Positions 1 through 64,000 of a DNA stretch of 64,000 bases are shown here, one piece after another. This stretch comes from Kofleriaceae bacterium (GTDB lineage Bacteria; Myxococcota_A; Polyangia; Haliangiales; Haliangiaceae), in contig CBDCCZ010000003.1 in the NCBI GenBank assembly GCA_965215005.1, positions 192,001-256,000 of the forward strand, written 5' to 3'. The position numbers and the translations under genes are program-made. A model generated the notes under the pieces. It did not search any database, was not told the origin of the DNA, and worked only from the letters and a program-made list of their open reading frames with translations. The number at the start of each line of letters is the position of its first letter. Position 1 is the stretch's first letter.

Positions 1-193
1 GCCTAGCCATTGGACGCGCCGCGCGGGGCGCGTGCGCCGCGGCGACGAGCTCTGCGCCGCAGCCGCCACAGTAGTGATCGCGGGCTTCGTTGGCGAAGGC
101 ACACCCGCCGCATACCTGGCGCAAGGATGAGCCGCAGTCGCCACAGTAGCGGCGACGGTCATCATTCTCGCGACTACATTGCATGCAATTCAT
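1..193 (-). CDS. Double zinc-ribbon (DZR) protein, running off the left edge (partial)
   Basis: Manual translation from the ATG at 193 gives MNCMQCSRENDDRRRYCGDCGSSLRQVCGGCAFANEARDHYCGGCG, with four CxxC pairs. ATGA overlap with the upstream response regulator stop. Absent from the ORF track because no stop lies in the window. Confidence 0.8.
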   Translation of the reverse strand, partial: MNCMQCSRENDDRRRYCGDCGSSLRQVCGGCAFANEARDHYCGGCGAELVAAAHAPRAARPMAR

Positions 194-591
194 CGAGCCG
201 CCTCCGACGCCGCCGCTGGGGCTTGACCAATGCGAGTGAGCAGATGGCGAATGACGCCCACGACTTTGTCGGGCTTGAACGGCTTGAGCAGGTAATGGCT
301 CACGCCGGCCTTCTGACACGCGACGATCTTTTCGCGCACCGTGAGCGAGGTGCACATCACCACCACCGCGTCGGGATACTTCTGCAGCAGCTCGGTAGCG
401 GCGGTGACGCCGTCTTTGCCCGGCATCACGATGTCCATCGTGACGATGGTCGGGCGATAGCGCTCATAGAGCCCCATCGCATCGTCGCCACTGCCGCCTT
501 CGGCCACCACCTGGCAGCCAGCCTGCTCCAGGAGCGGCCGCAGAGATCGGCGCATGATGGGCGAATCGTCGATGACAACGGCGGTGGGCAT
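190..591 (-). CDS. Single-domain response regulator (CheY-like receiver)
   Basis: VVIDDS acidic pocket, MDIVMP phospho-Asp and KPF motif; AGGAGG RBS upstream. Confidence 0.92.
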   Translation of the reverse strand: MPTAVVIDDSPIMRRSLRPLLEQAGCQVVAEGGSGDDAMGLYERYRPTIVTMDIVMPGKDGVTAATELLQKYPDAVVVMCTSLTVREKIVACQKAGVSHYLLKPFKPDKVVGVIRHLLTRIGQAPAAASEAAR

Positions 592-707
592 GGATCGAAG
601 TACCTCCTGAGCACTCGCAACGCGAGAAGGCGCGTGGCTCGCATGGAGGAATCGGTCGTTTGCCGCGTAGGTTTAGCGCCGCTTTGCGATTCTCTGCGGC
701 GTAAGCG

Positions 708-3700
708 CTATTGCCCGAGTCGGCGCGCGTAGGGATCGCCGTTGATGCGGCTTTGCGAGCGAAAGTCGATCCATCCGATTACAGCGGCGCGCATAAACCC
801 ACCACCGGTGGCGCGCGTGATCACCGGACTCAGCGCCTTGCCGGCGCCTTCATCGATGCGCTGATGCGTGAAGCTCCAGCTCATTCCAGCATCGATCGAG
901 CTGGTCGCAAACACGTGCTCGGTGGTGGTGCCTTGGCCGAGATCGCTCGTGTATGCGAGCACCACCACGTCGCCGCCGGCGTAGGCGATTGCCGGCCGCC
1001 GCGTCACGCCTACGAGCGGCATGCCCTCGGCCGAGGACGCGAGCAGCGGGTTAGCGAAGCTAGCGCCGCCGTCGGTCGAGGTACTGGTGAAGATCTGCGT
1101 CCCCTGCCGCCGGTCCTCCCATGCCACGAAGATACGGTCGTCAGCGCCGCCAGCACCCGCGGGGTCGACCGCGAGCGCTGGAGTGAACGACGCGGAGACT
1201 TCGCCGGCCGGATCATCGAGAACGCGCTCACTGCCAAAGCTTGCGCCGGCATCCGTGGAGCGTACGAACATCGCATCGGAGCCGCCCCCCTGCTGCCGCG
1301 CCAGGTCCTGCCACACCACGTAAACGCGATTGCCGGTGACGTTCATCTTGGGAAAGTCACTGTTGCGATTATCGCCCGCGTCGCCGTCGAGCCGGCGCTC
1401 GTTGGCCGCAGGGATGGCGGCCGTTGCGCTGTCGGAGAACGCGGCGTAGACGTTGGGAGTTGCGCCGCCGCGCGCCTCCCGCCAAACCCAAATGAAGCGC
1501 CCGCCGCTGGTGATACCAACCTGCGGCCTGCCAGCCAGCGGCGATGCACCACTGCCGACGTTGATGGTTCGCGCCGCCGCGTAGGTCGCGCCGCTATCGG
1601 TGGAAACGCGGCTCACGATGTTGCGCGTGAGCGTACCGGTGTTCAGCGCCTCCCACACGATAGCCACGGTGGCGCCGTCAGCGCTGATTGCAAGCTCGTG
1701 ATGGAACGCATCGACGGGACCGTCGAGCGCCGCGGTCGGAGCCGAAAAGCTGCTGCCGTTGTCACTCGAGGTTTGCACGCGTATATCGCGGACGCCGCCG
1801 TTGACGCTTTGGTAGGCAATGTAGATGCGATCGCTGCCCGCCGCCGGCGCCACCGCGATGCGCGGCTGTACCGCGGCGTTGTTGACGCTGGAGGTGAGGT
1901 TGATGATGTCGCCCCAGCTGGCGCCGCCGTCGGTGGAGCGGCGAAAGAAGATGTCGCTGGTGCCATTGGTGAGATCCGACCAAACCGCATACACGCGTTG
2001 GCCGACGGGCGAGCCACCGGAGGCCAAGGTCAAGTCGAAGCTATGGCGTGCCCCCGCAGCGGTGCCGAGCGCGCCGCCGGCCGCATCGAGTCGAACCTCG
2101 CCCGCAACGGTCGTGCAGCCTTCGCCGGCGTCGCCCTGACCATCACAGTCGCTGTCGGCGCCGTCGCCACAGATGTCGACCTCATCGACGATTTGCCCAC
2201 GGCAGACGCCGTAGACGCCAAAGGTGCAGGTTTGATTGCCGCTTACGCACTCGCCGATGCCAGCGGTTCCAGGGGTGCCGTCGTAGCAAGCGCGAACCAG
2301 GGGGCCACCAGCGGCGGCTTCGTCGATGGTGGCGTCGCAGTCGTCATCGCGGTTGTTGCAAGCTTCGGCCCGCGGAAGCGTCTGACCGACGCACGCGCCT
2401 TCAAAGCGGCCAGCGATGCACGCTTGCTCACCACCGCGGCACTCGCCCACTCCTTCGGTGCCGGCGGCGCCGGTGTAGCAAGCGCGAGTCACCCCCTCGT
2501 CGGCGGAGCCATCGCAGTCATCATCGACTGCATTGCAGACCTCGCTCGTTGGTCCCGGCGCGCCCATGCAGACCAGCCCGCCGCGAGAGCAAATGAGCTG
2601 GCCGCTGTTGGTGCACGCACCGGTTGCCACCCCACCCGGCGCGCTGTTGCACGCGCCCCCGGTATCGACGAGATTGTCATCAGCGACGCCATTGCAGTCG
2701 TTGTCGATCGAGTCGCAAATTTCGACTCCGGCGTTGGAGATGTTGCACGCGTACTCACACCCGTCGACGCTGCGGCCGTTGGCGTCATGAAAGCCGGGAT
2801 TGCAGTCGCGCGCTGGATCGAACGTGCAAGCGCCTGCGACGCAAGATGGGCTCGCGTTGGCAAATCGGCACACGGCTCCGCATTGCCCGCAGTTGCGGAC
2901 ATCGGTTTGGAGATCGAAGGCTTCATCGACGGCGCCATCGCAGTCGTTATCGACCAAGTCACACGCCTCTTGTCCGCCATTGGACGCGCTGCAGCGATAC
3001 TCACAGCCGTTGGCTTGCTGGCCGTCGATGTCGAAGAACCCCGGATTGCAGTCGGTTTGGCCATCGAAGGCGCAGACGCCCGCTCGGCATTCCGCGCCGG
3101 TTACTTGAAAGAATCCGCAGACCCGGCCGCACTGACCACAGTTGTTCTCATCGCCTTGCAAGTCAAACGCCTCATCGAGCTCGCCATCGCAGTCGTTGTC
3201 GATGCCATCGCAGGCTTCTTCCCCGGCGTTGGAGACAAAGCAGCGGTACTCGCAGCCGTTCGAGCTCTCATACGCGCCGGCGGTATCGCCATCGAGATCG
3301 ATGTTGCCGGGAAAACAACCGACGAGCTCACAAGCACCCTCGTTGCAAGTGCTGATGGCGCCGCTTCGATCGCAGAGGTTGCCGCAAGCGCCGCAGTGGC
3401 GAACATCGGCGGTTAAGTCGAAGGCTTCGTCGATCTGGCCGTCGCAGTCGTTGTCGAGCTCGTCGCACGCCTCGGGGAACACCACGCCGCGATCGCAATC
3501 TGCGATGCTGGCGTCGCCGCCGGCTCCTGCGTCGCCGCCCGAGCTCGTCCCACTATCGCCATTGCCAGCACCAGCGTCGCTCGAAGCGCCGGGCGCTGGA
3601 CAGTTGATGCAGTACTCGCTCACGTCGCAGCCGGAAACCAGAAGGCCGCAAACCGCGAGCATCACGAGCCAGCCGCGCCTTCGCCGCCGAGGCAGCGCCA

Positions 3701-6353
3701 AGGCCCAGAGAGCGATTCCCAGCGCCCACAGCGCACTGGGCGCACCGCCGCCAGCGCTGCAACCGCCGCCGCCCGCCGCCGTGACATATTCCGCCGGCGG
3801 CCCCGCGTCGGCAGAGTCGGGCCGGGCGAAGCAGTCGCCACCAGCACACAGCTGATCGCCTGGGCAGACGACTCCAAAGCAGGGATCTTCGACACACGCC
3901 CCCGTCTCTGGATCACAGGCCTCGTCCTCACCACACCTCACGCCCAGACACGAACTGATGACGCACTGGCCGCTCGCCCGGTCGCACACCTGGTCGATGG
4001 AGCAGTCGACGCTGCAGCCGGTCGCTTCGCACGCGCCGTCGACGCAGCGCTCCGCGACGTCGCAGTCGATTCCGGCGCAGCTGCCAACGCACTCGCCGCG
4101 ACGACAGAAGGCGTCGTCCTCGCAGCTCACCTCGAAGCACGGATCGCTCACGCAGGTGCCGGCTCGACACAGCTCATCTGCTGCGCAGATGCCGTCGACG
4201 AACTCGCAGGTGTTGGGCACGCACGCGCCATCCCGCGGCCGGCACACCAAGTCGGCCGCGCAGCTGACGCGGTCGCAAAGTGGCGTGCAGACGCCCTCGA
4301 TGCATTGGGTTGGCTCGCCGGCCTGATTGGGCACGCACGTGACGCCAAAACACGGATTCTGCACGCAGAACCCGTTTTCGCAGACGCGGCCGATAGGACA
4401 CTGGAACTCGCCCTCGGCGCACGCGGTCGCGCACTCGCCGGCCTCGCACACCCCGCCTTGGCACAAATCGCCATCGTCGATCACGCCGTCGCAGTCATCA
4501 TCTAGACCGTTGCAGATCTCGGTGCCGGCGGTGACGCCGCCAACGCACTGCAGCTCGCCAGCGATGCACGCCAGCTGCCCCGGCTCGCACACGCCGGGCC
4601 CATCGCCGCAGGTGCCACCCGCGTCTGCTGGCATTTCATCGATGATCCCATCGCAGTCATCGTCATCGCCGTTGCATAGCTCGATCGTACCGGTCACCGC
4701 GCCATCGCAGACCGGGCCGCTCGCGGTGCAAACGGTTACGCCGGGCTCGCAAATGCCGACGCTGGTACCGCAAGGCTGGCCGACATCGACGGGCGACTCA
4801 TCCACGCTTCCATCGCAGTCGTTGTCGCGGGTGTCGCAGGTTTCCGGAACCGGACCAACTTCGCCCGCGCAGTCCAAGGTGCCGCCAATGCAGATGGTCT
4901 CCCCCAGCTCACAGGTGCCGCGATCGGTGACGCCGCAGCTCTGGCCAACATCGATCGGCGCATCATCGATGACCGCATCGCAGTCGTTGTCGAGGCCATC
5001 GCAACGCTCGGGGCTCGGCCCTACGTCGCCGGTGCAGGTCGGCGCGCCGGCGACGCACGCCAGCGTGCCCGGAGAGCACTCGCCGAGGCTCGAGCCGCAG
5101 CTACCGCCAACATCAATGGGCGACTCGTCGACCATCCCATCGCAGTCGTCGTCGCTGCCGTTGCAGCGCTCGAGATTGGGGCCGGTGTCGTCGCTGCAGC
5201 TGAGCGCTCCGGCGGTGCAGACCTCAACGCCTTCCTGGCATAGGTCGGCGTCGGGGCCATCGCACGGGGCACCGGTGCCACTGGGGTTGTCGTCGATGGC
5301 ATTGTTGCAGTTGTTGTCGAGGCCATCACAAACCTCCGGTGACGGCGCCACTACCGAGGCGCACTGCAGCTCTGCTTGCTGGCAAATGGTCTCGCCGGCG
5401 CGGCATTCGCCAAATACGGCACCGTCGGAACAGGTTAGGTCGACGTTATCGCACTGACACGGCTCGCCCTCGCCGGTGAGGTCGGGGTCATCGACATCGA
5501 CCAAGTCATCGCAGTCGTTGTCGATGCCGTCGCAGACTTCGACCGTGGGCACGCACGGCGGCGTGAGACCATCGACGCCGATCATCATGTCTTCGAAGTC
5601 GTTGTCGCCGCCGCGAAACAGATCTTCGAAGCCAAAGTAAAATGTATCGGCGTCGAGCGCCGAGCTGTAGACGAGGTGGTGAACGAAGTCGCCATCGTCA
5701 TTAAGATCTTTTTGCGTAAAGTAGATCCGCCCAAAGAAAACATCCGCGCGGGTGAGATAATCGGCATCGCCGCAGCGGCCGCCGTTGCCCTCGGGTGTGA
5801 TGAGATAGAAGCCGATGAAGCCGCCGTCGTATCGGCCAGCGGCTTGCTCCGCCGCGAAGTCGACGGTGATCATCGCGGGAGGCTCGGCGTTGCGAACGTA
5901 CTGCGCGGGATTGCCGTGCTGATGGTCGGCGTGCGCCGCGGGATTGGCGGGATCATAGGCGTGGTTCTGCATCGGCGTCCCGCAGCCGAGAATGGGATGC
6001 AGGTTGCTGGCGCGCCCGACGAGGCTGCTCACGTCATCGCCGACGTTGTACCAACCAAAGCTGTTCTCGAAGCCAGCGCCTTCGGCGTGGTCGCGGAAGA
6101 CCACCGGCTGGGCGACGTTGGGCAAGAAGACCTCGGGCAACTCGGCAGCGTCTAGGCGAGCGTTCAACGGCTCGCCTAAAGAGTTGAGTACCGCTTGCAA
6201 GCGGTTGCCGACTGGAATGATGGTGCCGTCGACTTGCGTGATAGTGGCGTGCGCTGCGCTCAGACCGATAACGATCGAGCCCAGCGACGCGAGCGCCGCG
6301 TGCCTGCGTGTCCCCACCCGCGCAGGATACGACGTCGCGACCACTGGCCTCAA
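708..6353 (-). CDS. Giant Cys-rich surface protein: signal peptide, DUF4114-like domain, CDGxDNDCDG repeats, internal MYXO-CTERM plus lipobox, more Cys repeats, Asp-box (BNR) beta-propeller
   Basis: FGFEDLFRGGDNDFED; many E-x-C-[DN]-G-x-D-[ND]-D-C-D repeats; GGGGCS-TM-RRRRR-TM-LVSGC; six SxDxGx[ST][WFY] Asp boxes at the C-terminus. Confidence 0.88.
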   Translation of the reverse strand: MRPVVATSYPARVGTRRHAALASLGSIVIGLSAAHATITQVDGTIIPVGNRLQAVLNSLGEPLNARLDAAELPEVFLPNVAQPVVFRDHAEGAGFENSFGWYNVGDDVSSLVGRASNLHPILGCGTPMQNHAYDPANPAAHADHQHGNPAQYVRNAEPPAMITVDFAAEQAAGRYDGGFIGFYLITPEGNGGRCGDADYLTRADVFFGRIYFTQKDLNDDGDFVHHLVYSSALDADTFYFGFEDLFRGGDNDFEDMMIGVDGLTPPCVPTVEVCDGIDNDCDDLVDVDDPDLTGEGEPCQCDNVDLTCSDGAVFGECRAGETICQQAELQCASVVAPSPEVCDGLDNNCNNAIDDNPSGTGAPCDGPDADLCQEGVEVCTAGALSCSDDTGPNLERCNGSDDDCDGMVDESPIDVGGSCGSSLGECSPGTLACVAGAPTCTGDVGPSPERCDGLDNDCDAVIDDAPIDVGQSCGVTDRGTCELGETICIGGTLDCAGEVGPVPETCDTRDNDCDGSVDESPVDVGQPCGTSVGICEPGVTVCTASGPVCDGAVTGTIELCNGDDDDCDGIIDEMPADAGGTCGDGPGVCEPGQLACIAGELQCVGGVTAGTEICNGLDDDCDGVIDDGDLCQGGVCEAGECATACAEGEFQCPIGRVCENGFCVQNPCFGVTCVPNQAGEPTQCIEGVCTPLCDRVSCAADLVCRPRDGACVPNTCEFVDGICAADELCRAGTCVSDPCFEVSCEDDAFCRRGECVGSCAGIDCDVAERCVDGACEATGCSVDCSIDQVCDRASGQCVISSCLGVRCGEDEACDPETGACVEDPCFGVVCPGDQLCAGGDCFARPDSADAGPPAEYVTAAGGGGCSAGGGAPSALWALGIALWALALPRRRRRGWLVMLAVCGLLVSGCDVSEYCINCPAPGASSDAGAGNGDSGTSSGGDAGAGGDASIADCDRGVVFPEACDELDNDCDGQIDEAFDLTADVRHCGACGNLCDRSGAISTCNEGACELVGCFPGNIDLDGDTAGAYESSNGCEYRCFVSNAGEEACDGIDNDCDGELDEAFDLQGDENNCGQCGRVCGFFQVTGAECRAGVCAFDGQTDCNPGFFDIDGQQANGCEYRCSASNGGQEACDLVDNDCDGAVDEAFDLQTDVRNCGQCGAVCRFANASPSCVAGACTFDPARDCNPGFHDANGRSVDGCEYACNISNAGVEICDSIDNDCNGVADDNLVDTGGACNSAPGGVATGACTNSGQLICSRGGLVCMGAPGPTSEVCNAVDDDCDGSADEGVTRACYTGAAGTEGVGECRGGEQACIAGRFEGACVGQTLPRAEACNNRDDDCDATIDEAAAGGPLVRACYDGTPGTAGIGECVSGNQTCTFGVYGVCRGQIVDEVDICGDGADSDCDGQGDAGEGCTTVAGEVRLDAAGGALGTAAGARHSFDLTLASGGSPVGQRVYAVWSDLTNGTSDIFFRRSTDGGASWGDIINLTSSVNNAAVQPRIAVAPAAGSDRIYIAYQSVNGGVRDIRVQTSSDNGSSFSAPTAALDGPVDAFHHELAISADGATVAIVWEALNTGTLTRNIVSRVSTDSGATYAAARTINVGSGASPLAGRPQVGITSGGRFIWVWREARGGATPNVYAAFSDSATAAIPAANERRLDGDAGDNRNSDFPKMNVTGNRVYVVWQDLARQQGGGSDAMFVRSTDAGASFGSERVLDDPAGEVSASFTPALAVDPAGAGGADDRIFVAWEDRRQGTQIFTSTSTDGGASFANPLLASSAEGMPLVGVTRRPAIAYAGGDVVVLAYTSDLGQGTTTEHVFATSSIDAGMSWSFTHQRIDEGAGKALSPVITRATGGGFMRAAVIGWIDFRSQSRINGDPYARRLGQ

Positions 6354-6402
6354 TGCGCAGGGCGCACTCGCTGCGCGCTGCCGCGTTCACCACGCTCCCG
6401 CG

Positions 6403-7578
6403 TCAGTAGCCGATGCCGGTGGTGGCGGCCTGCTCGCGCAGCATCTCGACCACGTTGCCATCGAAGCTGTCGCCGCCATCATTGGCCTCTTCGGCTTCGA
6501 CGTGCGCGTCTCGCTTGGCGCTCAGCTCTTCGATGCGACCCGTGAGGGCGGCGCGTTTAGCCGCTTTCTCCGCAATCCAAGCGCGCTTTTCGCTCGCGCT
6601 TTTGCTGGCCAGCTCGGCTGGCAGCGCGGTGGCCGGCAAGGATTCCACCGCAACGCGGCCACGGCGCGTGTCGTAGAGGAGATCCTTGCTGCCGACATAT
6701 CCGCCCTTCTTGGCGGCAAACGAAGCCGCATCCGCCGCCGCCGGAGCCGCCATGGCTTTGCGTGCTTCGCGCGCTCCCTCGGCGCGGCGTCGATCGTCGG
6801 CGGCACCATAGGTCACAGCGGTATCTGCGAGCTCGACGCCAAGGCGTGCAAGCTCCTCATCGTAGGGCGTGGCAACGGCGATGGCGCCGCCATCGTGCGC
6901 GATCGACGCAAACTTGCCGCCACCCGCTTCGGCAATCGCTCTCCAAGCGAGCTCGGTGAGCGCATCGCCTCCGCAGCGCAGCGTGTTGATAACGATGTTG
7001 TGTTGTCGTGCAAGCACCGCCAGCTCGCGACTGGTCGGTACATCGTCGTAGTCATCGTGAGGCGGCGCATCGCCCACCAAGAAGATCAGCTTGAGCGTGT
7101 TGCCGTCGCGCCATTGCATGCCGTGGATTGCGTCGTAAAGGCCGCGATTGACGTGCTCGGGGCCATCGCCGCCGCCGCCCGCCGCGAGACCCGAGAGCTG
7201 TTGATAGACCTCGCCGGGATCTTCGCTGAGCGCCACCGTGCGGGTGATGTAGTCATCGCCCTTGTCGCGGAATGCCACCAGGCCGAAGCGAACATCGGGC
7301 TCGGGCTGACCCGCGGCGATCTTGTTGGCAACCGACCAGACTTTGCGCTTGGCGCTGTCGATGAGGCCACTCATGCTCGCGGTGGTATCCAGCACGAACA
7401 CCACGTCGACCTGCGGGGCAGGCGCCTTCGGTTTGACGGCGGCAAGCAGCCGAGGCGCAACGGCGACATCGGAGAGGGCTATGCGCTGGGGCTGGGGCTC
7501 TGCGGCCAAGACTAGGACCGTGACCGCGGCGGAAACGAAAATGACGCTGATGAGAGCGAGGCCTCGATGGGTGTGCAC
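6403..7578 (-). CDS. Secreted or membrane-anchored vWA domain protein
   Basis: VDVVFVLDTTASMS MIDAS-like motif, GGGDGPE and LVGDAPPH; N-terminal hydrophobic segment; GTG at 7578 preceded by GAGGA. Confidence 0.85.
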   Translation of the reverse strand: MHTHRGLALISVIFVSAAVTVLVLAAEPQPQRIALSDVAVAPRLLAAVKPKAPAPQVDVVFVLDTTASMSGLIDSAKRKVWSVANKIAAGQPEPDVRFGLVAFRDKGDDYITRTVALSEDPGEVYQQLSGLAAGGGGDGPEHVNRGLYDAIHGMQWRDGNTLKLIFLVGDAPPHDDYDDVPTSRELAVLARQHNIVINTLRCGGDALTELAWRAIAEAGGGKFASIAHDGGAIAVATPYDEELARLGVELADTAVTYGAADDRRRAEGAREARKAMAAPAAADAASFAAKKGGYVGSKDLLYDTRRGRVAVESLPATALPAELASKSASEKRAWIAEKAAKRAALTGRIEELSAKRDAHVEAEEANDGGDSFDGNVVEMLREQAATTGIGY

Positions 7579-7689
7579 TGGTTCCTCACAGGTTTGAGTG
7601 GGGTTTGGGTGTGAGGAGTGCAACGCGTGGGCAAGCCACAAGATCTGCCATGGCTCGATCCGGCTTCTGTATTGCTCGGCTCGCGACGC

Positions 7690-7695
7690 TATAAT
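7690..7695 (+). promoter_or_regulatory. Consensus -10 box (TATAAT) 6 nt before an ATG; probable leaderless promoter
   Basis: gcTATAATcgcgagATG, with no Shine-Dalgarno sequence. Confidence 0.5.
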
Positions 7696-7701
7696 CGCGA
7701 G

Positions 7702-7878
7702 ATGGCGACTTGCAAAGCATGCGATGACGAGGTCGACACTCTAGTAACCGTGAAGGTGGGCAAACGGAGCCAGAAGGTCTGCGAAGACTGCGCCGACCGC
7801 ATGCGCGAAGCTGCCGAGCTCGCCGAAGAAGGCGAAGCGGCGATGCAGACCATGATGGGTTTCAAGGGCCGCTGGTAG
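7702..7878 (+). CDS. Small (58 aa) putative zinc-binding protein
   Basis: MATCKAC...VCEDC (two CxxC) followed by a helical acidic tail; fills an intergenic gap. Confidence 0.7.
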   Translation: MATCKACDDEVDTLVTVKVGKRSQKVCEDCADRMREAAELAEEGEAAMQTMMGFKGRW

Positions 7879-7886
7879 CGCTGCTA

Positions 7887-8813
7887 CTAGCTTGGCCGCG
7901 CGAAGACCGATAGCCGCAGCGCCGCGGTTGGATCGTCTTCGGGAAAATCGAGGCCGCTGGTGCCGCGCCAGAGCGGCTGCAGCGGTATCTCCACGGTTTT
8001 CAGCACGGCACGCTCGAGCTGCTCGTGGCTCTGGCCGCGGTCGTGAAACAAGCACAGCATCCAGCCACCGGGGGTGAGCATTCGCGCAACCAGCGGGGCA
8101 ATCGCTGCGGGGCCGCGACCGCCGGGGCTGTTATCGCTGGCGCGGCCAAAGAACGAGAGCGGCGGCGCGTCGATGATGACGCCATCGAACCGCTGGCGAC
8201 TGGCGCCGAGCTTGCGCAGGTGTTGGTAAAGATTCACGCGCATGAGGCAGCGATCGTCGATCGGCAGCTCGTTGAGCTCGTGATTGGCGCGGCACAGCTC
8301 GAGCGCGCTGGCTTGGGTGTCGACGTGCACCACCTCGCGAGCGCCGCCCACGGCGGCGGCGATCCCAAGGCTGCCGGCAAACGCAAACAGGTTGAGGACC
8401 CGGCGGCTGGCGCTGTTGGCGGTGATCCAGCGGCGCGCCTCGCGCGCGTCGAGAAACAATCCAGGATTGCCGACTCGCCATGGCTCGATGAGAAAGCGCG
8501 CCGACCCTTCTCGAACCACGAGGCGAGCGGCGGGAACCGAGCCGCGTAGGGCATCGGGGGCCGAGCGCCGCGTCTTGCTCAGCACCACGTCGAAGCGCCG
8601 CTGGGTATCGAGCGCCTCGAGCACGCGGGGCAGCGCGGAGGCGGTGTGCGCGCGATAGCCGATCAATACCAGCTCACCGTAGCGATCAATCTCGATGCCG
8701 CGCTCGCCCTCGGTCCAGCCGTGGAACAGTCGATAGGCGGTGGTGTCGCTGTCGTGCAACGCTTGGCGGCGTTGCCAGGCGCTACCGATTGCCTGCTGCC
8801 AATCGACCTCCAC
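7887..8813 (-). CDS. Class I SAM-dependent methyltransferase, RlmI/RlmK-like
   Basis: YRLFHG, GLFLDAREAR, VLNLFAFAGS and IIDAPP motifs. Confidence 0.85.
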   Translation of the reverse strand: MEVDWQQAIGSAWQRRQALHDSDTTAYRLFHGWTEGERGIEIDRYGELVLIGYRAHTASALPRVLEALDTQRRFDVVLSKTRRSAPDALRGSVPAARLVVREGSARFLIEPWRVGNPGLFLDAREARRWITANSASRRVLNLFAFAGSLGIAAAVGGAREVVHVDTQASALELCRANHELNELPIDDRCLMRVNLYQHLRKLGASRQRFDGVIIDAPPLSFFGRASDNSPGGRGPAAIAPLVARMLTPGGWMLCLFHDRGQSHEQLERAVLKTVEIPLQPLWRGTSGLDFPEDDPTAALRLSVFARPS

Positions 8814-8814
8814 G

Positions 8815-9909
8815 TTAGACGTTGAACAAGAAGTGCAAGACGTCGCCGTCGACGACTTGATACTCCTTGCCCTCGACCCGCAGCTTGCCCGCAGCCTTCA
8901 AAGCCGCTTCGGTGCCGTACTGCTCGAGCGCCTCGATGGTGTAGACCTGGGCGCGGATGAAGCCCTTCTCGAAGTCAGTGTGAATCACCCCGGCTGCCTC
9001 GGGCGCCTTTGCTCCCTTGCGAATCGTCCACGCGCGAATTTCTTTTTCGCCGGCGGTGAAATAGCTCTGCAGGCCGAGCAGCTCATAGCAAGCTCGGATG
9101 AGGGCGTTGAGACTCGGCTCCTGAAGGCCATAGCTCGCGAGTAGCTCCAGCTTATCGGCGGCATCCAGACCGGAGAGCTCTTCTTCGATCTTGCCGCACA
9201 CCACCACCACCCCCGCGCCGACCTTCTCGGCATAGCCGCGAACGGCATCGACGTAGGCGTTGCCCTCCGGCAGATCCTCTTCGCCGACGTTACAGCAGTA
9301 CAAGACCGGCTTGTTGGTGAGCAGCTGGAAGTCGCGCAGCAGCGGCGCTTCGTCGTCGCCAACCTCAACCGTGCGAGCCGATGTTCCTGCCTCGAGATGG
9401 GCTTTGACCCGCTCGACGAGCGCCAGCTCGGCCTTGGCCTCTTTGGCGCCGGTCTTGGCCTGCCCTTGCACCCGTTTGAGGCGCTTTTCGACGGTCTCGA
9501 GGTCAGCAAGCGCCAGCTCGAGCTCGATGACTTCGATATCGCGCATGGGATCGACGCTGCCGTCAACGTGCACGACGTTGGGATCTTCGAAACAGCGCAC
9601 CAACATCAAGATGGCGTTGGTCTCGCGAATGTTGGCCAAGAACTTGTTGCCAAGCCCCTCGCCCTTGGATGCCCCTTTGACGAGGCCGGCGATGTCGACG
9701 ATCTCGACCACCGCGGGGATGATCTTTTGCGTCTTGATGTGCTTTTGAATTCGCTCGAGGCGAGCATCGGGCACCGGCACGATGCCGACATTGGGATCGA
9801 TGGTGCAGAACGGATAGTTCGCACTCTCGGCACCGCCGGCGGTCAAGGCATTGAAGATGGTCGACTTGCCAACGTTGGGCAGACCGACGATTCCGACACT
9901 CAAAGACAT
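8815..9909 (-). CDS. ychF: Redox-regulated ATPase YchF
   Basis: [42 protein letters not shown] and [16 protein letters not shown]. Confidence 0.98.
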
Positions 9910-9969
9910 ACGCGACTTCCTCGACTGAAATGAGCGAGCACAACCAATGAACTACCGCGAATGGCGCCG

Positions 9970-11250
<1,281 letters not shown>

Positions 11251-11259
11251 GACGTGCTC

Positions 11260-13224
11260 CTACTCGTGCAAGAACGCAGCGGGAACCCGCGGCCCGTTCT
11301 GGATGAAGTTCTTCATGCCGATATCCATATCGACCGTTTGTTTGCAGCGCGCAAAGCCTTCGGCCTCCACTGCCAGCCCTTCGGCGAGCGGTCGAGCGAG
11401 GCCGCGCTGCAAGACGTCTACGACGATGCTGTCAATGGCCACCGAGCGATGACCAAGCTCTACCGCCGGCAGCCTCACCTGCGTCAGCGGCGCCGGATCG
11501 ATCGGCTCGAGCCGCACTGTGCCCGCAATATGTTGCTTGATGAGCGCTTTGGCGGCGGCGACGACCTCCGTAGTGGGCTCGCCGTGAGCCCATCCCCACG
11601 CGCACGCCACCGCGGCGCCGATGGAGCGCGCGGTGCGGATCATCTCCGAGGCGCGCTCGACGCCGATCAAGCGCGGCAATCGCTGGGTGCCGCCGTAGCC
11701 GGGCAAAATGCCGAGGTTGACCTCGGGCTGGCCGAGGACGAGGTTTGGCCCCACGACTCGCGCGTGGCACGCCATGGCCAGCTCGGCGCCGCCGCCGAGG
11801 ACGGGTCCGTCCACGGCCGCCACCACCGGCTTACTGGCATCGGCAATGCGAGCGAAGATCGGGTGCGAGGACAGGCAGATGTCGCGGCAGGCGGCCGCCG
11901 TGGGCAACGCTGCGAGCTCGCCGATATCGGCGCCCGCAAACGAACCGTCGTAGCTGGTCAAGACGATGCCGCGCACCGCTGCGTCGCGATCGAGCTCCGC
12001 GATGGCCTCGCCGACTTCGGCGATGGTGCGCGCCGACAGCGCGTTCTTGACCTCGGGTCGAAACACCGAGACCACGCCGATATCGCCGTCTCGCGCGACC
12101 TTCACGAACCGGCGAAACGAGGTGAGCTTGCCGTCGCGAAGGCTCGCTGGCACCGGAAATCCCGGATGCGCCGCAGCGTAGCTCGTGCACAGCTGGCGAC
12201 ACCGCTCCGCGCCCAGCTCGGCAGCCAAGTCGACCAGGCCGGTGCGAAAGCCGAGCGCCATCTTAGTCATCCAATCGAGCTCCGTGGCCTCGCAGATGTC
12301 CTCGTCGACCACGAAATAGGTGCGGCCGAGCAGCACCGCGAGAATGCGGTCGAGCACCACGTCGCGCAACGCTGCGTCATAGGCGGCCGACTGCGGGTTC
12401 TTGCGATCGTGCCACGGCGCATCGCCTTTCTCCGACAGGATCGCCGGCGGCGCAAACCACTCGGTGCCGGTCGGCGCCTGCCGCATCAGCTCCTGGCAAT
12501 GCACGGTGAGCAGGTTTCCGCGGGTCGCGTCCATTACATTGAATGGGCCGCCGCCGCCGATCGCGTCGTTGACGATGCGGTCGACTTGCGCTGGCGAAGC
12601 GAGGCCCTCGGCGACGATGCGAGCCGCTTCGGAAATGTAGTTGCAAAAGATGTCGTCGGCGGCAAAGCAGGCAACGTCAGCGGTAACCACCGGAACCTTG
12701 CCCAGCTTCTCGAGCGTCGCGAGCATGCGCTGGCCGAGCGCGTCGTCGCCGGAGAAGACCACCTCCACGGGCAGCGAGCGCCACGCGGGAAAGAACGGGT
12801 GATTCACGAAGCAGCGCTCGGGCCGCTTGGCGCTCTTCGCGATATGCGCCCGCGGCAGGCCGGACGTCGCAAACCCGATCAAGCAATCGTCGGCCACCAC
12901 GCCCTCGAGCTCGGCGAGAATGCGTTGTTTGACGGCAAGGTCCTCGGAAGCGGCCTCGAGCACATACTCGCAGTCGGCCAAGTCGCGCAGCTGCAGCGTC
13001 GGAGTGAGCGCCGCTTCGATCGCCGCCGCCGCTTTCGTGGAGAGCTTGCCGCGCGAGACGCCCTTCTGAACATAGCCGCGAATGCGGGCGCAGCCGGCGT
13101 CGAGCGCCTCTTGCTTGATATCTACGAGATAGACCCGAGCTCCGTCTTCGCGGGCCAGAGCCGACAAAAAGCCGTAGGCTAGATCGGGTCCGATGGACCC
13201 GGAGCCGATGACGCCGACGTTCAT
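11260..13224 (-). CDS. 3-hydroxyacyl-CoA dehydrogenase / enoyl-CoA hydratase fusion (HAD N-terminal, ECH C-terminal)
   Basis: GSGSIG Rossmann motif and EAASEDL; C-terminal FAGADI, GGGAELAMAC and PEVNLGILPGYGGTQRLPR; AAGGAG RBS before the ATG at 13224. Confidence 0.9.
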   Translation of the reverse strand: MNVGVIGSGSIGPDLAYGFLSALAREDGARVYLVDIKQEALDAGCARIRGYVQKGVSRGKLSTKAAAAIEAALTPTLQLRDLADCEYVLEAASEDLAVKQRILAELEGVVADDCLIGFATSGLPRAHIAKSAKRPERCFVNHPFFPAWRSLPVEVVFSGDDALGQRMLATLEKLGKVPVVTADVACFAADDIFCNYISEAARIVAEGLASPAQVDRIVNDAIGGGGPFNVMDATRGNLLTVHCQELMRQAPTGTEWFAPPAILSEKGDAPWHDRKNPQSAAYDAALRDVVLDRILAVLLGRTYFVVDEDICEATELDWMTKMALGFRTGLVDLAAELGAERCRQLCTSYAAAHPGFPVPASLRDGKLTSFRRFVKVARDGDIGVVSVFRPEVKNALSARTIAEVGEAIAELDRDAAVRGIVLTSYDGSFAGADIGELAALPTAAACRDICLSSHPIFARIADASKPVVAAVDGPVLGGGAELAMACHARVVGPNLVLGQPEVNLGILPGYGGTQRLPRLIGVERASEMIRTARSIGAAVACAWGWAHGEPTTEVVAAAKALIKQHIAGTVRLEPIDPAPLTQVRLPAVELGHRSVAIDSIVVDVLQRGLARPLAEGLAVEAEGFARCKQTVDMDIGMKNFIQNGPRVPAAFLHE

Positions 13225-13344
13225 TCGCTTTGCTCCTTGCTGATACGCGTCCGATTCGAGACCGGGCACGTTAGACCGATGTGGCTCCTCGAGCCAAGCC
13301 CTTCGTCGGTGGAGCGACGCGGGTGCCAATTCTATGGATTGGCC

Positions 13345-14727
13345 TCAGCGGCGGATGCGCCCGAGATTGTGTCGATCGAGGAAAGCGCTGATGGTGGCGG
13401 CCTCTTGGGGCGCGGCATTGCGCCGATAGAGGTGGCCGAGGCGGCCCGCGTTGACCTCGGCCCACTGCAAGACGTCGTGATCCAAGGTTCGAAAGCTGGA
13501 GCCTTGGCACGAAGCGGGCAGCATGTCGGCGTCGATTTCCACGCCGGGCAGCGCGATGGGGGCGGCCGGCTGACCAGCAGCAAGCCGCTCGAGATCGATG
13601 CAGTCGGTCAGGTCGCTGGCGGCGCTCGAACGGGCAGTCAACGGCTCGAGGCCATGCACGTTCTCGAGGTGCTTGAGCGCCGACGTGTGATCGTAGACCA
13701 CCGAGCTCACGTAGCCCTGCTTGGTGTATGGGCCGATCACCATCGCTGGAACGCGAAAACCGAGCTGGTCAAAGCCCTGCGCGGCGCGCTCATCGGCGGC
13801 CTTGGGCGGGGGAACATGATCGAAAAAGCCGCCGTTCTCATCATAGGTGACGACGAGCATGCAGCGCTCCCAGTGCGGCGAGGTCGCCAACGCTTGGTAG
13901 ACCGCAGCGATGAGCTGCTGCCCGAGAAGAGGATGGTGCGGCGGGTGGTCGTCGTTGAGGCTAAACGTGGGATCGATATAGACCACCGGCGGCAGCGCGC
14001 CCGCGGCGGCATCGGCAATGAAGGCGTCCATGGTCGGACGCAAGCGCCCCGAAAGCGGAATCCCATCGAGCACCGCTAGCACCGGAAAGTCGCCGTAGTA
14101 GTAGGCCCAGTCGATATCGGCGGCGTTGAGCCGATGGTAGATCGTCGGGAGCCCCTCGAATGCACCATTGAGCACTTCCTGATTGGTCATGGCGCCGTTG
14201 GAAGTCGCTGCATGCCAGTACATGCGGTTTGGCAGCGTGGGGCCCAGGACTGAAGAGAACCAGCGATCGCAGGTGGTATAGGCATCCGCCAACGCCCAGC
14301 TCACCGGCAAATGCTCGCGCAGCATGTACTGCATGGGTTCGATAAGCAGGCTGCCGCCATGCTCCTCTTGATGAGCGATGACGAAGCCGTCATTTTGACC
14401 GGCAGCAAACTGCGTGCGTGAAGCGTCCCAGCCGTGAGGCGGATCGATGACGCACTGCTCGCCGGCCGACGCAGCGAAGATTGGCACTTGGGTACCGTCG
14501 AGCGCGGGGTTGGTCATGCCCTCGCGCAGACCATCGCCCGGTGCGCTCCCGAGCAGCGACCGCGCACCGAAGTAGTGATCGTAGCTGCGGTTCTCCATCA
14601 TCAAGAACACCAGCGTGTCGATGCCAGCGTCGCTATCGTCCGCGTCGCCGCACGCGGTTAATACCTTGGACATGCTGGCCGCCCCCGCCAGTGCCCCCAT
14701 CGCCTTGATGGCGTCGCGTCGATTCAT
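13345..14727 (-). CDS. Phosphoesterase / phospholipase C family, Tat lipoprotein
   Basis: NRRDAIK Tat motif, LTAC lipobox, MMENRSYDHYFG, GPTLPNR, DDHPP and YDENGGFFDHV. Confidence 0.9.
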   Translation of the reverse strand: MNRRDAIKAMGALAGAASMSKVLTACGDADDSDAGIDTLVFLMMENRSYDHYFGARSLLGSAPGDGLREGMTNPALDGTQVPIFAASAGEQCVIDPPHGWDASRTQFAAGQNDGFVIAHQEEHGGSLLIEPMQYMLREHLPVSWALADAYTTCDRWFSSVLGPTLPNRMYWHAATSNGAMTNQEVLNGAFEGLPTIYHRLNAADIDWAYYYGDFPVLAVLDGIPLSGRLRPTMDAFIADAAAGALPPVVYIDPTFSLNDDHPPHHPLLGQQLIAAVYQALATSPHWERCMLVVTYDENGGFFDHVPPPKAADERAAQGFDQLGFRVPAMVIGPYTKQGYVSSVVYDHTSALKHLENVHGLEPLTARSSAASDLTDCIDLERLAAGQPAAPIALPGVEIDADMLPASCQGSSFRTLDHDVLQWAEVNAGRLGHLYRRNAAPQEAATISAFLDRHNLGRIRR

Positions 14728-14834
14728 GCTCCCTCCGCGCGGCTAAGCCGCAAGATGCGCCAAGCATACGCGATTCCTTGGCGTAGTGGTCGGACATGTG
14801 CCACGGCGCCATCGCCGTCACGGGTGGAGCCGCT

Positions 14835-15737
14835 TCAGAAGCGCGTGCCGAGCCATCCCAATACCGTAGCTACGGCGAGACCATAGCTGGTGTAGTGCGA
14901 GAATCCCTTATGACCCGCAAGCGGCAGCACGACGTACTCGACGTCGACCGAAGCGCTCAATAGCGCCGAATCATCTTGCGGCACGAAGAGCTCGTCGAGC
15001 TCGGCCTGCAGCAGCAAGACCGGCACCGTGATGGCGGCGCGCAGCGGCGCCGATTCGTTGTTCAACGCGGAAACGATCTCGCCGCGGGGGACCAGCGAGC
15101 GGGTGCGATTGTCCAAGGCGATGAGCCAGCGAAATGCCCACGGCAAGGCATAGAAGAACTCGCGGCGGAAATCGCTACCGAAATCGAAGTACGGCCCTTG
15201 TAAGAGCCAGGCATTCACGTCGACCGCCAACAGCTCCGGTTGCAGCTGGTTGGTCTGAAATGCGACCACCACGCCATCTACGTCGCCATAGATGCCCGCC
15301 TCGACGATCGCGATGTCGGCGCCTGCCGACGGCCCTAGCAGCACGATCTGCGGGGGCAGAAATCCCAGCGCTCCGCTGCGCACTGCTTGGACGACCTCGT
15401 GCAGGTACCCCGCGCTAGTCGCAAAGCTGAGGCTATCGCCATCGGGACGGCTGGAGGCGCCGTAGCCGACGCGGTCCACCGCCAGCACTCCATAGCCAGC
15501 ATGGGCAATGGCGCGGGCGGCGCGAAACCACGCCACAAAATCGAACACCGCGTGGGTATCCGATGCGCCGTGGACCATCAGCACCAACGGCCGGGTCTCG
15601 CTCTGCCCATAGACGTAGCCGACCATGGTGTTGCCGTCGTCGAGCTCAAACGCGAGCTCCACGGGTGCTCTGCTATGAGCATCCGCCGACGAGATCGACA
15701 CCAGCAGCACCCACGACACCGCGATCCATCGAATCAT
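14835..15737 (-). CDS. Secreted alpha/beta hydrolase
   Basis: Signal peptide, VHGA, DRVGYGAS, GPSAG nucleophile elbow, and C-terminal Asp and His (AGH). Confidence 0.8.
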   Translation of the reverse strand: MIRWIAVSWVLLVSISSADAHSRAPVELAFELDDGNTMVGYVYGQSETRPLVLMVHGASDTHAVFDFVAWFRAARAIAHAGYGVLAVDRVGYGASSRPDGDSLSFATSAGYLHEVVQAVRSGALGFLPPQIVLLGPSAGADIAIVEAGIYGDVDGVVVAFQTNQLQPELLAVDVNAWLLQGPYFDFGSDFRREFFYALPWAFRWLIALDNRTRSLVPRGEIVSALNNESAPLRAAITVPVLLLQAELDELFVPQDDSALLSASVDVEYVVLPLAGHKGFSHYTSYGLAVATVLGWLGTRF

Positions 15738-15874
15738 GCGTTCCTCCTGCGGCACTGCCGCCCCCTCGCCCGCTGTTGCGGCGCTTGCACCATCCTTTCG
15801 AGAATGGCCGCCGAACGCAATCGCTTTATGGGAGCTGCCTCGCCCACACCCGGCGACACCACCCCGAAAGCGAT

Positions 15875-17590
15875 TTACTGCTCGAAGAGCACGCCGCCGA
15901 GCAGCGCGCGCAACTCTTCACCGACGAATGGCTTTTTCAAGATCGCATCGCAAGCGGTGGAACGGCGATCGCTGCGCACCTGCTCGGCATCCCACCCGGT
16001 CATGAGCACGAGCTTGCCCTGATAGCCGATCCGTCGGAGCTCCTCGGCCACATCCAATCCGCTCTTTTCCGGCATGCCGACATCACAGAGAATCACGTCG
16101 AAGTGCTCTCGTGCGGCTAAGCTCAGCGCTTCGCTGGCCGAGGTCACGGTGACCACCTGATGCCCTAGCGGCTCGAGAAAGGCGTTGATGATGAACACGA
16201 CGTCGGGGTCGTCATCGACCGCCAAGAGGCGTTTGGCGCTCTCGGTACCGGCTGGCTCGGGAGGCGTCTTCGCCGGCACGCTGACGGCATCGGCGACTGC
16301 GGCACTGAGCGTGAGCTCAAAGACCGCACCGCCACCCGGGGCGTTGCGAGCCTCCAGGCGGCCACCGAAGTGCTCGAGCGAGGCACGCCCCGCCGCCAGG
16401 CCGATGCCGGCGTGCGAGCCGCCTTTGGTGGAGACGAACGGGCGAAACAGCGAACGCATCACCTCGGGCGCCAAGCCGGGCCCCGTATCAGTGATGAGCA
16501 ACCGAATCAGCCCTTCATCGTCGCGCAGCCGGAGACGCAACGTGCGGCCCGCAGAAGGCATTTCGAGCAGGGCGTCACGGGCGTTGAGCACCAGATTGAG
16601 AATCACCTGATGGAGCAGAGTCGCATCCACCGCCACCGGCGGCACCGGCGGGGTTTGGGCATCGACCTCGATAGACGCTTCCCGGAGAAGCGGCGCGACC
16701 ATCACCAAGATGTCATCGACGATCTCTGCAACGTTGGCCAGCGCTGGCACCTGTCCGCGATCGGCGCGGGCGATGCGTTGCAGCCGGCCAACCAAGTCGC
16801 CAATGGCCCGCGTCGCGCGAGCGATGCGCGGCAACACATCGCTCGCTGCTTCGGGCGAGCGCTCGCCCGCGCTCACCGCCAAGAGCGCAATGCCGGAGAG
16901 GTTGTTGAGGTCGTGCGCCACCGCCGCTGCGAGCTCGCCAACCGCCTTAATTCGCGCGTCGCGCTCGATGGTTGCTTGCGCCTCGAGGAGCTGGGCGTTC
17001 ACGCGCTCGAGCCGCGCCACGTGCATCGCTCGCTCCATGGCGATGCCTAGATGATTCATGAAGGCGCGCAACAAGCCCTCTCCAAACAACGTGTCCGGAA
17101 TCGGTTGCTTGCCGCGATATGAAGACAGGCCGAGCGCGCCGACGGGTTGGCCGCGACTGCCGAGCAGCGGCCCGCAAGCGAATGGGTGGCCGCGCAAGTG
17201 CTCATAGATCACGCGCGGCAGCGCCAACACGCCATCGGGAACCTCGGTGTCGTCGTCCTCGATGATGAACAGCGAGTCCGGATCGGCGATGTTGATCATC
17301 CGGCCCTCGCGGAAGCCGTGGCCGATTGGCTGCCGCATGTCGAGCATGAAGATGGTCGGCATCTCGTCGGTGGTGTCGACGCCGTCAATCATCTCCTTGA
17401 GCGTCAACAGGTGACCATCGTCGTTGAGCTGCGCCATCCACACCGCGGAAAATCCCAGCGCGATAATCTCCCCAACCACCATCTCAACGATCTCTTCAAG
17501 GCTGGCCGTGGATGCGAGCCGCGCGGTGAGCCCAGCGAGGAGCTCGAACGGTGGCAGCGAGGAATGACTGTGCGGGTGCGGCTCGCTCAT
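15875..17590 (-). CDS. Hybrid sensor histidine kinase (GAF-HisKA-HATPase-REC)
   Basis: AHDLNN, NLVLNARDA, DTGPG, PFVSTK, GIGL and a receiver domain with CDVGMP. Confidence 0.9.
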   Translation of the reverse strand: MSEPHPHSHSSLPPFELLAGLTARLASTASLEEIVEMVVGEIIALGFSAVWMAQLNDDGHLLTLKEMIDGVDTTDEMPTIFMLDMRQPIGHGFREGRMINIADPDSLFIIEDDDTEVPDGVLALPRVIYEHLRGHPFACGPLLGSRGQPVGALGLSSYRGKQPIPDTLFGEGLLRAFMNHLGIAMERAMHVARLERVNAQLLEAQATIERDARIKAVGELAAAVAHDLNNLSGIALLAVSAGERSPEAASDVLPRIARATRAIGDLVGRLQRIARADRGQVPALANVAEIVDDILVMVAPLLREASIEVDAQTPPVPPVAVDATLLHQVILNLVLNARDALLEMPSAGRTLRLRLRDDEGLIRLLITDTGPGLAPEVMRSLFRPFVSTKGGSHAGIGLAAGRASLEHFGGRLEARNAPGGGAVFELTLSAAVADAVSVPAKTPPEPAGTESAKRLLAVDDDPDVVFIINAFLEPLGHQVVTVTSASEALSLAAREHFDVILCDVGMPEKSGLDVAEELRRIGYQGKLVLMTGWDAEQVRSDRRSTACDAILKKPFVGEELRALLGGVLFEQ

Positions 17591-17980
17591 GGCGCGGATG
17601 ATGGATTGCCGCGCGAGGGGTTGCAAACCCCTACAAGGGGCATTGGCTCATGCTTGAATGCCGGTGGGCCAGAGTCGTAAACAGCGTTCGGCCAGCGAGA
17701 AATGATCCTCGAGGCGCACGTCTTCTCCGCCGGCAATAGCGAGAGCGGCAAACCACATAGCGATGACGACGGGGTGCATGTCGCATTCTTGTGCACACGT
17801 CGGGCCAATAGGCGACACAAGCGGGAATTCGCGGCAACGACGGGTTCCCTGCGCCGAGGTGTTGCGAAGCAGCGTAAGCGCAGCGGCGAAGCGGGGCCCA
17901 AACACCCCGGCATAGGTGCAATCGGCGCTGGCCTGGCTAACGCTGCGGCCACGCCAGAACGCGCACCCGGCCGTTGCCAA

Positions 17981-18511
17981 TCATCGGCAACGCTCCGACT
18001 TCACGTTGCTGGCGAAGGCGCCGATCACATTGCCGGGCGGATCGTAGTTGCACACCCAAAGCTCGCCGCCGCCACAGCGTGCGACGCCGCAGCCGAGCGA
18101 GCGGGTATTCGCCCATATCAACTGCGTGAAGTGCCCCGTCTTCATGCTGAAGCGGGCTTGGCGATAGCTATAGTCGGCTTTCTCCGCGTACCAAGCCTGG
18201 GTGACGCGGGCGGCGTCGGCACTGCCAACGGGTGCGAAGAACGCCAAATTCTCGCCGTAGCTCTGGCCGGAACTGTGCTCGAAGGCGCAGCCGCGAGCAC
18301 GCAGTTGGTCGGCCCATCGCTGGGCGTGTCGTGCCAACGCGTCTGACCATACCAGTGGCTTGGCGCAGTGGCGTGCACGAGCGCGATTGTGCGCGCGCAG
18401 CATGCCGTCCAGAGGTCCGGCGGCGCGCGGACCACCGGCGCTCACCGTGGCAACGCTGGGGTCGCTTGGCGTGGCCGAGCCGCAAGCCACCGCGAGCAGC
18501 GCCACGAGCAT
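17981..18511 (-). CDS. CAP/SCP (PR-1-like) domain lipoprotein
   Basis: AHNRARA, YGENLA, TGHFTQLIW and VCNYDPPGN; lipobox AVAC. Start is uncertain. Confidence 0.88.
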   Translation of the reverse strand: MLVALLAVACGSATPSDPSVATVSAGGPRAAGPLDGMLRAHNRARARHCAKPLVWSDALARHAQRWADQLRARGCAFEHSSGQSYGENLAFFAPVGSADAARVTQAWYAEKADYSYRQARFSMKTGHFTQLIWANTRSLGCGVARCGGGELWVCNYDPPGNVIGAFASNVKSERCR

Positions 18512-18748
18512 GGCCACAGGCCTGGCGCGATTGTGGGTAAGGAGCTGCAGCAACGATGGAATGGTAGCAGCTCGATGCGCCCTCTCGAGCTCAAAATCCA
18601 GCCTCTTGTATGCACGACGATGTCGGCCACGCGCGCCGCAATTCCCACCTTGCAGCATCACTCCTGCGGGCGATCCTCGACAGGCTCGCGAAGCGATGGT
18701 CCGACGCGTTATGATGAAGCTTGTCGTGTCGATCGGGGGGTTGACGGC

Positions 18749-21700
18749 TTGCTAGCCGGTCCAGGATTCGAGTTCATCGGAACCGAGCGCTTCGAGATTC
18801 GTCGACGCCTCGGCGCCGGCGGAATGGGCGTGGTGTACGAAGCCTTCGACCGCCAGCACGAGGTCGCCGTCGCCCTAAAGACGCTACGCGACGTCGACGC
18901 CAACAAGATCTACCGACTCAAGACTGAGTTCCGCGCCCTGCACGGTATCGAGCACCCCAACATCGTGCATTTGGGCGAGTTGCTTTCGGAGCACGGCGTC
19001 TGGTTCTTCACCATGGAGTTCGTCGACGGTGTCGACTTTCTGGCCCACGTTCGCGGACGAGCCGCACCGCGGGTGACCACGCCGACCGCGTTTGCGCCCA
19101 CCATCGATAGCGTCGAGAATCACGAACTGCCGCGACCCCGAGCAGCGCCGGTGCAAGCGAGCGCGGTGCTCGATGAGGAGCGGCTGCGTGCGGCGTTGGT
19201 GCAGCTCGCCAGCGGCCTCGCCTCGCTGCATGAAGCCGGCAAAGTACACCGCGACATCAAACCCTCCAACGTGCTCGTTACTCCCACCGGTCGCGTGGTC
19301 ATTCTCGACCTCGGACTCGCCGCACCGGTTCACATGGAGAGGGATGCAACCTTCATCGGTGGCGCCGGAACGGTGGAATACATGGCGCCGGAGCAAGCGA
19401 TGAACGGCGCCGTCGGTCCCGCCGCCGATTGGTACAGCTTTGGTGTCGTGCTCTACGAAGCCTTGACGGGCTGCTTGCCGCACACTGGTGAAACTACCTT
19501 CGCAGTGCTGCGACAAAAGCAGGAGCAGGTCCCCACGCCGCCGCACGCGCTGTGTCCCGGCCTTTCCGAACAGCTCTCGGCTCTGGCCATGGAGCTACTG
19601 GCCAAAGATCCCAGCGCACGACCCGAGGCCGCCGCCGTGCTCCACCGACTCGGCGCCAGCGCCGTTGCTCACAAACGTCTCGAGGAGCGCAGTGAGGTGC
19701 CGTTTGTCGGCCGCACCCGCGAGCTCACCGCGCTGCACGTGGCGTGGCGCGAAGCCGAGCGCGGCGCTCCGGTATTGGTCGTGGTTCACGGTGAGTCGGG
19801 CATTGGCAAGAGCGCGCTGGTCGAGCGCTTCAGTAGTCAGCTCACCAGTGACGGCGCTGCGGTGAGCCTTCACGGTCGCTGCTATGAGCGCGAATCGGTG
19901 CCTTATAAGGCATTCGATGGCGTCGCCGACGCGCTCAGCCGTTACCTCCTGCGGCTTGGCGACGAGGAGGTGCGAGCGCTGTTGCCGCGGCGAGCACGGC
20001 AGCTCGCTCAGCTGTTCCCGGTGTTGCAGCGGGTTCCAGCGATTGCGACCGCGCCGCGCAACGTCGGTGATGTCATCGATCCGCGCGAGCAACGCATGCG
20101 CCTGTTCGACGCGTTTCGCGAGCTCCTCGGGCGCATGGCCGAGAAGCACCCCGTAGTCGCCTATATCGACGACTTTCAGTGGGCCGACGCCGATAGCCTG
20201 CTGCTGCTACGCGAGCTTCTCGACCCGCACGAGGCCCCAGCGCTATTGCTGATCATCACGGTGCGTACCGATGCCGGCGGGTTGGGGCTTGGCGATATCG
20301 AAGCGGCGTTGGCTGAGCTCGACGTCGATGTGCGGCTGCTGCCGATTCGAGAGCTGTCAGCATCCGAAGCGCGGCAGATGGTTCGTGCGCTCGGTGCCGG
20401 CGCGGTGGAGACCATCGCAGAGAGCGCCGGCGGTCATCCGCTGTTCTTGCGCGAGCTCGCCCGACACGCTGCCGAGCGCGGAACCACAAAAGGCCCACTG
20501 CGGCTCGATGACGCCATTTGCGAGCGGGTCACGCGGCTTTCGGGAAGCGAGCGCTCGGTGCTCGAGATTCTGTGCGTCGCGGCAGCGCCGCTCGAGCGGC
20601 GGGTCCTCACGGCAGCCACCGGCGTAGACGCAACGACGTTGGATAAGGCGCTTGGCCGGCTGCGCGTCCAGTGCATGGCGCAAGCTGCCAGCACCTCGGC
20701 GAGCGCGTTCGAGCCCTACCACGACCGGGTGCGCAAGGCGATCCTGCGGGATCTCAGCAGCGAGCAGCTACGCCGCCATCATGCCGCCGTCGCCGCCGCG
20801 CTAGAAGCAGAAGGAGCGGCCAAAGCCGATCCCCAGATGCTGGTGCTGCACCTCGAGGGCGCCGGCGATATGGCCGGTGCTTCGCGCTTGGCGGCCGCCG
20901 CCGGCGAGCAAGCCGCTGAAGCCATGGCGTTCGAGCGCGCTGCTGAGTTCTATGCGATCGCGCTGCGCGATGAGGAGCGCGCTGTCGACCAACGATGCGC
21001 ACTGCGCATCGCCCTGGGCGAAGCGTTGATCAATGCGGGACGCGGTGCCGACGCGGCTGACGAGCTACTGCGAGCGGCCGCCGACGCCGAGCCGGCGGTC
21101 AGCATGGAGTGCGAGCGGCTGGCGGCCGAGCAGCTACTGATCTCCGGGCACATCGAGCGCGGCACCGAGGTGCTTGCGCGGCTGCTCGCGGCGCAACGCT
21201 TGACCATGCCCAAGACGCCGCAACGCGCGCTGGCGGCCTTGCTCTGGCACCGCGGATTGTTGCGCCTGCGCGGCATCCGCTGGCGAGCTCGCAGCGAAGC
21301 TGAAATTCCGGCTTCCGAGCTCATGCGCCTCGACACCTATCGAGCGGCCGGCGTCGGGCTCGGAACCGTCGATACCATTCGCGGCGCCTACTTTCAGACC
21401 CGCACGGTGCGCGAAGCGCTGCGCGTTGGTGAGCCGGTTCGACTGTGTCACGCGCTGGCGTACGAGGCTGGTTTCGTGGCTACGCAGAGCCCGCGGGGCA
21501 TTGCGCGGGCTCGCGCGATCCTGGCGCACGCGCGAAGCATGGCCGAGGCCAGCAAGGAGACTTCACCCCTCGCGTGGACCATGGCGATGGAGGGTGTGGT
21601 CGACTACATGAGCGGGCAGTTCGTCGCTGGCGCCGAGGCGCTGCAGCTTGCCGAGCAGATGTTCCGCGAGCGCACCACCGGCAGCACGTGGGCCATCAAC

Positions 21701-22480
21701 CAGACCCGCATGTTTCGCGTATGGGCGCTGATTTGGGCGGGCGACTATGCCGAGATGACCGCGGCGCACGATGCGTACTTGCGCGATGCGATTCGCCGCG
21801 GCGATCGCTATGTCGAGACCACGCTGCGGTGCTCGTGCAGCATCGTATGGCTGGTGCGGGGCGACCTCGATCGCGCACGCGCCAACCTCGAGCGCGCGTT
21901 GTGGACCCCGCCCGCCGATCAGTATCACCTGCAGCATTGGTTCACGCTCAAGGCGCGGGTGGAAAACGAGCTCTATGCCGCCGCCGACGAAGCGATGCTA
22001 GCCACGCTGGCCGAGGAGTTCACCGCGCTCGAGCGATCGCTGCTCACGCGCGTGCAGATCGTTCGCATCGAGGCGAGCTGGCTTCGTGGGCGGCTCGCGC
22101 TCGCGCGGCTGGCGCGGGGCAACGCCAGCGAGCTGCCGGTGGCTGCCAAGCTAGCGCGGCGCCTTGGGCGTGAAGGTTTGATATATGCGTCGGTCTGCGC
22201 GGCGCTGTTGACCGCGGGTGTCGAGCTCGCCCAGCAGCGGCGCGATGCGGTGGCGAGCTCACTCTCGAGCGCAATCGAGCTCGCCGCTGAGTGCGGCATG
22301 TCGGCGGCCGAGACCGCTGCCCGCTACTGGCGGGGCGCGCTGATCGGCGGTGACGAGGGCACCGTCGAGCGCGCGGAAGCAAGGCGATGGGCTCAGCGGC
22401 ATGGCGTGGCCGCTCCAGAGCGGTTTCTCGAGGTGCTGGTGCCAGGCTGGAATTTCAGCCTGCCCAAGCTCCTCGGCTAG
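18749..22480 (+). CDS. Ser/Thr protein kinase with AAA ATPase and helical repeat domain
   Basis: GAGGMG, VALK, HRDIKPSN, DLG and APE; Walker A GESGIGKS; Walker B IDDFQWAD. Start is approximate (ORF open from 18368). Confidence 0.9.
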   Translation: MLAGPGFEFIGTERFEIRRRLGAGGMGVVYEAFDRQHEVAVALKTLRDVDANKIYRLKTEFRALHGIEHPNIVHLGELLSEHGVWFFTMEFVDGVDFLAHVRGRAAPRVTTPTAFAPTIDSVENHELPRPRAAPVQASAVLDEERLRAALVQLASGLASLHEAGKVHRDIKPSNVLVTPTGRVVILDLGLAAPVHMERDATFIGGAGTVEYMAPEQAMNGAVGPAADWYSFGVVLYEALTGCLPHTGETTFAVLRQKQEQVPTPPHALCPGLSEQLSALAMELLAKDPSARPEAAAVLHRLGASAVAHKRLEERSEVPFVGRTRELTALHVAWREAERGAPVLVVVHGESGIGKSALVERFSSQLTSDGAAVSLHGRCYERESVPYKAFDGVADALSRYLLRLGDEEVRALLPRRARQLAQLFPVLQRVPAIATAPRNVGDVIDPREQRMRLFDAFRELLGRMAEKHPVVAYIDDFQWADADSLLLLRELLDPHEAPALLLIITVRTDAGGLGLGDIEAALAELDVDVRLLPIRELSASEARQMVRALGAGAVETIAESAGGHPLFLRELARHAAERGTTKGPLRLDDAICERVTRLSGSERSVLEILCVAAAPLERRVLTAATGVDATTLDKALGRLRVQCMAQAASTSASAFEPYHDRVRKAILRDLSSEQLRRHHAAVAAALEAEGAAKADPQMLVLHLEGAGDMAGASRLAAAAGEQAAEAMAFERAAEFYAIALRDEERAVDQRCALRIALGEALINAGRGADAADELLRAAADAEPAVSMECERLAAEQLLISGHIERGTEVLARLLAAQRLTMPKTPQRALAALLWHRGLLRLRGIRWRARSEAEIPASELMRLDTYRAAGVGLGTVDTIRGAYFQTRTVREALRVGEPVRLCHALAYEAGFVATQSPRGIARARAILAHARSMAEASKETSPLAWTMAMEGVVDYMSGQFVAGAEALQLAEQMFRERTTGSTWAINQTRMFRVWALIWAGDYAEMTAAHDAYLRDAIRRGDRYVETTLRCSCSIVWLVRGDLDRARANLERALWTPPADQYHLQHWFTLKARVENELYAAADEAMLATLAEEFTALERSLLTRVQIVRIEASWLRGRLALARLARGNASELPVAAKLARRLGREGLIYASVCAALLTAGVELAQQRRDAVASSLSSAIELAAECGMSAAETAARYWRGALIGGDEGTVERAEARRWAQRHGVAAPERFLEVLVPGWNFSLPKLLG

Positions 22481-23313
22481 GGTGAGAGGCCGGATTTCTG
22501 GCCACTCACCGACGCCACCGCCACGCCGCGAATTACGAGTGTCTGGGAATCCTGCGCAAACACCACCACCTCGAGAGCCTCTGGCGCCAGCTGCGACGGC
22601 ACCTCGATTGATAACGTCTTGGCGGCGTGCGGTTGACCAGGTTGCATGACGAACGCTTGCTCGAGCGCCCGCACGACGTGATGATTTTGCAGCTGGCGGC
22701 CGGCATTTTCGCCGCGCTTCACCGCCGTGACCGCCTCTCGCTGAGCCACCGCCACCATGATGTCGAGCGGCGAGGTCGGCGCGCCTTTGGCAGCGACCGT
22801 CACCTGCACGCGGCCATCGGCGAGCATCGTCGCAGTTGCATCGAGCGTCACCGTCGGCGAGGTCGCAGCGTGCTCGATGGCGGCAATGACCTCATTGCGC
22901 TTTGAGCCAACGACGGCGACGACACCACCAGCGACCAGCTGCGGCGTGTAGACGCGACCACCCGGCAAGCGCTGCGCGTAGCGGCGCTGGCGCTGGCTGA
23001 AGCGAGCCGACGCGAAGGGATCCGCCCAGCCGAGGTCGTTCCAGTAGTCGACGTGATAGGAGAGAGCCGCGAGCGGCGTTGTTAGCTCGAGCGTATGGAG
23101 CTCGCCGAGCAGCCGATCGGCTGGCGGGCACGAGCTACACCCCTGGGAGGTAAACAGCTCGACCAACACCGGGGCATCCGCGACCTGCGACGCGGTTGAC
23201 GCGGTTGACGCGGTTGACGCGGTCATCGGCAGCGGTGTGTGCTCGACGTGACTCGAGCCGCGACAGCTCGAGCCGAGAAGCAACGATAGCGACACCCAAA
23301 CCAGCGGCGACAC
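22477..23313 (-). CDS. DUF1223-like thioredoxin-fold lipoprotein
   Basis: VELFTSQGCSSCPPAD, YHVDYWNDLGW, VYTPQ and GENAGRQL. Start is approximate. Confidence 0.88.
   Translation of the reverse strand: MSPLVWVSLSLLLGSSCRGSSHVEHTPLPMTASTASTASTASQVADAPVLVELFTSQGCSSCPPADRLLGELHTLELTTPLAALSYHVDYWNDLGWADPFASARFSQRQRRYAQRLPGGRVYTPQLVAGGVVAVVGSKRNEVIAAIEHAATSPTVTLDATATMLADGRVQVTVAAKGAPTSPLDIMVAVAQREAVTAVKRGENAGRQLQNHHVVRALEQAFVMQPGQPHAAKTLSIEVPSQLAPEALEVVVFAQDSQTLVIRGVAVASVSGQKSGLSP
23189..23223. repeat. 9-bp tandem repeat (GACGCGGTT, about 3.9 copies) encoding a TAS linker
   Basis: Directly visible; in frame within the DUF1223-like gene. Confidence 0.85.
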
Positions 23314-23407
23314 CTCCTCTGTACGCGGCGCGACCCATTGAGTTACTGCGCGGCTGCTTGCGTGAATCGGGCCCCCACGTGGTTGGCAAGGAGTGCTACG
23401 AAGGCGC

Positions 23408-24169
23408 ATGTCACTTGCTGATCGAGTCTATTTAATCACCGGCGGTGCGGCGGGAATCGGCCGCGCGTGCGCCCTTCGACTGGCGCGCGAGGGCGCCCGT
23501 GTGGTCATCGCGGATATCGATGCCGAACGCGGCCGAGCCACCGCCGATGAAGCCGCGGCGACTTTCGTCCCGTGCGACGTCGGCGATCGCAGCGCCGTCG
23601 AGGGCGCGGTCAACCTGGCGGTGCAAACCTACGGCCGTATCGATGGTGCCGTGGCCAATGCCGGCATCGTGCACGCGGCGAATTTTCTCGATCTAGAAGA
23701 AGCAGACTTCGACCGCGTGCTGCGGGTGAACCTCAAGGGCGCCTTCCTCACCGGTCAAGCGGTCGCGCGGCGGCTCGTCGGCCAGCGCGGCGGCGGCGCC
23801 ATCGTTAATATGTCGTCGGTCAACGCGGTCATGGCAATCCCGACCATCACGCCATACGTGGTGTCCAAAGGCGGCATCAATCAGCTCACTCGCGTCATGG
23901 CGCTGGCGCTGGCCCCACACGGTATCCGGGTCAATGCCGTCGGCCCCGGCTCCATTCAGACCGACATGCTCGGCGATGTCGCCAGCGACGCTGCCGCGCG
24001 CCAGAAAATCCTCTCGCGCACGCCGCTTGGCCGCGTAGGCGGTCCAGATGAAATCGCTTCGGTCGTCGCGTTTCTGCTCTCCGATGACGCAAGCTACCTC
24101 ACCGGACAGACGCTGTATGCCGACGGCGGCCGCCTCGCACTCAACTACACGGTTCCCGTAGAGTCGTAG
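23408..24169 (+). CDS. Short-chain dehydrogenase/reductase
   Basis: TGGAAGIG, NAG and YVVSK (YxxxK). Confidence 0.93.
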   Translation: MSLADRVYLITGGAAGIGRACALRLAREGARVVIADIDAERGRATADEAAATFVPCDVGDRSAVEGAVNLAVQTYGRIDGAVANAGIVHAANFLDLEEADFDRVLRVNLKGAFLTGQAVARRLVGQRGGGAIVNMSSVNAVMAIPTITPYVVSKGGINQLTRVMALALAPHGIRVNAVGPGSIQTDMLGDVASDAAARQKILSRTPLGRVGGPDEIASVVAFLLSDDASYLTGQTLYADGGRLALNYTVPVES

Positions 24170-24371
24170 CTCTGGCTGCGGGTGCGAGAATGTGCCTCAG
24201 CGCACGTCGCGGCGCTCGAAGCGCCGTGGGCAGGGAGGTGCGACTGCGCTCACCTTTGGTTACTGGGGTGTGACAGTGCGGCGTCAAGTTCGCGTTCGGG
24301 CGTCTCCTGACAGAGGCTGTCGCTGAATTACCCGTTGCTCATTGACACACTTTATCCCCATGGTCGTCCCC

Positions 24372-28457
<4,086 letters not shown>

Positions 28458-28470
28458 TCTTCTCCCCCAC

Positions 28471-28529
28471 GCGGGCTCAACGCGAGCCCGCCCCACCTTC
28501 CCAACAGCCGCGCTCCTCCGAGCGCGGCT
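28471..28529 (+). terminator. Two GC-rich hairpins after the M36 gene; possible terminator
   Basis: GCGGGCTC-aacgc-GAGCCCGC (28471-28491) and AGCCGCGCTC-ctcc-GAGCGCGGCT (28506-28529); no U tract. Confidence 0.45.
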
Positions 28530-28861
28530 ATTGCCGTTTCGGTCGCCTCCTTCGCCACTCGTCCGGCGCATGGGCGCAGGGTCAAGCAGCGCGCCCGTTG
28601 TCATCGAACATCGTTCAAGAAAAAGCTACGAGGGTCCACAGAGCCGGGCCGATATGATCTACGTCTGTAGTGGACGCGAACGACTCAGAGCTGCTTGTTC
28701 GCCAGACGTGGTGCCTGTTGAAGTAGACGCGGGATGAGCGGGCACGGCGGCTGTGGGCGGGCGCGGAAGCGGACGCGCCGCGGCGGTGGCGCCACGGGGG
28801 GGCGGTGGCGCGGGCGACGGGCATGGCTATCGTAATGGACGGCACGGACTGCGAACCGACA

Positions 28862-28989
28862 GTACGCGCTCGACAGTTCGCACCGGCCGAAGGACGTGCA
28901 GCTGTGCGAGAAGGCAGGGGTGGAATGTAGTGAACCAGGGAGGGCCGCCGAGGACGGTCTATCTAACGCGTTCGCGTCAGGGGAGAGTA
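28862..28989 (-). mobile_element. Orphan diverged IS66 right end
   Basis: Ungapped manual alignment to 30100-30227 gives 104/128 identical; begins with the TIR-like GTACGCGCTCGACAGTTCGCACC. Confidence 0.8.
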
Positions 28990-29338
28990 CAGCAACCACA
29001 GCAACGCGAAGTCGCTTTTGCAGAACGGCAGATCGCCGCGCTGCAAAACGAACAGCTGGTGCGCGACCATCGCCATCGTGCAGGCTCTTCTCACCCTGCT
29101 CGGCGCTGCCGCCGAGCGTCCGCCTCAACCGGCTCATCATCAAGCGAACGCCGTAAAAGCGCCGCGCGCACTCCCCGGGTACAACGTCATTTCCACTTCA
29201 ACGGGAGAAGTGGGTTGCGGCGCTACTAGAGCGATTCGAACAGCTCCTTCAGGAGCATGAAGCCACGCGCGATCGGCTCAGGAGGAGTTGAGGAGAAGTG
29301 TCAGGTTTCGCAAACCTTGGCATATCCGGCGGTGTGCA

Positions 29339-29935
29339 CTATTGATCGCGATCGCTCCGAACGACCCGCGCCCGGGGTAGGCTCGATTGGTTTCCCGCCG
29401 CCACGTACTCGGGCGGAGTTTCAAGCGACTCGGCGAACGGCGATGGCTTGGACTCGCTATACGCCTTCGCGCTACACACCAGTGCAGCGACCGCTTGTGA
29501 CGCGGACTCGACGTACTTCCGAAGAAACCTACCCGCCGGGATCTTCACCACCGCGCCGTCCGTTCCTATCGACCCCGCCGACGCCTCGATCTTCTGCTTT
29601 ATTGCCAATGTGAGCATCGCTTCTTGCGCATTCGGCGGCTCGAATTCCACATCGACTATACGCGGCGGAGACCACGAACCTATCTTCACGAAAAAGCGCG
29701 GCCATTCCGGGTCATAATCGGCTTCAAAGTACGCGCCCCCAGCAGACCAGGAGACTCTCACACGAACACCGTACCGCTGAACTTCGAACTCCCATGACCA
29801 CCAGCCAACTCTACGAAGACGCTCTGCACCGAGACGCCGGACGATGCGTCTAACCAGCCACTCCAACCAGAGCTTGTGTAGAAGCGGAAAAAGAATCCAG
29901 CAGACGCCAAGAATCACGTACTTCCTAAGCTCCAT
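29339..29935 (-). CDS. Hypothetical membrane-anchored protein (possible immunity protein)
   Basis: N-terminal TM helix, GAGGT RBS, lower GC than the flanks; lies just downstream of a truncated ORF. Confidence 0.6.
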   Translation of the reverse strand: MELRKYVILGVCWILFPLLHKLWLEWLVRRIVRRLGAERLRRVGWWSWEFEVQRYGVRVRVSWSAGGAYFEADYDPEWPRFFVKIGSWSPPRIVDVEFEPPNAQEAMLTLAIKQKIEASAGSIGTDGAVVKIPAGRFLRKYVESASQAVAALVCSAKAYSESKPSPFAESLETPPEYVAAGNQSSLPRARVVRSDRDQ

Positions 29936-29946
29936 TGGCTCTACCT

Positions 29947-30099
29947 CTAAAGAAACGGGCGGGCCAGCCGATCGCTGACGACAGTATACAAGAAGTCTGC
30001 CACGGAGGAGGTTATTGCACCACCTGTCGCATCATCAATGAAACGGGTTACGCCGTATGTAGCTGCTCCAGTCGCCATGACCGGGGCTGCTGTTGTGGC
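29947..30099 (-). pseudogene. 3' remnant (50 aa) of a gene cut by IS66
   Basis: Open from the IS boundary: ATTAAPVMATGAATYGVTRFIDDATGGAITSSVADFLYTVVSDRLARPFL*. Confidence 0.55.
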
Positions 30100-30214
30100 G
30101 TAAGCGCCCGACAGCGCGCACCTGCCTAAGGCGGTGCGGCCGTGCGAAAAGGCGGGGGTGAAATGTAGTGAACCAGGAAGAGCCGCCGAGGACGGGCTCG
30201 CCGGCGCTTTGGCG

Positions 30215-31633
30215 TCAGGAGAGAGTATCGCCGGCGGGCTGCTCTGGGCACTCGCGGGCGGCGAGCCAGGCGCGTGGCAGGAGCTCAGGGGCGCGGCTCA
30301 TCATCCAGCCGTTAGCGACTTTGTCGATGACATCGGCGAGGTAGTCGTAGGGGTTGACGCCGTCGATCTCGCACTGGAGAACGAGCGAGAGGAGGATGGC
30401 AAAGCGCTGACCTGCCTCGACGCTGCCGACGAAGAGGCAGTTTTTGCGGAAGATGCCGACGGTGCGCAGCCGGCGCTCGACGTGGGCGTTGGAGATGGGC
30501 AGCGAGCCATCGGTAAGAAAGACCTCGAGTGTTGGCAGCTGGCGCTGAAAGTAGACGACGGCTTTGCCCAATGCACTCTTGCTGCCTGCTTGCGGCGCGA
30601 GTTTGGCAACGGCCTCTGTGAGCCGTTTCCAGGTCGGCACCGACGCGGCAGCGCGCAGCGTGCCCCGCCCCACGTCATCTAGCCCGCGCTCTTTAGCCTC
30701 GCGTTCGATGGCGTAGAGTGCTTTGTAGATGTCGACGATCGGCTGAGCGCGTCGATCGCCTTGCTCGAGCGCAGCCACGAATTTGCGGCGTGCATGGTCG
30801 TTGCAGCCGACGCGGATAGGTCCACCTTCGCGGGCGAATAGCGGATTGATGCCGCCATAGCCGTCGCCTTGGATGCTGCCGGAAAAACTAGAAAGCACAG
30901 CGCGAGGGTGCTTTCCTTTCCAGTCTTCGCTGAATTCAGCGTAAGCGATACGACTGATGTCGCCAAGGTAAAGCCATTGACGGCCGCGCACCATCGTCTT
31001 GCCGCTTGGCGAGCCGCGGCTTTGTGCCTTGAGCGGTGTGTCGTCCAAACTGATGAGTCTAGACTTTAGAAGCTCTGTTCGCAGGAGCGGATGGAGAAAC
31101 GCCAGCATGCGTGCCGTCTCGCCAAACCAGTCGTTGAGGGTCGACGTAGCTAGATTCGCACCATGGCGGCGGAGGCCGCGGGCAATACGCTCGATCGGCA
31201 GACCATCGAGCACTTTGCCAACCACCAAATGGGCAAGCAAGCTGGCTGACGCCATGCTACCGGAGATGGGCTTTGCAGGCAGTTGAGGCGGCGCCGTTAC
31301 GATGCCGTCGTCGCAGCGCCGACATGCGTACTTGAAGCGGTGCTCTTCCAGCTTATAGAGCTGCGCCGGCTGAAAGATGATGCGCCGCTGGATATCTGGC
31401 GGCAGCTCCGCTCGCGTCTTGCCGCACGAGCCGCAGTTACGCTCGTCGCCAGTGAGGCGTGCTTCGACCACCTCGACACGTAGCTCCTTGCCACGACGCA
31501 CTCGCTTCTGTTTTGGCTTTGCCGGCGCGCTGCGTTCAACTTCCACTGGCTCCGGGGAAGTCACTTCGCGGTTGAAGGCGAGCACATTCAACAGATCCAG
31601 CGCTAACTGTCCAGCGGGCACCGCTTCAGCCTT
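30215..31633 (-). pseudogene. tnpC: IS66 transposase, 3' part
   Basis: CGSCG...CRRC zinc finger, LDDT, QGDGY, CNDHARRKF, SNAHVERRLR and VNPYDYL. Confidence 0.9.
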
Positions 31634-33201
31634 GGGTGTAGTTCTGATCCTGCGCATCTCAGGCCGCAGCGGCGTCACCGCTTTCGAGACCACGCTGGAC
31701 TGAAAGGCACCACGTTGGCTAGGACATGAACTTCAGCCTGGTAGTGCGCAGCGAGCAGTGCCCAGGCTTGGTCGAAACGCTCGCTTTGATCCCAGCCGCG
31801 TGCGGTAAGAATGGCTTGCGCGCCGTGGCCCCAGCGCATACCGCTGAGCTTGAGGCGCTGCGCAACGAGAGTCTTGCATGCGGCCTCAACGACGCCCGAG
31901 CCGATGGGTAGGCCCTCCGCTTTGAGCGCCGCGTACTGCATGCGACGCCGGTTCTTGCGGAAGTAGGCAGCACACTGGCGGAGCTTCTCTCGACGCGGGA
32001 ATCGGCGTCGGAGGTTGTCGAGCGCGCGGATGACTCGCTCCACCCCGCCATCATCGTCGCGCAGAATCTCACGGAGCTCTTCGAACCGCAGCCGAGCTTC
32101 TCGAGTGCCGTCGCCGTAGGCAGCGGCAATGGCAGCGTGCAGGTGCTCGGTGGCGTGGAAAAAGTCGAGCGCTTCCTCACCGTCGGGAAGCTCATTCGTG
32201 AGGAAGTTCCAGTTGTCGATCGCGCCGTCGGCGACTTTGACGACCTTGAGGTCGGGGCGCTGCCGAAGGACCGCCGTTAACTCGGCGATGAGCGACTCTT
32301 TAAGCGTTCGCTTCTTTGCCTCCGGTGCGCGCGCAATGCGGATCGCACCCAGCAGGTCTCCCTCGGAATCGCAGAACGAAACGGTACCGCATCCCACTTC
32401 ACGGTAGCCGGCGGGCCCTTTGCTGATACGGCCTTGTCGGGCGGCAGCGTTGCGCACCTCGCTTGGCCGCTTCCCGCCGTCTATGGGTGCTAGCACGCCG
32501 TCGAGCGATACGGCGACAGACGTCGTTCCTTCCGGGACGGTCAGGGCATCGCGGAGTGCGGCTTCGTGCGCCGCGCGGTCGGCCTCCCACCGCTCGCTCA
32601 GCAACTTCGGCAGCCGGTCGAGACTGCTCTTGGACGGATTCATGATTCCCAAGCGTCGAAGCGCCTCTTCGGCCTTCTGCGGCGTCATTTGCGAGACCAG
32701 CCAGAATCCTTGCTTGGCTGCGCGCGGCGTCCAGAAGTCGATCAACCCGAGCTTGGCCTCCATCGGGCTGACACTGCGCGCAGTATCGTCGTTGCGATCA
32801 CGGTAGAGCCACCGCTCGACCGTCACCGGCCCAGCCGCCGTCATGTAGGTCTGCGCGGCGCGGAGCACTCGTCGGTGAACCTTGCCATCGATCTCGAGGG
32901 CTGCGGCGTCCACGTCGTGCGCGGCCATCACTTCGGCCGTCAGGTCACGCTCAAGCTCGAGCATCTTTTCCCGCAGCTCCGCCTCGACCTCCTCGAACCA
33001 GCCGGGCTTGAGATCCTTTTGCATCCGCTGAGCATCGACGAAGCCCATGATCTCTGCGACGCGATCGCTACGGGTTTTCGCCGTGGTGGTTGTACAAGGC
33101 GCGCTCTTTCGGGCGGTGGCTTTCTTGCTCATGCCCCTCTAACCAACTGAAATCGATCCGGATTCCCGGTGCGGCGCAAATTCAGGATTGGATCTACACC
33201 C
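31634..33201 (-). mobile_element. ISKra4-like insertion sequence, 1568 bp, with 8-bp TSD TCAGCCTT
   Basis: TIRs GGGTGTAGTTCTGATCCTG and GGGTGTAGATCCAATCCTG (16/19); TSD at 31626-31633 and 33202-33209. Confidence 0.92.
31675..33132 (-). CDS. ISKra4-family (Mutator-like DDE) transposase
   Basis: SLDG, ADGA, LDFFHATEHL and PIGSGVVEAACKTLVAQRLKLSGMRW. Confidence 0.88.
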   Translation of the reverse strand: MSKKATARKSAPCTTTTAKTRSDRVAEIMGFVDAQRMQKDLKPGWFEEVEAELREKMLELERDLTAEVMAAHDVDAAALEIDGKVHRRVLRAAQTYMTAAGPVTVERWLYRDRNDDTARSVSPMEAKLGLIDFWTPRAAKQGFWLVSQMTPQKAEEALRRLGIMNPSKSSLDRLPKLLSERWEADRAAHEAALRDALTVPEGTTSVAVSLDGVLAPIDGGKRPSEVRNAAARQGRISKGPAGYREVGCGTVSFCDSEGDLLGAIRIARAPEAKKRTLKESLIAELTAVLRQRPDLKVVKVADGAIDNWNFLTNELPDGEEALDFFHATEHLHAAIAAAYGDGTREARLRFEELREILRDDDGGVERVIRALDNLRRRFPRREKLRQCAAYFRKNRRRMQYAALKAEGLPIGSGVVEAACKTLVAQRLKLSGMRWGHGAQAILTARGWDQSERFDQAWALLAAHYQAEVHVLANVVPFSPAWSRKR

Positions 33202-33398
33202 TCAGCCTTCTTGCGATATGGTGCGCCGATCAACCATCGCACGCGCTCGCTGAGCTCGGACACCTCGTCTCCGAGCGAGCTCAGCAGAGCAATGATGCGA
33301 TCCACCGTCGCGCGTTCCGCGTCGCTCACCTTGTCTCGAAGCGCATCGAGCGCCTCAAGTGCCTCGTGAACCTCTGTGCGCGCTGCCGTCACCTGCAC
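33202..33398 (-). pseudogene. tnpC: IS66 transposase, 5' part (coiled coil)
   Basis: Ends RKKAE at the TSD and rejoins AVPAGQLALDL in frame when the nested IS is removed (535 aa restored). Confidence 0.85.
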
Positions 33399-33426
33399 TC
33401 TTCGCTAGCAGGCGGCGGATCGAAGT

Positions 33427-33765
33427 TCAAGTGCTTTGCGACATCTCTTGCACCAACTCAGCGCGCGTAAGCAGTCGACTTAGCTCCGCTTGCGTTATCT
33501 CAGCAGCGCATTGATCATTTTTGATCGAAAGGCGCATCTGAAACGTGCCCTTCACCAGCCGCTTGCTCAGTAAGCAGTACCCGCCTTGATCAAAGAACAA
33601 GATCTTGATCATATCGCCGCGACGGTTGCGAAACAGATACAGGTCGCCACCTTCTGGCTCCCGCTCGAGCTGTTCGCGCACCAGCGTCGACAGCCCATCC
33701 ATCTGCTTGCGCATGTCACACGGCGACGCATACGCAAAGACGCGCGCGGCACGGTTACTCAGCAT
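33427..33765 (-). CDS. tnpB: IS66 accessory protein TnpB (Orf2)
   Basis: PCDMRKQMDGL, LYLFRNRRGDMIKIL and KRLVKGTF. Confidence 0.93.
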   Translation of the reverse strand: MLSNRAARVFAYASPCDMRKQMDGLSTLVREQLEREPEGGDLYLFRNRRGDMIKILFFDQGGYCLLSKRLVKGTFQMRLSIKNDQCAAEITQAELSRLLTRAELVQEMSQST

Positions 33766-34144
33766 GGTCGCCTCCCAAGACTGCCATCCAAGGCCGTAGC
33801 GACACCGCATTCCAGTCGCCACGAAACACCATCGTTGCGCCAGTTCGCAGCGTGACCTCGACCTGCCGCCGATCCATCGTCTGCTCTGGCTCATCCACCA
33901 CCAGGACCGGCACGAAGCCGCCCGTTCCCGCCATCGATCTTGCAAGCGGCTCCGCGCCAAGCCTCTTGCGCCAATACTGAATTCGGTGCGACGCGACCCC
34001 TGTTCGGCGCGAATAGCCGGCGTCACTTTCGCCGCTAGCCGCCAACTCCTCCAACATCGCCGCTCCCTCCGCCGCGCTCCACCGCGCACGACCGCCCAGC
34101 GGGGCAGCTGATTGGCCCTGATCTCGCTCTCGTTGATGCTTCAT
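33755..34144 (-). CDS. tnpA: IS66 accessory protein TnpA (HTH)
   Basis: ASGES...YWRKRL and FVPV motifs; first gene inside the TIR. Confidence 0.85.
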   Translation of the reverse strand: MKHQRERDQGQSAAPLGGRARWSAAEGAAMLEELAASGESDAGYSRRTGVASHRIQYWRKRLGAEPLARSMAGTGGFVPVLVVDEPEQTMDRRQVEVTLRTGATMVFRGDWNAVSLRPWMAVLGGDHAE

Positions 34145-34181
34145 GCCCTCCTACTGACCATGAAGCCGCGCATCGCAGTAG

Positions 34182-36419
34182 GTGCGGACTGTCGGGCGGA
34201 TACGTTGTATTGGAAGCGGAGCTCGGGCGATTCACTACCGCTCCAGCGCTCCTGCGCTGCGTCGCGGTGGGCCGCCCATCGTGCTGGTTCACGGGCTGGT
34301 CGTGTCATCGCGCTACATGGTGCGGCTCGCCCGTCTCCTCGGCGCCACGTTCGCCGTCTACGCCCCGGATCTCCCTGGGTATGGTCGTTCGCGCCATTCC
34401 GATGCACCCGCACGGGTGGGCGATCTCGCCGACGAGCTCGCGCGGTTTCTTCGCAGTCTCGACCTTCCGCCTGCGGTCGTGGTCGGCAACTCGTTTGGGT
34501 GTCAAATCGGCGCTAGCCTGGCGGTGCGCTATCCCGAGCGAGTCGACCGCCTGGTGTTGCAAGGGCCCACCGTTCCACCGTCAGAGCGGTCGATCGCCGC
34601 CCAGGTTCGCGGGTTCCTGAGCAACGCGCTGCGTGAGCCGCCGACGCTTGGCCCGATTTTGCTGCGCGACTACGCCAACGCCGGCTTCCGCCGCGCACGA
34701 CGAACCCTGCGCGCCGCCATCGACGATCGCATCGAAGATTCACTTGGCCGCATCCAACATCCCGCGCTCGTCGTCGCCGGCCTCCACGACGTCCTCGCGC
34801 CGGTTGGCTGGAGCGAGCGGGTCGCGCGCTCGATGCCACGCGGCTGCCTCGCCGTGGTCGATGGCGCGCACACCCTCGTGTACACCCACGCCGACGAGAT
34901 GGAGCGGGTCATCCGCGAATTCGTGCAGGAGGGCGACCTAGAAACGGCGTCCTCGACCTTGGGCCGCCGCCCGCGCACCATGCTTTCGGCGCAACGTCCG
35001 CGCCCGCCCAAGGCCCTGGCGGAGTTCGACTCGGCCTCCGCGATGGTGCGTGCGGCGTCGCTTAGCCTGCGCGCGTCGCCCTACCGTGACCTAGGAATCG
35101 ACTCAGCGATATCGACGGTCATGCCGCTCGGCAATGCGTTGCCAAAGCGCATTCGCGCCGCACTCTACCGCTGGTTTGGCTGGGCTACCGCGACCGCTCC
35201 GGCCGAGCTGGGAGCGATTTCAACGGACGAGCTGTGCCGATGGGCGAGCCGTTCCTACCCTCCGCGCCGCTATCCGGCGATCTTTCTCGGCTCGTCGAAT
35301 GGCGCAATCACGCATCTGGCGGCCGCAATGGACGCGCCGTTTCTGCCGCAGACCTTCCTCTTGCCGGTGCGCACTCGTTCTGGCGGCCTCATGGATCTCC
35401 AGGCGCGCATGGAGTGGGCACGCGAGCCAGCGCGGCGCCTGCTCGACGCCAACCCGGAGCTGCAGCTCCACCACATGCACGACCCCAACCAGGACGCGCT
35501 CATGGCCCATCGCATGGCCTACTTTCGCGTCAAGCTCCGCACCCTGCCCCGGGATTACGTGCGATTCATCGAAGAGCAGCTCGAGCCCGGCGGCACCATC
35601 TATCTCGTCGATTGCCGACAGCGTTGGCCAGTGACGCAGGTCGATGACCGCCATGTCTTTCAACCAGGGGCCGTCGGTGGCCTCGCGCCCGAAGACTATC
35701 TCTCACCCGACCCGCGCCTCGACAAGTTCGTCGCCGAGGTCAGCGGCGGCGGCCGTTGGCGCGTACCACGCATCGACGCTAGCGCGCCGGAAGCCGAATG
35801 GGGCTTTGAGCCGACGCTCGCAGGCGACGTGCGCGATCTCGCGCGAGCGCGCGGTTTGCGTGTGCAACGCATCTCCTTCGATGCGCCAGAGGATCTCAGC
35901 CCCGTGGTCGCCGATCTATTTCGCAGCTGGTACGCAGACGCGGGCGAGTCGAGCGAGCGCGTCTTGGTGAGCTCGTTTCTGCTCATGGAGCCGTACTGGT
36001 CCATTCGCACCCGCACGGTTCCGCTGTGGACCACCTTTGCCGTCGAGAGCTCCGCGCGCGCCGCGGAGGCCTACCTTGCCGCGCGAGAGCCCTTTCCGAG
36101 CGCCTATGCCTTCCTGTTTCCGCACGGCGTCTCCTCGGTCGGACACGCCGGTCCCAGCCGTTGGCGCCGCGCCCTCGCCTCCGCCAGCAACGTGCAGCTC
36201 TTGGGCGTCGACGAGCGCGCCTACCCCGCTGACTTCGCCGCGCTGGTGCGCTACCACCGCGACCTGCGCCGACAAGCATGGCCCGACCGTGGCCCCATGC
36301 CGCCGCTCACCACCGAGCAGCTCGACCACGCACTCGAGCGACACGGAAATCGCAACGATGACGCTCACGTTGCCGAGCGATTAAAAATCGTCGGTGGCAG
36401 CGAGGCGCGGCCGCGCTAA
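34182..36419 (+). CDS. Alpha/beta hydrolase fused to a ~470-aa uncharacterised domain; 5' end overlaps the IS66 TIR
   Basis: LVHGL, PDLPGYG, GNSFG and GAH; the second region contains LGSSNGA; the GTG start lies inside the TIR. Confidence 0.75.
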   Translation: MRTVGRIRCIGSGARAIHYRSSAPALRRGGPPIVLVHGLVVSSRYMVRLARLLGATFAVYAPDLPGYGRSRHSDAPARVGDLADELARFLRSLDLPPAVVVGNSFGCQIGASLAVRYPERVDRLVLQGPTVPPSERSIAAQVRGFLSNALREPPTLGPILLRDYANAGFRRARRTLRAAIDDRIEDSLGRIQHPALVVAGLHDVLAPVGWSERVARSMPRGCLAVVDGAHTLVYTHADEMERVIREFVQEGDLETASSTLGRRPRTMLSAQRPRPPKALAEFDSASAMVRAASLSLRASPYRDLGIDSAISTVMPLGNALPKRIRAALYRWFGWATATAPAELGAISTDELCRWASRSYPPRRYPAIFLGSSNGAITHLAAAMDAPFLPQTFLLPVRTRSGGLMDLQARMEWAREPARRLLDANPELQLHHMHDPNQDALMAHRMAYFRVKLRTLPRDYVRFIEEQLEPGGTIYLVDCRQRWPVTQVDDRHVFQPGAVGGLAPEDYLSPDPRLDKFVAEVSGGGRWRVPRIDASAPEAEWGFEPTLAGDVRDLARARGLRVQRISFDAPEDLSPVVADLFRSWYADAGESSERVLVSSFLLMEPYWSIRTRTVPLWTTFAVESSARAAEAYLAAREPFPSAYAFLFPHGVSSVGHAGPSRWRRALASASNVQLLGVDERAYPADFAALVRYHRDLRRQAWPDRGPMPPLTTEQLDHALERHGNRNDDAHVAERLKIVGGSEARPR

Positions 36420-36525
36420 ACCGACGCCGCAGAGAAACGGTTTTGCACGAGCTTGGCGCCACGTAGCGATGCACGAACCAACTTCGAGCATGCTGCGACC
36501 GGATATGCGCCGCCACGTAGTCACG

Positions 36526-39500
36526 TTAGATCTCCGCGCAGCTGCCTGGGTGGTCTAGGCAGCGCCGGACCAGCTCCAGGAGCGCCTGGGTTCGGTACGG
36601 CTTGCGCAGGAAATTCTCGCGCTCGCGCAGGGGCGAGGACGGCTCGTTCCACTCGCGAGTGTAACCGGAGGTGTAAACGATGCGCAGCTTGGGCCGGTCG
36701 CGTCTCATGCGAGCCGCAAGTTCGACGCCGGTCATCCCGCCAGGCATCACGACGTCGGTGAGAACGAGGGCGATCTCGTCGCGATGCTGCGTCCAAAGCT
36801 CCAGCGCATCCGGCCCGGAGGCGGCGGTGAAGACGCGATAGCCGTGCAGGCGCAGAATGCGTGAAGCCAAGCCGAGTACCGCGGGATCGTCTTCGACAAC
36901 CAGCACCGTTTCGACTCCGGTAGGTGGCGTGTCGACCCAGTCACCTCCACCGATCGGCCGCTGCGGCTCGAGGCTTTCGCGCACCGGCAGGTACACGAGA
37001 AACGAGGTCCCGCTGCCGCACTTGCTTTCGACCTCGATCCAGCCGTCGTGCTGCTTGATGATGCCGTAGACGGTGGAGAGTCCGAGGCCCGTTCCCTTCC
37101 CCACTGCCTTGGTGGTGAAGAACGGGTCGAAGATCTTGGGAAGATCGGCCGCCGTGATGCCTTCGCCGGTGTCGGTGACGACCAAGCAAACGTACCAGCC
37201 GGGGCTGGATTCGGGGTTTTGCCGCGCTTGGGCCGCCGTGACGTGACACTCGAACGTGGTCAGCTGAAGACGCCCACCGCCAGGCATGGCATCGCGCGCG
37301 TTGACCGCCAAGTTCACGACAACCTGCTCGATCATCCCCGGATCTGCGTTGATCGAAGGCACCTCCTCGGCGACCTGCAAATCCAGCTCGATGTGCTCTC
37401 CCAGGATGCGGCTCAGCATCTTGGTAGAGCTGCCGATGACCTGGGTGAGATCGACCGACTGAAAGCGCATCTCGGCGCGGCGGCTGAACAGCAGGAGCTG
37501 TCCAGTGAGATCTGCCGCCCGCGCGGCGGCGTGGGCAATCTCCTGCAGCGCATCGGGCTTCCAGCTGCGCCTGAGGAGCTCGACGTTGCCCAGAATGACC
37601 GTCAAGAGATTGTTGAAGTCGTGTGCCACGCCGGCCGCCAGCTGGCCAATGGACTCCATCTTCTGCAGGTGACGGACTTGCTCCTCTAGGTGCCGGTGAG
37701 TGGTGACGTCCTGTGCAACTCCAACGATGCGAATCACCTCGCCGCTGTCATTGCGAATCGGATAGGCGCGATCGTGAATCCATCGAAGCTCGCCATCGGG
37801 CCGCACGATGCGAAATTCTTCGTTGTACCCACCGGTTCTTTGATTGTGCCGCGACTCGTAGGCAACGCGAGCACGATCGTCGGGATGGATGGATGCTAGC
37901 CAGGAGTGCGGATCTTCGTAGAGGCTCTCGCAGCTGAGGCCCCAAATCGTCGCGTAGGCGGGGCTGACGTAGATCGCTTCGTTTTTGTCGGGCGAGCTGA
38001 TCCAAAAGACTTCGTCGATAGCCGCGGCCAGCTCTTGATAACGCTCGTTGCTGACGCGAGCTTCGGCCTCGGCGTTCTTGATGGCGGTGATGTCGGTGGC
38101 GGTGCCGATCAATTGTTTGATCTCGCCATTGGCTATCCTGCTGAACACCGCATCACGACCATGGAACCATCGCCACTGGCCACTCTGGTGTCTCATGCGG
38201 TAGATGAAGTCGGCGGCCTCACCATCTGCCAGCTGGAATACCTCCCCTATGTGCGCGGCGAAGCGCGGCCTATCGTCGGGGTGCATGAGATGTTCGACAG
38301 GATCCTGCAAGACCGAAGGCAGCTGCTCGGCGGTGTACCCCAACGTAGCGGGCACCTCACGGTTCGCCAGGACATTCTGCTGCTTCTCCACATCGTAGAT
38401 GAACAGCACGCAGGGCATGACCTCGAGCACCCGCTCATTGAAGCGTTGTGCCTCGGCCAGCGCATCGATGGCGTCCTTTCTGTCGGTGATATCGGTGGCC
38501 ACGCCGATGATTTGCGTCACCAAGCCGCCGGCATCGCGCGCGAAGACGGTGTCGCGGCTGAGCATCCAACACCAGGAGCCATCGGATCGCCGCATGCGAT
38601 ACTCGAAGGTGGTGACCTCGCCGTCTCGAAGCTCGGTCGAGCGCGCAAGGTGCAACTGAAATTCAGGTACGTCCTCGGGATGCATGAGGCCGGCGAGCGC
38701 CGCGTGGTCCATCTCGTCGAGCTCAGCTTGGGAAAAGCCAAGTTGGTCCGTTACCTCGCGATTGATGAACACGTTGCGTTGTTCGACGAGGTCGTGCACG
38801 TAAACCACGCTGGGAACGATATCGAGGACGCGCTGGTTGAAGCGCTGCAGGTCAGCGAGCTGCTCCTCGGCCACCCGTTGGTCGTGGATGTCGCGACCGA
38901 CCGATTGGATCTCGATCAGAAGACCGCGAGCATCGAACACGCCGCGATCGATCCATTCCTGCCAGCGCAGCGCACCATCGGCACGCATCGCGCGGTGCAC
39001 GTGGCGAAGAACTGGCTCAGTCGGTGTTAGGTGTGCAACGTTCTGGCGGACCTTCTCGCGAGCCTCTTCACCTGCGATCAAAGGCATAAAGCTGTTGCCA
39101 ACCGCCTCTGCGTCGCTCAGACCAAAGTAGCGACGATAGGGTTCGTTGACGAAGGTCCGCGTGCCATCGGGACGCCAACGAACGACGAATTCCGTCTGGT
39201 CCTCGACGATGGCGCGAAACCGCGCCTCGCTTTGGCGCACGGTCTCTTCTGCGCGGATCCGGTCGGTGACGTCCTGCCCCACCACCTGCAGCTCACGTTG
39301 TCCATCGGATGCGGGCACCGGCACGATTTCCCAGTGCAACCATCGGCGGTCGCCGGTGGACGAACACCGATGGTGCTCCAACGTGCACGGGCTGCTCTGC
39401 GGCGACGGAGACCCAATGTATTGACGGAGCGTTGTCCGCCCCTCCGCAGGTAGCAGCTCAAAGAAGCTCGAGCCCAAAAGCAGCTCGCGCGGACGACCAA

Positions 39501-40146
39501 TACGATCGCAGAACTTCTGGTTTACGAACCTAAGCGTTCCGTCCGCAGTGATCCGCGCGATCAGATCGGTACTCATCTCGACGATTGCGCGATACTGCGC
39601 GTCACTCGCGCCGAGGGCGGCTTCCGCGTGATGCAGCAGAGAGCGCTGGTTTTCGAGACTGCGCCGCCGCAGCTCCAGAAACCTCACCGCTTGCCGCGCC
39701 AGCGCCACCAATCCTTGTCGTTGGGTTGGCGTGAGCTGGTGCGGCTCTGTATCGAGCACCAACACCGTGCCTACGGCGTATCCATCGGGAATCAAGAGCG
39801 GCGCGCCGGCATAGAACCGCAATGCAAGAGGCCCGGTTACCAGCGGACTATCGGTGAAGCGCGGATCGGCGGCGAGGTCTGGCACTTCGAATACCTCGGT
39901 GCCGGAAATGGTGTAGGCGCAGATAGCAATGTCTCGCGGCGTCTCGACCAAGTCGATGCCGACGCGCGCCTTGAACCACTGCCGGCGGTCATCGACGAGG
40001 CTGACGCAGGCGATGGGCACCCCACAGAGCGCGGCAGCAACCTGGGCAATGTCGTCGAACTCGGGCTCGGGCTCGGTGTCCAAGGCCTCGTAGGCCTGCA
40101 AAAGCGACAGGCGCGTGAGCTCGTTGGAAGGAGTCGGAGCGCTCAT
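36526..40146 (-). CDS. Hybrid histidine kinase: GAF, five PAS/PAC, HisKA, HATPase, REC
   Basis: RFYAGAPL GAF; repeated PAS/PAC (HPED, DIT); AHDFNNLL, NARDAMP, PFFTTK, GTGLGL and TDVVMP. Start may be 40200. Confidence 0.93.
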   Translation of the reverse strand: MSAPTPSNELTRLSLLQAYEALDTEPEPEFDDIAQVAAALCGVPIACVSLVDDRRQWFKARVGIDLVETPRDIAICAYTISGTEVFEVPDLAADPRFTDSPLVTGPLALRFYAGAPLLIPDGYAVGTVLVLDTEPHQLTPTQRQGLVALARQAVRFLELRRRSLENQRSLLHHAEAALGASDAQYRAIVEMSTDLIARITADGTLRFVNQKFCDRIGRPRELLLGSSFFELLPAEGRTTLRQYIGSPSPQSSPCTLEHHRCSSTGDRRWLHWEIVPVPASDGQRELQVVGQDVTDRIRAEETVRQSEARFRAIVEDQTEFVVRWRPDGTRTFVNEPYRRYFGLSDAEAVGNSFMPLIAGEEAREKVRQNVAHLTPTEPVLRHVHRAMRADGALRWQEWIDRGVFDARGLLIEIQSVGRDIHDQRVAEEQLADLQRFNQRVLDIVPSVVYVHDLVEQRNVFINREVTDQLGFSQAELDEMDHAALAGLMHPEDVPEFQLHLARSTELRDGEVTTFEYRMRRSDGSWCWMLSRDTVFARDAGGLVTQIIGVATDITDRKDAIDALAEAQRFNERVLEVMPCVLFIYDVEKQQNVLANREVPATLGYTAEQLPSVLQDPVEHLMHPDDRPRFAAHIGEVFQLADGEAADFIYRMRHQSGQWRWFHGRDAVFSRIANGEIKQLIGTATDITAIKNAEAEARVSNERYQELAAAIDEVFWISSPDKNEAIYVSPAYATIWGLSCESLYEDPHSWLASIHPDDRARVAYESRHNQRTGGYNEEFRIVRPDGELRWIHDRAYPIRNDSGEVIRIVGVAQDVTTHRHLEEQVRHLQKMESIGQLAAGVAHDFNNLLTVILGNVELLRRSWKPDALQEIAHAAARAADLTGQLLLFSRRAEMRFQSVDLTQVIGSSTKMLSRILGEHIELDLQVAEEVPSINADPGMIEQVVVNLAVNARDAMPGGGRLQLTTFECHVTAAQARQNPESSPGWYVCLVVTDTGEGITAADLPKIFDPFFTTKAVGKGTGLGLSTVYGIIKQHDGWIEVESKCGSGTSFLVYLPVRESLEPQRPIGGGDWVDTPPTGVETVLVVEDDPAVLGLASRILRLHGYRVFTAASGPDALELWTQHRDEIALVLTDVVMPGGMTGVELAARMRRDRPKLRIVYTSGYTREWNEPSSPLRERENFLRKPYRTQALLELVRRCLDHPGSCAEI

Positions 40147-40527
40147 GGTCCGCTCCGCGAGCTCCGTTGAGCGCCGGAGGCGCTGGCGCTCCATACCCAC
40201 CCGGCGCTTCGCATATCAGCGCGCCACCTCGAATCACGGCTTCGGAACGTTACCCCCGCCATCCCGCTCCTTTTATACGCTGCACTGGAGCCGATGTGGA
40301 CCAGCCGCCCAGCAAGATTGGCTCGCTTCACGGCTTCTGTTTCCGATCATCGTGTTGCTGCGCTGCCGCCGCAATGAGGCGCATCGCAAGGATAAGCCCG
40401 ACCCAGGCCCTTCCTATCAATTACCGGCGAAGAGCGCTCCCACGCACGCGCGAGCTCCAAGCCGCTCTCGGCGAGCGCCGTCCGAGCGCCGGTCGCGGAG
40501 AGGTCTTCGCCGCGATGTTTCAAGCTG

Positions 40528-41232
40528 CTATAGGCCGAAGCGTTGCCGCAGCTGTGTTAGGTGGCGCCTGCTCACCGGAAGTGGCTCCGCCACGCCGGCA
40601 ACGATGGCGTGATAGGTGCCGGCGCCAACCAAACGCAGCTCGCGCAGGTAGTCAAGTGCCACGATGGTGGAGCGGTGGACGCGAACGAATGTGGCTTCCG
40701 GCAGTCGCTGGCTCCAGCGAGTGAGTGAGCTGCTCGTGAGGTGGCTTGTGCCGTCGCGCATTACCAACTCGGAGTAGTCACCGGCAGCACGCAGCACGGC
40801 AACGTCGCGCAGCGATAGGAAGCGGATGCCGCGCGGTCCGCCGACGGCGATGGAGTCGCTCAAGGTGAGGTGGCGCGCCGGCGGCGGCCGCTGTCGGCGC
40901 AATGCCTCGGCGAGGCGCGCCGGCTCGATAGGCTTGAGTAGGTAGTCGAGAGCGTTGACTTCGAATGCGCGTACCGCGTGCTGATCATAGGCGGTGACGA
41001 AGATGACGTCGGCGGTGACGGTAGTGCGCTGAAACAGCTCGAAACCGCAGCCTTGCGGCATCTGGATGTCGAGAAAAATGAGGTCTATGGGCGCCGAATC
41101 CAAGGTTTTGACAGCGCCGGCGACATCGCCCGCCTCGGCCGCAATCTCGAGCTCGGGATAGCGCTCGAGCAGGCGCCGCAGGCGCCGTCGTGCCGGTGCC
41201 TCGTCATCCACGAGCAGGACCGTACGCTTCAT
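40528..41232 (-). CDS. LytTR-family response regulator
   Basis: DDE, FLDIQMP, DYLLKP, FVRVHRS and LPVSRR. Confidence 0.93.
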   Translation of the reverse strand: MKRTVLLVDDEAPARRRLRRLLERYPELEIAAEAGDVAGAVKTLDSAPIDLIFLDIQMPQGCGFELFQRTTVTADVIFVTAYDQHAVRAFEVNALDYLLKPIEPARLAEALRRQRPPPARHLTLSDSIAVGGPRGIRFLSLRDVAVLRAAGDYSELVMRDGTSHLTSSSLTRWSQRLPEATFVRVHRSTIVALDYLRELRLVGAGTYHAIVAGVAEPLPVSRRHLTQLRQRFGL

Positions 41233-42434
41233 GGCAGCACTTTTACGCCGGCGCTGGGGGATTGATGACTCGGACCTCCGGCGCCGCGATGCGGGGCAAG
41301 GGCGGCAGAGCTCTGCTGCTCACGGCCCCCCTTCGACGTCTTCCCAAGCGATTGTGGCTTTGCTGGTAGTTCACGACTTGCATCGCAGATCACCAGATGG
41401 GCACGCACCCGCAGCCCCCGTTGCTCGACCGTTAGGACGTGGCGAGCGGGATGCAGATGCGCGAGCCGCTGGCGCACGTTTGCCAGCCCCACGTGCGCGC
41501 GTCCAAGCCCAGACTCCGCAGGAGTGAGAAGGCCATCGTTTTCGATAGCGATGGCCACGCCGGCACCAAGCCGCGTGCACGTCACGCTAACCTCGAGCGG
41601 CAGCCGCCGCGTGGTGCGCATGCCGTGAACGATCGCGTTCTCGACCAACGGCTGCAACAAGAACGGTGCGAGAGGAAGCTCGGCGGCTCGCGGGTCGAGC
41701 TCCACGGTTACGCGGAGCTGGTCTTCGTAACGCGCCTTCTCGATCTCGAGGTAGGTGGCGATGGCGTCGAGCTCATCGGCTACGGTCGCCGCGGCTGCGT
41801 CGGCATCAAGCGCTCGACGCAACAGGCGCGAAAGCGCCAGGAGCAGCTCCTGCGACGCTTTAGGACGATCATCGATGAGCGAGACGATGGAGTTGAGGGC
41901 ATTGAACAAGAAGTGCGGCCCAAGCTGATAGCGCAGCAAATCCAGGGTGGCTTGGCGCGCTGCCCGCTCGGCTTGCTCGCCGCGGCTGCGCTCTTGCCGC
42001 CGGCGCACGTGCAAGTAAACGCTGATGGCATAGCCGTGCCACATCACCAGGACGAGCACCTGGTAGATCCAGGTTGCCACGACGTCTTCCGCCGGTTCCT
42101 CGGCGGCGCCGAGCAGGGCTGCGGGTGCCGCCGCGGCCACGCTCCAAAGGACTGCTTCACCGATTGCGGCCACAGTCGCCGCAATCACCACCACCGCGAG
42201 AGCATCGGCGTCTAGCAGCCGCAAGCGGTGCTGCAGCCACCAGCCGAGTCCCGCCAGTAGCGCGCCAATGGCCGCCCATCCCGCGCAACCCGCCGCCAAT
42301 GCGACGCCGGTGTAGTCTCCTGGACCCGGAGCAATCGAGCCAAGGACGTAGAGCAGCCCCGCCGCACTCAGCCACACCAGCGCTTGCGCCGGCCCGAGGG
42401 GACGCCTCCACGCTCGCGACGTCTCGTCACTCAC
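41229..42434 (-). CDS. LytS/YehU-type membrane histidine kinase
   Basis: Four TM segments, QLGPHFLFNALN and LQPLVENAIVHG; ATGA overlap with the LytTR gene. Confidence 0.9.
   Translation of the reverse strand: MSDETSRAWRRPLGPAQALVWLSAAGLLYVLGSIAPGPGDYTGVALAAGCAGWAAIGALLAGLGWWLQHRLRLLDADALAVVVIAATVAAIGEAVLWSVAAAAPAALLGAAEEPAEDVVATWIYQVLVLVMWHGYAISVYLHVRRRQERSRGEQAERAARQATLDLLRYQLGPHFLFNALNSIVSLIDDRPKASQELLLALSRLLRRALDADAAAATVADELDAIATYLEIEKARYEDQLRVTVELDPRAAELPLAPFLLQPLVENAIVHGMRTTRRLPLEVSVTCTRLGAGVAIAIENDGLLTPAESGLGRAHVGLANVRQRLAHLHPARHVLTVEQRGLRVRAHLVICDASRELPAKPQSLGKTSKGGREQQSSAALAPHRGAGGPSHQSPSAGVKVLP
41244..41347 (-). repeat. ~100-bp dispersed repeat, copy A (in frame in the kinase 3' end)
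   Basis: Matches 45296-45397 in inverted orientation, including the core TCTGCCGCCCTTGCCCCGCATCG and GTCATCAATCCC. Confidence 0.85.
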
Positions 42435-42450
42435 CGCTGCATACCATACG

Positions 42451-44019
42451 TCATGGCGTCCCCCACGGGCTCGGATCGCCGAGCAAGTACGCCGACACTT
42501 CGGCAATGACGGCCGAGGTTCCGGCCATGTCGATCGGCTCGAGCGCCGTGGCGCAGCTGGCGGTCACCGGGCGGCTCGGCTCCGCGAGGAACTCGAGCAG
42601 AACCTCGCTGCCGCACTGGCGACCATCGCCCAGGGGCGAGCTGGTGAGCGTGACGTGCCCGGCGGTCGGCATGTGCACATGCTGCGCGTTCGGCAGCGCC
42701 GCTGCGACTCGCTCGGCCCAGATTGGCGGAGTGAGGATATCGATACCGCCGGAGAGCACCAGCACTGGCGTGCGGCTTTCGGCCGGCGCATCGGCATCGG
42801 CACGTCGCCCAAAGCGTGGCCACGCCTGCTCCAGGGTCGCGAACAGCTCGAGCTCGCTGGTGCCACCGAACAGCGCACCAGCGAGCTCGGCGCGAATGGG
42901 ATCTAGGTCGATACCTTCGCGCCATAAGTCGCGCGTAGCGATGTGCAGTTGCAGGACCTGGTTGACGACTTCCAGGTTGCCGTCGCCGGCGCGGGAAAGC
43001 TCGTCGAGCACCGCGGCCAAGTGGACGAGCGCCTGCACGTCGGCGTCCGAGCACCGAGTTAGACGGTGTATCACGGCGGGAACGAGCACCAGCGTGGAGC
43101 GGTGGAGGTCGACGAGCCTCATTAGGAAGTCGCGAGCAAACTGGGCGCTTGCGCCCAGCTCGACAAGGGCGGGGCACCTTCCGTGATCGAGGCCGGCGAT
43201 CGCCGCGGCCGCGGTGCCAACGGGGTCACCGGAGAGGGCATCGTTACAGACCGGATCGGCGGCGCACAAATCGAGCACCTCATGTCCGATGTCATCGGCG
43301 TATAGCTGCCGGTTCCACACGTCGGCGGCGACATCGAGGACTCCGTCGAGAATGACGGCGTCGGCCTGCTCGGGGTAGCGCTGCAAGTAACGCTGTGCCC
43401 AGTAGCTGCCGTAAGAGCCGCCCCACACCGCGACCGGCACGTCGGCGCGCGTGGCTTCGATCAGCCTACCGAGATCTTCAGCAGCGGCAAATGCCGAGAA
43501 CTGGCCGAGGTCTTCGCCCCAAGAGCGGGTGAGCTCATCGACGCACGAAGGCAGCTCGGCGTCGGTTATTATCACGCCTTCGGCACTCGCAGCCGCTTGC
43601 GCGGTGGGACACGTCAGTGGCGTGCTGGCGCCGGCACCGCGGTGGGTGGGGATGTATATGCGCCAGCCAGCGTCGAGGAGTGGACCGACGATGCGCGGCG
43701 ATTCGAGGCCAGCGCCGGTGCCACCCGGTCCGCCATCGAGGAGCCAGAGGTCGCCACGGACCGGCACAGATGGCTCGACGCGCTTGACCACCACGTCGAT
43801 GAGCGGCCCTTCGGCAGCGACGCGTTGGTCGTAGGCGCGAAGCGGCAAGCGCGAGGTGGCGCAGTCGCCGGGGCGGCCGCCTTCGATGCGTGGCGCGCAC
43901 GGCTGCCACTGGAGGTCTTCGCCTCCGCCGGCGTTGCAGGCTGCCGCGGCGGCAAGCGCGACGACGGCAGCGTGCAGGCGGCTGCGATGACAACCGCGAG
44001 AAATGAGGTGATTGCTCAT
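42451..44019 (-). CDS. Alpha/beta hydrolase lipoprotein (TAP-like peptidase)
   Basis: Lipobox AAAC, DGGPGG, GGSYG, DILTP and AGH. Confidence 0.85.
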   Translation of the reverse strand: MSNHLISRGCHRSRLHAAVVALAAAAACNAGGGEDLQWQPCAPRIEGGRPGDCATSRLPLRAYDQRVAAEGPLIDVVVKRVEPSVPVRGDLWLLDGGPGGTGAGLESPRIVGPLLDAGWRIYIPTHRGAGASTPLTCPTAQAAASAEGVIITDAELPSCVDELTRSWGEDLGQFSAFAAAEDLGRLIEATRADVPVAVWGGSYGSYWAQRYLQRYPEQADAVILDGVLDVAADVWNRQLYADDIGHEVLDLCAADPVCNDALSGDPVGTAAAAIAGLDHGRCPALVELGASAQFARDFLMRLVDLHRSTLVLVPAVIHRLTRCSDADVQALVHLAAVLDELSRAGDGNLEVVNQVLQLHIATRDLWREGIDLDPIRAELAGALFGGTSELELFATLEQAWPRFGRRADADAPAESRTPVLVLSGGIDILTPPIWAERVAAALPNAQHVHMPTAGHVTLTSSPLGDGRQCGSEVLLEFLAEPSRPVTASCATALEPIDMAGTSAVIAEVSAYLLGDPSPWGTP

Positions 44020-44404
44020 GGGTGCTATCGTTCCAGCAAGCCGGCCGCCGTCCAGGTCGCGCCGCCGAGCGGCACGATAGACACGTTATTCGGCGCCTAT
44101 CGCCGGCGAGCGATGTGATGCGAGCACCCGCGGCGGAACGGGATTTCGCTGCGACCCGCACGGCGGAGCTTGCGAGATCATCGCAGCAGGTTCGGAATCC
44201 ATATGACCGCTCAACCTGCCGGCAACTGCGATTGATCGCAGCAAGCCAATTCCTTCAACGAAGCACAAAGCGGTTCTGTCACGAGAGAGGCAACATCGCG
44301 AATCGCAGCACGGCATGGCGGCGCAGCGCTAGTTTGCGCCGCCGTCGACAGCGGCGCGGGAGGTCGCGAGTCGCAATGGCACCTCGGCTGCACTACGTGA
44401 GCTC

Positions 44405-45229
44405 ATGAGCGCTAAAATTCCCATTCTCGCAGTCATCGGTCTGACCGCCCTTTCGAGCTGCATGGAGGACAACCTCGGCGACGCCGCTCTCGATTCGCCG
44501 GTTACTCAACCCGATAATTCACCGGAGGGAACTGCGTACGACGGCACTCACGGCAGATACGACTCGATCTCTGGCCAACAGGTGCACTTGCGCTTCGCGG
44601 GATTCATTCCTTGCGATGCCGTCGGCATTCCCGCGCCATTCATACGGCGATGGTCGCACTACCGTGGCGACGGTCGCGGGTTTGACTTCGTCGGCGCCAA
44701 GCAGCGCAGCCGGGCGTCGCTCAGCGTGCTCGTTAGTCGGAACCGCATCGATGCCATGTCGCCCATCCTTGGCGAATCGCAAGGATTCACCTCTAGCCAG
44801 GTCACCTCCGGCCAAGGAAACTGCTTTACCGTTCGAGCGGGGCAGACTCCCGGCGAGCGCAAGCTCGACCCCAATCCCGAAATCATGGCCTGGCACTCGG
44901 CCAAAGGACAAAACCAAGGCTATGAGCTGACCAAAACTCGGCTCAAGTTGCACGCTACGGATCCCATCCCCTACGGGCCGGTGCCGTCGCTGGATGCCTA
45001 TGTCGATATCTGGATCTGGTGGAGCGGCAACACGCCGGTGCACTACTATCTCGATGGTAAACGCGACAGCTATCCGAGCTATGAGCTGTACATCAACGGC
45101 AACCGCGTGTACGCGTTCGACGCGTTAGCCGCTGGCACCTCGCCGCTCGACTTGGCGCTCAACGAGCGCACGTTCGATTCGGGCTCGGTCCATCGCATCC
45201 CGCGATTTCCGCCGGGCGTCAGTCCTTAG
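44405..45229 (+). CDS. Lipoprotein with a DUF3238-like domain
   Basis: LSSC lipobox; FIP...YRGDGRGF...SR...RDSYPSYELY resembles DUF3238 motifs. Confidence 0.6.
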   Translation: MSAKIPILAVIGLTALSSCMEDNLGDAALDSPVTQPDNSPEGTAYDGTHGRYDSISGQQVHLRFAGFIPCDAVGIPAPFIRRWSHYRGDGRGFDFVGAKQRSRASLSVLVSRNRIDAMSPILGESQGFTSSQVTSGQGNCFTVRAGQTPGERKLDPNPEIMAWHSAKGQNQGYELTKTRLKLHATDPIPYGPVPSLDAYVDIWIWWSGNTPVHYYLDGKRDSYPSYELYINGNRVYAFDALAAGTSPLDLALNERTFDSGSVHRIPRFPPGVSP

Positions 45230-45295
45230 TCGCGGCAACGTCTCGTCGCCACCAACGACGAGGTTAGCCAGATTTTCGAGCTCACCGCGACCAGG

Positions 45296-45397
45296 TTGAG
45301 GGAGACGCCGAAGGGGGCGGGTGAGCAGCGGACGTCTGCCGCCCTTGCCCCGCATCGGGGCGGCGGATTGCTGCGTCATCAATCCCGCGGCGGCGTA
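45296..45397 (+). repeat. ~100-bp dispersed repeat, copy B (intergenic between convergent ORFs)
   Basis: Roughly 80% identical to the reverse complement of 41244-41347 by manual alignment. Confidence 0.85.
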
Positions 45398-45433
45398 GTA
45401 GGACGCTGCGGAGCTACTGGAGGCGGGGCGGCT

Positions 45434-45706
45434 TCACTGGCCTGCTCGGTGAAGCTTTTTGTCGACCAGGTCGTGCTCGTGGTCGTGCTGGGCGCCTAGC
45501 TCTTCGCCGTCTAGGAAGAAGCGTTCTTCGACGGGGTCGAGATCTAGCGCGTCTACGGTGAGAAGCTCGTAGATGAGGTAGTAGTCGTCGCCAGGGTCAA
45601 CGGCGAGCTCGATTTCGGCGTAGTAGTCGTCGTCTAGGAGCATCGAGTGTTCTGGCGCGCGCCAGGTTTCTGTGCTCGCGCGCACTCTTTTTGAGGCGTT
45701 CCACAT
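45434..45706 (-). CDS. Small acidic hypothetical protein
   Basis: D/E/Y-rich composition, unlike the shadow ORFs; atypical CTA codons. Confidence 0.45.
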   Translation of the reverse strand: MWNASKRVRASTETWRAPEHSMLLDDDYYAEIELAVDPGDDYYLIYELLTVDALDLDPVEERFFLDGEELGAQHDHEHDLVDKKLHRAGQ

Positions 45707-46229
45707 CGTGGGTTGACCTAGCAAGGGTTAGTCCATGCTCTGCTTCTCAGAAGTTACCTATACTTGCTAAGACTCCGTGAGAAAGCTGCTGTGCGCGGTT
45801 TGCACGCCTGCTGGCGACTCTTGAGGTCTCCTCAGGAAACCTTCGTAGCAATGGTTTCGGCTGGCGATGGTGGAGCTCACGGCAGAAGCAGGCAGAAGCG
45901 CGCGAACGCTTGCGTCGAGCGCAGCGACGAGGGGACATTGTTAGTGGCCAAGCCACTGGCCACCCCTGATGCACCCGCGCCGCAGTACCTGCGGCGGCCC
46001 CGCCCGAGGAGCGCGCTGCAAACACCTGCCGAGCGGCGTCTTCACGGGCGCGAGGATGGCCGAACTAGCCACGCCCCCGGCTCCTTGAGCCGCCGCTTGC
46101 TCGGCCAACTAGCGAACACTACACAAGAACGGATCTGGCTGAGAGCTTGCTACCTGCCAAGCCTCGCCGGGTACCGAAGGCTGCGTTCGGGACCGTTTCG
46201 ATGGAACCACAACCGCCAGGAGCCTTCTC

Positions 46230-47576
46230 GTGTTCAGCTTTCCCCTCCGCGCCGCCCCTCTTCTTCTCGTCACCGCCAGCTGCGTGACGCCTAACGCGGA
46301 GCTGGAAGTCGATACCACTGCCGAGGAGGTCGTAGGCGGGCGCCACGAGAACGGCTACGCCGCCGCGGGACATTTGCTAAGCGGCTTTCGTCCCGACACC
46401 CTCACGGGCCCCGCGTGCGGAGCCGCGTTGATCGCTCCCACCATCGCAGTAACCGCCGCGCACTGCATCGACGATCCACAGTCGGTCTATGCGGTTGGCT
46501 TTGGCGACGTTTATTCGTCGCCGCCGCACCTCGTGAGTCACGTGGTCATGCACCCGAGTTACGACGGCGACCCCGGCAGATGGGAGCGCTGGCGTCACGA
46601 TCTGGCGGTACTACACCTCGCGACGCCAGTGCTCGACGTCGAGCCGGCCTCTATCGCGACGCCGCAACTCGGCTGCAATAGCCGCTACGTCGGTCACGGC
46701 CGCGTCACAGAAGGAACGTTCATCGAAGAAGACGGCTACACCGGCGAGCGCAAGAGCGCCGGCCAGTGCATCGATGAGATCGCCAACCAGCATCTCGTGA
46801 CCCACGGCACCGACGGCGGCTTATGCTGGGGCGATTCGGGTGGGCCGCTCCTGCAGCAAGGAACCAACCAGATACTGGGTGTGCTCGCAGACTTCGACGG
46901 CATCTTTTCCTGCTACATCGGCAACTCGATGATCTTCACCTCGCTCTCTGGCGAGCATACGTTCATTGATTGCGCGATAAACCGGAGTTCCGACTCCCCC
47001 GCGGGTCGTTTCAGCGACACGACGTGCCATTGGGCCGAGCCGTTCATCACAGCGCTCGCCGATTCGAACATCGTTGCTGGCTATCCCGAGGGCGCGTACG
47101 CGCCGGATCGCGCGTTAACCCGCGCTGAGCTCGCCGCGCTCATCGCAGCGGCCTTCGACCCCGCCGCCAAGCGCGACTCCAGACGCTTCCGCGACGTCGC
47201 CGGACACTGGGCCGCCGGTGTCATCGACGTTGCCTACCGCGGCGGATTTCTCTCCGGCTATCCCGATGGCTCGTTCCGCCCCGATGCCACGCTCACGCGC
47301 CTGGAAGCGCTCGTCGCCCTCGCCAGTGGCCTCGGGCTGCAGGACGCACCTGCCGAGCTAGCAAGCTTTGCCGACGCCGCGGCCATTCCCGTGTGGGCAC
47401 AAACGAAAGTCGCTGGCGCGAAGACCGGGGGTCTCATCGCGAGCTATCCAGACATCGGCCGGCTCGAGCCCGGCGCGCCGGCAACCCGTGCTGACGTCGC
47501 GGCCTTCATCTACCAATCGCTGGTCCACCTGGGGCGACTTCCGCCCCTCACGAATGACTACTTGATAGTGGAGTAG
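46230..47576 (+). CDS. Trypsin-like (S1) serine protease lipoprotein with three C-terminal SLH domains
   Basis: TAAHC, DLA and GDSGGP; FxD..HWA...GYPxGxxxPDxxxTRAE repeats. Confidence 0.9.
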   Translation: MFSFPLRAAPLLLVTASCVTPNAELEVDTTAEEVVGGRHENGYAAAGHLLSGFRPDTLTGPACGAALIAPTIAVTAAHCIDDPQSVYAVGFGDVYSSPPHLVSHVVMHPSYDGDPGRWERWRHDLAVLHLATPVLDVEPASIATPQLGCNSRYVGHGRVTEGTFIEEDGYTGERKSAGQCIDEIANQHLVTHGTDGGLCWGDSGGPLLQQGTNQILGVLADFDGIFSCYIGNSMIFTSLSGEHTFIDCAINRSSDSPAGRFSDTTCHWAEPFITALADSNIVAGYPEGAYAPDRALTRAELAALIAAAFDPAAKRDSRRFRDVAGHWAAGVIDVAYRGGFLSGYPDGSFRPDATLTRLEALVALASGLGLQDAPAELASFADAAAIPVWAQTKVAGAKTGGLIASYPDIGRLEPGAPATRADVAAFIYQSLVHLGRLPPLTNDYLIVE

Positions 47577-47581
47577 CCGCG

Positions 47582-48190
47582 TCAATCCTGCCCTTGCACA
47601 CGCACGGCGGCAACGAACAGCTGCACGAGCTCACTGACGTTCCGGCGATGCTCGACGGCATCCACGGCTTTGGTTCTTGCGCCCTCCGCCGAGCGAAATA
47701 GCAGCAGAGCGGCCTGCGGCGCCGTCATCTCCAGTGCCTGCAGCTCGATAGTCTTTGAGCGCGCGGCTCCGCGGATGAGGCTGGTGAGCATGGCCAAATA
47801 CGCCCTGTCTGCCTCGAGAATGATCTCACTGCTGAGCTGATCGCTCGCGGCGAGCAGCTCAGCGGCGTGAGGGCCGCGGTGCAGGAGCTCGAACACGTAG
47901 CCAAACTTCGCTTCGAGCATCTCGATCAACTGCTCCGCAAACGATTCCGCCTCACGGGCGCGTTCGGCGCGTGCAAGGAACGTCTGAACCACGAGCTCGC
48001 AAGCGCCTCGATAAATGTCGTCTTTACTCGGAAACGTCGCGTACAGCGTTCCCTTTGCCAGCCCCGCCTCCGCGGCAATGCGATCAACGGAGGTGCGACG
48101 ATAGCCGTAGCGACCGAACAGCATGATGGCAGCCTCTAAGATGCGACGGCTCTTTTCGGCAGAAGGATCAACCACCTGCGAAGAATACAC
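47582..48190 (-). CDS. TetR/AcrR transcriptional regulator
   Basis: ILEAAIMLFGRYGYRRTSVDRIAAEAGLAKGTLY helix-turn-helix. Confidence 0.92.
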   Translation of the reverse strand: MYSSQVVDPSAEKSRRILEAAIMLFGRYGYRRTSVDRIAAEAGLAKGTLYATFPSKDDIYRGACELVVQTFLARAERAREAESFAEQLIEMLEAKFGYVFELLHRGPHAAELLAASDQLSSEIILEADRAYLAMLTSLIRGAARSKTIELQALEMTAPQAALLLFRSAEGARTKAVDAVEHRRNVSELVQLFVAAVRVQGQD

Positions 48191-48209
48191 ACCGCTGGGC
48201 TCAAAAACT

Positions 48210-48241
48210 AATTGTACTGAATGAACTCATTCAGTACAATT
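48210..48241. promoter_or_regulatory. Perfect palindrome, probable TetR operator
   Basis: AATTGTACTGAATGA-ac-TCATTCAGTACAATT between the divergent tetR and reductase genes. Confidence 0.85.
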
Positions 48242-48265
48242 GAGACTCGACAAAAGGAGAGCCCT

Positions 48266-49312
48266 ATGACCACCAACACCCGGCCTATCTGCGTCACCGG
48301 TGCATCCGGCTTCATCGCCTCCCATATCGTCAAAGACCTGCTTGCCCATGGCTACCGCGTGCGCGGCACGGTTCGCGACGCCAGCCGCCGCGATAAATAC
48401 GACTACCTCCACGCGCTTCCCGGTGCCGCCGAGCGGCTGGAGCTGGTGAGCGCAGATCTTCTCGCGCCAGAAAGCTTTGCCGCAGCGGTCGCGGGATGTG
48501 AATACGTCCTCCATACCGCGAGCCCATACGTGCTCGACGTGAAGGACCCGCAGCGCGATCTCGTGGAGCCAGCAGTCAACGGCACCCGAGCGGTTCTCGC
48601 AGCATGCAAGAACGCAGGCGACGTGAAGCGAGTGGTCGTCACCTCATCGATGGCGGCCGTTACTGACGAGCCGGACTCCGAGCGGGTGCTTACGGAGGCA
48701 GACTGGAACGAATGCTCTTCGCTCACACGCAACCCTTACTATTACTCCAAGACCCTTGCGGAGCGCGAAGCGTGGCGGTTCCAGCAAGATGAAGCGCCGG
48801 CGTTCGACCTCGTGGTCATCAACCCGTTTCTGGTCATTGGCCCTTCGCTCACGCCAAGCCTCAACACCTCGAACCAGCTCTTTGTCGACATGCTCACCGG
48901 CAAGTATCCCGGCATCATGAATATTACGTGGGGCATGGTCGATGTTCGCGACGTCGCGCGCGCCCACCGGCTCGCCTTCGAGCGCGAGTCAGCATCGGGC
49001 CGCTACCTGTGCGCCAACACCACGATCTCGATGCGCGCCCTTGCCGACCTACTGCGTGAGCAAGGCTATGGAAGCTATTCGCTTCCTAAGCTGGGTATGG
49101 ACTGCTCCGCTGGTGATTTGATGGTGCGACTCTCGAGCTACTTCTATCCCAAAGGAACGGGAAGCTACTTGCGCACCCACGTAGGCCGCACTCCCCGGTT
49201 CGATCACGGCAAGATCCGCCGCGAGCTCGACCTCGAGTTCACGCCGCTAGCCGACTCCATCCGCGACACCGTCGATGACCTGCAGCGCTGGGGTCACCTC
49301 CAGGAGGCGTGA
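48266..49312 (+). CDS. NAD(P)-dependent extended SDR (dihydroflavonol-4-reductase / aldehyde reductase-like)
   Basis: TGASGFIA, HTASP, TSSMAAV, YYYSKTLAE and VDVRDVA; AAGGAG RBS. Confidence 0.9.
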   Translation: MTTNTRPICVTGASGFIASHIVKDLLAHGYRVRGTVRDASRRDKYDYLHALPGAAERLELVSADLLAPESFAAAVAGCEYVLHTASPYVLDVKDPQRDLVEPAVNGTRAVLAACKNAGDVKRVVVTSSMAAVTDEPDSERVLTEADWNECSSLTRNPYYYSKTLAEREAWRFQQDEAPAFDLVVINPFLVIGPSLTPSLNTSNQLFVDMLTGKYPGIMNITWGMVDVRDVARAHRLAFERESASGRYLCANTTISMRALADLLREQGYGSYSLPKLGMDCSAGDLMVRLSSYFYPKGTGSYLRTHVGRTPRFDHGKIRRELDLEFTPLADSIRDTVDDLQRWGHLQEA

Positions 49313-49430
49313 GTGGCTCATGAGCAGCTACTGCACTGCCCGCATTGGCGCGATGACCACGGCTCGTTCGAGCAGCCAGTGATAGGTGTTACTCATTGCA
49401 GGCGACGCCGCTGCACGATATGAAGCGCTG

Positions 49431-49937
49431 ATGCTTCGCCGCGCGCTCTGGATGTCGCTTCTCTTAACCCTTAGCTGCGCGCAGGCCGGCACCAACGCCG
49501 AACCGCTAAGTGTCGATGCTGCCGGGCTCGGACCGGCCGACGCCGCTCCGGCCGACGCTGCTGGCCCCGTGGACGCACTGGAGTCGCTGCCAGACGCGCA
49601 GCCCCCGCTTCCGGATGCGGCCCCACCGGCAGACGGGCCGGTGTCGCGTCCCCCCGACGCGATGCCACCGGCCGATGCTGCACGTCCCCCGGACGCAGCC
49701 CCCCCGGCCATTGACGCTCGCCCACCCGTGGACGCTAGCCCGCGGTGCGGCCAGATCAATCAGCCCTGCTGTCAATACCGCTACTGCGACGGCGACGAGG
49801 TGGCCTGCATCAGCGGCGGATGCGTCTACTATCCCAGCTGCGGCCAAACCAACACGCACTGCTGTGGCGGCTACGACGGCACGTGCCGCCAGCCGAGCGA
49901 TGAATGCCGCGAGAACGTCTGTCGGAGGCGCGACTAA
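49431..49937 (+). CDS. Small lipoprotein with a Pro/Asp/Ala linker and Cys-rich C-terminus
   Basis: TLSC lipobox, PDAAPP repeats and two CGQxNxxCC repeats. Confidence 0.7.
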   Translation: MLRRALWMSLLLTLSCAQAGTNAEPLSVDAAGLGPADAAPADAAGPVDALESLPDAQPPLPDAAPPADGPVSRPPDAMPPADAARPPDAAPPAIDARPPVDASPRCGQINQPCCQYRYCDGDEVACISGGCVYYPSCGQTNTHCCGGYDGTCRQPSDECRENVCRRRD

Positions 49938-49993
49938 AGGTGACCTTGTCGCGGACCTCGCGCCGTTGATCAAGCGCGGCGCATGCAGCGTCG

Positions 49994-50566
49994 CTATGGA
50001 GCCGTCAGCTGGTGCTCAGCGTAGTGCTTCCAGCACACCGGCACATATTCGCCGTCGGCGCCCAGCATGACCCGAGGACCTTCAAAAACGGCCTTCCCCG
50101 CCAGCAGTCGCAGGTTGAAGGTGGCTTTGCTAGTGCAGTACTGGCACGTCACCTTTACTTCCTCGATGCGATCCGCGAGCTCGAGAAGGCGCTGCGAGCC
50201 AGCGAAGAGTCGGGTTTGGAAGTCGGTGCGCAGGCCGTAGCAGATCACCGGCACCCCCGGATCAATCGTGGCGCGTCGCAGCTGCTCGATGACGGCCGGC
50301 GCGAGAAACTGCGCTTCATCCACGAGCACGCAGTCCAGCGGCGGCGCCAGCAGCGGCCCGAGGTCGCTGTCGGCGTCGATCAGCGCGTCGGCATCGGCGG
50401 TTAGTCCCGAGCGAGAGGCAATGCGCCCGGCACCGAATCGGTCGTCCAGTCGCGGCTTGAGGAGCAACACCCGCTTGCCCTGCTTGCGGTAATTGTGCGC
50501 GACCGCGAGCAGGTTCAACGTCTTGGCACTATCCATGGTGCCGTAGCGAAAGTAGAGCTTTGCCAT
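49994..50566 (-). CDS. tdk: Thymidine kinase
   Basis: AKLYFRYGTMDSAKT, VDEAQFL, CYGLRTDF and zinc-binding Cys. Confidence 0.95.
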   Translation of the reverse strand: MAKLYFRYGTMDSAKTLNLLAVAHNYRKQGKRVLLLKPRLDDRFGAGRIASRSGLTADADALIDADSDLGPLLAPPLDCVLVDEAQFLAPAVIEQLRRATIDPGVPVICYGLRTDFQTRLFAGSQRLLELADRIEEVKVTCQYCTSKATFNLRLLAGKAVFEGPRVMLGADGEYVPVCWKHYAEHQLTAP

Positions 50567-50659
50567 CGCGTTAGCCCGTAACGTCCGATAGAGACCTTCG
50601 GTTGCCGCAAACTGATAGGCCCGTGCAAGCGCGCACGTGCCGCTTCCATGCAATGACCA

Positions 50660-52897
50660 TTATTGATCACCCGCGACGCCCGCGTTCTCCGCGCGCGCCT
50701 TCGCCACCGCCGCACGCGCGGCTCGCAAATCAATCTGCTGCAAGAACGCCAGCTTCTGAGCCGCCGCCACGTCGCCCGAGATTCGCAGCTTGCCGGAGGA
50801 ATACAGCTTTATCGCATCGGCCTTGCCACTCACCATAGCCAGAAAATCGGCTTCCGCGAGGGCAAGCGTGCAATCGGCACTCGCGGCTTCGCCTTGGCTA
50901 ACGCTGCCAGCGGAGTTCTTGAGGTCGATGGTCCAGGTGCTGTCGGGATCACGCAGCTGAAAGCGAAAGACGGTGCGGACGCGCTCCACGAGCGCCGGAT
51001 GGCGTTCGATATGATCGCGGATGGCAACGAACACGTCCGCGCTGGAAGGAGCTTCCGCGGCTTGTCCTGCTTCTGCAATCCCGCCCAGAGTCGGCACCTC
51101 TTGGTGCAGCTCGACCGCCGCGTCGGATAGCACGACCACGTCGCGCTCGACGACCTTGCACTGAAACACAACGCGTTGCGGCGACTCGCGCCACATCTCG
51201 GTCCGCAGCGTCTCGCCAGGAAACACGCTGGCCGCAAACCGCGCCCGGATGCTCTTGAAGTAGTCGGCGTCGCCATTCGGCGCCATCGCCTCGAGCACGT
51301 GGCGGGTCGCATAGCCAAACGTGCACAAGCCATGGAGGATCGGCCGATCGAAGCCGAAGGCTTTGGCAAATCCCGGATCAGCGTGCAGCGGATTCCAGTC
51401 GCCGCTGAGGCGATAGAGCAGCCCCTGCTGGAGCGGAATCAGCTCCTCGCGCACTTCATCCGGCGCGCGCTCGGGAATCGTGCCTTCGCGACTCGGCCCG
51501 CGGTCACCGCCCCAGCCGCCGCCACCACGCACCAGCGCCGTGACCTCATTGCGCATCAGCGTTCTACCCTCGCCGTCGTAGCTGAGGATTTCCGTCACGA
51601 CCAACGCGTGCTCGCCTTTATCGAAGATATCTTTGATGCGGGCTCGATGGCTCAACGTTTGGCTAGTCGGCAGCGGTCGCATCAGCTCCGTGTACTGTTC
51701 ACCGTGCAAGACCCGATCGAGCCCATAATGCAGCCCCGGCGCTTGCTTGCCCTCCACCGCCAGCTGAAGCATTGCGTTGAGCGCTGGAATGACCGCAAAG
51801 CTCGGCAACACCTTCATCCCACTTTCGTGGCGCTCGTACACGAGCTGGAGCTCTTGGTCGTCGGTAGGCCGCGAGCCCGCACCCACGCCGAGCGCATACA
51901 GCGCGACGCTCTTCTCATCATAGCTCGACTGCACCTCTGGATAGGAGTAACCGAGGGCGGCATCCACGTCGATGAGCTCGCTACCGCCCTTGGAAGGTCC
52001 CGCCGCGACATTCTCCATGATCGGTTGCAGGGACGCGGCAACACTATCGGGATGAGTCGCGTGCGCAAAGCTCGTGATGTCACTCCAAGCCTGATCCACG
52101 TCTTCGATGGACGGTGATCGACCGGCGCGGACCATCTTGCCGGCGCTGCGCTCCCAGCGCAGCTTCGAGAAGAATCCGCCGCCTACTTCGAAGATGGCGC
52201 CCGTCTCCTGCGACGACTCGTGGCAGAGGCGCGCGACGAGTGGCGAGACATATTCGGGGCGAAGTGCCGCGACCAGCGGCGCGGGCAGAATCGTCTCGGT
52301 CATGCGCGAGCCGGCGATGGGCGCGATGGTGTTCACCAAGATGTTCTTGCGCCGTCCCTCGGTGGCTAGTGCCAACGCAAAACCGGCGAGGCCGAGCTTG
52401 GCCATTGCGTAGTTTGTCTGGCCGAAGTTTCCATAGAGCCCTGCTGCTGAGGCAGTCATGATCACGCGCCCGTATCCCTGCTCACGCATCAGTGGCCATG
52501 CGGCGTGGGTGACGCGAAAGGCGCCTTGCACGTGGACCTCATACACCTTGTCCCAATCCTCCTGCGTCATCTTGTGAAATGACACGTCGCGCAGGATGCC
52601 GGCGTTGTTGATGACGATGTCGATGCGGCCAAAGGCCTCGACCGCGGCGCGCACGATGCTGGCGCCGTCGCTGACCGAGTCGTAGTTGGCGACGGCCTCG
52701 CCGCCGCCGGCGCGAATTTCTTCGACTACGGCATCCGCGGCGCGGCTCGAGGAGCCATCGCCGGTGATGCTGCCGCCGAGATCATTGACCAAGACTTTGG
52801 CGCCGCGCGCGGCCAAGAGCAGCGCGTGCGCTTTCCCCAAACCGCCACCGGCGCCGGTAACGATGGCCACTCTGTCATCGAATCGTAGTTGACTCAT
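50660..52897 (-). CDS. MFE-2/HSD17B4-like multifunctional enzyme (SDR + hydratase-2 + SCP2)
   Basis: TGAGGGLG, NNAGILRD and NYAMAK; LHGEQ and YRLSGDWNPLHADP...LHGLC; C-terminal SCP2 (GKLRISGD). Confidence 0.93.
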   Translation of the reverse strand: MSQLRFDDRVAIVTGAGGGLGKAHALLLAARGAKVLVNDLGGSITGDGSSSRAADAVVEEIRAGGGEAVANYDSVSDGASIVRAAVEAFGRIDIVINNAGILRDVSFHKMTQEDWDKVYEVHVQGAFRVTHAAWPLMREQGYGRVIMTASAAGLYGNFGQTNYAMAKLGLAGFALALATEGRRKNILVNTIAPIAGSRMTETILPAPLVAALRPEYVSPLVARLCHESSQETGAIFEVGGGFFSKLRWERSAGKMVRAGRSPSIEDVDQAWSDITSFAHATHPDSVAASLQPIMENVAAGPSKGGSELIDVDAALGYSYPEVQSSYDEKSVALYALGVGAGSRPTDDQELQLVYERHESGMKVLPSFAVIPALNAMLQLAVEGKQAPGLHYGLDRVLHGEQYTELMRPLPTSQTLSHRARIKDIFDKGEHALVVTEILSYDGEGRTLMRNEVTALVRGGGGWGGDRGPSREGTIPERAPDEVREELIPLQQGLLYRLSGDWNPLHADPGFAKAFGFDRPILHGLCTFGYATRHVLEAMAPNGDADYFKSIRARFAASVFPGETLRTEMWRESPQRVVFQCKVVERDVVVLSDAAVELHQEVPTLGGIAEAGQAAEAPSSADVFVAIRDHIERHPALVERVRTVFRFQLRDPDSTWTIDLKNSAGSVSQGEAASADCTLALAEADFLAMVSGKADAIKLYSSGKLRISGDVAAAQKLAFLQQIDLRAARAAVAKARAENAGVAGDQ

Positions 52898-53026
52898 GGT
52901 GATTCCTCGGTCGCAGGAAGACCGTTTCCACGGCAGCGAGCGGAACGCAAAAGCACGTGTTGCTTCTGCCTAGGCTCGAGGCTGTGATTGTACGCGAGGA
53001 ATCGCCGCCAGAGGCACCGAGAGAAG

Positions 53027-53280
53027 CTAGGACATGAACATGTCGAGCGCTCGCGTCGTCGCGGCCGTAGCGACGCCATACCCCACATGCGCGGCCAACG
53101 TCGTGATGTGCATCGATGGTGGATGCTCCGTCGGCTTCTCGCCAAGGCCGAGCAGCGGAACCGCGAGCTCATCGCCAAGGGCCCACAGACCGACGCCAAA
53201 CATGGCGCCACCGAGAACATAGAATCCGCGGGCGCGAGGCGCGCGGACGAGTCCGTAGCCGACAGCCATGGTCAAACCGC
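53027..53280 (-). pseudogene. 5'-truncated DUF1440-like membrane protein fragment
   Basis: GAMFGVGLWALGDELAVPLLGL...LAAHVGYG; the upstream frame looks non-coding. Confidence 0.5.
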
Positions 53281-53395
53281 ATCTTTTCTGCGGAGCTGAC
53301 GGCGGTGCAACTGCCGTACTTTCCCACTCGAGAGTCTCTCCGGCAGAGACCACGTAACCTCGACCTCTCGCCCTAGCTATTCCGCCGTGGATGCG

Positions 53396-54958
53396 TCAAA
53401 TGCGCTCACCTCGCGTCACTCGTGCCGTAAGCGAGCGCGCCTGCGCGCGAATCGCCTCGAGCTCTTCCGCAGACTTTCGCTCGAGGTTGCGCAGCTGCAT
53501 CGCCATCCGACGATTGTCGGAGAAGGTCTCGCAGTGACGCGCGAGAAAGTCCCAATAAAGTGTCGTGAAGGGACAGGCGTTCGCGCCAGTGGCGTGACGT
53601 GGCTCGTAGCGGCACTCACGACAGTACCCGGACATGCGCTTGATATAGTTTCCGGAGGCGCAGTAGGGTTTGGTGCCCACGAGGCCACCATCTCCCCATT
53701 GGCTCATGCCGAGCGCGTTGGGCAAGCTCACCCAGTCGATGGCATCGATGTACATTGCCATGTGCCACTCGTGGAACTTGCGTGGATGAACGCCCAGCAG
53801 CTGGCTGAAGAGCCCCAACACCATGAGCCGCTGGATATGATGCGCGTAGCCGTGCTCGATGACCGACTGCATCGCGTCGCGCACACACGCCATGTCGGTC
53901 TCACCGTTCCAGAAAAAGCCTGGGACCTCTCGATCCGCCCGCAGCGCATTGCGCTCCTGGTAGTCGGGCATGTAGCGCCAGTAGACACCACGCACGAATT
54001 CCCGCCAGCCAAGGATCTGGCGTACAAAGCCCTCCACCGCGTTCAGCGGTGCGGCGCCATCGTGATACGCCGTCACCGCCGCCTCCACCGCCTTACGAGG
54101 CGATAACAGCTTGGTATTGAGCAGCGCCGACAATCGCGAGTGGTAAAGAAACTCGCGACCTGGCCACATTGCGTCCTGAAACCTGCCGAACTGCGGCAAG
54201 CGATGCTCGACGAAGTCGCGCAGCAGCGCGAGCGCCTGCGCATGCGTCACCGGCAGCTCGAAATGCTCGAGCGAGCCCGGATGCGCCGCGAATCGCTCGG
54301 CAACGAGCGCGAGCACCTCTTGGGTGATGGCATCGGGATGAAACCGACGCGGCGGCTTACTCCGCTCAGGCCCTGTTGCGGAGAAGCTGTCGCGATTTTC
54401 TTCATCGAAGTTCCACCGGCCGCCTTCGGGCTCATTGTGCCCATGCATCAAGATCCCATGGCGATTGCGCATGAGCCGGTAGAAGCTCTCCAGCACCAGC
54501 GAGCGCTTGCCGTCGGCCCAGCCGTCAAACTCTGCAAACGTGCAGAAAAAGTGGCGGTCAGAAATTACCTCGAGTGGGATCTCTAATGACGCAGCGGCAT
54601 CGCGCAGCTCGGCAAGCACGCGCGCATCGCCCGGCTGGGTGATGACCAGCCGCTCGGGAGCCAGCTCGCGCACGCTGCTCGTCAATACCTCGGTAAAGCT
54701 CTTGCCCAGCTCTCGCTCTGGATCGCTTGAGAGCTCGTGATAATGAACCTGCAGCCCCTGCTCGCGCAGCTCGTCGCGAAAATGGCGCATCGCCGATAAG
54801 AAGAACGCGATGCGCAGCTTGTGACACCAGACATGGGTGAGCTCGCGCTCGACCTCCGCCATCCACACCGCATCGCGCGCCGCATCGAAGTCATCGAACA
54901 CCGCCGCCCAACGATCGAGCTGATCCCCGAGCACCAGCACCAGCTTGCGAACCGCCAT
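53396..54958 (-). CDS. Cryptochrome/photolyase family, FeS-BCP (bacterial 6-4 photolyase-like)
   Basis: [33 protein letters not shown] and KPY; four Cys (MAC, YCREC, ACPF) for a 4Fe-4S cluster. Confidence 0.92.
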
Positions 54959-55041
54959 GCCCCTATGATGCGAGCATGCGCCGCCATGTCAGGAGCGCCG
55001 GCACAAAATCGCGCACGACGTATCCTCGACAACCCGCCGCG

Positions 55042-56193
55042 TCATTCCGCCGCAGCAGTCGGGCTGCTCGTGCGGCTACCGAGGCTCTCGCGATAGATTG
55101 CCCGATGCGCCGCCAGAACGTGCTCCCATCCAAAGGAGCTGCGAGCGCGCGCAGCGGCGGCTATTCCCAGCGATCGTGCGCGTGCCGGCTCCCGAGCGAG
55201 CGCGATCGCCACGGCCGCCAGCTCCGGCGCCTCACACAGCAGACTATCGACGCCGCTGGTGATGGCTTCTTCTACGCCACCGGAGCGGGTCGCTATAACC
55301 GCGACGCCCTGCGCCATCGCCTCGCGCACCACCAATCCGAAGGTCTCTAGGCGACTTGGCGACAGCAAGATATCGGATTCGGCATAGAGTCGCGTGACAG
55401 CAGCCGGCTCGAGCCATCCCAGCAGCTCGCAGCGGTCGCGAGCTCGCGCGTCGAGAGCATCGAAGCGCGCACGCCAGCGGCGCTCGGCCCGCGGATTGGC
55501 CGGCAAGCCACCCGCAATGCGAATCACAGCCGTCGGCAGCGCGGCAGCGAGGATCGGCAACAGCTCGAGCAGCTCTTCGATGCCGCAGACGTCGGCGAAG
55601 CGGCCCACATACGCTATCCGCGGCGCGTCGCCAACGGCCTCGCGGCGCTCTTGCACAGCGAGCGACACTCCCAGCGGCGCGATGCGCAGCCGTTTCCAAG
55701 CGCTCGCATAGCTCGCGGTCAATCGCTCCGCACAAAACCGCGACGGCGCGCTCACCAAGTCGGCTTGCGCCACGGCGCGATCTTGCGCAAGCGAGCTCTG
55801 CGTCGGTTGCGACAGGCGGCGCAGGCGATCCTGCTCGCGCTGCAAGACGTGCACGCTGAGCACCGTCGCCGCCCCGAGGCGCTGCGCAAGTGAATGCCCG
55901 AAGTCCCACAGTAAATCGTGATGCACGACGATGACCTCTGACTGCATCGCGACGGCCGCTTCGAAGGCTGTTTGCAGCTGCGCCGAGCTGTGCACCCGAA
56001 GCACGCTGGCACCCTCGAGCTGATCGCGCTCGAGCGGCTTTGCAGTCACCGCGCGCGCGCGGTAGTCGTCAAATGACACGGCCGCCACGGAATCGCCGGC
56101 GGCGCGCTGCGCTCGCAGCAAACCGCCCACCGCGCTCGAAATGCCGCCGTTGCCACGCGGCGGCAGATCGCGCGTTATGTGCAGGACGCGCAT
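55042..56193 (-). CDS. Glycosyltransferase family 4
   Basis: PPRGNGG, YVGR and ETFGLVVREAMAQG. Confidence 0.9.
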   Translation of the reverse strand: MRVLHITRDLPPRGNGGISSAVGGLLRAQRAAGDSVAAVSFDDYRARAVTAKPLERDQLEGASVLRVHSSAQLQTAFEAAVAMQSEVIVVHHDLLWDFGHSLAQRLGAATVLSVHVLQREQDRLRRLSQPTQSSLAQDRAVAQADLVSAPSRFCAERLTASYASAWKRLRIAPLGVSLAVQERREAVGDAPRIAYVGRFADVCGIEELLELLPILAAALPTAVIRIAGGLPANPRAERRWRARFDALDARARDRCELLGWLEPAAVTRLYAESDILLSPSRLETFGLVVREAMAQGVAVIATRSGGVEEAITSGVDSLLCEAPELAAVAIALAREPARARSLGIAAAARARSSFGWEHVLAAHRAIYRESLGSRTSSPTAAAE

Positions 56194-56305
56194 TCGTACT
56201 GCCCCTTTGAGGTTCCGCGTGCGACTGCGCCGCAGCGCCCTCCGAAAGCAACAAAGCCGCCGCCGAGACGATCGGCGACGGCTTCCCTGTTTCAACGACT
56301 GCTTG

Positions 56306-57999
56306 CTACTGCGCCGTCTGCGCGCCTGCGGCCGGAGCCGTCGCGCTCACCGACGTCGGCTGCGGCGAGAACGACAGCGGCAGAACGACCTTCGTGGTGC
56401 CCGGTACATTGCGCCCTGGGAACGTCCAGGTGTTCGCATCCTGCGCGATGCACTGCGCAACCGCTGCCATGCCGTCTTCGCCGGCGGCAGGCTCGGTGTT
56501 GACACCGGTAACTGCTCCAGTGGCATCGAGCTCGAGGGTAACCTTAACGGCTCCTTGCAGCTCTGGGTTGGCCTGCAGCACCGACTCGTAACACGCCTGG
56601 ACCGCGAGCAGCCGCATGTCCACGCGCTCCTTCATGCGCTCGACCTCGTGCTTACCCTTGGCCGTCGCCGCGCTCTGCCGGGTCTCATCGAGACGAGCCG
56701 CATAGGTTTTGATCTCGCCTGCATTGGCAGGAGCCGGCTGAATGGCGAGGTAGTAATCGTAGAGCTTCTTCGCCGGCGCGTAGTACGCCTCGTCGTACGT
56801 GGTTGCGTAGATGGTGTGAAAGTGGATGGCAATCTTGCCCATCGAGTCGACCACCGCGGCCACGTTGTTGGGATCGCACTCCGCACACGTCGCAGCGATT
56901 TGATGCGCTTCGATCAACGCGTCGGCGGTCTCGCTGGGTTGGTTAAGGCGCAGGTGATAGTTGGCCTCGCGAAACTTCGCATTGAGCAGCTCATTCGGCG
57001 GCACCTGGCCTTCCTTCACTGCAATGGCGGCATCGAGCGCGGCGATGGCTCGCTCGAAGCTACCGATGTTGGCGAGGTTGTCCTGGAGCAGGAACAGCCA
57101 TACGTACTGCGCCTGCGCCGGATCCGCCCCTTTGGCCGCGAGCGCCGCATACAGCGCCTGTGCTTCCTCTACGGAGGCTCCCGTGCGGGCGTAGAACCGA
57201 TGCATGTCTTCGACGATGATCGGCGCGGTCGCGGTGTTGCTCCAGCCGCGCACCGCCATGCCGATGAGCTCACGCGCCTTGTCATAGTTACGCGCGCGAA
57301 ATTCAGCCCAGGCTTTTACGTAGGCTGCATCGGGGTTGGGGCTGGCGGGGTCGATCTCGATCTGGCTAGCAAGCTGCTGCGCCTCTTCGTTGTTGCCCTG
57401 GCGCATCATGATGTATGCGAGCCACGTGCGCGACTGCTGAACCGCTTGCGCCGAGCCCTCTTGAGCGCCGTACTTGTCGACGTGCATGCGAAGCGCCTCG
57501 GCGGCTTCGTTCCAGTTGCCGAGCTGGCCCTCGAGAGCCGCCAGCATGCGCAGCGTGGTCTCGCTGACCTCATCGGCGCGCTCTGCTCGCACTTCGCGCA
57601 GCACCTCGAGCATGCGTGCTTGCTGGCCTGTGCCTGGTCGGCGCTACCCGCCGCTTCTTGCTTCTTTGCTTCGTCCCAGAGCACGGAGGCCAGCTTTTGG
57701 CCTTCGACCTCTTTTGCCGCGCCGCTCGCGCGTTGATAGGAACGCTCGAGCCCTTTGACGTTCGGCCGGCCCTTGACCACGACCTTGATCATGTTCGGCT
57801 CGCCGAGCGCTTCAGGCTGGAAGACGACACCCTGCACGGGCATCTCCGTCAGCTCGACCACCGTATCCTCGCCGGTTGCCTTGTTACCTTCCGCCTGATC
57901 GGGGGTCGTTGGCTGTTCTTGCGTGCCGCCGCAAGCGGTGGTCATCGCTGCCGCGGCAACGAGCGCGGCCATTAGATTGCTAAGTCGATTGTTCAACAC
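56306..57999 (-). pseudogene. TPR-like lipoprotein with an AgmX/PglI-like C-terminal domain, frameshifted near 57615
   Basis: The 5' ORF carries a TTAC lipobox; the 3' ORF is helical and ends VQACYE...NPELQGAV...GAV...CI...WTFP; adding one base joins them. Confidence 0.65.
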
Positions 58000-58161
58000 C
58001 GTATTCTCCCTGCTGTGAACGCAAACGTCGGCGCGGCGTAGGCCTTACGGATCTGGCGTGGGATATCACGACCCGCCCGCCAGATAAAGCCGCTTGGGCC
58101 AGGAGTTGGTCACGCGCCAGCGACTGGCCGCTGCGTGCGCTTCGCGATAGACTCGGGCGCA

Positions 58162-58380
58162 GTGCGTCGCTCCTGCCTCGTCCTCTCGATTCTCGCAGTG
58201 ATGGGGCTACTCCCGGGCTGCGCTCGCGTCAAGCCATATGAGCGCGAGCATCTCTCCCGCCGGTCGATGATCACCGACCGAGATGCCGGCGAGCGCCGGT
58301 TCGGCCAACATCAAGCCGGCTCGCGAGAAGGCGCCGATGGCGGCACTGGCGAGCCCGGCGGCGGCTGCGGATGCAATTGA
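58162..58380 (+). CDS. DUF4266-like small lipoprotein
   Basis: LPGC lipobox, VKPYERE and a GGGCGCN C-terminus. Confidence 0.88.
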   Translation: MRRSCLVLSILAVMGLLPGCARVKPYEREHLSRRSMITDRDAGERRFGQHQAGSREGADGGTGEPGGGCGCN

Positions 58381-59477
58381 TGCGGCCGCTTCGCGAGCTC
58401 TGCGTCGTGGTGCTCGCGCTGGGCCTGTCGGCCGTTTCAGCGCAGCGGGTCAGCGCCGATGGCGAGGTCTCAATGCGCGGCGCCTATTATAAGGAGGAGG
58501 CGACTCGGGTGGTCCAACCGATGCTCGACGCTCGCTTCGACGTCGGCGATGACGGCGAGCTCGCGACGCACGGACTGATCGATGCAATTACCTCTGCGTC
58601 CGTGGCGGCCGGTGCGGCGGCAGAGCCGTTCACCGAGCGCCGCTACGAAGCGGGAGCTGCTTACAGCCATCGGCTCGAGGACCTCGTGCTGGGCGGCAGC
58701 GCGCGGTACAGCGACGAGCCCGATTACCAGTCGATCTTCGTCTCCCTGCGCGGCGAGCTGGCGTTGGCGCAGGACAACACCTTGGTCGGCGCCGCCCTCG
58801 CCCGCGGCGCCGATGACATTAGCAACGCGGGTGCTCGCGGCGGTCTTGGCGAACCAATCAGCGGCGAGCTTTCGACCACGCTGGGCTCCCTCTCGATCAC
58901 CCAGCTGCTCTCACCAACCACGCTGATCGGCGCAACCTACGACCTCATGTACCTGAGCGGATTCCAGGAAAATCCTTACCGCACCGTCATCGCCGGCGGC
59001 ACCGCGCAACCGGAACGCGTTCCCGCGACCCGCTGGCGTCATGCCGTGTTCGCCAGCGCGCGGCGGTTCGTGCCCAATACCCGAACCACCGTGTTTGGCG
59101 GCTATCGCTTCTACACCGACGACTGGGGCATCATAGCCCACACGCCCGAGCTACGCGTCATTCAGGAGCTGCGCACGGGACTCGAGCTGTCGGTGCGCGG
59201 TCGCTTCCATACTCAACGCGCCGCCGACTTCTTTCGCGACATTTACGACACCGACGATCCCAACGTCGAGCCTTACCTCACCGATGATGAAAAGCTCAGC
59301 GCGTTTCACAGCTATCACCTCGGCGTCAAAGCAGACGTGCTCCTTGGCATCCTCGGCGTGCACGGCGACTGGAGCCGCGCGCGCGCCGAGTTGCTCGCAG
59401 AATACATCGTGCAAGACAATGACTTCGGCAATGCAGTTCAAGCACAAGCAGCACTCACCATCCCGTTCGATTATTAG
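58380..59477 (+). CDS. DUF3570-like outer-membrane beta-barrel protein
   Basis: DAITSAS, SDEPDYQS, NPYR, ERVP..R and YRFYTDDWGI; TGATG coupling to the DUF4266-like gene. Confidence 0.85.
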   Translation: MRPLRELCVVVLALGLSAVSAQRVSADGEVSMRGAYYKEEATRVVQPMLDARFDVGDDGELATHGLIDAITSASVAAGAAAEPFTERRYEAGAAYSHRLEDLVLGGSARYSDEPDYQSIFVSLRGELALAQDNTLVGAALARGADDISNAGARGGLGEPISGELSTTLGSLSITQLLSPTTLIGATYDLMYLSGFQENPYRTVIAGGTAQPERVPATRWRHAVFASARRFVPNTRTTVFGGYRFYTDDWGIIAHTPELRVIQELRTGLELSVRGRFHTQRAADFFRDIYDTDDPNVEPYLTDDEKLSAFHSYHLGVKADVLLGILGVHGDWSRARAELLAEYIVQDNDFGNAVQAQAALTIPFDY

Positions 59478-60012
59478 TCTGGTCATGCTGCTCGGCGCAG
59501 CCGGCTGCTCCGGCGACGATCGAGTGTGCGGCTCCGCTGATGCGCCCGCCGACGGTCTCACGCTCATGATCGACGGGCAGGCGTTCACCTACGGCGGCGC
59601 CACCTCGTCACCCAACAACGACTGCACCCCGGTGCAGGGCCAAGAACCAACGAGCCTAACGGTCGACCTACGCCAGCTCACGCCGACGCCGCCGGCGGAG
59701 CGATTGCTGGTGTTGTGTCTGCCGCGCCCCGATGCGCTCGGCGAAGAACCAATCGCCATTCCCAGCGAAGAGCTGGTGCAATTGATCGACATCTTCGCCG
59801 AAGCCGACGACTGCTTCATCAGCTTGGATCGCAGCGCCAGCTCCACTGGCACCGCGACCTTCATCGGCTTCTGCGACGCGGGCTCGCACCCGGATGGCTA
59901 TGCGCTCGAGCTCGAGGGCAGCTTCGCTGGCACTCGCACCTGCGAGGGCCAAGCCATGGAAAGCGTGCGCATCGAGCTCGACGGCCGCGTCGCCGTCAAC
60001 CCGCTGCTATAG
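59431..60012 (+). CDS. Hypothetical Cys-containing lipoprotein
   Basis: AAGC lipobox; third gene of the operon. Start is uncertain. Confidence 0.65.
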   Translation: MQFKHKQHSPSRSIISLVMLLGAAGCSGDDRVCGSADAPADGLTLMIDGQAFTYGGATSSPNNDCTPVQGQEPTSLTVDLRQLTPTPPAERLLVLCLPRPDALGEEPIAIPSEELVQLIDIFAEADDCFISLDRSASSTGTATFIGFCDAGSHPDGYALELEGSFAGTRTCEGQAMESVRIELDGRVAVNPLL

Positions 60013-60023
60013 GCGCTGCGCCG

Positions 60024-61616
60024 TCACGGCAAGACCCCCACGGCATCCACCAGCGGCGCGAGCCCCGCGCGCGCCAGTCGCCGTAGCCCTTCCGATTCAC
60101 CCACCACCTGCGCCAAGCTCGGACCAAACGTGTAGTAGGCCTCGACCAACAGCTCGCCGGCGACATTGGAGCGCAGATACCGGTCGCGAAACTGCCGCAG
60201 CATGTGCACGTCCGCGGCCATCAGCGAGCCATAGGCAGCGGTAGCGACGAAGCAAGCATCGACGGTGCCGTTCTCGCGCTGCGGCGTCGTGATTTGAAAC
60301 GTGGCCACCGGACCGACGTTCTTGCACTCATCGTAGGCGCGAATCGCCAAGTAATAGTTGGTGCTCGGCAGCATCTCTTGCACCTCGAACGACTGCTTGG
60401 TGCCCGGCGCTGCGGGCGCAAGAGTCACCGGCGCCGGCGTCATGTCCTCGAAGTTGTCCTCGGTGATCGGCTCGCCCGCCGAAAGCCGAACGTCGTAGCC
60501 AGAAATCAAGCCGGTCTCGCCATCGTCACCCGGCGCCACCAGCTCGACCAACGCCCCCGACTGCGTCACGTCGAGCACCTCGAGCTGCGTCACCTCACCC
60601 GGCCGTTGCTCGTCAGCCGACGGTCGCGCCGCGACCTTCACGCGATACATCTCATCCCCTTCATCGACCAGGAGCAGTCGGCTCGCCCCAGATCCCGGCG
60701 TGCCGGTGGTGATCGTGGTGTCGGGTGCGAACAACATGCCGCTGGCTCCATCGGGATCGCCATAGCCAGCGTAGTCGACCGTCATCGCGATGGTTTCCTC
60801 GGTCGCGATTGCGATGGGTACCCGGTAAACGACCGAGGGCTGGCCGCGATACGGCAGCCCGTACTCGGAGTACGAAATCGCCAAGGGTGCGGGGTAATCG
60901 TAGAAGGCATTCTGATCGAACTCTTTAGCGACCTCGACCCAAACTACATACTCGCCTGCCGGGAGATTCTCGGGAATCTTCCAGCCGACGCGAAACGGCT
61001 CGCCGCCCGGTGGAGTGGCGCGCGAGACGCTGTCGAATGGGTTCAAGCTCGAAAATCTCGCGACATCATTGGAGTCGACTGGGTCACCTGCAACGAGATC
61101 AGAACGGGGCGGATAGTTGCTGGTCTCCGTGGCGCTGAAGGCGCCTTTGTCCGTGTACACCGTAGAAGCACAGGATTGCGCATCCCACGCGGCTTCGCCC
61201 TCTTTGAGCGGACGGCAGTAAAATGACTCGGCACTGGACTGCCCCAGCTGATGCGACAAGTTGTTGTCATTGCCGTCCTGAAACACCACCAGCGGCCACT
61301 CCATTCCGTGGCGATGCGCCCACACCGGAAACGTCGAGATGCGGCGCCCGTACGGCCACCGCCACGCGCTATTGAACTCCATGATTCCCGGCCGATTGCC
61401 GAGCCCGTAGGTGCCCGTGAGCCGCGAGATGTAAAGCGTCTCCACGTAATTGCCGGCGACGTCTTCGAGCCACACCACGATTTGCAGCTCGGCAGTGGGG
61501 ATCATCTCGAGCTCGACCACGCGACACTCAGAGACCTCTTCGGCTGCTTGCACCGGTGCCGATGCGCCCGCAAGAACCGCTGCGCACGCAGCGACACGCC
61601 AACCGCTTGAACCCAT
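60024..61616 (-). CDS. Secreted protein with a DUF2271-like N-terminal region, FN3 domain and CFI-box-CTERM
   Basis: QIVVWLED..GNYVETLY and DSVSRATP; APGDDG...YYLAIRAYD; CFVATAAYGS..LRQFRD.YL..YY.FGP. Confidence 0.75.
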   Translation of the reverse strand: MGSSGWRVAACAAVLAGASAPVQAAEEVSECRVVELEMIPTAELQIVVWLEDVAGNYVETLYISRLTGTYGLGNRPGIMEFNSAWRWPYGRRISTFPVWAHRHGMEWPLVVFQDGNDNNLSHQLGQSSAESFYCRPLKEGEAAWDAQSCASTVYTDKGAFSATETSNYPPRSDLVAGDPVDSNDVARFSSLNPFDSVSRATPPGGEPFRVGWKIPENLPAGEYVVWVEVAKEFDQNAFYDYPAPLAISYSEYGLPYRGQPSVVYRVPIAIATEETIAMTVDYAGYGDPDGASGMLFAPDTTITTGTPGSGASRLLLVDEGDEMYRVKVAARPSADEQRPGEVTQLEVLDVTQSGALVELVAPGDDGETGLISGYDVRLSAGEPITEDNFEDMTPAPVTLAPAAPGTKQSFEVQEMLPSTNYYLAIRAYDECKNVGPVATFQITTPQRENGTVDACFVATAAYGSLMAADVHMLRQFRDRYLRSNVAGELLVEAYYTFGPSLAQVVGESEGLRRLARAGLAPLVDAVGVLP

Positions 61617-61762
61617 GACTCAGCATTATTGCTGACCTACGCTTGGCGACAAGCCCGGGACCTCACACACCAGTGCCGGGGCCTCTGAGCCTACCCTCGC
61701 GTTTCGCCCGTCTGCGTCCCCGCTTGCCGGATGCCGGTAAATCTCGCAAGCTGCTGCCGCTC

Positions 61763-62335
61763 GTGTACCGCCGCCTGTCGTCTCGTTTCTTCCGCCGCGA
61801 CCCGGAAACTCTCGCCCGCGCACTGCTCGGCAAGCGTCTGGTCTGCGGAGGTCGCAGTGGGCTCATCGTCGAGACCGAGGCGTATCTCGGACCCCAGGAC
61901 CGAGCCAGCCATGCACGGTTTGGCAAGACCCGCCGCAACGCGGTGATGTTTGGGCCTGGCGGTGTCTCCTATGTCTACCTCTGCTATGGCATCTACGAGC
62001 TTTTCAACGTGGTCGCGGGTAGCGACGGCGACCCCGGCGCGGTGCTGGTGCGCGCGCTGGCCCTAGCGCCCGAACAAGGCAGCGACCATCGGGTGGCTCA
62101 AGGCCCCGGCAAGCTCACCCGAGCCCTTGGTATCACGCGCGCCCACAGCGGCATCGAGCTCGCCGCCAGCGACGAGCTCTTCATCGCCGCCGGCCGTCGC
62201 GTTGCCGCCAGCGAAGTTGCCGCCGGACCGCGCATTGGCGTGGACTACGCGGGCGATTGGGCGCTTGCCCCGCTGCGATTTTGGCTCGCCGAGCACCCCG
62301 CAGTCTCCGGCCCGAGCAGGCGCCGCAATCGCTGA
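61763..62335 (+). CDS. mpg: DNA-3-methyladenine glycosylase (MPG/AAG)
   Basis: [26 protein letters not shown] and PRIGV. Confidence 0.93.
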
Positions 62336-62377
62336 CTCAGGCGTTGCGCGTTGCCTCCCGGGCTTCATACTGCGTGA

Positions 62378-62708
62378 GTGCCAACGGTCACGTTTCAACG
62401 CCCCGCAGACGAAGGCGGCGTCGCCACCATCGAGTGCAGCAGCGGCGAGAGCGTGTTTCCTCGTGGGACAGCGCGCCGACGTGCGCATCGAGACGGCGTG
62501 CGTTGGCAAGGGAACCTGCGGGCTGTGTCGAGTCCGCATTCGCGACGGGGAGCATCATCTCAGCGAATACAGCGAGATCGAAGAGAAACACCTGGGCAAC
62601 CTGTATCATCTGACGAAGCTGCGGCTCGCGTGCCAGGCAGTCGTCACCGGCGGCGACGTGATTGTCGAACCCGCTCCCAAGCGACGGTCGGCGAAAACAA
62701 AGCGGTAA
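62378..62708 (+). pseudogene. 2Fe-2S ferredoxin with a frameshift at 62456-62460
   Basis: MPTVTF...GESVF in one frame, then CVGKGTCGLC...RLACQ in the next frame. Confidence 0.8.
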
Positions 62709-62754
62709 AGGTTCCGGCGTGAGTCGGAAACGAATCACGCGGCGTCGTAGTAAA

Positions 62755-64000
62755 TCAGAGTTTTGCGCGCACTTTGGTGGTCTCGCCCTGCCGAATGTCG
62801 ACGGTCAAGCTCGACTGCTGGCGGGTCACCGGGTTGACGAGCTTGAGGCGATGGCGGCCGGTGGGCAGAGTGAGCGGCTCACGAGTGGTGGCCCGGCCGA
62901 TTTTTCGGCCTCGCCAGTAGATCTCGGCCCATCCTTCGTCGACAAAGATGAGCACGCTACCTTGCGGAGTGCGCGCCTTGCGCAGCTCGCGGGTGATGGC
63001 CGTGACCTCACCAGCCGCCAAGTCGACCGTGGCGCTCGCCGGCTGATATCCCGGCAGGGTCAGGGTCACCGCGCGCTCGTTGCCCGGCGCCAAATCGACG
63101 GCTTCCAGCGGCGTGACGCCCAGAACCTCGCCGTCGACGGATACCGTGGCGCCCGGTGGAGTTGTCGCGACCCGCAAGCTCGACCGCGTAGGCACCAGCT
63201 GTGCGCGCACTCGCACGGTCTGGCCGGCGGGAATGCTGATCTGCTCATCGACGAATCGGCGATAGCCGGGCAGCTCAACGGCAAGCTCATGGGCCCGATC
63301 GGGCGCTACGTCCACCGACAGCGGCGTTTGGCCCGCGAGCGCCTCGCCGTCGATGTAAACGGTTGCACCCGAAGGCAGCGATGCCACCAGCAGCGTTGCG
63401 CGGCCGAGCGGCGCGCCGGCGTCTGCGAGCGCCACGGCTACCCGCCCACCAGTCCGTTCTCGGCCGTCCAGACCAAACACCGCCACCCCGAGCACCGCCA
63501 ACGCGCCGCCCGCCAACGCGATCCAAGGCCACCGTGACGGTGGTCGCGCAACCGCCAGCGCGGTCGCTGCGGTGCCGGAGCGGTCGTGAATCATCGCACC
63601 GACACTGCCCGAGCGCTTGCCCTTGAGCGCCGAAGGGCCCGCGGCGATGGTCTGCTCGGTCTCGACGGAATCGAGCTCCCACATCGTGATGCCGTCTTCG
63701 CCGAGCCCGACCTTGACGAACGAGGCCGACTGATCGCCTTGCGCCGGCTCCGTACGGCGATCGAGCAGCTCGGGCTCACTGCTCGGTCGCGCGATCGGCT
63801 CGGCTCGCGCGGCCGGAATGGGCGCGACGCGCAGTGCATCGCCCACCGCGGTGTGACGGGCCACGTCACCGCTGTCGCCCAATTGCTGCCGAATCAAATC
63901 ATCGAGCCCGGACGCGGGCGCAGACGGACCTTGCTGCGCCTCCTGCCTCTCGCCCACCTGGGCAAGAGCCTCGGCGACATCGAGATCGGTGGCCACGATG
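62755..64000 (-). CDS. PEGA-domain membrane protein, 5'-partial (probably the C-terminus of a Ser/Thr kinase)
   Basis: TM helix followed by SLPSGATVYIDG and TTPPGATVSVDG..LGVTPL repeats; runs off the right edge. Confidence 0.8.
   Translation of the reverse strand, partial: IVATDLDVAEALAQVGERQEAQQGPSAPASGLDDLIRQQLGDSGDVARHTAVGDALRVAPIPAARAEPIARPSSEPELLDRRTEPAQGDQSASFVKVGLGEDGITMWELDSVETEQTIAAGPSALKGKRSGSVGAMIHDRSGTAATALAVARPPSRWPWIALAGGALAVLGVAVFGLDGRERTGGRVAVALADAGAPLGRATLLVASLPSGATVYIDGEALAGQTPLSVDVAPDRAHELAVELPGYRRFVDEQISIPAGQTVRVRAQLVPTRSSLRVATTPPGATVSVDGEVLGVTPLEAVDLAPGNERAVTLTLPGYQPASATVDLAAGEVTAITRELRKARTPQGSVLIFVDEGWAEIYWRGRKIGRATTREPLTLPTGRHRLKLVNPVTRQQSSLTVDIRQGETTKVRAKL

Follow-up and report, generated by a model that had tools for sequence, protein, structure and literature searches.

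Does a single open frame of an uncultured Kofleriaceae bacterium encode one envelope protein or two? The frame lies in the window, by which we mean the whole stretch of 64,000 nucleotides that was analyzed (contig CBDCCZ010000003.1, assembly GCA_965215005.1). In the middle of this frame a sorting tag of the MYXO-CTERM type is followed directly by a lipoprotein-type signal. Lipoproteins handled by Lgt and LspA carry a basic n-region, a short h-region and a lipobox of the L-V-S-G-C type.

Cleavage of MYXO-CTERM by MrtX is dependent on the Cys residue and was shown for TraA only (mBio 2025, PMC11980579). The idea of an internal MYXO-CTERM is not new. For MXAN_5598 of Myxococcus xanthus it is discussed in the same paper, whose authors assume that two genes became fused and suggest processing and surface anchoring of the N-terminal part. 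Our reading of the present locus, to which we give a probability of about 0.65, is a real, old and selectively maintained in-frame fusion of two genes for envelope proteins. Its product would be a precursor from which myxosortase and Lgt/LspA release two proteins, each with a lipid anchor. In relatives the two parts occur fused or as a pair of overlapping genes, and for this reason the cell probably divides the product into two proteins again.

Results and Discussion

The preliminary description of this DNA had reported a tag, an arginine run and a lipobox in mid-frame without a stop. Read letter for letter on the minus strand, the frame contains exactly this succession. The checks suggested there, as far as they were run, gave the expected results and agree with its interpretation. 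At nt 3627-3773 the order is GGGGC (C865), a helix, RRRRR (889-893), 15 uncharged residues and LVSGC (C909). The positions of all features are compiled in Table 1.

Table 1. Features of the open frame and of its upstream neighbour, in window coordinates.
Feature	Nucleotides	Residues	Strand	Remarks
Whole open frame	708..6353	1881 aa + stop	−	no internal stop; stop codon 708-710
Recorded gene call	starts at 6344	starts at residue 4; 1878 aa	−	
N-terminal Sec (SPase I type) signal peptide	6246..6344	4-36	−	by eye
Predicted mature N-half	3759..6245	37-865	−	83 Cys per 829 residues
Internal MYXO-CTERM-type tag, GGGGC...RRRRR	3675-3773	861-893	−	HMM and alignments
Tag Cys	3759-3761	C865	−	
Helix 1	3693-3737	~873-887	−	
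RRRRR	3675-3689	889-893	−	
Internal lipoprotein-type signal, h-region and lipobox	3627..3674		−	
h-region, second hydrophobic stretch GWLVMLAVCGLLVSG	3630-3674	894-908	−	
Lipobox LVSG/C909	3627-3641	905-909	−	
Predicted mature C-half	711..3629	909-1881	−	first residues CDVSEYCINC
BNR/sialidase-like beta-propeller, C-terminal in C-half	711-2216	~1380-1881	−	
Upstream neighbour, vWA-domain protein	6403..7641	412 aa	−	

The view that the first part of the junction is a complete MYXO-CTERM tag is supported by one of the two MYXO-CTERM models. Its tripartite anatomy is present (GGGGC865, SALWALGIALWALAL, RRRRR). The excised tag ending at RRRRR passed TIGR03382 (GC_trans_RRR) with 17.4 bits, and a fragment including downstream residues gave 16.1 bits (cut-off 15.85), but with TIGR03901 the excised tag scored 18.3 bits, just below the cut-off of 20. 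Against the whole protein none of the MYXO-CTERM models gave a match at E<=1. The terminal tag that had been named for comparison is indeed found at the end of the ORF 24342..28457 on the plus strand (...GGCGCRSTGG..LRRRRSC) and reaches 25.9 bits with TIGR03901 when scored at 28305-28454. With the model of JDVT-CTERM, a tag found in other phyla (NF033191), the score is slightly higher than with those of MYXO-CTERM. An assignment to JDVT-CTERM was rejected, as this score is below the cut-off (21.5 vs 27 bits) and the JDVT-CTERM/MrtJ system is reported never to occur in Myxococcota (PMC11980579). The tag is not C-terminal, with 988 residues following R893 in the same frame.

The lipobox signal consists of the basic n-region RRRRR, 15 uncharged residues and LVSG/C. 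With its first residue at 889 of 1881, the signal is not N-terminal; about 890 residues precede it. It passes a PROSITE PS51257-like pattern, and its +1 Cys is invariant. The earlier suggestion that the arginine run serves as the n-region of an SPII signal ending in LVSGC is supported.

The two halves differ in their domains. In the N-half, the signal peptide ends, as judged by eye, between ..SAAHA and TITQVDGT, and the site AxA/T(V/I)TQ(V/A)DGT is kept at the N-termini of five orthologous ORFs (L011, L012, L013, L015, L016). A DUF4114 domain is located at residues 177-261 (nt 5571-5825; PF13448, 37.5 bits), together with MopE-type Cys-rich repeats and other Cys-rich modules. The C-half contains MXAN_6577-like Cys-rich repeats at residues 962-1095 (nt 3069-3470) and MopE repeats as well; with NF041328 it scored 39.8 bits, below the cut-off of 100. 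PF11617 matched with 133 bits in 11 stretches spread over the whole ORF. For the end of the C-half, PF13088 (sialidase/BNR) was above its gathering threshold (35.7 vs 31.4). The predicted model is all-beta (pLDDT 80.5, pTM 0.85), and among PDB structures sialidases match it best (Foldseek E ~1e-10), although with a TM of only 0.37-0.5 and 10-15% identity. Sequence and model together indicate a propeller fold of the sialidase/BNR type, from which enzymatic activity should not be assumed. No OmpA match was found in the C-half. By eye, several related fused proteins have an N-half that begins with a vWA domain like that of the upstream neighbour. The beginnings of P0007, P0010, P0012 and P0013 resemble, also by eye, those of P0024, P0036 and P0047.

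Five further ORFs in four other assemblies keep the junction in frame, with 39-47% identity over the junction region. G017 (1895 aa) and G001 (1954 aa) are collinear full-length fused orthologues with 57-59% identity in both halves. G021 (2083 aa) is likewise collinear, full-length and fused, with 42% and 37% identity in the two halves, and two ORFs of G026 have the same junction. All 6 aligned sequences retain the tag Cys, the lipobox Cys and two Arg. Searched against 1.84 billion representatives, a junction profile matched 55 proteins with E<=1e-3. The five further ORFs and the matches of the profile show that the arrangement is more than chance. Over 27 family junctions of the type C-x-V-x-P-F/Y-C, the lipobox position −1 is occupied by G (23), A (3) or S (1), and the median length of the second hydrophobic stretch is 16 residues (range 10-21, with 10 in G021). 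Such lengths fit the h-region of a cleavable SPII signal, and 10 residues would be too short for a stable transmembrane helix. In the closest orthologues, G017 and G001, the signal ends in ..APQAAC and departs from the PS51257-like pattern at −3 and −4.

A word-indexed protein search with the junction (residues 835-935, near lengths) returned the window's own protein only, because the junction is too divergent and too low in complexity for shared 5-mers. A locus search with a wide junction alignment led to 38 loci that match the MopE pattern C[DN]x[LVF]D[ND][DN]CD[GDT] and not the junction; relatives appear in this search under the labels Myxococcales, Nannocystaceae or Deltaproteobacteria. 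Multi-unit ORFs were also observed elsewhere, in which units from signal peptide to tag are arranged in series, for example three internal tags and one terminal tag in P0009.

Whether homologues are fused or split had been put forward as a check, and both kinds were found. In the split form a MYXO-CTERM protein is followed directly by a lipoprotein. Four split pairs belong to the family of the window; a fifth (L052) comes from a different family. The genes of all four are translationally coupled: two pairs have a GTGA overlap (G006:C10, G316:C15), one an ATGA overlap (G019:C63) and one the arrangement TGA GCC ATG, of the type TGA-NNN-ATG (G385:C163). In all four pairs the upstream product ends with ...GGGGC..RRRR.. 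followed by the stop. The downstream genes begin M/V..R..lipobox-C(D/N/S)xx(P/E/G/A)(F/Y)C(I/L)(N/H)C, with 20-23 residues including an Arg in front of the lipobox Cys, and this +1 Cys aligns with C909. The split halves are 35-43% and 31-42% identical to those of the window, and G385 possesses one fused and one split paralogue. Among 28 well-covering homologues of the C-half, 10 are stand-alone lipoproteins, 10 are fused and 8 are uninformative. The 10 stand-alone forms, which are more distant from the window's protein, have their own Met, n-region and lipobox, with the +1 Cys in register with C909. Their mature N-termini are related to CDVSEYCINC and mostly read C-x-x-D/E/Q-A-Y/F/W-C-F/W-N-C.

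On a tree of 38 rows the fused and split states require five changes, and starred branches force three of these; the tree was made quickly from repeat-rich sequence, and 16/35 of its inner branches are open. The two states have been interconverted at least three times on this tree. The clade of the window comprises 13 rows, all of them fused.

The out-of-frame TGA mentioned in the preliminary description is present at 3664..3662, within GTGATG at 3665..3660 on the minus strand. Its GTGA word is the one at which stop and start overlap in split relatives. An ancestral GTGA overlap may have left this word behind, or the likeness may be a coincidence; a match of 4-7 nt may be due to chance, since the whole clade shares the fusion. 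We considered and rejected V897 or M898 as a separate start for the C-half. From there only 11-12 residues without a basic residue precede the Cys, and such a start would therefore lack the n-region charge, be too short and provide no workable signal of its own.

This TGA also allows an explanation by artefact. A single inserted nucleotide (or a loss of two) between RRRRR and the TGA could hide a stop, and the locus would then truly consist of two genes overlapping by GTGA like those of G006 and G316. The TGA lies just 10 nt from RRRRR and in the same word as in the real split pairs. In the same assembly, a related locus (G000:C42, ~120.4-124.3 kb) shifts frame at least four times, so local indels or pseudogenes do occur there. 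Two runs yielded Logan contigs that span 3428-4100 and 3598-3987; they match the window at every letter without gaps, and no indel was seen at the junction. This support is weak on its own, because contigs rather than reads were compared and they derive from a single sample, which probably also gave the assembly, at a depth of 2-5. A run with the same species label from another study (X3) contains none of the stretch and is neutral on the junction. Further evidence speaks against a hidden stop: the orthologous ORFs of the other assemblies are fused in frame with differing nucleotide sequences, the clade is fused in 13/13 rows, and a C-half starting at the GTG or ATG would lack the n-region found in real split forms. 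The fusion is not an assembly accident, and we regard the artefact as scarcely credible. A real fusion without function, be it a decaying gene or a read-through product without a role, is also very improbable, if slightly less so. Long open frames do persist by chance in high-GC genomes, and the related locus G000:C42 of the same genome looks broken. Here, however, a frame of 1881 codons is kept over its full length, with an identity of 57-59% in another genus and of ~40% in another family, and signal peptide, Cys patterns and propeller are all conserved.

If the fusion is functional, the middle of the product would form a membrane hairpin, composed of the MYXO-CTERM tag of the first protein and the lipoprotein signal peptide of the second. 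The N-terminal Sec signal would export the Cys-rich N-half. Helix 1 would then act as stop-transfer sequence, and RRRRR would be kept cytoplasmic by the positive-inside rule. The 15-residue second hydrophobic stretch could serve as internal signal peptide that restarts export, by which the C-half would be exported too. Lipidation of C909 and a cut before it by Lgt/LspA would render the C-half an ordinary N-terminally acylated lipoprotein. In analogy to known substrates, C865 would be lipidated and myxosortase would cut after it, resulting in a C-terminally lipid-anchored N-half. This half may reach the surface via the type II secretion system, as published for TraA. A hairpin peptide of ~43 residues would be left over in the inner membrane.

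The genome encodes proteins for these steps: a myxosortase core at G000:C47 (NF040914, 112.5 bits, cut-off 100), Lgt (119.6 vs 118.9 bits), LspA (93.8 vs 73.95 bits) and GspD (468.8 vs 351 bits). NF040914 was above its cut-off in 0/14 control genomes. By eye, ~20 ordinary terminal MYXO-CTERM tags were recognized among 28 regex matches in the genome; the scan itself is unspecific, as 3/5 'internal' and ~8/28 'terminal' matches fall in Ala/Pro/Ser/Arg-rich off-frames.

A functional fusion could also keep its hairpin, wholly or in part. The hairpin would then anchor the protein permanently in the inner membrane by two helices, and the Cys-rich ectodomains would both stay periplasmic; alternatively, a single one of the two sites would be cut. 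The sub-threshold TIGR03901 score of the tag and the non-canonical PQAAC lipobox of G017 and G001 point in this direction, and the surface localization of TraA is reported as not fully lost without MrtX (mBio 2025, PMC11980579), which indicates that uncut forms can exist. Against this, the residues that matter for processing only are conserved (tag Cys in 6/6, lipobox Cys invariant, G/A/S at −1 in 27/27). The second hydrophobic stretch shrinks in G021 to a length at which a lasting helix is not expected, and relatives make both halves as separate proteins, with fused and split forms interconverting. A hairpin that is not completely removed is a possible but rather unlikely outcome, and we continue with the doubly processed precursor as the preferred reading.

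The protein shares with ordinary MYXO-CTERM substrates such as TraA (PMC11980579, 10.1101/2023.06.07.544157) the Cys in a Gly-rich motif, the helix and the Arg cluster. Unlike in those substrates, its tag is internal and below the TIGR03901 cut-off. In comparison to ordinary bacterial lipoproteins, its signal is internal and takes the Arg cluster of the preceding tag as n-region. With MXAN_5598 it has the mid-protein motif in common, and MXAN_5598-type proteins also occur in this genome (G000:C6) and among the profile matches (P0038, P0040, P0060). The C-terminal parts are different: in MXAN_5598 this part is described as an outer-membrane beta-barrel with an OmpA domain, in the protein of the window it is a lipoprotein rich in Cys that carries a BNR propeller. 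The MXAN_5598 look-alikes have an SPase I-type signal (AxA) after the tag, whereas in the protein of the window the lipobox (SPII) follows directly. The discussion of MXAN_5598 in PMC11980579 mentions no second signal peptide, hairpin or split/fused pairs.

A C-terminal-type sorting signal placed in mid-protein by gene fusion is also reported for an ArtA substrate of Haloferax volcanii, whose central PGF tripartite signal is processed by ArtA (PMC6098224). This case is archaeal and relies on another tag and another enzyme. The fusion partner is a cytoplasmic-type NifU domain and the fusion itself strain-specific; as described there, the case has neither a second signal peptide nor a conserved family, unlike the protein of the window.

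A bacterial membrane polyprotein with an internal signal peptide is the cytochrome b/c1 precursor FbcH of Bradyrhizobium, which is cut there into two proteins. It differs in that only SPase I is involved, the products are respiratory proteins, and a C-terminal sorting tag and lipid anchors are absent.

Conclusion

In bacteria there is hardly any record of exported polyproteins whose cleavage products are anchored separately, and our literature search returned nothing on bacterial lipoprotein polyproteins with an internal signal peptide. If both cuts occur, the family would provide a natural myxosortase substrate that leaves a large, easily detected C-terminal fragment. In Haloferax it was this property of the central PGF signal that helped to prove processing by ArtA. 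The family would then also serve to test whether Lgt/LspA can act on an internal signal peptide, and whether the lipidation step at the MYXO-CTERM Cys is related to Lgt. Current annotations ('sialidase family protein', 'Notch-like protein', 'MYXO-CTERM domain-containing protein') hide the two mature proteins that are probably made.

On balance we lean towards a wider meaning, in which tag helix, Arg loop and signal peptide together would serve Myxococcota generally as a cleavable linker that can be reused, cut outside by myxosortase and inside by LspA or signal peptidase I. A single ORF could in this way supply from two to four envelope proteins at a fixed ratio, each anchored separately, and the family of the window would be one of many lineages that switch repeatedly between coupled pairs and fused precursors.

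Anatomy of the fused protein

The fusion of an internal MYXO-CTERM tag to a lipobox is confirmed. The ORF listed in the table runs through 1881 codons without a stop and holds the junction, in which the tag Cys (C865), helix 1 and a RRRRR cluster come before a second hydrophobic stretch and then LVSGC, the lipobox (C909). Translation of 3600-3830 on the reverse strand gives FARPDSADAGPPAEYVTAAGGGGCSAGGGAPSALWALGIALWALALPRRRRRGWLVMLAVCGLLVSGCDVSEYCINC, letter for letter the stop-free sequence of the preliminary description, and the out-of-frame TGA pointed out there was found at 3664..3662 within GTGATG. The parts up to C865 and from C909 are referred to as N-half and C-half. With a six-row alignment as input, the C-terminal domain was modelled as an all-beta propeller (pLDDT 80.5, pTM 0.85); its top PDB matches are sialidases, at a low TM of 0.37-0.5 and 10-15% identity.

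Scored as an excised fragment ending at RRRRR, the tag reached 17.4 bits with TIGR03382 (GC_trans_RRR, described as MYXO-CTERM sorting domain), above the cut-off of 15.85, but stayed below the cut-offs of TIGR03901 (18.3 vs 20) and JDVT-CTERM (21.5 vs 27). With the full 1881-aa protein as query, JDVT-CTERM was the only tag model reported (E=0.013). With TIGR03901, the M36 protease in the window obtained 25.9 bits for its terminal tag. Since one of two curated models was passed and the full tripartite anatomy is present, the internal tag belongs to MYXO-CTERM, though it is somewhat divergent. The proposed lipobox stands: LVSGC and the six uncharged residues in front of it fit a PS51257-like PROSITE pattern.

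Positions and composition of the fused ORF, related loci and fused architectures (G, assemblies, G000 being the window's own; C, contigs; L, extracted loci; P, database proteins)
Feature	Source	Position	Strand	Remarks
Fused ORF	window	708..6353	-	
Tag-lipobox junction	window	3627-3773	-	
N-terminal Sec signal	fused ORF		-	cut site AHA|TITQVDGT
DUF4114	fused ORF		-	domain match
MopE-type Cys-rich repeats	fused ORF		-	domain match; 11 stretches over the entire ORF
MXAN_6577-like Cys-rich repeats, further MopE repeats, C-terminal BNR domain	fused ORF			all downstream of C909
vWA-domain gene	window	6403-7641	-	
M36 metallopeptidase	window	24342-28457	+	
Second tag-plus-lipobox junction	G000:C42	120373-124300		outside window
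Open frame with internal tag	G000:C6	99661-99834	-	outside window
Split pair L029 (same family as window)	G006:C10			upstream end ...GGGGGC...RRRRGQ; TGA overlapped by GTG; downstream VTRAIGLAAAALIAVAAAATSG-CDVNGYCINC
Split pair L035 (same family)	G316:C15			GTGA overlap; downstream ...SMS-CNINEYCLNC
Split pair L033 (same order)	G019:C63			ATGA overlap; downstream ...GAAG-CSFDAYCINC
Split pair L050 (same class)	G385:C163			TGA GCC ATG, same frame; downstream MRWSRLSILAFVALAVVAAG-CDVDPFCLHC
BNR-type orthologues	P0006, P0014			
vWA + MopE ... + FGE-sulfatase-like	P0007, P0010, P0012, P0013, P0021, P0022, P0032			
Trypsin-like proteases	P0037, P0051			
Tag + signal + outer-membrane barrel/OmpA	P0038, P0040, P0060			type described for MXAN_5598
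Multi-unit ORF	P0009			4029 aa; three internal tags and one terminal tag
Multi-unit ORF	P0023			three internal tags

Fused and split forms

When 31 related genomes were searched with the C-half, two full-length matches came up, both with 60% identity, in G017 (1895 aa) and G001 (1954 aa), each within a stop-free open frame of about 1900 codons. The same in-frame junction occurs in five ORFs of four other assemblies (G017, G001, G021 and two in G026), so homologues are not always two genes. Between the site of signal-peptide cleavage and the propeller, all five orthologous ORFs run collinear with the window's protein. Identity to the N- and C-half amounts to 57-59% and 58.5-59% for G017 and G001, and to 42% and 37% for G021. 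In the junction alignments the region is overall only 39-47% identical, while both cysteines, that of the tag and that of the lipobox, and two Arg never vary.

That the fusion is an artefact of assembly is highly improbable, given that the other four assemblies show it too. Two public runs yielded Logan contigs covering 3428-4100 and 3598-3987, which reproduce the junction with zero mismatches, zero gaps and no indel; taken alone they add little, since the two runs share a single sample, which probably also gave the assembly, and have depths of only 5 and 2. An independent C-half starting at GTG (V897) or ATG (M898) would moreover carry 11-12 residues ahead of the Cys, none of them basic, compared to 20-23 residues including Arg in genuine split relatives.

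The key result is the existence of split gene pairs. These counterparts, considered in the preliminary description, were found among homologues in G006, G316, G019 and G385, the last of which also carries a fused paralogue on contig C47. Their upstream proteins are 35-43% identical to the N-half and their downstream proteins 31-42% to the C-half. Among 120 listed C-half homologues, the 28 covering at least 84% of the C-half were examined. Ten are fused (nine by script; P0075, starting inside helix 1, by eye) and 36-53% identical, ten are stand-alone lipoproteins that possess a Met and a lipobox of their own (nine by script, P0146 by eye; 28-33% identical), and eight are N-terminally cut or otherwise uninformative. 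The letters TCGTGAT at window 3660-3668 (reverse strand) equal the stop/start overlap TCG TGA / GTG ATT of L035, which could be a vestige of an ancestral overlap or chance. L052 (G380:C112), a split pair from another family, reads ..GGCGCRV..RRRRRR, TGA GCG ATG and then MRALLVFALLLACAC; tag gene and lipoprotein gene share the frame with one codon between them.

A quick maximum-likelihood tree was calculated from the first 320 residues past the lipobox Cys of 38 rows (24 fused, 14 split or stand-alone), leaving out P0171 as well as P0006, P0062, P0065 and P0071, which the motif pattern missed. On this rough tree (repeat-rich sequence, 16 of 35 inner branches open, one very long row) five changes between fused and split are needed, three of them forced by starred branches, against a shuffled mean of 11.5. 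The window's clade is fused in 13 of 13 rows (SH-aLRT 92), and the split L035 is sister of the fused P0007 (support 98).

Within the window, the vWA-domain gene lies immediately upstream of the fused ORF. As this domain belongs to the N-half in the fused P0007, P0010, P0012 and P0013, further fusion or fission in the gene cluster is suggested.

Proposed processing

The second hydrophobic stretch was compared over 27 junctions of the window's family. Lipobox position -1 is G in 23, A in three and S in one; between the last basic residue and the Cys lie 10-21 uncharged residues (median 16), and the loop has 3-17 (median 8). With just ten residues from RRRR to Cys, the stretch of G021 is too short for a stable membrane helix and normal for an SPII h-region. 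Against a signal peptide counts the sequence ..APQAAC of G017 and G001, which fails the PS51257-like pattern at -3 and -4. Asp stands at +2 after C909, a position that varies across the family.

The genome encodes a myxosortase core domain (112.5 bits, cut-off 100), Lgt (119.6 vs 118.9), LspA (93.8 vs 73.95) and the secretin GspD (468.8 vs 351), besides about 20 ordinary terminal MYXO-CTERM tags recognized by eye among 28 regex matches. As far as computation goes, the earlier interpretation as a candidate polyprotein is supported. The best-supported reading, drawn from anatomy, conservation and fused/split equivalence, is a precursor that would be exported via Sec, both halves included, and then cut twice. 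Helix 1 would act as stop-transfer segment with the Arg cluster remaining inside, and the second stretch as internal signal peptide. Lgt/LspA would make one cut, at C909; for the other, C865 would be lipidated and cleavage by myxosortase would follow, on the model published for TraA (PMC11980579). A small hairpin peptide would be left behind in the inner membrane.

The M36 (fungalysin) metallopeptidase of the window (1371 aa, PA and PKD domains) combines an N-terminal lipobox-like signal, ..LLAGC, with its terminal tag and would be anchored at both ends prior to processing.

Distribution and precedents

A database of 1.84 billion representative proteins was searched with an 85-position junction profile (E<=1e-3). 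The 55 matches were sorted by script into 24 with internal tag, second hydrophobic stretch and canonical lipobox, 12 with internal tag and such a stretch but no canonical lipobox, most of them carrying an AxA-type site, 17 with a terminal tag only, one more with a 13-residue tail (P0053) and one without a class (P0035); these counts are not frequencies, because the search favours full-length junctions. The fused proteins have unrelated architectures (table). In P0009, P0058, P0023, P0039 and P0041, two to four complete signal-peptide-to-Cys-tag units stand in series, the tag helix passing without a break into the AxA-type signal peptide that follows. P0035, a 95-aa mini-protein, opens with the lipoprotein signal of the family and CEVDTYCPKC and closes with a MYXO-CTERM-like helix and RRRR, only about 40 residues separating the two signals.

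Within the phylum 283 of 401 genomes were matched at E<=1e-3, mostly by the tag half alone. Among the 150 matches listed (812 further matches exist), at least 19 rows in at least 11 genomes span both halves stop-free and one more does so with a TGA inside. Thirty extracted loci comprise nine with internal tag and lipobox, eight with internal tag and second hydrophobic stretch, nine with terminal tag, two ambiguous and two missed by regex. In the window's own genome, a second junction (..SGGCRAGGDSNGLTLVVLGLLGLLWPRRRFRFSRPLVALALLFASLAGC..) lies in a P0046 homologue on contig C42; with at least four reading-frame changes across about 3 kb it is a pseudogene or contains local assembly indels. In a 2140-aa frame on C6, an internal tag (..GGGCSTGG..LRSRR) precedes a signal of SPase I type, ..TPAKA|QQ, and the C-part is barrel-like; this is the arrangement of MXAN_5598.

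An internal MYXO-CTERM through gene fusion is already in print: PMC11980579 discusses MXAN_5598 as a likely two-gene fusion, the N-terminal portion of which would undergo processing and surface anchoring, and studies cited there show sorting tags working in mid-protein. In Haloferax volcanii, a strain-specific gene fusion that places a PGF tripartite signal in the centre of a Tat substrate served to demonstrate ArtA processing (PMC6098224). The words internal, fusion and polyprotein are absent from the preprint 10.1101/2023.06.07.544157, and literature searches on MXAN_5598 and on internal signal peptide polyprotein lipoproteins of bacteria yielded nothing further. In the literature searched, we found neither a direct tag-to-lipobox hairpin (Table S1 of PMC11980579 may list more internal motifs), nor its clade-wide conservation in DUF4114/MopE/BNR proteins, nor directly visible replacement of coupled gene pairs by fused precursors and the reverse. 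The tag-lipobox fusion offers a testable route into myxosortase and Lgt/LspA biology.
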